This document shows, piece by piece, positions 1 to 29,334 of a DNA stretch of 29,334 nucleotides. The position numbers and the translations under genes were made by a program. Positions within the stretch are counted from its first letter, which is position 1, and each line of letters opens with the position of its first letter. A model generated the notes under the pieces. It did no database searches and was not told the origin of the DNA. It was given only the letters and a program-made list of their open reading frames with translations. This DNA is from Candidatus Altiarchaeota archaeon (lineage in GTDB: Archaea; SpSt-1190), in contig JAAOXV010000034.1 of assembly GCA_018220955.1 (NCBI GenBank), positions 1 through 29,334 on the forward strand. Reading direction: 5' to 3'.

Positions 1-80
1 AGTCTCGAGAGAAAACCGCAATTTCAACGCTTCTCTCACCCTTTTACTCCTCGCGAGTTTGGGCATTATAAGGATTTGGT

Positions 81-506
81 TTAACTAAAACTTGCCAGTA
101 TTCCTGAGCCAATAATTACAAGAGCTAATCCAAATAATTTTGCAAGTGTAAATGATTCCCCGAGCAGGAACCCGACAGAGGCGGCTATTGCAACACTGCC
201 ACCAATGATGATTGGCCCGCCCACGGATATCTCTAAACCAGAACCATATGCCTTTAGCGCAAAAAAATCGATGCCGAGTGCGCAGACACCAGCAAGCACG
301 GCGAATATGATTCCCTTTGAGCTGGAGTATAGTTGGGTTGATTTGAGCTTTGGCAATAATAAGGCTATACCAAGCAGTGCGGCAGTCGTGGAAACTATGA
401 CAGCTCCGAACAAGGTGTTGACAAAATCAGATGCACGCTCTTGAAACACAGTCCAGAAACCAAAAGATACTGCTGCAACTATGGCAAAAATGGTTCCTGG
501 ATGCAT
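81..506 (-). CDS. Small integral membrane protein, EamA/DMT-like single domain (about 4 TM helices)
   Basis: 141-aa ORF that is almost entirely hydrophobic. The Gly/Ala-rich TM helices and the C-terminal ...LALVIIGSGIL resemble a single EamA domain. Inferred from composition only. Confidence 0.45.
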   Translation of the reverse strand: MHPGTIFAIVAAVSFGFWTVFQERASDFVNTLFGAVIVSTTAALLGIALLLPKLKSTQLYSSSKGIIFAVLAGVCALGIDFFALKAYGSGLEISVGGPIIIGGSVAIAASVGFLLGESFTLAKLFGLALVIIGSGILASFS

Positions 507-594
507 ATATCGCTAGTATATAGATGACTATATAGTTTTCACTTTGGAAACTCAAAACTTATAAAAACCCCATTGAATCTGAAACTTAGGTGAA

Positions 595-1320
595 TTGAAA
601 ATGCAGATGATAGCTCCGGAAGGAATGGGGTATGACCGTGTTGTCACAGTGTTTAGCCCGGATGGTCGGCTTTTCCAAGTGCAGTATGCAATGGAAGCTG
701 TTAAGAGAGGTGCAACTGTGATAGGCATAACCGCCAAGGACGGGATTGTGCTAGTAGCAGACAAGAAAGTCCTTCATCCATTGGTTCATTTTAGGTCAAT
801 AGAAAAGATTTCAAAAGTAGACCATTCTGTAGGTGCGGCAACCATTGGCTTGGTAGCTGATGGGAAGAAACTTATAGATGAAGCCAGGCTTGAAGCACAA
901 CGACACAGGTTAATTTATGATGAGCCAATTAAGGTGCATCAGCTGGTAAAGGATGTATCGAGCTATATGCAGCTCTTCACCCAATATGGCGGGCTAAGAC
1001 CATTTGGAGTTACTATACTCATTGGTGGGTATGACAACAAACCAAAACTTTTTGAGGTTGATCCAAGCGGGACTCCAACAGAATGGAAAGCTACCGCAAT
1101 CGGCGAGGGCCGAACACCAGCAATCAAGATTCTTGAATCAGGATACAAGGAGAGCCTCCTAACAGATGATGCACTTAGGCTAGGGATAAAGGCATTGAAA
1201 GAGATACTAAAAGACAAGTTCCAGATAACACGAATCGCGGCTGCTGTTGTGACTGAAAAGGGTTTCAAACACCTTAGTCAGGATGAGATGGAAGGGATAA
1301 TTCATGGCAGTAAAAATTGA
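595..1320 (+). CDS. psmA: Proteasome alpha subunit
   Basis: The N-terminus GYDRVVTVFSPDGRLFQVQYAMEAVKRGATVIGI is the canonical 20S alpha-subunit signature. Length 241 aa. The ORF-track start is TTG at 595; ATG at 601 (MQMIAPEG...) is the more likely true start. It is the first gene of the exosome superoperon. Confidence 0.9.
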   Translation: MKMQMIAPEGMGYDRVVTVFSPDGRLFQVQYAMEAVKRGATVIGITAKDGIVLVADKKVLHPLVHFRSIEKISKVDHSVGAATIGLVADGKKLIDEARLEAQRHRLIYDEPIKVHQLVKDVSSYMQLFTQYGGLRPFGVTILIGGYDNKPKLFEVDPSGTPTEWKATAIGEGRTPAIKILESGYKESLLTDDALRLGIKALKEILKDKFQITRIAAAVVTEKGFKHLSQDEMEGIIHGSKN

Positions 1321-1999
1321 AGATGCGATTGTGATAAGACTCAGCAAAACAGGTGAGCGGTTCGAGATTTTGGTCGATCCAGATGCAGTGATGAAGCTGA
1401 GACAGGGTGGTGAGATTGATTTTCGAGAAGCACTAGCGGTTCAGGAGATTTTCAAAGATGCAAGAAAAGCAGACCGTGCAAGCGAGTCTGCTATCGAACA
1501 GGTATTTGGGACAGATGATATCATACAGGCAGCGGCTGTGATAATGAAAAAAGGTGATTTTCACCCGACAGCCGAGCAGAAGCGCCAGATGACAAAAAAA
1601 GTGAGAAACCAGATAATCGACAGAATTGCAAGAAACGCAATCGACCCTAGAACCAATATACCACACACGCGCGACAGAATAAGCTGGGCGCTTGATGAAG
1701 CAAAAATCAAGATAGATATGAGCTCGGCAGCTCAGCAAATGAATGACGTAGTTAAGGCACTTCAGCCGATACTACCTCTTAAGTTCGGCATGACCAAGCT
1801 GGACATCACAATACCAAACAGGTATGCCCCATCTTTGTATGGGAAAATCAAAGGCCAAGCCAAAATATTGCGCGAGCAATGGATGGCAAACGGTCTCATA
1901 CTCAGGTTAGAAATCCCGAGTGGAACAAAAACGGATTTCTATGATTTCCTGAATAATGCAACAAAAGGAGAAGTAATAATAAAGGAGGAGATACAATGA
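1304..1999 (+). CDS. sdo1: Ribosome maturation protein SBDS/Sdo1 homolog
   Basis: 231 aa. It matches the archaeal SBDS pattern (IVIRLSKTGERFEILVDPDAV..., FGTDD, IDP.T..P). It sits in the canonical position between psmA and rrp4 and overlaps psmA by 17 nt. Confidence 0.8.
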   Translation: MAVKIEDAIVIRLSKTGERFEILVDPDAVMKLRQGGEIDFREALAVQEIFKDARKADRASESAIEQVFGTDDIIQAAAVIMKKGDFHPTAEQKRQMTKKVRNQIIDRIARNAIDPRTNIPHTRDRISWALDEAKIKIDMSSAAQQMNDVVKALQPILPLKFGMTKLDITIPNRYAPSLYGKIKGQAKILREQWMANGLILRLEIPSGTKTDFYDFLNNATKGEVIIKEEIQ

Positions 2000-2703
2000 C
2001 AGAATTAGCTGGAAACAGAAGTTTAGTCACGCCCGGAGAGATTTTATCAAAGGGCATGGAATCTCTCCCTGGATTTGGGACTTTTAGAGACGGCGATTTT
2101 ATTCGTGCCAGTTTTCTAGGACTCTCAGATATCAAAGGGAGACTTGTGAATGTTATTCCATTATCTGGAAAATACATTCCAAAAAAGGACGACCCGATTA
2201 TCGGGATTGTAAAAGATGTTAGGTTTTCGAACTGGGAAATCGAAATCAATAGCCCATACACGGCTGTGATGATGATTTCAGAAGCATCTAACGGTTATAT
2301 CGATACAAATCGAGAACCATTAAGTAAGTATTTTGATGTCGGTGACACAGTGCTTTGCAAGATTAAGAACGTGGAAGAAAATATGAATATCCATGTGACA
2401 GTACGAGCACCAGGAATGCGAAAATTGAATGACGGAAAAGTGATTGAAGTCAAGTCAAGCAAGATTCCTAGGATAATTGGCAAAAGCGCGTCGATGGTCA
2501 AGATGATCAAAGAATATACTGGCAGCAATGTGTTTGTTGGCCAGAACGGACGAGTCTGGGTATCAGGCGGTAATGAAGCACTTGCAATCAAGGTGATAAA
2601 GACCATTGAACAACAAGCACATACGTCTGGACTTACAGACAAAATAAAAACTATATTGGAGGCGGAAGGAGATGGCAGAAGAAAGACCGAAATATCTGAT
2701 TAA
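1996..2703 (+). CDS. rrp4: Exosome complex RNA-binding subunit Rrp4 (S1 + KH domains)
   Basis: 235 aa with LVTPGEIL..., the S1-like core (VIPLSGKYIPKKDDPIIGIV) and a C-terminal KH-like region. It overlaps sdo1 by 4 nt (ATGA) and sits in the conserved superoperon position. Confidence 0.85.
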   Translation: MTELAGNRSLVTPGEILSKGMESLPGFGTFRDGDFIRASFLGLSDIKGRLVNVIPLSGKYIPKKDDPIIGIVKDVRFSNWEIEINSPYTAVMMISEASNGYIDTNREPLSKYFDVGDTVLCKIKNVEENMNIHVTVRAPGMRKLNDGKVIEVKSSKIPRIIGKSASMVKMIKEYTGSNVFVGQNGRVWVSGGNEALAIKVIKTIEQQAHTSGLTDKIKTILEAEGDGRRKTEISD

Positions 2704-3412
2704 AGCAGGCAAGCGACTTGATGGCAGAAAGCCAGGAGATGCAAGACCAATGAAGATTGAGACTGGTGTGATAGAGAACGCCGAAGGATCTGCAATGGTT
2801 GAGTTTGGAAAAACCAAGGTGGTTGCGGCTGTATATGGCCCTAGGGACATACATCCAAAGCATATGATGCGTTCAAACAGAACGCTTGTCAGAGCTAGGT
2901 ATGATATGCTGCCTTTCTCTGTTGAGGACAGGAAAAGACCTGGACCTGGCAGAAGGGAGCGTGAAATCAGTAAGGTTCTTAGTGAGACACTTAACACAGC
3001 AGTGTTTGTGGAAAAATTTCCGAGAACCGCGATAGATGTGTTTATCTCAGTTATCCAGGCGGATGCAAGCACTAGGGTGGCTGGGTTGAATGCTGCCTCA
3101 GTTGCAATGGCTGATGCCGGATTGCCGATGAGGGACTTGGTGGTCTCAACCAGCTTTGGAAAAATACATGATGAAAAAGGAAAAGGGCATATGGTGGTGG
3201 ATGTGTTCAAACCAGAAGATAACTGGGGAATGGCAGATATCGCATATGCAAAATTACCTAACCTTGACAAATATGTATTGCTCCAGATGGACGGTAATGT
3301 CACAAAGGACGAGTTTTTCAAAGGACTCGAGATGGCTGACAAGTCGCTCGATGATATATACAAAGCTCAGGTGGCAGCACTAAAGAAAAAATACATGGAG
3401 GGATCAAAATGA
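2672..3412 (+). CDS. rrp41: Exosome complex exonuclease Rrp41 (RNase PH domain, catalytic subunit)
   Basis: RLDGRKPGDARPMKIETGVIENAEGSAMVEFGKTKVVAAVYGPRD is the classical Rrp41 N-terminus. Length 246 aa. Confidence 0.9.
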   Translation: MAEERPKYLIKAGKRLDGRKPGDARPMKIETGVIENAEGSAMVEFGKTKVVAAVYGPRDIHPKHMMRSNRTLVRARYDMLPFSVEDRKRPGPGRREREISKVLSETLNTAVFVEKFPRTAIDVFISVIQADASTRVAGLNAASVAMADAGLPMRDLVVSTSFGKIHDEKGKGHMVVDVFKPEDNWGMADIAYAKLPNLDKYVLLQMDGNVTKDEFFKGLEMADKSLDDIYKAQVAALKKKYMEGSK

Positions 3413-4182
3413 TAGGCGATCTTACAAAAAAGAACATAATTGACTCTGTAAAGACAGGCGTCAGAATAGATGGTCGAAAAATAGATGAGTTTAGACCCAT
3501 CAAGATTGAGACCGGAGTTGTCACAAAGGCAGAAGGCTCGGCCATGGTTGAGCTTGGAAAGTCAAAAGTGATTGTAGGTATCAAGATGGGTATCGGCGAG
3601 CCGTTCTCAGATAGACCAGACCAAGGTGTGCTTATGACCAACGCAGAGTTGACAGCCATGAGCGCTAATGAGTTTGAGCCAGGACCTCCGAGTCCGGATG
3701 CAATTGAGCTAGCTAGAGTGATTGACCGTGCGATTAGAGAATCAAAGGTGATTGACCTTGAGAAGCTGTGTGTCAAAAAAGGAGAGCAGGTTTGGATGAT
3801 ATTTGTCGATATATACACTATCAACGCAGATGGGAATATATTTGACGCAGGTGTGCTTGGTGCATTTGCGGCATTAGCAACCGCTAAAATACCAGTTCTT
3901 AAGGACGGAGTTGTTGATAGAGAAGCTGCAGCTAAGAAGAGTTTGCCGTTAGACGGTAAAGTAGTTTCAACTACATTTGCCAAGCTAGGCGATAAAATCG
4001 TAGTTGACCCTATTCGAAAAGAAGAGCTCTCGATGGAAGCAAGACTCACAATCGGTGTGAAAGACGGAAACATAGTTTCGCTACAAAAAGGTGGCGAAGG
4101 CGGGTTCAATAAAAAAGAACTCGAGGAAATGTTCGAAAGGTCTTTAAAGCACTCGAAAGCACTTCTGAAAACACTGGGGTGA
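3409..4182 (+). CDS. rrp42: Exosome complex subunit Rrp42 (RNase PH-like, non-catalytic)
   Basis: IDGRKIDEFRPIKIETGVVTKAEGSAMVELGKSKVIVGIK matches Rrp42. 257 aa. It overlaps the rrp41 stop by 4 nt. Confidence 0.85.
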   Translation: MIGDLTKKNIIDSVKTGVRIDGRKIDEFRPIKIETGVVTKAEGSAMVELGKSKVIVGIKMGIGEPFSDRPDQGVLMTNAELTAMSANEFEPGPPSPDAIELARVIDRAIRESKVIDLEKLCVKKGEQVWMIFVDIYTINADGNIFDAGVLGAFAALATAKIPVLKDGVVDREAAAKKSLPLDGKVVSTTFAKLGDKIVVDPIRKEELSMEARLTIGVKDGNIVSLQKGGEGGFNKKELEEMFERSLKHSKALLKTLG

Positions 4183-4186
4183 CAAG

Positions 4187-4783
4187 ATGAACGCAAGGCA
4201 GATACTGGTCAAGAACGGCGCGCATATCGGCACGCCCAGTAAAGTCGAAGCTATGAAGAGATTTATCTTCAAGATTCGGCCGGACGGGCTGGCGATTATT
4301 AATGTACAATCAGTGGATGAAAGGCTTAGGACAGCGGCAAAGATGCTAGCTCAATATGAGCCAGAAGATATTCTGATTGTTGCAAACCGGGAGCAGGCAC
4401 ATAAGCCTGTTGAGCAGTTCTGCAAGCATACTGGATTCCAGGGGATTACAGGTCGTTTCTTTCCAGGAACTATGACCAATCCCAACCTGGATTATTTTAT
4501 TGAGCCAAAATTGTTGATGGTAATCGACCCTTGGGTTGACAAGCAGTCAGTGACTGAGGCAACCAAGCAGAGAATACCAGTAATCTCGCTTGTAAGCACT
4601 AACAACACATTTTCAGATATTGACCTGGTTGTACCTTGTAATAACAAGGGTCGAAAGTCACTTGCGGCAATATTCTATGTGCTGACTCATTATGTGTTGT
4701 ATGAGAAAAAAGGGTTGACTGAGGGACAAGAGCTAGAAGCGAAGTTTGAGACATTCTTTGACGACTCCAGAGATTCACAATGA
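4187..4783 (+). CDS. rps2: 30S ribosomal protein uS2 (S2)
   Basis: GAHIGT near the N-terminus, ITGRFFPGTMTNP and IPVISLVSTNNTFSDIDLVVPCNNKGRKSLAAIFYVL match archaeal S2 along its full length. 198 aa. Confidence 0.85.
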   Translation: MNARQILVKNGAHIGTPSKVEAMKRFIFKIRPDGLAIINVQSVDERLRTAAKMLAQYEPEDILIVANREQAHKPVEQFCKHTGFQGITGRFFPGTMTNPNLDYFIEPKLLMVIDPWVDKQSVTEATKQRIPVISLVSTNNTFSDIDLVVPCNNKGRKSLAAIFYVLTHYVLYEKKGLTEGQELEAKFETFFDDSRDSQ

Positions 4784-5544
4784 TTCGAAATCCAGCAGCA
4801 ATTGGTTTTTATCCAGCTGAGCAAGCGCAGCTAGAGCTCTTGCTTTCTGAGCTGTTTTTACAAGCCAAGAAGTCAGGACCGTTCATTCACGGAATCTCTC
4901 CGCATGCTGGCCTGATTTATTCTGGTCTTGCGGCAGCCGGACTTTACAAGTCACTCAAAAAAACAGATCGCCTTGTGATATTGGGTACAGACCATCATGG
5001 AATTGGGGATGATATTGTAGTGCATCCTTATTCTGCCTGGAAAACCCCGTTTGGACAAGTTAAGGTAGACACTGAGCTGGCGGCCGAGCTAGATACCCTG
5101 GGTCCGCAGATTTATCCTTGCCCGAGTGAACACTCAATTGAAGTTCAGCTACCTTTTTTGCAGCACATACTTGGTGACTTTAGTTTTCTACCAATCACTG
5201 TACCGTCTGTCCCTTTTCCTCGTCTGCAGGAGCTTGGTGCAAAGCTGGCCGAGCTCGATGTGCCGATTATTGCCAGCTCAGATATGAGTCATTATGTTCC
5301 TGAAGCTCGGGCTGAAAAGCTGGACAAGCTGGCGATTGAACAGATACTAGCTATCCAACCAGAACAGCTGATTGACACTGTGCTTGAGAACAACATCAGT
5401 ATGTGTGGCCTTTTCCCTGTTGCAGCTCTGTTGGCATCTTTACCAAGCTCAACCAGCTCAGAACTTATCGAGTATTATAGCTCAGCCGAGATGACCGGCG
5501 ACAGCTCAAGCGTGGTTGGCTATGCCTCTATTGGATTCAAATAA
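4780..5544 (+). CDS. MEMO1-family protein (AmmeMemoRadiSam system protein B-like, UPF0103)
   Basis: Motifs GFYP, SPHAGLIYSG, ILGTDHHG, EHSIEVQLPFLQ, SSDMSHY and MCG are characteristic of MEMO1. 254 aa. It overlaps the rps2 stop by 4 nt. Confidence 0.75.
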   Translation: MIRNPAAIGFYPAEQAQLELLLSELFLQAKKSGPFIHGISPHAGLIYSGLAAAGLYKSLKKTDRLVILGTDHHGIGDDIVVHPYSAWKTPFGQVKVDTELAAELDTLGPQIYPCPSEHSIEVQLPFLQHILGDFSFLPITVPSVPFPRLQELGAKLAELDVPIIASSDMSHYVPEARAEKLDKLAIEQILAIQPEQLIDTVLENNISMCGLFPVAALLASLPSSTSSELIEYYSSAEMTGDSSSVVGYASIGFK

Positions 5545-5555
5545 TTTTAGTCGAA

Positions 5556-5660
5556 CCCACTGCAGTTGGTAAACCCCGCCCAATTTTTTGTTCAAGGTTT
5601 TCTGCGGAAAAAGAAGGGGCTCCGCCCCTTTCTTCACCCACCGCAGTGGGTAAACCCCGA
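5556..5660. repeat. Composite structured repeat between the MEMO1 gene and tRNA-Arg. Element a (cccacYgcagtKggtaaaccccg) occurs at 5556-5578 and 5637-5659. Element b (ttttttgttcaaggttttctgcggaaaa) occurs at 5584-5612. A GC hairpin (gaaggggc/gcccctttc) is nested inside the ctgcgg...ccgcag inverted repeat.
   Basis: Direct comparison within the window. Element b is duplicated at 6114-6144 and element a partially at 6145-6159. The ctgcgg/ccgcag arms are reverse complements. Confidence 0.6.
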
Positions 5661-5699
5661 ATAAAAAAGGGAAGTCCTAGAAACCGTAGGTTTCTAGTG

Positions 5700-5774
5700 C
5701 GAGCCGAGGGGGATTTGAACCCCCGACCTGCGGGTCCGAAGCCCGCCGCACTATCCAAACTATGCTACCGGCCC
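5700..5774 (-). tRNA. tRNA-Arg (anticodon TCG), 75 nt, no encoded CCA
   Basis: Hand-folded cloverleaf. The acceptor GGGCCGG/UCGGCUC has two G.U pairs (2:71 and 7:66). The D stem is GCAU/GUGC. The anticodon stem GCGGG/CCCGC carries the loop CUUCGGA (UCG). The T arm is GGGGG-UUCAAAU-CCCCC and the discriminator is G. Confidence 0.8.
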
Positions 5775-5855
5775 TCTGGCCTGCACAAGTACCGGCCCTC
5801 TAGCCGACACAGGTACCTGCCTATAATTCAGCACAATAAGCGATTAAAGAAATTG

Positions 5856-6062
5856 CTATTTCTTGAACTGTTTTTTCCAAAACACGGTGTCTGGTAGCAA
5901 GAGTCCGATAAAGCCACCTATCTCTAGCACAACAGCCAGCGCCATTGTGCAGCTGTCACCATATGAGCTAAACCAGAGTCCGAGTCCGTTTGCTATCATG
6001 ATTGCTCCAAACACTCGCGACAAAAAGTCAGCTATCGGTTGTCTCCATTTTAACAGGGCCAC
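5856..6062 (-). CDS. Hypothetical small membrane protein (68 aa, 2 predicted TM helices)
   Basis: The ORF lies between the two tRNA genes and has hydrophobic segments (FGAIMIANGLGLWF, LAVVLEIGGFIGLLL). It has no recognisable family and could be spurious. Confidence 0.2.
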   Translation of the reverse strand: MALLKWRQPIADFLSRVFGAIMIANGLGLWFSSYGDSCTMALAVVLEIGGFIGLLLPDTVFWKKQFKK

Positions 6063-6113
6063 AACAATCAGTGTGCTTCAGCTAAATATGTGTGTCGGGA
6101 GTTTGTCAAAAAC

Positions 6114-6159
6114 AAATTTTTGTTCAAGGTTTTTCTGCGGAAAATCCACCGCAGTGGAC
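6114..6159. repeat. Second copy of the structured repeat: element b (6114-6144) directly joined to a partial element a (tccaccgcagtggac, 6145-6159). It forms a simple ctgcgg-aaaatcca-ccgcag hairpin.
   Basis: Near-identical to 5582-5612 plus 5638-5650, with the internal GC hairpin absent. Confidence 0.6.
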
Positions 6160-6226
6160 AAGAGCTTGCATTATCTTTTAATCAAACACCCCTTCGGAGG
6201 TAAACTTTTGCTTGCGGGGAAAATTT

Positions 6227-6311
6227 TGTCGGGAATGGGATTCGAACCCATGTACTCACTAGAGACAGGATCTTAAGTCCTGCGCGTTTGACCAGTCTCC
6301 GCCACCCCGAC
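6227..6311 (-). tRNA. tRNA-Leu (anticodon TAA), type II with long variable arm, 85 nt, no encoded CCA
   Basis: Acceptor GUCGGGG/UCCCGAC. Anticodon stem CAGGA/UCCUG with loop CUUAAGA (UAA). Variable arm CUC-UAGU-GAG. T arm AUGGG-UUCGAAU-CCCAU. Discriminator A. A TATA-like atatattaaaat lies about 25 nt upstream on the - strand (plus 6327-6340). Confidence 0.8.
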
Positions 6312-6345
6312 TTATGGCTCTGGCTCTATGGATTTTAATATATGA

Positions 6346-6867
6346 CTAAACAAGAAATTCTCTTAGCTTTGCTAATGGCGCTGACAAGTTTTCGTGTACT
6401 GAAAAATTGTATATTGGTTCAGAATGAGCTTGTATGTCAATTGCATAACCTCTACCAGTTGAAACCTGATAATGCATTGCATTGTCTTGGTTTTCATTAA
6501 TGGTTTCAAACAGTTCTTTTGCCCTATCAGATACTGTGTTATACCAATCCAGACAATGTTCGACATGTTCATGAGTTGTACCTATCAACACAATTGGGAT
6601 TTTGTTTGTTGTACTGATGATTTCCTGATAAAATTTTTCAGCTTCCTCAACAGTAGATGTGCTGGTACAGTCATAAAACAACAAAGCAGCCTGTAGGATT
6701 TTAGAAACATTTTTTGTGAAGTTTAGTTTCAAGTCTGTGTCGCCAAGACCATAAACAAAGCTTTCAGCTTCCCAACCAACTTGTTTTAGATATGACTTTG
6801 TCTCTGGATGTTTTGTATCCAATTTTGGATATTTGCTAAATAATCCGATTTCCAATTTCATATTCAA
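6346..6867 (-). CDS. Ras/Rab-like pseudo-GTPase: a paralog of the upstream GTPase with a degenerate P-loop
   Basis: 173 aa. The C-terminal two-thirds align with the adjacent 206-aa protein (LLFYDC..IPIVLIGTTHEH vs LVFYDL..PIMLVGIYDN; AMHYQVSTGRG vs AEHFQVSTNKD). The N-terminus (KLEIGLFSKYPK) lacks GxxxxGK[ST]. Its start overlaps the upstream stop by 4 nt. Confidence 0.5.
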   Translation of the reverse strand: MNMKLEIGLFSKYPKLDTKHPETKSYLKQVGWEAESFVYGLGDTDLKLNFTKNVSKILQAALLFYDCTSTSTVEEAEKFYQEIISTTNKIPIVLIGTTHEHVEHCLDWYNTVSDRAKELFETINENQDNAMHYQVSTGRGYAIDIQAHSEPIYNFSVHENLSAPLAKLREFLV

Positions 6868-7484
6868 ACCTCTGCAGAAATTTTGTCAAAATAAGCTGCT
6901 TCAGCACAAGCTCGGATTGGAGCATCATATGGTAAATCAGAATGAACTATCTCGCTCGGTCCGCTAAGATGTAATATTTTTTGTTGATCTTTGTTTGTTG
7001 AAACTTGGAAATGTTCTGCATATTCTCTATTTTCCTGGATTTGTTCAAACAGATTGTCGGCCAGTTCAATAACCTGTTCATTTTTCCCATTATCATAAAT
7101 ACCTACCAGCATAATCGGTTTGCGCGGGTCAATTCCGAGCTTTGTATCAATAAAATCAACATAGTCTTTAGCTATATCAATGCTTGTGACATCCATTAAA
7201 TCATAGAAAACCAAGTTAGTACTTGAACCCATGACAAATTTTGAAGATAAACACTGAAACCGTTTCTTTCCTGAAAAATCCCATATTTGAGCTAAAATTG
7301 TGGTTTTCTCTGGGTCTGGAGTTGCGATATCAAAATAATGAACATAATGTTCAACACCAATTGGTTTTTTCTCTTGGTCTATGCCAAGCGCAGTCTGAAG
7401 ATATTTGGATTTACCTATTTCAGATTTGCCTACTGAGAAAATTTTAAATAAATAATCATATCGCTTTTTCTCCGAAGAGTTCAT
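6864..7484 (-). CDS. Small Ras-superfamily (Rab/Rup-like) GTPase, divergent
   Basis: 206 aa. YDYLFKIFSVGKSEIGKS is a Rab-like N-terminus carrying a G1 P-loop (GxxxxGKS). IWDFSGKKRF corresponds to the Rab switch II motif WDTAGQERF (DxxG retained). The position of the guanine-specificity motif NKxD reads LVGIYDN, so G4 is degenerate. Confidence 0.6.
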   Translation of the reverse strand: MNSSEKKRYDYLFKIFSVGKSEIGKSKYLQTALGIDQEKKPIGVEHYVHYFDIATPDPEKTTILAQIWDFSGKKRFQCLSSKFVMGSSTNLVFYDLMDVTSIDIAKDYVDFIDTKLGIDPRKPIMLVGIYDNGKNEQVIELADNLFEQIQENREYAEHFQVSTNKDQQKILHLSGPSEIVHSDLPYDAPIRACAEAAYFDKISAEV

Positions 7485-7501
7485 ATAATACTATAAAGTA
7501 A

Positions 7502-7753
7502 CTACTTTTTAAGTTCTTGTTTTTCTTGTTCTTTGAGCAACATCTTACAAGCAATCATATGTGAGCACTCTTTACCTTTTAGAACATAGTATTCGCAATC
7601 GCAAATCCAGGTCTGGCCTGGCACACGGAAGATGACGTGCCGATCTTTGTTAGACTTGACTGTAAAATAGATAGAAGAACCAATAAGGCCTTTTGAAACA
7701 ACCTTTCCAGACTTCATGAGTTTTTGCGCTTTCCTAAACTTATCAGGCCTCAT
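7502..7753 (-). CDS. Small SWIM-type zinc-finger protein (CxC-x9-CxH)
   Basis: 83 aa, basic. WICDCEYYVLKGKECSHMIAC fits the SWIM CxCxnCxH pattern. Its start overlaps the tfb stop by 4 nt, and only 17 nt separate it from the GTPase gene. Confidence 0.4.
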   Translation of the reverse strand: MRPDKFRKAQKLMKSGKVVSKGLIGSSIYFTVKSNKDRHVIFRVPGQTWICDCEYYVLKGKECSHMIACKMLLKEQEKQELKK

Positions 7754-8703
7754 TTTATTGTAGCCTCGATAATGACTGGCTTTTCCTCAAGCTCCTTAAA
7801 TCTCATCTGTTTGGTCAGCTCCTTGTATCGGTTTCTGATTGTAACTTCTGTTACACCGGCTACATCCGCCACTTCTCTTTGAGTTTTCTTTTCTCCTGTT
7901 AGCTGAGCAGCTATGTATAGAACTGCTGCAGCCACGCCGGTCGGGCCCCTTCCAGATGAAAGTTCAAGCTCTTTTGCCTTTTTCAAAATTTCAAGTGATT
8001 TTGTTACTGTGATGCCTGATAGGTTTAGCTGGCTTGCGAATCTAGGGATATAGTCGGCTGGATCAGTCGGCAAAATCCTGATACCAAGCTGGCGAGCAAG
8101 GAATCGGAAGGTCCTACCAATTTCGCGCTTTGGTATATTAGCAACATCCGCTATCTCATCAAGCGTCCTGGGTGTTCCGTGTTCTCTGCAGGCAGTATAA
8201 AGTGAGGCTGCCACAACTGATTCCATGCTTCTTCCCCTGACTAGTTCTTTTGCAACCGCCCGCCTATAGACAAGCGCGGCTGCCTCTTCCACCCCTGGTG
8301 GCAGGTTGAGCTGACTGGTATAGCGTTTCAGCTCAGCTAGTGCATACTTCAGATTTCTCTCTGTTGCAGTACTGATTCTCTGTTGCCATTTTTTGAGTCT
8401 TAGGAATTTAGGCCTTAGTTTTGGCGGCAGCTTGAAAATATCACTGAATCCCATACCTATTTCGGTTGAGATTCCCTTGTCATGTCTGGCTAAACTAATC
8501 GGAGCTCCAGCTCGTCTTCGCTTATTGGCATCACCACTATCAAACTCTCGCCACTCTTGACTAAAATCTATCATGTTCTCTTCTAGTACTGCTCCGCATT
8601 TTTTGCAAACCAATTCGCCTCTAGTAAAATCTTTCATAAGACTTTCAGAATTACATTTAGGACATTTCTTTGTATCACCTGAAGAATGTACGACAAGTGC
8701 CAT
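7750..8703 (-). CDS. tfb: Transcription initiation factor IIB (TFB)
   Basis: N-terminal Zn ribbon CPKC...CKKCG and two cyclin-like repeats (ALVYRRAV..., AAAVLYIAAQL). 317 aa. TATA-like elements (tttataaatgg, ttaatataaaaaac) sit in the 117-nt upstream spacer. Confidence 0.9.
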   Translation of the reverse strand: MALVVHSSGDTKKCPKCNSESLMKDFTRGELVCKKCGAVLEENMIDFSQEWREFDSGDANKRRRAGAPISLARHDKGISTEIGMGFSDIFKLPPKLRPKFLRLKKWQQRISTATERNLKYALAELKRYTSQLNLPPGVEEAAALVYRRAVAKELVRGRSMESVVAASLYTACREHGTPRTLDEIADVANIPKREIGRTFRFLARQLGIRILPTDPADYIPRFASQLNLSGITVTKSLEILKKAKELELSSGRGPTGVAAAVLYIAAQLTGEKKTQREVADVAGVTEVTIRNRYKELTKQMRFKELEEKPVIIEATIK

Positions 8704-8820
8704 TATATCACCTGCAGTATAGAAATTCTTTTAAACATTAGAATCCCCGCACAGTTACCATTTATAAAACTTTGTGTTTTTTATATTAACCCTTGTCCCG
8801 AAGGAGTTTGAACAGTTTGC

Positions 8821-9837
8821 TTAAAAGACCGTGTCGAACATCCACCGAATTGCCTGTGGAAATACTTTTACCAAGAACCTGGATTGGAAATCCATATCAC
8901 CACGTGATTCAAGAACAGGCTTTGTTCTGTTTAGAAATCTGACCATCGCCTCTGGTTTGCGCTTTATTAGCTTGTATCCAAGTCCTTGCAAGAATAGTTC
9001 TTTTGACATCTTTTGTTTCCATAAACGTTCATAGTTTTTCTCGTTCTTGTTTAGAATTGCTTTGGCAGCTGCTTCTGCGGCCGTCATCGCCATTACTACG
9101 CCTCCGCCAGTGGTTGGCTTTACCTGCCCGGCAGAATCACCAACCAACAATATCTTTTTGTCAGCCAGCTCAAAATAGGTTTTCTTTACAGGTCCAGACA
9201 TAATCACAAGACCGGAATATTGTTTGGTTGGTCTGAATCTACCAAACCTCTTGAGTACAAAATCCTTGAGTGGTCTGCAGTCTCTGGCTGCCATCCCGAC
9301 TCTCACACCTTTGTCAATAGGAACTACCCAGCTAAAGAATTCAGAGGCCCAAGCTCCATACCAGAGCTCGACAAAGTTTTGATCAAGTCGCTCTTTTAGA
9401 TCAAATTGCAGAGCCGGCAAGAAACCCAGCTTCTGACCCATGTCAAATCTTGTTTTAGATGTTGACCCATCTGCTGCTATGATAGTCCCAGTCAAATCTC
9501 TCCAATTTGTTGAACAACCGACCTTAATATCTGCTCCAGCAGATGCTGCCATATCTGCGAGCTGCCTGTCAAAGCTCGGCCTATCAATAACTGTTGCAAT
9601 GCCTTTTTTTTCGAGCCGAACTTTTTCTTGTCCAGCTATAATTATAGCACCATCAATTTTGTTCAGGATTTTATCAGGCTTTACAAAGCTGTTGAGCCTG
9701 TTTGATATAAGTCCGGTACAATGATTTGGTTCGCCTATTTTTTTGGATTTTTCATATATCTGAACCTTTTCTCCAGCTTGTGCCAGCTTTAACCCAGCCC
9801 ATAATCCAGCTGGTCCAGCTCCAATAATGTTGGCCAC
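8821..9837 (-). CDS. Geranylgeranyl reductase-family FAD-dependent oxidoreductase
   Basis: N-terminal IIGAGPAGLWAG Rossmann FAD motif, CTGLIS, and the C-terminal GDSAGQVKPTTGGGV motif typical of GGR/DGGGP-lipid reductases. 338 aa. Confidence 0.75.
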   Translation of the reverse strand: MANIIGAGPAGLWAGLKLAQAGEKVQIYEKSKKIGEPNHCTGLISNRLNSFVKPDKILNKIDGAIIIAGQEKVRLEKKGIATVIDRPSFDRQLADMAASAGADIKVGCSTNWRDLTGTIIAADGSTSKTRFDMGQKLGFLPALQFDLKERLDQNFVELWYGAWASEFFSWVVPIDKGVRVGMAARDCRPLKDFVLKRFGRFRPTKQYSGLVIMSGPVKKTYFELADKKILLVGDSAGQVKPTTGGGVVMAMTAAEAAAKAILNKNEKNYERLWKQKMSKELFLQGLGYKLIKRKPEAMVRFLNRTKPVLESRGDMDFQSRFLVKVFPQAIRWMFDTVF

Positions 9838-9887
9838 AATTGACTCGCCTGATTGGATTAATAAAGATTTAAAGGACTGACCCAGCT

Positions 9888-10802
9888 TTGGAAGTGATGT
9901 TGATTATCATAGAAGGGCTTGGTTCACCGGCTGTGTTTGATTTAGCTCGGATGCCGGTTTTTGAAAGACTGGGTGAGCTTGGAGTGAGTGGTGTGATAAA
10001 AACAGGTTGGACTAAGCTCAATAATGGTGAGATGCTTTGGAGACTGCTTGGACTCGATGGTTTTCCAGGAATGGGTCCTGTTCTGGCATCCTCATATGGA
10101 GTCAGTCTTGGAAAGCGCTCTGCCGCACAGCTCAGATTTTGTGAAATAAAAAAAACAGATAAGGGTACAGAGTGTTTGTTCTTGACCGATAGAGAAGCTG
10201 AGGGTAAATATATTCTTGCTGGGAGAACACTCGAGATAATTGGTGAGCATGAGCCAATTCTAGTGTATGATGGTTCAACACGGATAAGTGAGAATTGGTG
10301 TGAACCAGGCGAGCTAATAAACAAGCCAGAGCCGCTTTCAAAGGATGCAAAGACCAGCACAAAATTACTCAGGACTTTCTCAAACAAGCTTTTTGAGCAA
10401 AAAGGACTTTGGCCGGTCTTTCGCGGATTCGGAAAGTTCTCAAAATTCCCGCGGCTTGATGGCACACTAGTGTCAAAATCAAGAACTGCTTTGGGAGTTG
10501 CAAAGCTGGTTAACCTTAAAACCACTAGCTCACTTGAATCAACCAGCGACGACAGTCTGCGAATAGTTTATTATTCAAAAAAATGGAAGAATCAAGCTGA
10601 GAAAAAGAAATTCTTGGAAAATCTTGACAAATCGCTTCTGCATCTTATTAGTCAGTCTGAAAAAGAAACCATAGCAATAACAGGAACTCAGGAAGAATCA
10701 GGTTTTCCAGTTCCATACGCAATTGCAGGACCGAACTCGTTTAAAGGAAAAATAAATCTTGAGCTCCACGAGTTCATGCAGGCATTAAACGAGCATAGAT
10801 AA
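9888..10802 (+). CDS. Metalloenzyme-superfamily protein related to archaeal cofactor-independent phosphoglycerate mutase (aPGM), short and with substituted metal ligands
   Basis: LIIIEGLGSPAV resembles the aPGM N-terminus LIIIDGLGDRP. The C-terminal ITGTQEESGFPVPYAIAGP resembles LTGDHSTP..DPIPIVIWG, but the DH/DHS metal-binding residues are replaced by TQ/EES. 304 aa versus about 410 for aPGM. The overlapping minus ORF (9869-10525) is low-complexity. Confidence 0.35.
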   Translation: MEVMLIIIEGLGSPAVFDLARMPVFERLGELGVSGVIKTGWTKLNNGEMLWRLLGLDGFPGMGPVLASSYGVSLGKRSAAQLRFCEIKKTDKGTECLFLTDREAEGKYILAGRTLEIIGEHEPILVYDGSTRISENWCEPGELINKPEPLSKDAKTSTKLLRTFSNKLFEQKGLWPVFRGFGKFSKFPRLDGTLVSKSRTALGVAKLVNLKTTSSLESTSDDSLRIVYYSKKWKNQAEKKKFLENLDKSLLHLISQSEKETIAITGTQEESGFPVPYAIAGPNSFKGKINLELHEFMQALNEHR

Positions 10803-11540
10803 GCAGGCCAAAAGGAACATGAACAAGACGGCCTTGAGTATTCTTTTTGCATACTTGAATCTATCGATTATAGAGAAGTAGAGTGAAAAACAAATCATTG
10901 CAAATGAGAACGAGAAATAAAATGCGTATGAAACATCACCATAGATAAGTGGCAGAAAACCCCAGATTGACATTAGAACCAGCATCAACTGTGCAACCAT
11001 TTTTGTTCGTTTCTCACCTATAATCTGTCTGAGCGTGTTTTGCTCAACTGAATATGGATGCGCTAGCTCGCTAAGTAAGAAGTATGATAAAATCAAGAGT
11101 AGCACAAACCAGAAAATTGCAAAGCTGATTGAATGGGTTGAGACGACCAATACAAAGGATGCAATAGCTATGGCTGAGATAAACTGACCGAGAAACTTCC
11201 AGCTCCATCTGATATGAGTGGCATACAGCACAAGTACAGCCTCTATCAAAAAGATTGGATACAGTATGTCATAGTTAATTGATAGTGCAAGCGAGACCAA
11301 TAGCAATCCAAAGCTAAGCTTGATTGTTGTGTTTTTGTCAAGCTTGCCAGCAGGGATGGATTTGTCCTGTCTGTATAGCTTGTCAGACTCAGCTCCAAAA
11401 TACTCGTTTAATCCACTTGCCCCCATTAGTCCAAAAAAGAACGGCAAAAATACTAGCGGTTCGCCAGCTGACAAGATGGCAGGAACAACTGATAAAAGAG
11501 AAATCATCAATGATTCCAAAACTCTGAATGTCTTGATCAT
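10785..11540 (-). CDS. UbiA-superfamily prenyltransferase-like polytopic membrane protein (divergent)
   Basis: 251 aa with 7-8 TM helices. LNEYFGAESDKLYRQDKSIPAGKL resembles the DGGGP-synthase/UbiA motif NDYFDxxxDxxxRxxRPxPxG, but its acidic residues are partly replaced. Confidence 0.4.
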   Translation of the reverse strand: MIKTFRVLESLMISLLSVVPAILSAGEPLVFLPFFFGLMGASGLNEYFGAESDKLYRQDKSIPAGKLDKNTTIKLSFGLLLVSLALSINYDILYPIFLIEAVLVLYATHIRWSWKFLGQFISAIAIASFVLVVSTHSISFAIFWFVLLLILSYFLLSELAHPYSVEQNTLRQIIGEKRTKMVAQLMLVLMSIWGFLPLIYGDVSYAFYFSFSFAMICFSLYFSIIDRFKYAKRILKAVLFMFLLACLSMLV

Positions 11541-11710
11541 TTACCCTTACCTTTTCGGGCGCGCTTCTTTGGTCTCAAACCTTTGTATCCACATTTGCGA
11601 CACTTGATTTTGCGTGCTTTAATTTTTGAAGGTTCTGCCCTGATGCTGGCATTGCATTTCATGCAAATATATACTCTATCAAACAGTCTTTGTATTGCTG
11701 GGTCGCTCAC
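11537..11710 (-). CDS. rpl40e: 50S ribosomal protein eL40 (L40e)
   Basis: Hand-translated. ...SDPAIQRLFDRVYICMKCNASIRAEPSKIKARKIKCRKCGYKGLRPKKRARKGKGK* matches the L40e pattern (ICMKCNARN...CRKCGY..LRPK). There is no in-frame ATG upstream of the conserved N-terminus. The likely start is GTG (11710) or TTG (11731). The stop overlaps the next gene's start (ATGA). Confidence 0.7.
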   Translation of the reverse strand: MSDPAIQRLFDRVYICMKCNASIRAEPSKIKARKIKCRKCGYKGLRPKKRARKGKGK

Positions 11711-11732
11711 AAAAGATTTTTTCTTCTTTAAT

Positions 11733-12206
11733 TTATAACCTTTCCTTCTGGATGTCTATAAGCTCAACTTCGGTTTTTGCCCGGCTATATGCGACCAATC
11801 TTTCTTTGTTTAGTTCAAGAAAGTGAGGCCCCCACTTGAATTTGCTCATTACTAGCTCAGCTTGCTTTGGTTCACCAAGTATCCATAGCCCTGCTGCAAG
11901 TGCTTCTGCAGTACTTAGCTTCATTGGTTTTCCATAATTGATTGGATTGGCGGCTACGAGAAAAGGCAGCTTTCTGGCTGGACTATGTTTGAGAAAAGAC
12001 CTGAGCAGGTTCCAGCTTACATCAAGTGCAGTCAGCTCAGTCAAGCTATCGGCTGGGCTCAGAAACTTTTCAGCGAATGGGTTGAGCAATACACCAACCG
12101 GCTTGTCTATCAGCTCAACCAGTCCGAACTTGGCAAGTCTCATAGCAGTGCACTTTTTTGGGTCATCTTCACCATGTCTTATCACAAACAGTTCAACCAT
12201 GCTCAA
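11733..12206 (-). CDS. tsr3: 16S rRNA aminocarboxypropyltransferase Tsr3 (DUF367)
   Basis: HGEDDPKKCTAMRLAK matches the Tsr3 N-terminal signature. 157 aa, the archaeal size. Confidence 0.75.
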   Translation of the reverse strand: MSMVELFVIRHGEDDPKKCTAMRLAKFGLVELIDKPVGVLLNPFAEKFLSPADSLTELTALDVSWNLLRSFLKHSPARKLPFLVAANPINYGKPMKLSTAEALAAGLWILGEPKQAELVMSKFKWGPHFLELNKERLVAYSRAKTEVELIDIQKERL

Positions 12207-13444
12207 ACCTTTATGCTTCCTGTCAGATCAAGCATCGCCCTACCAGGATATTCAATCGCCAACTTCTTTACTGGTTTTCTTATGGTGTCTGGCATAGCTG
12301 AATGAATCATTTTTATTAGTTTTGGATTCAGCAACGGCTTGAGTTGACTGGCCTCCATTGACTGAAACAGCTTTTCACTTTTGACTGTTTTGAATTTGCT
12401 GACCCGTCCATCTTGAACAGATGCCTTATACACCTTTTTGAGCTTCTCTTTTTCATACAATGCCATATAAACGCCATCATCCAACAGCCAGACAAACGCC
12501 CGTTCACTGGTCATTTCAAAAATTATTTTTGGCATGGTTTTTATCTTGTATTTTACAGTCGAAATAGTTTCTTTGTCTATCATCGAGCTGATGATTTCTT
12601 TTTTCAAAATCTTGTGATAAAACTCAACTTTCTTTTCTAGCTTTACCACGAGTTCTGCATTTGGCTTCTTTTCTCCATGTTCTGCATCCTTGTGAGCTTT
12701 GATTACTTCTGCACATATTGTCGGTATCTCAGCTGGAATAGCCCCTTCATCAGCAAACCTCTTTAGTATAATCGGTATTTCTGGTGGTGAGGCCGGTTCT
12801 TTTCCGACCGACATAATATACGCGTTACCCATCCAGGTAACTACTCGATACATTCGTTCAACAATCCATTCTAGATATTGCTCTATTTTTTTCATATAAA
12901 CATCCGAACCCTCAACAGCTTTCATCATGGCCTCCTTGGTTGGTCTGACCTCACCAGATTCAAGCAGCCGCTTGAGTGGTTTAATTATGCCTGCATCATA
13001 TATCGGTTTCATATGCCTAAAGAAATTGTAAATAATGGTATCTCCTTCTTTCAAAAAATCCCAGATTTCAGTGAGAGTGTGAACCTGAACTGTTAGCTTT
13101 TTATCTACTTTCTTTGCCATATCATTTAACATAGCGATTATTTTTTCTTTTAGCTCGCCTGGCACATCACGCTGGGTATCATCTATTATGACCAACATAT
13201 CAATATCAGATGTGGGCCGATAATCATCTCTTGCAAGCGAACCAATAACAGCAATCCCCTTTATCATTCCTCCCAGCTTTTGTCTGGCAATGACTGAAAA
13301 TCGCTCAGCGGCCTTTATTTTCATCCTATAAAAGGTCTTCCTTCGTTTTTTTGCCTTAGATACAAATTTAAGCTTCTCTTCGTGGTTTACTCTTGTTTCT
13401 TTGGCTGGTTTAGCTGTTTTTTTTGCCGCCATGCAAAAACCCAT
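12203..13444 (-). CDS. Pol-beta-superfamily nucleotidyltransferase fused to a HEPN-like helical domain, with a basic N-tail and a 170-aa C-terminal extension of unknown function
   Basis: GSLARDDYRPTSDIDMLVIIDD is the GS...DxD motif, followed by a third acidic region (TVQVHTL). The segment ...PLKRLLESGEVRPTKEAMMKAVEGSDVY... is paralogous to the adjacent 275-aa protein. 413 aa. Confidence 0.6.
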   Translation of the reverse strand: MGFCMAAKKTAKPAKETRVNHEEKLKFVSKAKKRRKTFYRMKIKAAERFSVIARQKLGGMIKGIAVIGSLARDDYRPTSDIDMLVIIDDTQRDVPGELKEKIIAMLNDMAKKVDKKLTVQVHTLTEIWDFLKEGDTIIYNFFRHMKPIYDAGIIKPLKRLLESGEVRPTKEAMMKAVEGSDVYMKKIEQYLEWIVERMYRVVTWMGNAYIMSVGKEPASPPEIPIILKRFADEGAIPAEIPTICAEVIKAHKDAEHGEKKPNAELVVKLEKKVEFYHKILKKEIISSMIDKETISTVKYKIKTMPKIIFEMTSERAFVWLLDDGVYMALYEKEKLKKVYKASVQDGRVSKFKTVKSEKLFQSMEASQLKPLLNPKLIKMIHSAMPDTIRKPVKKLAIEYPGRAMLDLTGSIKV

Positions 13445-14271
13445 TATTCTTGGTTATTAAAGCTATGGGATTTTATTAGCTGGTCTATTTTGGCCACAAA
13501 CGCAGATACCTGCTTGTATAACCTCTCTAGCTCAGCTGGTTCGACTTTTTTCACGTCTCCACGCTCTATTTGTTTCATTAGCTCAAAAACAGCCTCATAT
13601 ACTTTTACATCACTGTCCTCCAGCTTTCCTTGTTGAACAAAACCTTGTCTGAGTAGCTCAGGAACATCCCACGGGCTTCCTGGTACTTGTCCGTGTGCCA
13701 TCAATCCGGCGTGCGCTGCCTCTACTGCAGACCAATAGAGTGCGCTGGCTGCGCCAAGAAAAGCACTGGTATAACCATTTAGATTATAGAACGCCCTACT
13801 CATCGCAGCAGCAGCTGCTTCGTGTGTGGGCCTTATTTTTCCCTGTAAGAGCAACCGCTTGAGTGGTGCAAAAAAACCAAGGTCGGATATCGCAACTCCG
13901 TCACGTAGCATTTGTATGACAAGCGGGTCGCCCCGTCTAGCCGAGTCCCAGAACTGACTGATGGTTACAATATTGATATGAAAACTCTGGTGTTTTTCTT
14001 GGATTGCCTGTATTTCAGACTGGAACGCCATATACAGTGCTTTGTCGAGCGGCGCGAATGAATCATCAACTATCACTGCTATATCAGTATCACTCTCATT
14101 TTTTTCAGTTCTTCTTGAAAATGAGCCAAATACCACAATTGCCTTGATGAAGCTGCCGAACTTTTTTACTATTCTGGCACTGAAACCATATAGTTCCTCT
14201 ATCGACTCCATCCGAATGTCTTTCTTTTTTGCGTCCTTAATCAGCTTTTCCTTTTTTATTATTTTTTCCAT
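13444..14271 (-). CDS. Pol-beta-superfamily nucleotidyltransferase fused to a HEPN-like domain (KNTase-like architecture)
   Basis: GSFSRRTEKNESDTDIAVIVDD is the NTase motif. A C-terminal helical domain (...ALYWSAVEAAHAGLMAHGQVPGSPWDVPELL...) resembles HEPN substrate-binding domains. 275 aa. Its stop overlaps the start of the downstream paralog. Confidence 0.6.
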   Translation of the reverse strand: MEKIIKKEKLIKDAKKKDIRMESIEELYGFSARIVKKFGSFIKAIVVFGSFSRRTEKNESDTDIAVIVDDSFAPLDKALYMAFQSEIQAIQEKHQSFHINIVTISQFWDSARRGDPLVIQMLRDGVAISDLGFFAPLKRLLLQGKIRPTHEAAAAAMSRAFYNLNGYTSAFLGAASALYWSAVEAAHAGLMAHGQVPGSPWDVPELLRQGFVQQGKLEDSDVKVYEAVFELMKQIERGDVKKVEPAELERLYKQVSAFVAKIDQLIKSHSFNNQE

Positions 14272-14275
14272 TTAA

Positions 14276-16114
14276 TCACCCTTGTCGTTTTGATGAATAT
14301 AGAGTTGGTTGGCTTGATGCCCAAATGAGCGGAGTTCTGTCTGGTCCGATTGTATGTCCACCGCCGTGTAGGGCCGGAGCAAGATAACCGCCAAATGCTG
14401 CGCGCATAGGTGCACCAAGAGTTTCATACTGAAACGAATACATTCCTCTACTAAAAAAGCCCTGTGAATATCCCCGAGCCACGCCTTCCCAATAGCTGGG
14501 GGCATGACTATAACCCGCCTTTTCTACCATGCTAGGCATAACCTGACCTGGTGCAGTTGACATAGCCATCAGTGCTTCGAGTGGCACGCCATCATTCCAC
14601 ATATTATTTACAGTTATTTCGATATCTTCGATATCTGCTCCTTCGATATTCACCACACCCATGTCCATCAAGTTCTTGAATAACCCCGGGTCCATTCTTG
14701 ATACTTCATCCATCCAGTCTCCCCAGGCTTCGTGTTGGTGGCCGAATCCAGGTCCGCCGACCAAATGAACATGACCTGGCTTGACTCCGTGCTTTTTGAG
14801 CTCTTTCAAAAACTCGCTTGGTTTGATATTGCTTGATGCAGAGTGACCAACATCAAAGGTCATGGTAATCAGGTCTGGCGATACTCCATTAGCCTTTGCG
14901 ATTGACCTAATTTTCTTGACCAACTTTGCCATCTCAGCTGGTTTGTAGAACATCGGATAGCCTTGCATATACCCTTTTTCTGGTGCGGCTGGAAATAGGT
15001 TTTCGAGCGCAATCTTGACTTTTCCTTGCTTGAGCATTTTTTGGGTTTCCTTGTCTTTAAGCAGCTTGCTGAATGTGTCTTCAACATTCTTCATTATCAT
15101 AGATTTCGAATCACTAAACGGTCCGAATCGCATTCCTTCTCGGGTCATTATTTTTTCCCATGCCTTTTCTCTGAGCTCCAGCTCTTGTCTTTGATTTTTT
15201 GCCACCTCGCCGTGCCGCCCAATCGGGCTTAGTGATGCAAGATTGACTTTTGACCATTGGCCTTCAATAAAATTCTGGACTTCTGGATTAGCAAAATGTT
15301 TTTTGAACTCATTTAGCATTTTATTGTCTAGCTTTCCCTCGGGTGCAAGTCTCATAAACTGCGTCATCATCCGGCTTCGGATTTCCTCATCAATATTATT
15401 GACTTTTTTGATATCTGATAAGACCTTTCCAAGGTCGTTGCTATGTTGTTTGAAAAGATCAACCACCCGTTCCTGTGCTACATTGGTCTTGAAATTATCA
15501 TGAATCGGTGCAGCCGCAGCAGCAAACTTTTCTGCAAATGTCAGCGGAAGCGTTTGAATAAAATTACCCCACTCGCGTTTTATCTGTTCTTTCATTAATT
15601 CATCCTTTACATTATATTCCTGAAACAACTTATTCAGCTCTTGTTTGTTTGCAGCCAGCATGAATGGACTTTGAACCGGCAGCTTTGTGCCGACAAATGG
15701 CTCAATAAAGTAGTAACCCATTGAACCAATTGGATGGACTGTAAGTGTCTTTGCACCAACTCGCTTGGAATACTCTATACTTTGCTTTAGTATCTCTGCT
15801 GCCTTGGCTCGCTCAATTCCAGTTAAACCAGCCGGGTCTGCCTTCATTGGAGCATGAACAGTAATGTCGCCTGCAAATGTGTTTACAATATCTTTTACTT
15901 TTGCGACCTGCCTGTCTGTAACAGACCTGGGCCCGGTCTCAGCTCGAATAGCTAATCCGCCTCCGGCTCCCTCTTTTGCAAACGTGCCACCTAAGTCAAT
16001 CTCTGCGCTCACAACCCCGCGCTCAAACGTGTTCATGAGTTGTGCAAAGAAATCGGCTTTTTCGTTGGGACCAGGCACACTTGCACCGATTGCTGGCTTT
16101 TTTTTGTCTGCCAC
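14276..16114 (-). CDS. Xylose-isomerase-like / endonuclease-IV-superfamily TIM-barrel protein with a large internal insertion
   Basis: 612 aa. N-terminal AIGASVPGP...LGGTFAK...ITVHAP and TLTVHP, later FDVGHS, and C-terminal GHVHLVGGPGFGHQHE resemble the metal-binding strands of the Endo IV / sugar-phosphate isomerase TIM barrel. About 280 residues of helical sequence are inserted between them. Confidence 0.35.
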   Translation of the reverse strand: MADKKKPAIGASVPGPNEKADFFAQLMNTFERGVVSAEIDLGGTFAKEGAGGGLAIRAETGPRSVTDRQVAKVKDIVNTFAGDITVHAPMKADPAGLTGIERAKAAEILKQSIEYSKRVGAKTLTVHPIGSMGYYFIEPFVGTKLPVQSPFMLAANKQELNKLFQEYNVKDELMKEQIKREWGNFIQTLPLTFAEKFAAAAAPIHDNFKTNVAQERVVDLFKQHSNDLGKVLSDIKKVNNIDEEIRSRMMTQFMRLAPEGKLDNKMLNEFKKHFANPEVQNFIEGQWSKVNLASLSPIGRHGEVAKNQRQELELREKAWEKIMTREGMRFGPFSDSKSMIMKNVEDTFSKLLKDKETQKMLKQGKVKIALENLFPAAPEKGYMQGYPMFYKPAEMAKLVKKIRSIAKANGVSPDLITMTFDVGHSASSNIKPSEFLKELKKHGVKPGHVHLVGGPGFGHQHEAWGDWMDEVSRMDPGLFKNLMDMGVVNIEGADIEDIEITVNNMWNDGVPLEALMAMSTAPGQVMPSMVEKAGYSHAPSYWEGVARGYSQGFFSRGMYSFQYETLGAPMRAAFGGYLAPALHGGGHTIGPDRTPLIWASSQPTLYSSKRQG

Positions 16115-16162
16115 AATAGTATCTGTTCGCCATACTTATAAATCTCATAGATTAGACCTGGC

Positions 16163-17143
16163 GTGGAATCATTTATCATTGAGATGGTGTTTGCCGCTAT
16201 TGTGACTCTTTTGGCAACTCCTAGAATAGCTAGATACCTGAAAGCCAGTGGAATAATGGCCAGGGACCAACACAAACGAGACAAGCCACTTTTACCGACA
16301 AGCGGTGGGATTCCAGTCTTCTTTGGTTTTTACCTTGCGGTTTCGCTCTATATTTTTCTAAGAGTCTATTATTTTGGTGATATGTCTGATCTTTTGCCGA
16401 TAATGGCAGTTCTATTGTCAACAGCAATAATCACTGTGATTGGATTTCTCGACGATATTAGGGTTAACCTGGGTTCAAATCAGGAGCGGATTGGATTAAA
16501 GCAATGGCAAAAGCCGCTTCTGACATTGGTTGCGGCTATACCTCTTATGGCACTCAAGGTCGGTAACCCTAGTATGAGCTTACCTTTGATAGGTCTGGTG
16601 AATGTAGGTATTTTATACCCGTTGGTGTTTGTGCCTGTTGGTGTGATGGGAGCAGCCAATATGGTCAACTTGCTTGCTGGCCTGAATGGACTTGAGACTG
16701 GCATGGCTATTGTTTATCTTGGTTCATTGGCTTATTTTGCGTTTCTCAACAGTACTTTGGCAGCAAAAGTGATTGCCTTTGCTGGACTCGGAGCTGCTCT
16801 TGGCTTTTATTATTGGAACAAGTTTCCAGCAAAAGTCTTGCCAGGTGACAGTCTGACATACTTTTTCGGAGCTTTGCTGGCGAACCTGGCGATAATTGGA
16901 AACATGGAAAAAGTAGCACTTGTCATTTCAATCCCTTTCTTTTTCGAGTTTGCATTAAAGCTTAGAGGCAAGCTGAAACAGCCGACAGTTGGCACAGTAA
17001 ACCGTGATAAGATACTAAAACTCAATGAAGGTATCTACTCACTACCGCATTTCTGGATGAAAGGTAAACATACTGAAAAACAGGTAGTTTTCAGGATTTG
17101 TGTGATTATTGCAGTATTTTCTGTTTTGGCCTGGTTTGTTTAG
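16163..17143 (+). CDS. aglH: UDP-GlcNAc:dolichyl-phosphate GlcNAc-1-phosphotransferase (MraY/WecA/GPT family, AglH-like)
   Basis: 326-aa polytopic membrane protein. It carries the GFLDD motif and NMVNLLAGLNGLETG (the conserved NxxNxxDGxDGL-type motif) of the polyprenyl-phosphate HexNAc-1-P transferase family. Confidence 0.7.
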   Translation: MESFIIEMVFAAIVTLLATPRIARYLKASGIMARDQHKRDKPLLPTSGGIPVFFGFYLAVSLYIFLRVYYFGDMSDLLPIMAVLLSTAIITVIGFLDDIRVNLGSNQERIGLKQWQKPLLTLVAAIPLMALKVGNPSMSLPLIGLVNVGILYPLVFVPVGVMGAANMVNLLAGLNGLETGMAIVYLGSLAYFAFLNSTLAAKVIAFAGLGAALGFYYWNKFPAKVLPGDSLTYFFGALLANLAIIGNMEKVALVISIPFFFEFALKLRGKLKQPTVGTVNRDKILKLNEGIYSLPHFWMKGKHTEKQVVFRICVIIAVFSVLAWFV

Positions 17144-17151
17144 GCACTTGT

Positions 17152-17502
17152 CTATGAATACTCTCTCCAGATATGTCCACAACCTATACACTTGAAAAAT
17201 CTAGTGGCTGGCTCGTCACCTGACCTAGTCTGCTGCATCCACCACAAGGCCCTGTTGTGTTCGCATTTCTCGCATTTGACCTTTATTGTTGAAAGCTCAT
17301 CTTTTTGTTTGTCAACATCAACAACCGGAATTCCCTTTTTTTCTTCAACTTTTCGTGAAATTACAATTTTCTCGTTTTTATCCACATTTTCCTTTTTTCC
17401 ACAGCTTCTACAAATCCAATTAGTCTTGTCATCAAGTTTTTTTGGCATCATCATGCCTCCACATTTCTTACAAAAACGAATGGTCATCCTGGCAATATGC
17501 AT
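17152..17502 (-). CDS. tfs: Transcription factor S / RNA polymerase subunit M (TFIIS-type zinc ribbon)
   Basis: N-terminal Zn ribbon FCKKCGG...CRSCG. The C-terminal CEKCEHNRALWWMQQTRSGDEPATRFFKCIGCGHIWRE is the TFIIS C-terminal signature. The true start is probably the internal ATG (MTIRFCKKCG). Confidence 0.8.
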   Translation of the reverse strand: MHIARMTIRFCKKCGGMMMPKKLDDKTNWICRSCGKKENVDKNEKIVISRKVEEKKGIPVVDVDKQKDELSTIKVKCEKCEHNRALWWMQQTRSGDEPATRFFKCIGCGHIWREYS

Positions 17503-17525
17503 TTGATATTATAATATTTTGCATA

Positions 17526-18044
17526 TCATAAAGGCCCTAAATTGAAGATTCGATAAAAAATCTCTTTTGGTAGCACACTTATCCAACCTATCATTGGTGC
17601 CATCACTGCTGCTTTGCCCTGTATCCAGCTGTTTTGAATCACCCAAGGGTCTGCTACAGGATTATGATCGCCTTTAGTAGTATAACCATTATCCGTGATA
17701 TTTACGACCCGATGAATAATCGGGTAACCAAGCTCGGGATTTACATATACCACAACATCCCCGACGCTTATGTTGTTAGCTTCCACAATTACCAATGCAT
17801 CTCCTTTGTTAAACCCAGTTGGAAACGGAAAGTTATCCAGCTGTTCGGTATTATACCCTTTGGACAACATCCAAGAATAGTAATTGTATTGCGTGATTGA
17901 ATCATGTTCCATGCTGCCGCTCATAACAGCTACAAACGGAAGAGATGTTCCGAAAAAATAGCCAAATGTCGCTCTGAGTAGCATTGCTACCACGAATGCC
18001 CAGACAAGATCTTTACCAAACTTTTTGATTATTTGATTGTCCAT
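17526..18044 (-). CDS. Signal peptidase I (archaeal Sec11 / S26B type)
   Basis: N-terminal TM helix followed by AVMSGSMEH (catalytic Ser box) and GDHN. 172 aa. Confidence 0.75.
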   Translation of the reverse strand: MDNQIIKKFGKDLVWAFVVAMLLRATFGYFFGTSLPFVAVMSGSMEHDSITQYNYYSWMLSKGYNTEQLDNFPFPTGFNKGDALVIVEANNISVGDVVVYVNPELGYPIIHRVVNITDNGYTTKGDHNPVADPWVIQNSWIQGKAAVMAPMIGWISVLPKEIFYRIFNLGPL

Positions 18045-18946
18045 TATTCCACCTGGACTATCGTATCCTTTATAGTAACTCTTGCGAGATCCTTTGCGAT
18101 AAAGCTGTTTTTGAAAACTTGTTTTGCCTCTTTTAGCAAAGGTGCCAGATTAGCGTATCTTGGGGAAAAGTGAATCAGGAATAAACTGCCAACACCTGCT
18201 TGTTTTGCGACCCGCGCAGCGTCTTTTGCAGAGCAGTGTCCATAATCAAAGCCAGAATCGTCCTCAGATAAATATGTTGACTCATGTATCAGGAGATCCA
18301 CACCAGCGACTGCCTCAATAACTTTATCTGATTTGACCGTGTCTCCTGTGTATGCGAGCGACGAACCTTTCACCGGAATCAGCCAGTCTTTTGGTTTTAG
18401 CTTAATTCCATTTATCTCAATCGTTTCGCCTTGTTTGAGCTTTTTGAATTTTGAGTTTGGTTTGAATCCATGTTTATCCATCTTGGCCTTGTCAATCCTG
18501 GTTGTGTCTGGCTCTCTGAACACATAGCCAATTGAGTTTCCAGTATGTTCTGTTTCAAAAGCAGTGATTGGTCCGACTGTATCCCCTGGCTCAAGCTCGA
18601 TTACGTCTATCTCAAACGGGATTCTACCATAGCTCGCGCGTCGCATATGGTGTACTGACATAGCTGTGCCTGGCGGCCCATAAATTTTCAAAGGAGCTTC
18701 ACGCTGATTTTTTGCCATTGAGAAGAGAATGCCGGGAATTCCGAGCACATGGTCTCCGTGTAGATGAGTCACAAACAGCTTGTCGATTTTCATAAGGCTG
18801 AATCCGCTTTGACCTATTCGGATTTGTATTCCTTCACCACAATCGAACAAATAGACTTCGCCTTCGTGCCTGATTGCAATCGAACTAGTGAACCGCTCAA
18901 GTGTCGGCTTGGTTGCATTTGTTCCTAGGAAAGTCAGTTCAATCAA
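18044..18946 (-). CDS. rnz: Ribonuclease Z (tRNA 3' endonuclease, metallo-beta-lactamase fold, short form)
   Basis: LTFLGT...HLHGDHVLGIPG (HxHxDH) and the C-terminal HFS motif. 300 aa. Confidence 0.85.
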   Translation of the reverse strand: MIELTFLGTNATKPTLERFTSSIAIRHEGEVYLFDCGEGIQIRIGQSGFSLMKIDKLFVTHLHGDHVLGIPGILFSMAKNQREAPLKIYGPPGTAMSVHHMRRASYGRIPFEIDVIELEPGDTVGPITAFETEHTGNSIGYVFREPDTTRIDKAKMDKHGFKPNSKFKKLKQGETIEINGIKLKPKDWLIPVKGSSLAYTGDTVKSDKVIEAVAGVDLLIHESTYLSEDDSGFDYGHCSAKDAARVAKQAGVGSLFLIHFSPRYANLAPLLKEAKQVFKNSFIAKDLARVTIKDTIVQVE

Positions 18947-20674
18947 TCAATCACCTGTCTTTATACCCAATTCATCCAGTAGCTCTTGATCTGCCTTGGC
19001 TGGCCCATCCTCCATTAGAGCTCTGCCGACCTTGTTTTTTGGAAAAGCAATCACATCACGGATACTGTCTTTACCAAGCATTACCTGCAATAGTCGGTCA
19101 AAACCAAACGCGATTCCGCCATGCGGCGGGACGCCGTAATCAAATGCTTTTAGCAACATCCCAAACTTTTCTTTGGCAGTCTTTCTGTCTATCTTTAGCA
19201 ACTCAAATATCCGTTCCTGAAGTTTTTTATCAGTTATTCTCATGCTTCCTCCACCGACCTCTGTACCATTTATTACTAGGTCAAATGCCTGTGACCGAAT
19301 GTCAAGTAGCTCTTGTTCACTGAGATTTTCAAACAGGTCAGACAACTTTTCTGGTTTCGGTAAAGTGAATGGATGATGTCCGCTTTGGAGTCTTTGCTTT
19401 TCCTGACTCCATTTAAACAATGGAAAGTCTGTCACCCACAAGACATCAAGACCTTTTCGCAAATCTAGCTTTTCTGCAGCAGCTAATCTCATTGCACCGA
19501 GTGCTTCGCAGACCCTTGCCCAATCTCCAGCTAATATCAACAAAGTTCCTTTCCCAAGTTTTTTGAGCTTGGTTTTTATTGGCTCTAGCTGCTCAGCCAC
19601 CCCTCCTTTTAGTTCCTTTTGTATCCACGTCCAGGCAACACCGGGAAAACCATAGTCTTTTGCGATTTTCTCCATTGCTTTTGTTTCCTTTCTGGTTAAT
19701 TCTTCTGGAATAAGTATGGCTTTTGCTATTCCATCAGCTCTGATTTGCTTTTCAATTATCTTGAATCCACTTTCTCTAAGCTCGTCAGTAAGCTCAATCA
19801 GCTCAATCCCGAATCTGGTGTCTGGCTTATCTGATCCATATAGGTCTATTGCATGTTCCCAACTCATTTGCTTGAATGGCCGTTTCAACTTTATTCCGAG
19901 CAGCTGTGCATACAATAATGAAATTAGGCCTTCTGATAGTTCTTGTATATCTGACTCTTCTGAAAAGCTGGTTTCAATGTCAATCTGTGTAAATTCGTAT
20001 TGTCTGTCTGCTCTTAGGTCCTCGTCTCTAAAGCACCGGACAATCTGAAAATATTTGTCAAACCCAGCTACCATTAGGAGCTGCTTATAGATTTGTGGAC
20101 TCTGCGGAAGTGCCCAGAATTTACCTTTAAAGCTCCGGCTTGGCACAAGGAAATCTCTGGCCCCTTCTGGGGTTGGTCTACTCATAAACGGAGTTTCAAT
20201 TTCCACAAAATCTTTTAGTAACATATATTGCCTAATTAGTGTCTCTGCCCCGAATCTGAACTCCATTGCTCTCTGCATTTCTGGTCGGCGAAGGTCCAGA
20301 AATCGGTACTCTAATCGCTTTTCTTCAGTTGTTTTGATGTCTGGGTTGAATATTTCAAGTGGAAGCGGTTTTGACTTGGACAAAACAATAAATTTGTCAG
20401 CTATAACTTCTATCTCGCCTGTGTTAATGGCAGAATTTGGCTGTTTTCTTTTAACAACTGCCCCTTCGACTAGCACGACCGATTCTCTGGGTAGTTCACT
20501 ATAAACTGCCTTAAATTCTTCGCCAAGCACGGCCTGTGTTATTCCATGGCGGTCACGCAGGTCTATGAACGCCTTTTTTCCAAAAGACCTAAGAGAATGA
20601 ACCCAGCCTGCCAGCTTGACTCGTTTCTTGATATCAGTTTTCCTGAGCTCGCCACAGTTGTGAGACCTTAACAC
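18947..20674 (-). CDS. aspS: Aspartyl-tRNA synthetase, bacterial type (class IIb with GAD insertion domain)
   Basis: 575 aa. It aligns with bacterial AspRS along its full length (CGELR...GWV, LDLRRPEMQ, FRDEDLRADRQ.EFTQID, DFPLF...HHPFTLP, GGGSMRI, PPHGGIAFGFDRL..IRDVIAFPKN). Archaeal-type AspRS is about 430 aa and lacks the GAD insert. Confidence 0.9.
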   Translation of the reverse strand: MLRSHNCGELRKTDIKKRVKLAGWVHSLRSFGKKAFIDLRDRHGITQAVLGEEFKAVYSELPRESVVLVEGAVVKRKQPNSAINTGEIEVIADKFIVLSKSKPLPLEIFNPDIKTTEEKRLEYRFLDLRRPEMQRAMEFRFGAETLIRQYMLLKDFVEIETPFMSRPTPEGARDFLVPSRSFKGKFWALPQSPQIYKQLLMVAGFDKYFQIVRCFRDEDLRADRQYEFTQIDIETSFSEESDIQELSEGLISLLYAQLLGIKLKRPFKQMSWEHAIDLYGSDKPDTRFGIELIELTDELRESGFKIIEKQIRADGIAKAILIPEELTRKETKAMEKIAKDYGFPGVAWTWIQKELKGGVAEQLEPIKTKLKKLGKGTLLILAGDWARVCEALGAMRLAAAEKLDLRKGLDVLWVTDFPLFKWSQEKQRLQSGHHPFTLPKPEKLSDLFENLSEQELLDIRSQAFDLVINGTEVGGGSMRITDKKLQERIFELLKIDRKTAKEKFGMLLKAFDYGVPPHGGIAFGFDRLLQVMLGKDSIRDVIAFPKNKVGRALMEDGPAKADQELLDELGIKTGD

Positions 20675-20827
20675 ACTAACAAGACAAACTGCTCATTAAT
20701 ATGAGTTTCTTGGATTAGCATATCTGGCCAAAAGCAGGCTATAAATGCCATAATCTTGCAGGTTAGCTTGGGTTTATTTGGGTTAGAAAATGACCAAGTA
20801 TAAAAATTCAGATTGTGAGACTCAATT

Positions 20828-21874
20828 ATGCTTAATGCATATGATGTGAGTGGAGAGATAGATTATGACAAAGTTATCCGGGAGTTTGGTGCCAAAAAGA
20901 TAGACGCTAGGCTGGCGGCCAGAATAGACCACCCGCTTGTGCCTGAGCTGTTCTTTGCACACCGAGATTTAGACACTTTATTATCAGGTAAGTTTGCTAT
21001 TGTGAGTGGACGAGGTCCGAGCAAACGTATGCATATAGCTCATCTGCTTGTCTATCGGTTTGTCAAGCACCTACAGGACCGGTTTGGTTCATTTGTGTTT
21101 CTGCCCTTAAGCGATGATGAAAAGCTCTTGGCAAATTCAGAGCTGAGTCAGGAGGATGTAAAAAAAGAGGATTATGAGAATTTGCTCGACATAATCGCGA
21201 TTGGATTTGACCCAGACAATACCGAAGTGATGATTGATATGATGGACATAAAGCAGGAAGTGTATAATCTGTCTATCCGATTGGCTAGACGGATGACCGC
21301 AAATACTGTCAGGTCGGCCTTTGGATTCAGTGGTGAGACCAATATAGGTATTCAGTTTTATCCAGCTATGCAGGCGGCACATATACTTTATCCGAGCTTG
21401 AAACTCGGCCTACCTGTACTTGTCCCAATTGGACTTGATCAGGATGTGTTTGTCAAACTGACACGCGATGTTGCTGAAAAAGAGGGATTGAAAAAACCGG
21501 GTGATATACTTAGTAAATTCCTGCCTGGTTTGACTGGCGACAAAATGAGCTCAAGTAAACCAGAGACGGCAATATACACGACCGACCTGCCAAACATAGT
21601 GAAAAAGAAAATCGGGAACGCGTTCACTGGCGGTCGGGTCAGTGTGGATGAGCAGAGAAAGCTCGGAGGCGAGCCAGACAAGTGTGTAGTTTATTCATAC
21701 TTGCGAACATTCTTTCAAATTGACCAGCGAGAAAAATGTTTGTCAGGTGAGATATTGTGTGGTGAATGCAAAGCCCAGCTGACTGGCAAGCTGAACAGTA
21801 TGCTGGCCGAGCATCAAAAGAAACGTGAGTCTGCAAAACTTCAGGTCAGTAAATTCACTAAGGCTTTTGACTAA
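20828..21874 (+). CDS. trpS: Tryptophanyl-tRNA synthetase, archaeal/eukaryotic type
   Basis: DYDKVIREFG, the HIGH-region SGRGPSKRMHIAHLLVY (compare eukaryotic TGRGPS..MHVGHL) and KMSSSKP (KMSKS motif). 348 aa. Confidence 0.8.
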   Translation: MLNAYDVSGEIDYDKVIREFGAKKIDARLAARIDHPLVPELFFAHRDLDTLLSGKFAIVSGRGPSKRMHIAHLLVYRFVKHLQDRFGSFVFLPLSDDEKLLANSELSQEDVKKEDYENLLDIIAIGFDPDNTEVMIDMMDIKQEVYNLSIRLARRMTANTVRSAFGFSGETNIGIQFYPAMQAAHILYPSLKLGLPVLVPIGLDQDVFVKLTRDVAEKEGLKKPGDILSKFLPGLTGDKMSSSKPETAIYTTDLPNIVKKKIGNAFTGGRVSVDEQRKLGGEPDKCVVYSYLRTFFQIDQREKCLSGEILCGECKAQLTGKLNSMLAEHQKKRESAKLQVSKFTKAFD

Positions 21875-22431
21875 AACTTGGTCGGTTTCTTGAAGGTATC
21901 TATTTCCTTCTCAGCATCATTGAGTGTGTTATCAAGCCAGTCAATTGTTTTCTCAATTTCCTCGACAGTTCTTAGACCTGGGATAATGACCTTTCCTGTT
22001 CGGAAGATTAGTATTCTTGTCGAACCTTTTTTGAGCTTCATTCCAGGAAAAGCTTCTGGATCATATTCAGAATCAGGTATTGCATATGCCAGCTCGTGTA
22101 ATCGAAGACTTCGTTTCAAATCAACACTGACTACGATATTCCTGACTGCTATCTGCGGTATTTTCACAGTCACTCCGCCTTCTTCAAGTACTTCAACTAG
22201 CTGATTCACTTTTGTTTGAGCATCATTCACACTTTTCGCACCGCTACAGACAAAATTTCCGGACGAGTATAACAAAAACCCAACACTGAATTTCTTTATT
22301 CTCAAAGCTGGGAACTTGCCTGGTTCATAAACAGAACCATCTACATTTTCGTTTATATGAATAAGATTTAGAGAATCACCGAATCTCCCTGTGACGACAA
22401 TATTTTGAACCTTATATTCTATGTCGGTCAT
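21871..22431 (-). CDS. tbp: TATA-box binding protein
   Basis: Two TBP repeats (KVQNIVVTG...FPALRI..LLYSSGNFVCSGAKS and IAVRNIVVSVDL...FPGMKL..LIFRTGKVIIPG). The open frame reaches 22488. The start is taken at the internal ATG (MTDIEYK...), which matches the canonical TBP N-terminus. Confidence 0.85.
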   Translation of the reverse strand: MTDIEYKVQNIVVTGRFGDSLNLIHINENVDGSVYEPGKFPALRIKKFSVGFLLYSSGNFVCSGAKSVNDAQTKVNQLVEVLEEGGVTVKIPQIAVRNIVVSVDLKRSLRLHELAYAIPDSEYDPEAFPGMKLKKGSTRILIFRTGKVIIPGLRTVEEIEKTIDWLDNTLNDAEKEIDTFKKPTKF

Positions 22432-22543
22432 TAACTGTAAAATACAGGTTGATTTAAAAGCTTTCTCGTGTTCCCTTAATGGAGTCACAAGAATTGTGAA
22501 TTTACATGGCTATAGCTCAAGCTGGACTGTCAAGCAAAACCAA

Positions 22544-22891
22544 TCATTTTTCTATTTGAACGATTGGTGGGACGAGTATTATCCAACTGTCGTCAAGCGC
22601 AGCCAAATCGGCACCAGTCACATTACAGTGAGTTTTCATACGGTTGATTGCTTTCTTGAGCTCGGTCATATCCTTGTCACGCAGAGGCGAAACCTTGACA
22701 ATGATGATTCTGTCTCCAGACCTAAATTTGTTCAACACTTTTTCAACATCATTATACCTCTCCATCACCATAAGATCTAGCTTGAGCTTTGCGTTCTGTG
22801 TATGGATTACCTTTGCTTGCACAACATGTGCGTCATCCCCTTTGATTAGCTCATCGATTATTCCCATTATATCACCAAATTTCTGACACAA
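22544..22891 (-). CDS. sepF: Cell division protein SepF-like (DUF552)
   Basis: 115 aa. The C-terminal core RIIIVKVSPLRDKDMTELKKAINRMK...GADLAALDDSWIILVPPIVQI matches the SepF pattern (vvv.p..f.D..ei...l..g..vi.nl..ld...a.R.iDF..G...al.G....i....fl..P). Confidence 0.55.
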   Translation of the reverse strand: MCQKFGDIMGIIDELIKGDDAHVVQAKVIHTQNAKLKLDLMVMERYNDVEKVLNKFRSGDRIIIVKVSPLRDKDMTELKKAINRMKTHCNVTGADLAALDDSWIILVPPIVQIEK

Positions 22892-22896
22892 AAGGA

Positions 22897-23178
22897 TTAT
22901 TTAATCTTTCCCGCTGAGACTTCGAGCAGGCTAGCTATCTCCCAAACAAGGGTTCTGATGTGAAAAGGCAGGTTCTGGTCCTGACTAATATCGTCCAGCA
23001 TACTGATTGCAGCGCCTATCCTGATGTGTTGTTTTTCGTCTTGGTTTTTTAACCTGTCCATTACCTTCTGACAGTTTGCTTTTATGTTTCTCGGCACTGA
23101 ACCATCCTGAAGAATTTTTTCAAGAATCTCGATTGCTCTGTCAAACTCTTCCATAATATCACGTCCCGATTTTCTCAC
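22897..23178 (-). CDS. UPF0147-family small archaeal protein
   Basis: MEEFDRAIEILEKILQDGSVPRNIKANCQKV...IRIGAAISMLDDISQDQNLPFHIRTLVWEIASLLE matches the conserved UPF0147 pattern (about 90 aa). The likely start is the internal ATG (MEEF...). Confidence 0.5.
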   Translation of the reverse strand: MRKSGRDIMEEFDRAIEILEKILQDGSVPRNIKANCQKVMDRLKNQDEKQHIRIGAAISMLDDISQDQNLPFHIRTLVWEIASLLEVSAGKIK

Positions 23179-23485
23179 TTAGCTCCTTCATCTTTGCTGT
23201 GAGCTTTTTCTCTTGTGATTCAAAAGTTTTTACTCTTATCTCCAGCTTTTCCTGTGTTTGTTTTAGGTCTGCCAGCACATCAATCCTTTTTTTCTTGACC
23301 AACGCTGGCCCAATAGCCTTGAATACTTCATCTACCTTTTCTTTTTCAAGCGCATTTACGGCAGAATTGATTTCCTCTTGTTGTAGTTCAAGCTGTTGTT
23401 TTTGATAGATCAACATCTGAAATTGTTGTTGATATGTCTGCAGTTGAACAAGAGCGTGTTTTGCTTGTGGTGAAAGTTCTTCCAT
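23159..23485 (-). CDS. pfdB: Prefoldin beta subunit
   Basis: 108-aa coiled-coil protein with a Q/E-rich heptad pattern and a central beta-hairpin region (IGPALVKKK). It sits in the conserved superoperon position after pcc1. Confidence 0.7.
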   Translation of the reverse strand: MEELSPQAKHALVQLQTYQQQFQMLIYQKQQLELQQEEINSAVNALEKEKVDEVFKAIGPALVKKKRIDVLADLKQTQEKLEIRVKTFESQEKKLTAKMKELSEKIGT

Positions 23486-23742
23486 TATATCGCCTCCTCA
23501 ATTTTTTGCAAGGATTCATAGATTCTCAGTTGTGAATTGATTCTTGCCTTTAGCTGACTCGATTTGTCGGCTTTTATAATTATCCTTAGCTTGTTATCTG
23601 ACCAGCTAATGTTTTCTGATGCCAATGCAAGAAAAACATTTTCTGAGCTTGGAAGGACCAGCTCGGCACTTAACGCGCCTTGACTGTCTTTATTGCTGCT
23701 GGTCTTGTTTTTACCAGAATCTTGTAGCCGCAAAACGGACAC
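23485..23742 (-). CDS. pcc1: KEOPS complex subunit Pcc1-like
   Basis: The C-terminal NKLRIIIKADKSSQLKARINSQLRIYESLQKI matches Pcc1 (..L.I.IEAEDL.ALRA.INS.LRWI..). It lies in the conserved position between rpoP and pfdB. The N-terminal 24 codons overlap rpoP in another frame, so the start is uncertain. Confidence 0.5.
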   Translation of the reverse strand: MSVLRLQDSGKNKTSSNKDSQGALSAELVLPSSENVFLALASENISWSDNKLRIIIKADKSSQLKARINSQLRIYESLQKIEEAI

Positions 23743-23810
23743 CTCACTCTATCATAACTGATATTGATACCTACCATCTTTCCGCATCTTATACATCTAT
23801 AGTTACCCAT
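23670..23810 (-). CDS. rpoP: DNA-directed RNA polymerase subunit P (Rpo12 / RPC10)
   Basis: Hand-translated 46 aa: MGNYRCIRCGKMVGINISYDRVRCPFCGYKILVKTRPAAIKTVKAR. It has the two CxxC pairs and the CGYRIL.K.R signature. Its ATG overlaps the rpl37ae stop (TAATG). Confidence 0.75.
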   Translation of the reverse strand: MGNYRCIRCGKMVGINISYDRVRCPFCGYKILVKTRPAAIKTVKAR

Positions 23811-24025
23811 TATACCACCCTGAATGCGCCAGAAGCGAACTTATATCCGCATTTCCGACATTGCCAAATCCCGACTGCCACTCGCTTGACTGCTTCAGCG
23901 CCGCAGCTTGGACACTTGTAGCTGGCCCGTTGTACTCGTTCAATCTCATCAATTTTCTTTTTCGCTCTAGCTCCATATCTAGGTCCAAACCTTTTTGATG
24001 GACGAGCTCGCTTTACTTTTGCCAT
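23810..24025 (-). CDS. rpl37ae: 50S ribosomal protein L37ae (eL43)
   Basis: MAKVKRARPSKRFGPRYGA...YKCPSCGA...WQCRKCGYKFAGGA is the classical L37ae with a C4 zinc ribbon. 71 aa. Confidence 0.9.
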   Translation of the reverse strand: MAKVKRARPSKRFGPRYGARAKKKIDEIERVQRASYKCPSCGAEAVKRVAVGIWQCRKCGYKFASGAFRVV

Positions 24026-24217
24026 TTAATCACCGAATATTACTGCAATCGCCGCCAGACCAGCCACTGCTAACACTGCCAGTAGCATTGGCGGCAGGTT
24101 CAATAGAGAATTGAAGTATTTTAAAAGTTCCCCTATGTACCAGAGCCAAGCTATTCCAGCTAAGAGACCAATCGCCATTAGCCAGCTTAGTGCGCTTTTT
24201 AGCCTGGACCAGTTCAT
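24026..24217 (-). CDS. Hypothetical small membrane protein (63 aa, 2 TM helices)
   Basis: Hydrophobic ORF immediately upstream of rpl37ae and abutting it. The alternative-frame ORF 24030-24221 looks less protein-like. Confidence 0.3.
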   Translation of the reverse strand: MNWSRLKSALSWLMAIGLLAGIAWLWYIGELLKYFNSLLNLPPMLLAVLAVAGLAAIAVIFGD

Positions 24218-24354
24218 ACAAGCCGGTTTTTCAAGGCATTATAACCTTAACCATACATTTTTTAACTACAAGAGCTCTTTACATTCAGGAGGATGACACC
24301 CATGGTATCTGAACCTCATTTGTGAGGGATTGTGATGATGCCGTCCCAGTCTGA

Positions 24355-26061
24355 CTAAATTTTTATTTCTTTTTTTAATATCTCAGCTATCTTCTTGCCA
24401 GAAAATTTGCCTCGAAACTCCTTCATCACAAGTCCCATTAAGCCCTTTATCGCATTTGGATCAGAGCTAACATAATCTTGTTTTTGTTCAATCAGCTTTT
24501 TGATGAATCGTTTTACCTCTTGTTCCGTAGCCTTACCTATCTCAACCATTTTTCCTGCCAGTGCTGCTTCGGCTGCCTGAGCTAAACTATCGTGTGTGAT
24601 TTTATTTTTTCTACATAACTCCAACACTTCTGTTAGTTTGACATGGTCAATATTGAGTTCCTTTCGCCTGAGTGATGGCACGGTTTCAGTCACCATTATT
24701 GCTGCTAGACGGTCTCCACCGAGTTCATCAAAGAGCCAATAATCTGAGCTTAGATAGAGCTTTTCAGCTATCGAGTTTGGCATTATCTTTTCTAACCGAG
24801 CCAATCGTGCCTGTGGCAGTTCCGGCTTTTCTACTTTGAACGGTTTGACTGGTGGTATATCTGTTTCTGGATACATTCTGGCGCTGCCAGGCAATGGACG
24901 CAAGTATGAGCTTGACCCGTCTTCGAGCGCTTTTCGAGTGTCTTCTGTTATCCCTGCTGCTAGTTGACTCAACCGTTCAACTACGAGCTTGATTGGTTTT
25001 TCTGATCCTGCTGCCAACACAATCAAGTCTTTATTGCCAGCACCAAAATCTTTTTTTACTTTTTTCAGTTCTAATTTAATGCCATACTTATCAGGGTCCT
25101 CATCAGTGTGAACAAAGCCTCTTTCACCTTTGGACCTTACATATTCTGCCAGTTCCTTTCCAAGATGTTTGTCTTTGTGAATCTGTTCTGCAAACAGCCC
25201 AGCTGAGCCGCTAAGCAGAAGTCCGAATACTTTTTTGTTTTTGAAAATCTTTGATTCAGAGTTTTTGAAGAATTTGCTGACTTCCTTAACTTTACCTTTT
25301 TTTACATTTATCTGTTTTCTGAGCCGTATCAAGTTCCCTTGTCTTTTAATCTCATTTTCAATAATAAGCGGTATCATATGAAGTTCTTGAACACCCTTAA
25401 TCTCAACTCTTGCGCCACCTTTAATAGAAACATTCAAGTCCTGCCTGATGGTACCAATACCTCGTTTGACTCTGGTCATACGAAGTAGCTCACCGATTCG
25501 CCTTGCCACTCGCATTGCCTGTTCACCTGTTGTGATGTCTGGTGCGGTTGTTATTTCAACTAGTGGAATTCCGAGTCTGTCGAGCATAAAGCTCTTTTTG
25601 CCTTTAACTGGCCTGGCTGAGTCTTCTTCAAGACAGAGCTGGTCTATTCTAACTCCTTGAATTACTCCACCCATTGCAATCAGTGAGCTTCGCTGGAACC
25701 CGCTAACAGTTGAACCATCGATTATCAGCTTTCTCATAATCTGTATTTCATCAACAGGCTTTGCCCCTACTAGCTTGGCGATTTTGAGCGCAGTTTCAAG
25801 CGCCACTGTGTTCATCGCATGTGGTGGTTCTTCATCCCATTCAACTGCACAGCTGTTGTTGGTATTGGCTTGGTATTTCACCAAAAAACCTTTTTTGAAC
25901 TCTTCTACTGCTGCTTTATCAAGACCTCCTAGCTCAGATAAGACTGGCCTTAGCTTTCTTGAAAAAACAAAATCAGCCTTATCACTCAGCTTGCTTGGAC
26001 ACTCACAGAATAGCTTGTCTGTGTCGAGCTGTTGATGAATTTCTAGACCGATTTTTGCCAT
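24355..26061 (-). CDS. gatE: Glutamyl-tRNA(Gln) amidotransferase subunit E (archaeal GatDE)
   Basis: MAKIGLEIHQQLDTDKLFCECPS... is the GatE N-terminus. The central region is GatB/E-like and a C-terminal YqeY-like tail is present. 568 aa. Confidence 0.9.
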   Translation of the reverse strand: MAKIGLEIHQQLDTDKLFCECPSKLSDKADFVFSRKLRPVLSELGGLDKAAVEEFKKGFLVKYQANTNNSCAVEWDEEPPHAMNTVALETALKIAKLVGAKPVDEIQIMRKLIIDGSTVSGFQRSSLIAMGGVIQGVRIDQLCLEEDSARPVKGKKSFMLDRLGIPLVEITTAPDITTGEQAMRVARRIGELLRMTRVKRGIGTIRQDLNVSIKGGARVEIKGVQELHMIPLIIENEIKRQGNLIRLRKQINVKKGKVKEVSKFFKNSESKIFKNKKVFGLLLSGSAGLFAEQIHKDKHLGKELAEYVRSKGERGFVHTDEDPDKYGIKLELKKVKKDFGAGNKDLIVLAAGSEKPIKLVVERLSQLAAGITEDTRKALEDGSSSYLRPLPGSARMYPETDIPPVKPFKVEKPELPQARLARLEKIMPNSIAEKLYLSSDYWLFDELGGDRLAAIMVTETVPSLRRKELNIDHVKLTEVLELCRKNKITHDSLAQAAEAALAGKMVEIGKATEQEVKRFIKKLIEQKQDYVSSDPNAIKGLMGLVMKEFRGKFSGKKIAEILKKEIKI

Positions 26062-26108
26062 AAGAACCTTCGGCGAACTCTTTTATATTCATTATCCATA
26101 ATATTATT

Positions 26109-27077
26109 GTGGATATCCGCACTATGAAGGAAAATCTGGCTAAGAGCACAGTTGTTGAGGCGGAAATCGTTTTTGTCATTGTTGCATTTACAGTGATGTT
26201 TCTTTATTTTGTCCCAGCAGCCAGGCAATACGCAGATGCGATAGTGACCTTGCTTGCGATTTTTGTGATTATTCAACTGCTTCGGGTATTTGGCATAATC
26301 AGAGAGATAAAAGAATATGAGAGACTTGTAGTTTTCCGATTCGGTCATTTTCATCGGGTTTCTGGACCTGGTTGGATAGTTATCCTACCAATTCTTGAGA
26401 AAGCGAATCGCTTGGATTTACGAGTCCAGCGAATGGACCTGCCGCCGCAGGAAGTGATAACAGCTGATGAAATTCGAGTTAGAATAGATACGATTGTGTA
26501 TTATCGGGTAAAGGACCCTGCAAAGGCAATCATCAAAGTACAGGAATTTCAGGAAACTGTATCTGGTTATGTGTTTGCAGCTCTGCGTGATATTGCCAGC
26601 AACTTGACCTTGAATGAGCTATATGGAGAAATAGAAAAAGTAAATGACATAGTCAAAGTGAAGATTACTCCTATGACCTCTGATTGGGGACTCGAGATAA
26701 TAGATGTAGAAGTGCAAAACCTGAAAATACCAGATACGATTCAGCAAGCCATGCATGTTAGGAGACAGGCAAAAGAGGAATGGGCGGCCGCACAGTATCA
26801 GGCCAGAGCACAAAGGACTTTGATAGAGGCGCTAGCGGATGCAGCAAGTAAGCTGGATGACAAAGCGTTATCGTATTTGTATATCACAGAAGCAATACCA
26901 AAACTGGCAGAAGGAGCTAGCACAAAGATAATTTTCCCAACCAATTTTCCACAGATGCCTCAGGGAGTGGAGAAGGGCACGGATGAAGCCATGACCCTTA
27001 ACTTAAGTGGACTTTTGCATGAAGGAGATACCTTGCCAGAGAAATTGGCAAAAAAGAAAAAGAAGACAACTGAATGA
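26109..27077 (+). CDS. SPFH/Band 7 (stomatin-prohibitin-like) membrane protein
   Basis: N-terminal TM helix followed by VVFRFGHFHRVSGPGWIVILPI...RVQ..DLPPQEVITADEIRVRIDTIVYYRV, typical of stomatin/HflK-like SPFH domains. Coiled-coil, Lys-rich C-terminus. 322 aa. Confidence 0.8.
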   Translation: MDIRTMKENLAKSTVVEAEIVFVIVAFTVMFLYFVPAARQYADAIVTLLAIFVIIQLLRVFGIIREIKEYERLVVFRFGHFHRVSGPGWIVILPILEKANRLDLRVQRMDLPPQEVITADEIRVRIDTIVYYRVKDPAKAIIKVQEFQETVSGYVFAALRDIASNLTLNELYGEIEKVNDIVKVKITPMTSDWGLEIIDVEVQNLKIPDTIQQAMHVRRQAKEEWAAAQYQARAQRTLIEALADAASKLDDKALSYLYITEAIPKLAEGASTKIIFPTNFPQMPQGVEKGTDEAMTLNLSGLLHEGDTLPEKLAKKKKKTTE

Positions 27078-27296
27078 TTATTGATATACTTTATTTACAT
27101 AAAACAGGAAAAATCCTGCTAAAAGCGTAGCACCGTATGCTATAATTTCTGAGAACCCAAGCCGATAAAATCCATAGGCAATCAGTAGCGCAATCGGTAG
27201 TTCAAAAGCAAACTGGAAAAATCGACCTCGCAATATGACATATAAAAAGAATATCACAAAAAGGACTGCGATTCCAACAGCTATTAGCTGGTCCAT
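27078..27296 (-). CDS. Hypothetical small membrane protein (72 aa)
   Basis: Two or three hydrophobic helices and no recognisable family. Confidence 0.3.
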   Translation of the reverse strand: MDQLIAVGIAVLFVIFFLYVILRGRFFQFAFELPIALLIAYGFYRLGFSEIIAYGATLLAGFFLFYVNKVYQ

Positions 27297-27323
27297 ACAA
27301 GTTCCAGGCCAATTGGTTTAAAT

Positions 27324-27668
27324 CTATATCTCTTTAATCATTTTTTTGAGTCCACGTTTTTCAGGCATTATTTTGAGCCCAGATTCCTGAACGATTTCGG
27401 CTGCTACCCACATTCTCAATTCAGGCTCTTTCACTTTTCTAGCTATTTTTCTTCCCAGCTTTCCTAAAACAGCTAATTCCTCACCCATATCCTGTTTTAG
27501 ATCTTTTGCAATTCCAGCAATGTCGATATCTGTGAACGAGCTTATCTTTAGATGATTAGTTCCATTCACTAGATAGCAGAATTTTCTAACGCCGTCTTCA
27601 CCTTTGTAGCTCGCCCGATAAGCTGTTTTCCATTTTGGTATATTCACAATGAATTCGATTCCGTCCAT
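27324..27668 (-). CDS. Hypothetical protein (114 aa)
   Basis: The ORF has mixed charge and no recognisable motif. It lies 2 nt downstream of the DedA-like gene on the same strand. Confidence 0.35.
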   Translation of the reverse strand: MDGIEFIVNIPKWKTAYRASYKGEDGVRKFCYLVNGTNHLKISSFTDIDIAGIAKDLKQDMGEELAVLGKLGRKIARKVKEPELRMWVAAEIVQESGLKIMPEKRGLKKMIKEI

Positions 27669-27670
27669 GA

Positions 27671-28261
27671 CTATTTTTCTTTTCCGGATTTATAAAATCG
27701 CTTGTTAAAACCAGCCAAAATTATAGCTGCAATTATTAGAACCAGCCCGATTGATATTGGCATCAAGTTATTGTGAATGAGTTCCCAGTTGTGGCCAAGA
27801 AAATAACCAGCTGCTGCCAAAGCAAAGTTCCATGGAAGAGCACCAACAAAGGTCAATACTACAAAGCTAGTCAGAGGAACTCCGGATGCGCCAGCAGGAA
27901 ATGAGATAAATGTCCTGATAGCTGGCAGAAGACGCCCGACAAAGACAGCCTTGGTTCCATACTTGCCAAAGAATTTGTCAGACATCTCCAAATGATGTTC
28001 CAAAATTTTTGGTACATATGGACGGAATTTTGAACCAAGAAAATAGGCTATGATTGAGCCAACCAAGTTGGCGAGCGATGATACTAGTACAACTTGCCAA
28101 AAAGATAGGTGTCCGAGTGATGCCATGAATCCGGCAAATGGCACAACAATCTCACTTGGTATTGGCACGCCAGCTGACTCAAGTAACATAGTAACAAAGA
28201 CAGCTAGCATCCCGAACTGTTCTACCAAAGCCACTAACGGGTCCCATAAGAATTCAAGCAT
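27671..28261 (-). CDS. DedA/VTT-domain (SNARE-associated, TVP38/TMEM64-like) membrane protein
   Basis: LLESAGVPIPSEIVVPFAGF... and FVGRLLPAIRTFISFPAG are typical DedA-family motifs. 196 aa. Confidence 0.7.
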   Translation of the reverse strand: MLEFLWDPLVALVEQFGMLAVFVTMLLESAGVPIPSEIVVPFAGFMASLGHLSFWQVVLVSSLANLVGSIIAYFLGSKFRPYVPKILEHHLEMSDKFFGKYGTKAVFVGRLLPAIRTFISFPAGASGVPLTSFVVLTFVGALPWNFALAAAGYFLGHNWELIHNNLMPISIGLVLIIAAIILAGFNKRFYKSGKEK

Positions 28262-28281
28262 CCCAGAGTTCAGACAAGACC

Positions 28282-28291
28282 TTTTAAATAT
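28282..28291 (+). promoter_or_regulatory. TATA-box-like element (ttttaaatat) about 20 nt upstream of the corA GTG start, suggesting a leaderless or short-leader transcript
   Basis: AT-rich TATA-like octamer preceded by a purine-rich BRE-like stretch. Position relative to the start codon only. Confidence 0.3.
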
Positions 28292-28309
28292 CTAAGCTAA
28301 AAAAAACCT

Positions 28310-29203
28310 GTGAGACGGACTATTAGGCTTTTGGATGGTATAAAAATAAGTGAGAAAACAGATCAATCGGTTTTGGTTGACCTAGTGCATCCAAAAAAAG
28401 AGGATACAAAATTTTTACTTGACAAAGGATTTCAGAAAGATGACATAGATGATTCGCTTGATGTTGATGAGGTACCCAAGCTTTTGAAACAGGCAGGATA
28501 TATTCATGCAGTGCTCAAGTTACCTGTTGAGTCAAACGGACATTTTCAGGAAATGAGCTTTGGTCTTTTCTTATATCAAAAATCAATCTTTATTGTAAGA
28601 AAATTCGATAGTTCTTTTTTTTCTGAACCAGAGGTGTTTTGTGCAAAAAACCATGTAGAATTTCTGCAAAAGCTGCTTAGGCAGATAAACAAACAGATAC
28701 AGAATATATTCAAGAAAACCAATGCAAACTTCAAGTTGTTCGAGAAAAAGTTGTCACAAGGTAAGGGAGATGAAAACATGGCGATTGAAATGTGGAAAAT
28801 CCGGGACGATGTTAGTACCCTGCTCCGCGTGTTGAAAGAGAATGAGATGGTCTATAATACTCTTGCAAGAGGATTGATAGTTAAGATGAATCGAGTCCAG
28901 GTGCTGAGGTTTGAAGATATCTATGAAGACCTGCACCAGATGATTAGTATGTCTGAGACACTCAAATCTGACTTGACCAACGCGTTCGACACATTTATCT
29001 CCATGACCTCTTTTACCATGAGCCGGAAGATTGAAAATCTTACTTATATCACGATAGCTCTTTCTATTCCTGCCATAATCGGAGCGTTTTATGGTATGAA
29101 CTTTATTGAAATTCCATTTAAGGCCCATCCTATGGGTTTTTCAGCTATAGTTGCGTTCTCACTGTTATTTGCAGTTATCATATATTCAATTCTCAACCGC
29201 TAA
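28310..29203 (+). CDS. corA: CorA-family Mg2+/Co2+ transporter (short form)
   Basis: The C-terminus has two TM helices bracketing the YGMNF signature (GMN motif) and is preceded by a coiled-coil cytoplasmic domain. GTG start. 297 aa. Confidence 0.75.
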   Translation: MRRTIRLLDGIKISEKTDQSVLVDLVHPKKEDTKFLLDKGFQKDDIDDSLDVDEVPKLLKQAGYIHAVLKLPVESNGHFQEMSFGLFLYQKSIFIVRKFDSSFFSEPEVFCAKNHVEFLQKLLRQINKQIQNIFKKTNANFKLFEKKLSQGKGDENMAIEMWKIRDDVSTLLRVLKENEMVYNTLARGLIVKMNRVQVLRFEDIYEDLHQMISMSETLKSDLTNAFDTFISMTSFTMSRKIENLTYITIALSIPAIIGAFYGMNFIEIPFKAHPMGFSAIVAFSLLFAVIIYSILNR

Positions 29204-29240
29204 CAAAGCTTTAAATTAGCTAAACCATTCTTCAGATATA

Positions 29241-29311
29241 GCGGCTGTAGTCTAGCGGTAGGATAGTGGCCTGCCACGCCATTGACCCGGGTTCGAATCC
29301 CGGCGGCCGCA
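29241..29311 (+). tRNA. tRNA-Gly (anticodon GCC), 71 nt, no encoded CCA
   Basis: Acceptor GCGGCUG/CGGCCGC. Anticodon stem GUGGC/GCCAU with loop CUGCCAC (GCC). T arm CCGGG-UUCGAAU-CCCGG. Discriminator A. Confidence 0.75.
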
Positions 29312-29334
29312 TCCACCGAGACAGGTCCCGGAGG

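Follow-up and report, generated by a model that had tools for sequence, protein, structure and literature searches.

Modular palindromic repeats, tentatively REP-like, in the 3′ flanks of two tRNA genes of a Candidatus Altiarchaeota archaeon

REP and BIME repeats are imperfect palindromes of ~20–40 nt that are dispersed through a genome in tens to hundreds of copies and are accompanied by a cognate RAYT, an IS200/IS605-like TnpA. In archaea, the established signal for transcription termination is oligo-T, and hairpins are not needed. REP-like palindromes have been predicted in archaea too (PMC12306157). The att repeats of archaeal integrative elements, ~44 bp in length, bound islands of 9–23 kb and come with an integrase (PMC9897764), and Williams 2002 and Reiter 1989, as cited in that paper, deal with att and tRNA-fragment scars in archaea. 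In Thermococcales, tRNA fragments have been described as footprints of integration, and the borders of integrase-linked inversions have been located at tRNA genes (PMC9897764, PMC5495485).

We analyzed a window of 29,334 nt that comprises an entire contig from the NCBI MAG of an uncultivated 'Candidatus Altiarchaeota' archaeon, in which two short elements, a and b, lie where the first-pass annotation had placed them. The features of the two tRNA flanks are listed below, with L007 denoting a close relative.

5556–5578, no strand assigned: a1, degenerate palindrome CCCACTGCAGTTGG plus TAAACCCCG
5582–5611, no strand assigned: b1, consisting of T6 (5584–5589), GTTCAAGG, T4, CTGCGG (5602–5607) and A4
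5613–5635, no strand assigned: GC hairpin GAAGGGGC-TCC-GCCCCTTTC, inside the copy 1 loop
5636–5659, no strand assigned: a2, palindrome ACCCACCGCAGTGGG plus TAAACCCCG, with CCGCAG at 5641–5646
5663–5668, − strand: T6 on the tRNA-sense strand, 31 nt past tRNA-Arg; the L007 ortholog is T7 followed by CGGGGTTTA
5677–5697, − strand: perfect 9-bp hairpin CTAGAAACC-TAC-GGTTTCTAG directly after tRNA-Arg (z = −3.3)
5699–5774, − strand: tRNA-Arg(TCG), 100% identical in L007
6092–6100, − strand: TCCCGACAC, repeat of the tRNA-Leu 3′ end, at the distal edge of the copy 2 block
6115–6144, no strand assigned: b2, consisting of T5, GTTCAAGG, T5, CTGCGG (6135–6140) and A4
6145–6161, no strand assigned: palindrome of subtype I, TCCACCGCAGTGGACAA, whose CCGCAG (6149–6154) pairs with CTGCGG of b2
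6184–6222, − strand: module X, 39 nt, AAACACCCCTTCGGAGGTAAACTTTTGCTTGCGGGGAAA on the + strand, 4 nt downstream of the tRNA-Leu 3′ end
6227–6311, − strand: tRNA-Leu(TAA), 100% identical in L007

The two copies of b (AATTTTTTGTTCAAGGTTTTCTGCGGAAAA for b1 and AATTTTTGTTCAAGGTTTTTCTGCGGAAAA for b2) are identical except for their T runs, 6 + 4 in b1 vs 5 + 5 in b2 (27/28 identical by blastn, E = 1 × 10−5), and a1 and a2 are identical at 22/24 positions. Element a has two matches in the window against 0.00 expected (100 shuffles); a and b are exact or near-exact repeats, for which the chance expectation is zero. The inverted repeat previously noticed was borne out, CTGCGG being complementary to CCGCAG in both copies, as was the nesting of a second, GC-rich hairpin within the stem of copy 1; copy 2 indeed lacks this insert and has the loop AAAATCCA. 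The 12-nt palindrome core CCACCGCAGTGG is present again at 6146–6157. Copy 1 had been placed 12 nt after the MEMO1 stop codon (5542–5544), a distance that is correct for the start of a1 but not for b, whose T6 starts at 40 nt. Altogether, five copies of the palindrome are known, three in the window and two in L007, all in tRNA orientation; the dyad, (G)TCCAC-CGCA-GTGGA(C), is perfect, with arms of 5–7 bp, and is exact in all five, and the polarity of its asymmetric center is the same in every copy. The larger unit, TTTT..CTGCGG..AAA..CCACCGCAGTGG, was found in three copies over the two genomes. Module X lies just beyond the span that the first-pass annotation covered (5556–6159).

Copies of a, b and the palindrome are confined to the MEMO1/tRNA-Arg and tRNA-Leu/small-ORF spacers, with the three palindromes of the window falling in one 600-nt region; the other 14 spacers of the contig contain no palindrome, and neither a pattern search with 3 mismatches, nor blastn-short, nor a covariance model of the unit detected further copies of a or b in the window. 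Every copy is located outside genes. The GC content of the two repeat-containing spacers is 0.48 and 0.40, compared to 0.27–0.39 for all but one of the other 14 spacers (those of at least 25 nt); the exception, at 23486–24354 (GC 0.44), appeared as an 869-nt gene-free gap, an identification that we rejected because the translations, on inspection, revealed small genes resembling L37ae and Rpo12. Elsewhere in the contig, spacers of only 0–8 nt separate at least two pairs of convergent genes and, therefore, the DNA of the repeat spacers is extra. In the same region of the window, the tRNA-Arg 5′ end forms a 24-nt tandem repeat, with 12 nt spanning that end repeated, which demonstrates local duplication activity.

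Database searches via MEMO1, a 68-aa ORF and CorA identified a single close relative, L007, besides L008 at 66%. Between L007 and the window, gene order is the same and the coding sequences are ~82% identical, with changes mostly in third codon positions; the tRNA flanks are rebuilt by discrete indels. Element b is missing in L007, where b2 lies in a 70-nt block that is absent. The tRNA-Leu trailer of the window differs from its counterpart by two separate indels, one of module X (~38–39 nt) and the other of this palindrome-b block, both present in the window only. In the tRNA-Arg trailer of L007, the 9-bp hairpin is replaced by a palindrome and module X. L007 also has TAAACCCCG without the palindrome, an 18-nt palindrome indel beside CGGGGTTTA, and contains GCCCCTTTC, a part of the GC hairpin. 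The CCACCGCAGTGG palindrome occupies different positions in the two genomes. The 17-nt palindrome at 6145–6161 is identical to L007 1166–1182 (17/17), which adjoins MEMO1 there, the 15-nt palindrome of a2 is identical to L007 1274–1288 (15/15), and module X matches L007 1236–1274, a copy that follows tRNA-Arg, at 37/39 positions (E = 3 × 10−12). Given 63% identity at third codon positions, these module identities are significantly elevated (P = 5 × 10−6 for X, 4 × 10−4 for the 17-nt palindrome and 1 × 10−3 for the 15-nt palindrome). Hence, where present, the modules are 95–100% identical between genomes in which synonymous sites have diverged by ~37%, i.e. they are conserved above the neutral rate, which could equally reflect a sequence-specific function. 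Homology between the TTTTGCYTGCGGGGAAA half of module X and the TTTT-CTGCGG-AAAA half of b places X in the a/b family.

Among the origins proposed previously, a tRNA-linked miniature element, either mobile or recombinational, fits best because the modules have been gained, lost and relocated between the Arg and Leu trailers of two genomes, yet are near-identical. We tentatively interpret a and b as lineage-specific modular palindromic spacer repeats, REP/BIME-like in their behavior, that duplicate or recombine among tRNA 3′ flanks, although confidence in this interpretation falls somewhat short of even. Under this interpretation, a small lineage-specific family of hairpin-forming DNA repeats would fill the 3′ flanks of two co-oriented tRNA genes, with a presumptive basic unit that, on the + strand, consists of TTTT-CTGCGG-AAAA, a short loop and CCACCGCAGTGG, and with neighboring modules that appear to be interchangeable, namely TTTTTGTTCAAGG (in b), the X hairpin, TAAACCCCG and the GC hairpin. 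Local duplication, template switching or ectopic recombination involving the tRNA trailers would account for the spread of the repeats, perhaps aided by a recombinase that acts on tRNA genes. In the cell, they would probably do no more than supply, incidentally, hairpin and oligo-T transcription stops, which would insulate the strongly transcribed tRNA genes from both the exosome/MEMO1 operon converging on them and the downstream small ORF.

Searches against RNA and mobile element collections identified no established family. At the gathering threshold of Rfam 15, only the three tRNAs of the window were detected, and at E ≤ 10, nothing credible was found over the repeats in the window and L007. 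Near-matches to C/D-box and H/ACA patterns seen by inspection are not conserved between the window and L007, and a tRNA-like fold of the trailers was rejected, with no RF00005 match beyond the true tRNAs. A CRISPR array is excluded by the presence of only two copies of a, spaced by 81 nt, and TRF finds no array. The unit does not have the structure of a MITE either, given that its ends, CCACTGCGGTGG... and ...GAACAAAAATT, are not inverted repeats and that no duplication is found at the indel junctions with L007; more generally, there are neither target-site duplications nor terminal inverted repeats around the units, and no transposase, RAYT or integrase gene in the window. A search for b in 185,579 representative genomes returned only six bacterial chance matches. 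The b-a unit had no match in JGI metagenomes, a result of little weight since a 42-nt tRNA-Arg anchor likewise had none, i.e. the lineage is absent there. In IMG/VR, the patterns for b, X, the 17-nt palindrome, a, the palindrome-TTT-CCGCAG unit and the X half gave no match or one chance match, which lies inside a coding ORF of a contig with 60% GC; blastn against phages and plasmids yielded nothing meaningful. The covariance model of the unit, applied to 148 kb of fetched loci, recovered only its three training copies along with weak matches in coding regions, and no motif common to tRNA-flank inserts across lineages was detected beyond a weak 6-mer enrichment.

Folding and the distribution of T tracts bear on the possible functions of the repeats. 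On both strands, the Arg spacer folds far better than shuffled sequences (z = −5.25 and −4.49), in line with the behavior of DNA palindromes, and the composite unit (~35–60 nt, with a core dyad of 12–16 nt) has z of about −2 to −3.3; the better fold is that of the − strand for copy 1 and that of the + strand for copy 2, and the stems are invariant, with no covariation. Sense-strand tracts of at least five T shortly after a gene end, the archaeal oligo-T signal, are found at the repeat spacers: T6 at 5584–5589 (+), T6 at 5663–5668 (−), which is the likely terminator of tRNA-Arg, and T5 at 5608–5612 and at 6108–6112 (both −). Element b1 is, accordingly, a candidate + strand oligo-T stop of the MEMO1 operon, and a role of b as terminator of that operon, suggested previously, is plausible for the T6 of copy 1; b is dispensable for it because L007 has neither b nor a T5+ run on the + strand after MEMO1, so that, judging from the sequences, a termination role would not be required. 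The modules could form a dedicated, selected terminator or insulator cassette against convergent transcription (MEMO1 operon on the +, tRNA-Arg on the − strand) and tRNA-Leu read-through, their repetition being reuse of a working design. The placement of the + strand T6 is as expected, the − strand T6 past tRNA-Arg is kept as T7 in L007, a − strand T5 precedes the small-ORF promoter and, on the tRNA-sense strand, the GC hairpin is followed by TTCTTTTT (a terminator-like site at 5630–5614) and the X hairpin by TTT. We nevertheless regard a selected cassette as rather improbable: the tightly spaced convergent pairs elsewhere in the contig do without one, a U tract follows the palindrome on the tRNA-sense strand in only 2 of the 5 copies, on the + strand, there is no transcript that copy 2 would be expected to stop, and the hairpins would be unexplained, since oligo-T alone suffices in archaea. 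Still less probable is an sRNA or a cis-acting RNA in the 3′ trailers on the − strand, co-transcribed with the tRNAs and released by RNase Z, with X and the palindrome as its conserved parts. In both genomes, these two separate the tRNA 3′ end from the first oligo-T (tRNA-Leu in the window and tRNA-Arg in L007), the palindromes are all oriented as the tRNAs, X, represented by two sequences, is near-identical despite 18% coding divergence, and the sole difference in the X stem (C to T) leaves a G-U pair only on the − strand; yet X and the Leu trailer fold no better than shuffled sequences (z = 0.4, −0.2 and −0.02), and no C/D or H/ACA box pattern was recognized by inspection. A conserved small structured RNA, as proposed in the first-pass annotation, is thus not supported, considering the lack of an Rfam match, the absence of b from L007, the inconsistent strand preference and the lack of covariation; furthermore, most of copy 1 (a and b) lies past the conserved T6/T7 tract that is expected to end the tRNA-Arg transcript.

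Alternatives that invoke other DNA-level origins were considered as well. The modules might be scars of site-specific integration and excision at tRNA genes, left in the flanks by small elements that had integrated there or by att/tRNA-fragment copies that have since decayed, an origin that appears unlikely. In its favor, more distant relatives have clear partial duplicates of tRNA 3′ ends (tRNA-end repeats of 17–28 nt) that bound short hairpin-rich inserts: a 17-nt repeat 65 nt past tRNA-Leu in L010, two decayed T-arm+acceptor copies ~100 and ~230 nt past tRNA-Leu in L012, and, in L017, a 22-nt copy of the tRNA-Gly 3′ end 84 nt off, plus a 51-nt repeat of its own. At its far end, the copy 2 block of the window repeats TCCCGACA(C) from tRNA-Leu, which is weak evidence at a length of 8 nt (9 nt counting the L007 flank); 12 nt across the tRNA-Arg 5′ end are repeated as well. 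In L007, palindrome-linker-CCCGCAGG matches the tRNA-Arg anticodon arm at 19/21 positions with one 3-nt gap (p ~ 0.004 before correcting for 9 tests), and comparison with the gene order of L010, L013, L016 and L017 shows that an inversion junction falls in the MEMO1/tRNA-Arg spacer. However, the tRNA-derived repeats of the window are only 8–12 nt compared to ~17–50 nt for known att repeats, the window has no integrase or cargo gene, IMG/VR and the phage and plasmid collections contain no relevant match to the modules, two indels rather than one bounded insert account for X and the palindrome block, and neutral scars should have decayed to ~63% identity. The near-identity would be explained by an active mobile or homogenized element system specific to Altiarchaeota tRNA trailers, in which X and the mini-palindromes, the latter perhaps originating from the tRNA-Arg anticodon arm, move or are copied from the trailer of one tRNA gene to that of another, are co-transcribed with the tRNAs and are recognized by a dedicated recombinase or a tRNA-processing/termination factor. 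We deem such a system distinctly unlikely, and only the near-identical islands, X and the palindromes, with their exchange between the Arg and Leu trailers, could hint at anything more specific, such as trailer-targeting mobilization or recognition. Finally, the perfect dyad with its constant central polarity could be the binding site of a dimeric DNA-binding protein, either a regulator or a recombinase, which is the least probable of these origins: dyad positions relative to promoters and genes are not conserved between the window and L007, no candidate binding protein is encoded nearby, and the 4-bp dyad center is too short for the core sites of classical tyrosine recombinases.

If REP/BIME-like modules are the correct interpretation, Altiarchaeota, a poorly sampled archaeal phylum, would provide an example of rapid turnover of modular palindromes in tRNA flanks. 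The a and b modules, then, should not be annotated as sRNA genes. Contigs of MAG assemblies may break at such repeats; the contig analyzed here ends 23 nt past a tRNA. The tRNA flanks may also be hot spots of rearrangement, copy 1 being at an inversion junction.

Compared with archaeal att scars, the repeats are similarly positioned at tRNA gene ends, with short duplicates of tRNA termini and flanks rebuilt between relatives, but consist of 40–130-nt hairpin inserts, lack an integrase, are conserved above the neutral rate and, in the case of a, b, X and the palindrome, show no clear derivation from tRNA. As with the inversions at tRNA genes of Thermococcales (PMC5495485), the copy 1 spacer is the junction of a ~22.7 kb inversion relative to more distant relatives, and tRNA-Arg of L008 has the opposite orientation; unlike in Thermococcales, we identified neither a pTN3-like integrase nor a paralogous partner for recombination, and the evidence that ties the repeats to the inversion is circumstantial. 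T5–T6 tracts on the sense strand soon after MEMO1 and tRNA-Arg, and further off tRNA-Leu, resemble archaeal oligo-T terminators, whereas the repeated part is mostly hairpins and flanks, and the + strand T tract precedes the hairpin. The repeats depart from REP/BIME in that the palindrome, at 12–16 nt, is shorter than typical REPs, the five copies all belong to one 700-nt tRNA cluster of two genomes, which limits the REP interpretation, the orientation is uniform where BIMEs alternate, and the window encodes no IS200/IS605 transposase. Nevertheless, like bacterial REP/BIME, they are extragenic, located at gene 3′ ends or between convergent genes, and consist of short imperfect palindromes in modular mosaics that are species-specific in sequence, are variably present among closely related strains and may serve as terminators or as hairpins at RNA 3′ ends.

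Proteins matching the contig's MEMO1, small ORF and CorA were sought in a public protein collection, and a single close relative, ENA contig L007, was identified. Gene order is the same in L007 and the window, as follows for the region of interest, and no transposase or integrase gene was detected anywhere in the 29,334-bp contig.

595-5544, plus strand: genes for proteasome alpha, SBDS, Rrp4, Rrp41, Rrp42, ribosomal protein S2 and MEMO1 (AmmeMemoRadiSam system protein B)
5699-5774, minus strand: tRNA-Arg(TCG)
5856-6062, minus strand: membrane ORF, 68 aa
6227-6311, minus strand: tRNA-Leu(TAA)
After tRNA-Leu in the minus-strand series: two Ras-like GTPase genes and TFB

The repeat positions described in the first-pass annotation were all recovered. 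Element b occupies 5582-5611 and 6115-6144, the copies differing only in the lengths of T-runs; element a occupies 5556-5578 (a1) and 5636-5659 (a2; 22/24 identical), and its core, CCACCGCAGTGG, recurs at 6146-6157 as a third, partial copy. The CTGCGG of b is complementary to the CCGCAG of a, and an extra GC hairpin (5613-5635) is found in the loop of copy 1 (the MEMO1/tRNA-Arg spacer) but not of copy 2 (the tRNA-Leu/small-ORF spacer). Repeat finding on the window recovers both families, and the number of matches to the a and b patterns expected from shuffled sequence is 0; no further copies were found in the remaining 28 kb by mismatch-tolerant pattern search, blastn-short or a covariance model of the unit. 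On the plus strand, this unit reads TTTT..CTGCGG..AAA..CCACCGCAGTGG and is present in three copies across the window and L007, i.e. window copies 1 and 2 and the L007 junction between X, a 39-nt module, and the palindrome, a short dyad within a; a fourth unit, a half that lacks the palindrome, lies inside window X. The repeat finding is real, and the family is slightly larger than noted, comprising a, b, the palindrome, the GC hairpin and X. The GC content of the two tRNA-flank spacers is 0.48 and 0.40, compared with 0.27-0.39 in the other contig spacers (≥25 nt), with one exception (0.44) that was found to contain small genes. The contig terminates 23 nt past tRNA-Gly(GCC) (29312-29334), and the start of this trailer, TCCACCG, resembles the palindrome TCCACCGCAGTGG; judged from this trailer start, a tRNA flank rich in repeats may be where the assembly broke.

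Between L007 and the window, tRNA-Arg and tRNA-Leu are 100% identical, MEMO1 and the small ORF show 89% and 88% amino acid identity, respectively, and the identity of coding DNA is 82%, most of the differences falling at third codon positions. By contrast, the tRNA flanks are unalignable, except for discrete modules. Element b is absent from L007, and neither of the two L007 copies of the palindrome is in an orthologous position: TCCACCGCAGTGGACAA, which matches window 6145-6161 at 17/17 positions, adjoins MEMO1, and ACCCACCGCAGTGGG, a 15/15 match to a2, is found 11 nt past tRNA-Arg. Module X lies downstream of tRNA-Leu in the window (6184-6222), 4 nt from the tRNA 3' end, whereas the corresponding L007 sequence (1236-1274; 37/39 identical) follows tRNA-Arg instead. 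The only orthologous spacer segment consists of a T6/T7 tract past tRNA-Arg, with CGGGGTTTA behind it; window a2 equals the L007 CGGGGTTTA with an 18-nt palindrome insertion. With third codon positions of MEMO1 and the small ORF (63% identical) as the neutral reference, the match probabilities are 5 × 10−6 for X, 4 × 10−4 for 17/17 and 1 × 10−3 for 15/15; the modules are thus islands of near-identity amid otherwise unalignable spacers. Such a pattern would fit DNA that is mobile or was copied recently, gene conversion or a function that depends on the sequence; passively decaying scars as the source of the modules do not fit it. Notably, this conservation above the neutral level is seen in modules that are exchanged between the trailers (3' flanks) of two different tRNAs.

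Several observations concern the neighboring genes and relatives. The 68-aa ORF encodes a two-helix membrane protein without a Pfam match, and its sole homolog among 5.8 billion proteins is that of L007; because 26 of the 36 changes between the two fall at third codon positions, it is a genuine gene, albeit an orphan. Two G-U pairs occur in the acceptor stem of tRNA-Arg (G2-U71 and G7-U66; G2-C71 in L008, a 66% relative), and neither tRNA-Arg nor tRNA-Leu encodes CCA. X can form a minus-strand hairpin, ACCYCC-GAA-GGGGT followed by TTT, in which the single stem difference between the window and L007 retains a G-U pair on the tRNA-sense strand only. The L008 contig stops 26 nt past tRNA-Arg, and its 33-nt MEMO1/tRNA-Arg spacer (1298-1330) contains CAAGGTTTT...AAAAA, similar to the core of b (window 5590-5612), with a 9-nt exact match (chance roughly 2%, hand estimate).

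Compared with shuffled controls, the MEMO1/tRNA-Arg spacer folds far better (z = −5.25 for the minus and −4.49 for the plus strand), the two quasi-palindromes pairing with each other and enclosing the rest; the L007 spacer shows the same pattern to a lesser degree (z = −2.3 and −2.2), the tRNA-Leu trailer is unexceptional (z = −0.02 and −1.8), and X alone folds no better than shuffles. For copy 1, the more stable fold is that of the minus strand, with an outer stem CGGGGUUU/AAACCUUG that includes G-U pairs, whereas for copy 2 and the L007 unit it is that of the plus strand, through U-G pairs. Given the inconsistent strand, the invariant stems and the lack of any Rfam match over the repeats, even at E ≤ 10, palindromy at the DNA level is favored over a selected RNA fold, and the earlier suggestion of a small structured RNA is not borne out. 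An sRNA encoded in the tRNA trailer appears improbable, and a putative protein-binding dyad, for which the palindromy and near-identity might speak, slightly more so.

Oligo-T is an established termination signal in archaea, and the following tracts are present.

5584-5589, plus strand: T6, 40 nt past the MEMO1 stop
5608-5612, minus strand: T5, directly after the GC hairpin, terminator-like
5663-5668, minus strand: T6, 31 nt past tRNA-Arg, conserved in L007
6108-6112, minus strand: T5, preceding the small-ORF promoter

A stop function of copy 1 in both directions is therefore plausible, including the proposed termination of the MEMO1/exosome operon. Such a function does not seem to be required, however, because L007 has no T5 or longer tract after MEMO1 and at least two convergent gene pairs elsewhere in the contig have spacers of 0-8 nt; a purely functional terminator cassette is rather unlikely.

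Signs of recombination at tRNA genes bear on a further alternative, integration scars. A 24-nt unit, consisting of the tRNA-Arg leader and the first 9 nt of the tRNA, is repeated 2.3 times in tandem (5766-5821, 84% matches), the first unit overlapping the tRNA-Arg 5' end and the others lying upstream of the gene; the repeat is confined to the window, its 44 extra nt being absent from L007. The tRNA-Leu 3' end, TCCCGACA(C), is repeated at 6092-6100, at the distal end of the block that holds copy 2. The L007 palindrome-TTTC-CCCGCAGG aligns with the tRNA-Arg anticodon arm (19/21, 3-nt gap; p ~0.004, or ~0.04 corrected for nine comparisons), so that a relationship between the two is a lead, not proof. 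In four more distant contigs (L010, L013, L016 and L017), MEMO1 is directly followed by a VTT-domain gene, then Band_7 and GatE, a block that is inverted in the window at 20-28 kb; relative to these contigs, the window segment ~5545-28300 (~22.7 kb) is inverted and, since it begins in the MEMO1/tRNA-Arg spacer, copy 1 sits on the inversion junction. In L008, the tRNA-Arg after MEMO1 is oppositely oriented. Distant, Altiarchaeota-like relatives also carry unambiguous partial tRNA 3'-end duplicates (17-28 nt) around hairpin-rich inserts of 65-130 nt, with tRNA-Leu or tRNA-Gly 3' ends duplicated downstream of their own gene.

L010 2099-2197: 17 nt
L012 6170-6433: 23-28 nt
L017 12952-13080: 22 nt

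L017 has a 51-nt repeat of its own (12972-13022, beside the tRNA-Gly fragment, and 13299-13349, directly after tRNA-Val; 86% identical), made up of a GAGCTTTACGAAGCTC hairpin, CCACGGTGG and a hairpin whose stem differs between the copies. It represents a tRNA-flank repeat of the same kind in a different lineage, and no motif common to such repeats across lineages was found. In Thermococcales, tRNA fragments have been documented as integration footprints, and integrase-linked inversion borders at tRNA genes have been documented as well (PMC9897764, PMC5495485). Known integrated elements are far larger than the 65-130 nt enclosed in L010, L012 and L017. Integration scars are an unlikely explanation of the window modules.

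Only negative results or chance matches were obtained with the b pattern in 185,579 representative genomes, the b-a unit pattern in JGI metagenomes and blastn against phage and plasmid collections; six module patterns gave a single match in IMG/VR, inside a coding ORF on a viral contig of 60% GC, attributable to chance. A 42-nt tRNA-Arg anchor had no match in JGI metagenomes, so the lineage is absent there, and these negatives say little on copy number in the source genome.

All four alternatives are less well supported than the reading that we tentatively prefer, namely, spacer repeats of modular, palindromic make-up, specific to this lineage, that undergo duplication and recombination among the tRNA 3' flanks, with hairpin and oligo-T stops as a plausible side function. 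Neither the TIR and TSD of MITEs nor the integrase of att scars was found, and the modules cannot be assigned to the REP, MITE or att-scar families. Such repeats are already a known kind of thing, and it is in behavior that the modules, seen here in one contig and L007, resemble REP/BIME elements.

Follow-up and report, generated by a model that had tools for sequence, protein, structure and literature searches.

Gene layout at the tfb locus

The locus belongs to Candidatus Altiarchaeota archaeon SpSt-1190 (assembly GCA_018220955.1, contig JAAOXV010000034.1), of which positions 1-29,334 of the forward strand were analysed; this stretch of 29,334 nucleotides is referred to below as the window. 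It is a contig of a DPANN (Altarchaeota) archaeal MAG. Four minus-strand open reading frames, all found where the initial annotation had placed them, are followed by a tRNA gene:

7750-8703, minus strand: tfb, transcription initiation factor B (NF001658; Pfam TFIIB and Zn ribbon)
7502-7753, minus strand: stand-alone SWIM zinc-finger protein, 83 aa (ORF; homologues after tfb in relatives)
7506-7512, minus strand: TTAAAAA, a candidate TATA box for leaderless transcription of the 206-aa gene (sequence prediction)
6864-7484, minus strand: Rab-like Ras-superfamily P-loop protein, 206 aa (Pfam Ras and Roc)
6346-6861 or 6346-6867, minus strand: P-loop-less paralog (pseudo-GTPase), 171 aa from ATG 6861 or 173 aa from TTG 6867 (BLASTP, hhalign)
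6227-6311, minus strand: tRNA-Leu(UAA) (ARAGORN and Rfam)

Profiles, BLASTP and hhalign bear out the identities first proposed for the four products: TFB, a zinc finger of SWIM type, a P-loop protein like Ras and Rab, and a paralog of the latter that has a G-domain core but no P-loop. The tfb and SWIM genes overlap by 4 nt (ATGA), an arrangement that suggests translational coupling, and a 17-nt gap (7485-7501) separates the SWIM gene from the 206-aa gene. Both spacings had been described correctly. A second 4-nt overlap, reported between the 206-aa gene and the paralog, exists only if the latter starts at TTG 6867. Judging from the sequence context, ATG 6861, 2 nt past the stop of the 206-aa gene, is the likelier start. 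It lies 7 nt downstream of an SD-like AGAGGT motif and gives the 171-aa product annotated by NCBI. The tfb gene itself has an AGGTGA SD 4 nt ahead of its ATG. The tRNA-Leu(UAA) gene, 34 nt downstream of the paralog, bounds the unit on its downstream side and is preceded by a ATATTAAAA element of its own ~26 nt upstream.

TFB and the adjacent SWIM protein

TFB is a regular member of its family. It scores 412 bits against NCBIfam NF001658 (cut-off 384), contains two cyclin/TFIIB repeats (PF00382, E=9e-48) and an N-terminal CxxC...CxxC zinc ribbon (Zn_Ribbon_TF, PF08271, E=4e-16), and shares 77-82% identity with its counterparts in four Altarchaeota/Nanobdellati MAGs. The product of the overlapping gene carries the signature W49-x-C51-x-C53-x9-C63-S-H65-x2-A68-C69. 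Residues C51, C53, C63 and H65 are invariant in all five family members, which come from the window and four related contigs (L001-L004). Pfam SWIM (PF04434) matches four of the five at E<=10 (best E=5e-4), the window's own copy giving no match. With the SWIM domain the family shares the CxCxnCxH signature, the hydrophobic-Ala pattern after it and a beta-rich segment before it. Small stand-alone SWIM proteins are known in prokaryotes. The present subfamily differs in its size (81-92 aa), its known occurrence in five contigs only and its invariable position immediately 3' of tfb, overlapping it. Genome and metagenome scans with the SWIM alignment returned no matches, and no solved structure was found with the family profile.

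The initial annotation had suggested looking for conservation of the whole four-gene neighbourhood, and what recurs is tfb-SWIM alone. The two genes overlap or abut in all five contigs, which form one Altarchaeota-labelled clade, and the SWIM gene is absent after tfb in a close relative (L005) and at 56 more distant TFB loci. On this distribution, the tfb-SWIM pairing is peculiar to a single clade of DPANN archaea labelled Altarchaeota. Between the window and L001 both genes evolve slowly (dN 0.10 for SWIM, 0.06 for TFB). A GTPase-like gene follows the pair only in the window, where there are two, and in L001, where there is one, without P-loop; L001 is otherwise syntenic (SWIM, P-loop-less gene, tRNA-Leu, small membrane protein). 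The remaining three contigs, L002-L004, have tfb-SWIM without any GTPase-like gene. Thus, the SWIM gene tracks TFB and not the G proteins. The SWIM protein would be made together with TFB and may be an accessory of the basal transcription machinery that binds DNA or protein in a zinc-dependent way. No description of a SWIM-TFB association was found in the literature searched.

A Rab-like protein and its P-loop-less paralog

The 206-aa protein clearly belongs to the Ras superfamily. It matches Pfam Ras (PF00071) with 40.4 bits (cut-off 21.6) and Roc (PF08477) with 41 bits (cut-off 27). Searched against the PDB, it retrieves 211 small GTPases at E<=0.01, and the best 60 are all Rab/Ypt, headed by Rab1A (E=6.6e-12). 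Its top matches in a library of representative proteins are also Rab-like and include Asgard 'Rab family GTPase' proteins. Nevertheless, no orthologue was found among 1.84 billion representative proteins, the best non-self match having E=4e-17 at 30% identity. Word-indexed homologue searches with the 206-aa and 171-aa proteins recovered nothing beyond the queries, and no further relatives turned up in JGI metagenomes. Single-sequence AF2 modelling of the 206-aa protein gave no usable structure (pLDDT 34).

The motifs quoted in the initial annotation (YDYLFK, GKSEIGKS, WDFSGKKRF and LVGIYDN) are all present. The G1 P-loop is intact (G19-KSEI-GKS26), and G3 keeps its DxxG (D69FSG). G4, which confers guanine specificity, is degraded, as had been noted: LVG-IYDN aligns to LVG-NKxD and no [NT]KxD occurs anywhere in the protein. 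Two further losses had drawn no comment in the initial annotation, which quoted WDFSGKKRF in place of WDTAGQERF. The switch-I Thr of G2, a contact for Mg2+ and the gamma-phosphate that is present in at least 90% of the aligned Rab-like sequences, is replaced by Pro (KKPIGVEHY versus sTIGVDF), and the catalytic Gln by Lys (WDFSGKKRF). G5 is reduced to S162-T-N, and 15-20 residues are inserted between G5 and alpha5. In alignments read by eye, RabF1 is kept at three of five positions (IGVEH) and RabF2 at five of 11, RabF3-5 being mostly divergent. The protein ends in YFDKISAEV, with no C-terminal prenylation Cys. Nearly all aligned Rab-like matches, unlike this protein, keep their G motifs. By its motifs the 206-aa protein falls short of a canonical GTPase, with three of five catalytic or specificity elements gone. 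The loss of the switch-I Thr, the catalytic Gln and NKxD makes classic switching doubtful; some families supply catalysis in trans (PMC4316618). The protein would probably bind nucleotide with relaxed base specificity and little intrinsic hydrolysis, and might serve as a slow or constitutive nucleotide-bound adaptor, not as a fast on/off switch.

The neighbouring gene is indeed a paralog, as proposed. BLASTP aligns its product to the 206-aa protein with 30% identity over 134 aa (E=4e-8), and hhalign matches the P-loop-less pair (window and L001) to a Rab-like alignment with 96.6% probability (E=5e-10, residues 55-142). The absence of a GxxxxGK[ST] P-loop was also correctly recognised: neither this motif nor GK[ST], DxxG or [NT]KxD occurs anywhere in the paralog or in its L001 orthologue, so that G1, G3 and G4 are lost. 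The core of the G domain is kept, from beta4 to beta6, together with alpha5. A structure model of the paralog, which was built from an MSA of Rabs and is biased towards the G fold, has low confidence over the N-terminal ~50 residues. The presence of a decayed beta1/P-loop/alpha1 was dropped as a claim because it came only from that part of the model, and BLASTP between the N-terminal ~48-residue segments of the two proteins detected no similarity. From these features the 171-aa protein is predicted to have a G-domain fold without the phosphate-binding motif, and canonical nucleotide binding is not predicted.

The only orthologue found for the paralog lies on L001, which is without a P-loop copy; a metagenome scan with the P-loop-less alignment gave no matches. 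Since synonymous sites are saturated between window and L001, dN/dS is not computable and pN is compared with pS instead: pN is 0.47, below a saturated pS of 0.80, with a dN of 0.73. By this comparison the P-loop-less gene is still constrained, yet its rate of evolution is about 7 times that of the SWIM gene. The blocks AALLFYDC, IPIVLxGT, LFExI, HYQVS and LSAPLA are strongly conserved between the two proteins.

Both Rab-like genes might be decaying, functionless remnants of a once-functional, possibly horizontally acquired duplication that is heading for loss. The progressive loss of G motifs and the high dN relative to SWIM and TFB would fit such decay, as would an anomalously low GC content of the genes in the window (35.1%, with a GC3 of 27-28%, versus 42.3% overall), the lack of one copy at the L001 locus and the lack of other relatives in very large databases. 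We nevertheless consider it unlikely. Both ORFs are intact and full length. Although synonymous sites are saturated between the two lineages that carry it, the P-loop-less gene remains an open frame in each, pN lies well below pS, and its product has strongly conserved blocks. Moreover, a promoter-like box and an SD are retained.

The composition of the 206-aa gene (35.1% GC versus 42.3% for the window) also bears on a possible foreign origin, in which the pair would be a horizontally transferred cassette from an Asgard, eukaryotic or mobile-element source, inserted beside tRNA-Leu and active in a process unrelated to transcription, such as a membrane or defence function. Composition in the window is atypical, a tRNA gene adjoins the pair, the best matches are eukaryotic Rabs and Asgard 'Rab family GTPase' proteins, and Rab-like proteins are patchily distributed in non-Asgard archaea (PMC4915359). 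However, no integrase, repeat or other mobile-element gene was found nearby, the genes lie on the 5' side of the tRNA instead of at the 3' end, no phage was matched, and the GC content of the L001 orthologue is normal. A membrane anchor was not apparent by eye (no C-terminal Cys, obvious Arf-like amphipathic N-terminus or polybasic tail). We give such a transfer only a slim chance. The identity of the 206-aa protein to any Rab-like relative is equally low for eukaryotic-type and prokaryotic-type proteins (21-30%), so no donor can be named.

The pair was also compared with known systems. Archaeal Rab-like proteins described so far conserve the eukaryotic RabF1 and RabF2 positions without a C-terminal Cys, and are sporadic outside Asgard archaea (Surkont & Pereira-Leal 2016, PMC4915359). 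The 206-aa protein resembles them as a single-domain Ras-superfamily protein whose best matches are Rab1, Rab11 and Ypt1, with a Rab-type N-terminus (YDYLFK), a partial RabF1 (IGVEH for IGVDF), RabF2 (QIWD..G) and no prenylation Cys. It differs from them in its missing switch-I Thr, catalytic Gln and NKxD, its poor RabF3-5 and its G5-alpha5 insertion. In the Rup family, Group 1 is without catalytic Gln and Group 2 (Crenarchaeota) is highly duplicated (Wuichet & Sogaard-Andersen 2015, PMC4316618). In a comparison by features and not by phylogeny, the shared points are those of a small prokaryotic Ras-superfamily protein with no MglB coupling and a retained G3 Asp. Group 1 neighbours (a coiled-coil protein, an OmpA-domain protein, a signalling output module) are absent from the window, and the 206-aa protein is without NKxD. 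On these sequence features, the Rab-like/pseudo-GTPase pair is a degenerate newcomer within the known prokaryotic Rab-like/Ras-superfamily kind.

The likeness to Rag heterodimers and MglA/MglB modules that had been put forward was not borne out. MglA is recognised by a nearby Roadblock/LC7 partner, MglB, and by a G3 without the conserved Asp (PMC4316618). Neither the four genes nor the 10 scanned neighbours encode a Roadblock domain, the window has no longin domain either, and the G3 Asp missing from MglA is present in the 206-aa protein. A Rag/Gtr heterodimer, marked by a C-terminal Roadblock dimerisation domain, the Gtr1_RagA profile and two nucleotide-binding subunits, was rejected as well: there is no Gtr1_RagA match at E<=1 and no extra domain (206 and 171 aa), and one subunit is without P-loop. 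CENP-M and Rag heterodimers are examples of pseudo-GTPases or of GTPase/pseudo-GTPase pairings. Degenerate septins are a further pseudo-GTPase example (PMC10731463). The window pair differs further from such pairings in that pairing is not obligatory at this locus, L001 having only the P-loop-less copy, and in that the 'active' partner is itself degenerate. The paralog is like CENP-M, the Rag heterodimers and the septins in keeping the G-domain fold with its nucleotide motifs lost and a P-loop paralog adjacent, an analogy that suggests a structural or adaptor role via G-domain contacts.

Finally, ArvA-ArvB-ArvC is a small-GTPase vesiculating operon of DPANN and Euryarchaeota, including Altiarchaeota, with a small zinc-binding protein beside the GTPase (PMC10927574). 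ArvA is Arf/MMR_HSR1-like, whereas the 206-aa protein matches Ras and Roc only; the zinc protein of the window is of SWIM type, lies upstream and tracks TFB, not the GTPase. Membership in the ArvA family was rejected, as Arf, MMR_HSR1, DUF2073 (ArvB) and DUF2072 (ArvC) gave no matches at E<=1 in the four proteins. The arrangement at the locus had been called undescribed, and no account of it was found in the literature searched, which also yielded nothing specific on Altiarchaeota small GTPases.

Transcription units and the relation to TFB

The initial annotation had considered it likely that the four genes form one transcription unit. No SD occurs in the 17-nt gap upstream of the 206-aa gene, and the first T of a TTAAAAA box lies 28 nt upstream of this gene's ATG (7484), within the last SWIM codons. 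No box precedes the SWIM gene or the paralog, each of which has an SD-like motif. Across the genome, TATA-like hexamers peak at -30 to -26 before start codons; a TATA-like box stands at this typical position in nine of 28 genes, versus a background of 0.6% in coding DNA. In L001 the box recurs with an identical spacing of 28 nt (335 to 363) as part of a conserved CTTAAAAAGT.GTTA block; box and spacing are both kept across a frame-changing 4-nt indel and a pS of ~0.8 (saturated). Two contigs served as controls. No such box occurs in L002, whose next gene is convergent; L004 has one ahead of a same-strand tRNA. As read from a sequence pattern and one related contig, the 206-aa gene probably has its own leaderless promoter, with TTAAAAA at -28 as the candidate. 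The initial annotation had itself named a separate promoter signal between tfb and the downstream genes as evidence against its single unit, and such a signal is now predicted from the sequence. Where leaderless promoters dominate a genome, tightly spaced genes need not form an operon, since a promoter may lie within the last codons of the gene before it.

No oligo-T or other terminator-like signal was found between the SWIM and 206-aa genes. Transcripts from the tfb promoter are therefore likely to read through, and the genes may be co-transcribed to some extent. A scan for sigma-70 promoters and intrinsic terminators, uninformative for archaea, found no more sites than in shuffled sequence.

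Taken further, the same observations could describe one operon of four genes in which a Rab-like/P-loop-less nucleotide switch controls TFB, or shares its regulation, either through the SWIM protein or together with it. The tight same-strand packing without terminator-like signals is compatible with such an operon, the SWIM-then-G-domain order is kept in L001, and small zinc-binding proteins beside small GTPases have a precedent in ArvA/ArvC (PMC10927574). We assign it a low probability, in view of the conserved promoter-like box at the typical leaderless position before the 206-aa gene, the three close relatives with tfb-SWIM but no GTPase-like gene, and the missing switch-I Thr, catalytic Gln and NKxD of the P-loop copy. 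The L001 locus, moreover, has a P-loop-less copy only. As L001 is only 1.1 kb long, a 206-aa copy could sit elsewhere in that genome, but a neighbouring P-loop copy is not needed by the P-loop-less protein. The picture of an active GTPase with a dead partner is not supported, since the P-loop copy is without three of its five elements and is missing at the L001 locus.

Since the promoter-like box is conserved and only tfb-SWIM is shared among the relatives, two two-gene units are the likeliest layout. We hold with moderate confidence that the locus consists of two adjacent bicistrons, tfb-SWIM and Rab-like/pseudo-GTPase, and not of one TFB-GTPase operon. The first would comprise tfb and the translationally coupled, stand-alone SWIM protein. 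The second, under its own leaderless promoter, would encode a tandem-duplicated, highly divergent Rab-like G-domain pair. The 171-aa protein would be translationally coupled to the 206-aa protein and could plausibly pair with it through the retained G-domain core, although it may also exist without a neighbouring P-loop copy, as in L001. The place of the pair beside tfb, between tfb-SWIM and tRNA-Leu, would then be lineage-specific and not a conserved functional link.

The link of the Rab-like pair to transcription is one of adjacency only. A GTPase switch coupled to transcription is weakly supported, since the pair is known in two contigs only, has degraded motifs and probably has its own promoter. 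It is very improbable that the pair and the SWIM protein form a heterodimeric nucleotide sensor modulating the activity of TFB or of the pre-initiation complex in this DPANN lineage; such a sensor would provide a small-G-protein input into archaeal basal transcription. Were the pair to act on TFB, a small G protein would for the first time be linked to basal transcription in archaea, but the evidence points away from such an action.

With the locus read as two bicistrons, the orphan Rab-like protein and its pseudo-GTPase paralog extend the patchy non-Asgard record of Rab-like proteins to an Altarchaeota-labelled DPANN lineage, and illustrate from nature how G motifs can decay step by step once a gene has been tandemly duplicated. 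A weaker and separate point of novelty is tfb-SWIM as a previously undescribed, clade-specific candidate accessory pair of basal transcription. The apparent translational coupling of SWIM to TFB, consistent throughout one clade, provides a cheap and testable lead for a lineage-specific transcription accessory factor.

Gene layout and the TFB-SWIM pair

The four minus-strand ORFs were found at precisely the positions given by the initial annotation. The spacings it described, a 4-nt overlap, a 17-nt gap and another 4-nt overlap, were also recovered, the last one with the 173-aa form of the paralog.

Genes of the locus
7750-8703, minus strand: tfb
7502-7753, minus strand: gene of the 83-aa SWIM protein
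6864-7484, minus strand: gene of the 206-aa Rab-like protein
6346-6867, minus strand: paralog as a 173-aa ORF, start more probably ATG 6861 (171 aa)
6227-6311: tRNA-Leu(UAA), downstream of the four genes
5699-5774: tRNA-Arg, downstream of the four genes

Judged from its context, ATG 6861 is the more probable start of the paralog; it lies 2 nt past the preceding stop and 7 nt past a Shine-Dalgarno (SD)-like motif, AGAGGT, and the NCBI annotation also gives 171 aa. NCBI lists locus tags GOU99_02285-02295 on this MAG contig, labelled Candidatus Altiarchaeota, a phylum placed in the DPANN kingdom Nanobdellati.

By profile, the tfb product is unambiguously TFB (NF001658, 412 bits for a cut-off of 384; zinc ribbon and two TFIIB repeats detected). 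The 83-aa protein carries the SWIM signature C-x-C-x9-C-x-H. The copy in the window gave no Pfam match when searched alone; Pfam SWIM matched four of the five family sequences (best E=5e-4), and W49, C51, D52, C53, C63, S64, H65, A68 and C69 are invariant in all five. The family profile found no match among solved structures.

A genome scan with TFB yielded 60 loci, and all their ORFs were then searched by phmmer and hmmsearch. Four loci from Altiarchaeota/Nanobdellati MAGs (L002-L005) encode a TFB 77-82% identical to that of the window; the remaining ones (Woesearchaeota and others) reach at most 65%. The SWIM gene directly follows tfb, overlapping it by 4 or 1 nt or after a gap of 10 nt, in the window, in L002-L004 and in L001, a 1.1-kb Logan contig of a relative. 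The same searches found no SWIM protein in L005 or the 56 more distant loci, and no GTPase-like ORF among the TFB loci outside the window and L001. Since the SWIM gene tracks tfb more widely than these ORFs do, tfb-SWIM is the conserved module, and the Rab-like genes a narrower, lineage-specific addition. This first proposed unit joins TFB with a SWIM zinc-finger protein, a combination specific to one clade. The two proteins are probably made together, because their genes appear to be translationally coupled, and the SWIM protein, we infer, serves basal transcription as an accessory that binds DNA or protein. No account of tfb associated with SWIM came up in the literature searched.

The region downstream of this pair seems to be a variable slot, often ending at a tRNA gene: next after the SWIM gene come tRNA-Ser(GCU) at 6246-6331 in L004, two Rab-like genes and then tRNA-Leu(UAA) in the window, and one such gene and then tRNA-Leu(UAA) in L001.

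Pfam analysis of ten neighbours returned housekeeping functions (exosome subunits, uS2, Memo, a geranylgeranyl-reductase-like FAD protein, Tsr3 and nucleotidyltransferases), with two of the ten left without a match. A 251-aa multi-pass membrane protein without Pfam match (10785-11540, minus strand) is kept upstream of tfb in close relatives (L002 1757-2506, L003 3159-3917, L004 4042-4788). In the window it is separated from tfb by the geranylgeranyl-reductase-like gene and a 304-aa gene without Pfam match (9888-10802). The reductase-like gene (8821-9837, minus strand) is the immediate upstream neighbour of tfb and has the same orientation. Surkont & Pereira-Leal proposed a likeness of archaeal isoprenoid-metabolism proteins to Rab REP/GDI; the closeness of this gene to the Rab-like genes is probably a coincidence.

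The Rab-like protein and its P-loop-less paralog

The 206-aa protein scored above the Pfam cut-offs for Ras (40.4 bits) and Roc (41 bits), and its best 60 solved-structure matches were all Rab/Ypt (top Rab1A, E=6.6e-12). This likeness resides mostly in the N-terminal two-thirds (YDYLFK, P-loop, switch-I IGV, QIWD..G..RF). The G motifs were scored against 53 Rab-like sequences.

G motifs of the 206-aa protein
G1 (P-loop): intact, GKSEIGKS
G3 (DxxG): intact, DFSG
Switch-I Thr: Pro instead
Catalytic Gln: Lys instead
G4 ([NT]KxD): missing, IYDN
G5: S-T-N
C-terminal Cys: none

The protein had been called a GTPase. A Ras/Rab-like P-loop protein it is, but a degenerate one, because Pro, Lys and IYDN stand in place of the switch-I Thr, the catalytic Gln and NKxD. 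These motif states make phosphate binding plausible, and guanine specificity and intrinsic hydrolysis doubtful; the protein has probably kept nucleotide binding and would be a poor hydrolase. A canonical GTPase was rejected on G2 and G4, and a eukaryotic-type Rab on RabF3-5 and the prenylation Cys. The defining tests for MglA/MglB, Rag and ArvA also failed. The suggested resemblance of the pair to Rag or MglA/MglB modules was not supported, as no Roadblock or longin domain occurs in the ten neighbours scanned; GAP, GEF, integrase, DUF2072 and DUF2073 were likewise absent from them. The best place for the 206-aa protein is among prokaryotic Rab-like/Ras-superfamily proteins, and it would work like them. 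Surkont & Pereira-Leal 2016 (PMC4915359) had earlier described Rab-like proteins in archaea other than Asgard, and Wuichet & Sogaard-Andersen (PMC4316618) the Rup family. What is new here is a degenerate Rab-like protein of this known prokaryotic kind, with the tfb-SWIM pair as a side result of modest interest.

No orthologue of the 206-aa protein emerged when 1.84 billion representative proteins were searched exhaustively by phmmer; the protein alone scored above 80 bits. Among the next matches (E=4e-17 or worse, about 30% identity) were eukaryotic Rabs and tandem-Rab gene models, together with Rab-like proteins of prokaryote type such as a Hodarchaeota "Rab family GTPase".

The 171-aa protein is 30% identical to the 206-aa protein over 134 aa (BLASTP, E=4e-8), and this alignment identifies it as a true paralog. 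A profile of the 171-aa protein and its orthologue matched the Rab-like alignment from beta4 to G5 with 96.6% probability. G1, G3 and G4 motifs are absent from the protein, which fits the concept of a predicted pseudo-GTPase. Its first ~50 residues were modelled poorly, in a model whose Rab-composed MSA biases the predicted fold towards the G fold, and no similarity to the 206-aa N-terminus was detected in them. The three family members have in common an insertion that separates G5 from alpha5, along with the blocks LFExI..A.H[YF]QVS and [SD]AP[LI].

The only known orthologue of the P-loop-less protein is encoded on L001 (39% identity, E=5e-23). This contig holds the tfb 3' end, a SWIM gene (84% identical), the P-loop-less gene, tRNA-Leu(UAA) and the start of a small membrane protein, and is thus syntenic with the window on both sides. 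The small hydrophobic protein after tRNA-Leu (MALLKWRQPIADFLSRVFG... at 5856-6062, minus strand, in the window; VIVVVLLRWRKPIADFLSR at 1051-1107 in L001) shows that L001 is the orthologous locus, differing by the missing 206-aa gene. A heterodimer of the two window proteins is plausible, but would not be required, because the relative has no P-loop copy at this locus.

Between the window and L001, dN was 0.06 for the tfb 3' end, 0.10 for the SWIM gene and 0.73 for the P-loop-less gene. The last is fast-evolving yet still constrained (pN 0.47 < pS 0.80). Both Rab-like genes (6346-7484) have 35.1% GC and a GC3 of 27-28%, for 42.3% in the window and 45% in tfb; the L001 orthologue has an ordinary 45.7%. 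The low GC could come from relaxed selection, AT drift or foreign origin. That the genes are simply decaying is unlikely, given the constraint on the P-loop-less gene. Transfer of the pair as a cassette is very unlikely: no phage match was found for the locus, and no donor lineage can be named, because the 206-aa protein shares, over its full length, as little identity with eukaryote-type sequences (mean 25%) as with those that have no Cys tail (mean 24%).

Promoters and transcription units

TATA-like hexamer positions were scored relative to the start codons of 73 genes in the window and L002-L005. A peak was found at -30 to -26 (28 of 64 matches), every other 5-nt bin holding 2-8. In the window, such a box precedes 9 of 28 genes (coding-DNA background, 0.6%), and eight of the nine have no SD, the exception being 17526-18044 (AGGTGG). 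This position and the usual lack of an SD indicate mostly leaderless mRNAs. Two classes of genes are seen in the lineage, leaderless ones that have the box and mostly no SD, and internal cistrons that bear an SD, a distinction useful for operon calling.

By these sequence features the 206-aa gene is one of the leaderless genes: its TTAAAAA box (7512-7506) begins at -28, and no SD is present in the 17-nt gap. Neither the SWIM gene nor the paralog has a box; both have SD-like motifs and behave as predicted second cistrons. The block CTTAAAAAGT.GTTA and its 28-nt spacing to the ATG are kept in L001 (335 to 363), where a 4-nt indel just upstream shifts the box into another reading frame, overlapping the stop codon; synonymous sites between the two sequences are saturated (pS about 0.8). 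Two controls fit an internal promoter. In L002, where the next gene is convergent, the SWIM 3' end has no such box, and in L004 ATTAAAA lies about 30 nt ahead of the same-strand tRNA-Ser. In the arrangement predicted as most likely, the tfb promoter drives tfb-SWIM, an internal one drives the genes of the 206-aa and 171-aa proteins, and tRNA-Leu has a promoter of its own.

We therefore lean towards two adjacent bicistrons, tfb-SWIM and the Rab-like pair. The second would encode two degenerate, fast-evolving G-domain proteins of Rab-like type that arose by tandem duplication, the 171-aa member being a pseudo-GTPase. The initial annotation had proposed one operon, with a small-GTPase switch tied to transcription. 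Its gene identities stand, but of its four-gene set only the tfb-SWIM pair is conserved, and its single unit is at odds with the predicted internal promoter. Neither an oligo-T tract nor a terminator-like site lies between the two units, so read-through is possible; the one-operon switch is nonetheless quite unlikely.

Elsewhere in the window are three divergent gene pairs with only 47-48 nt between the genes; in each, a single palindromic TATA-like element sits at the centre, about 27 nt from either start codon.

Divergent gene pairs
14276-16114 (minus) / 16163-17143 (plus): TTATAA at 16136-16141
24355-26061 / 26109-27077: second pair
27671-28261 / 28310-29203: third pair

From their position, these elements look like compact bidirectional leaderless promoters.
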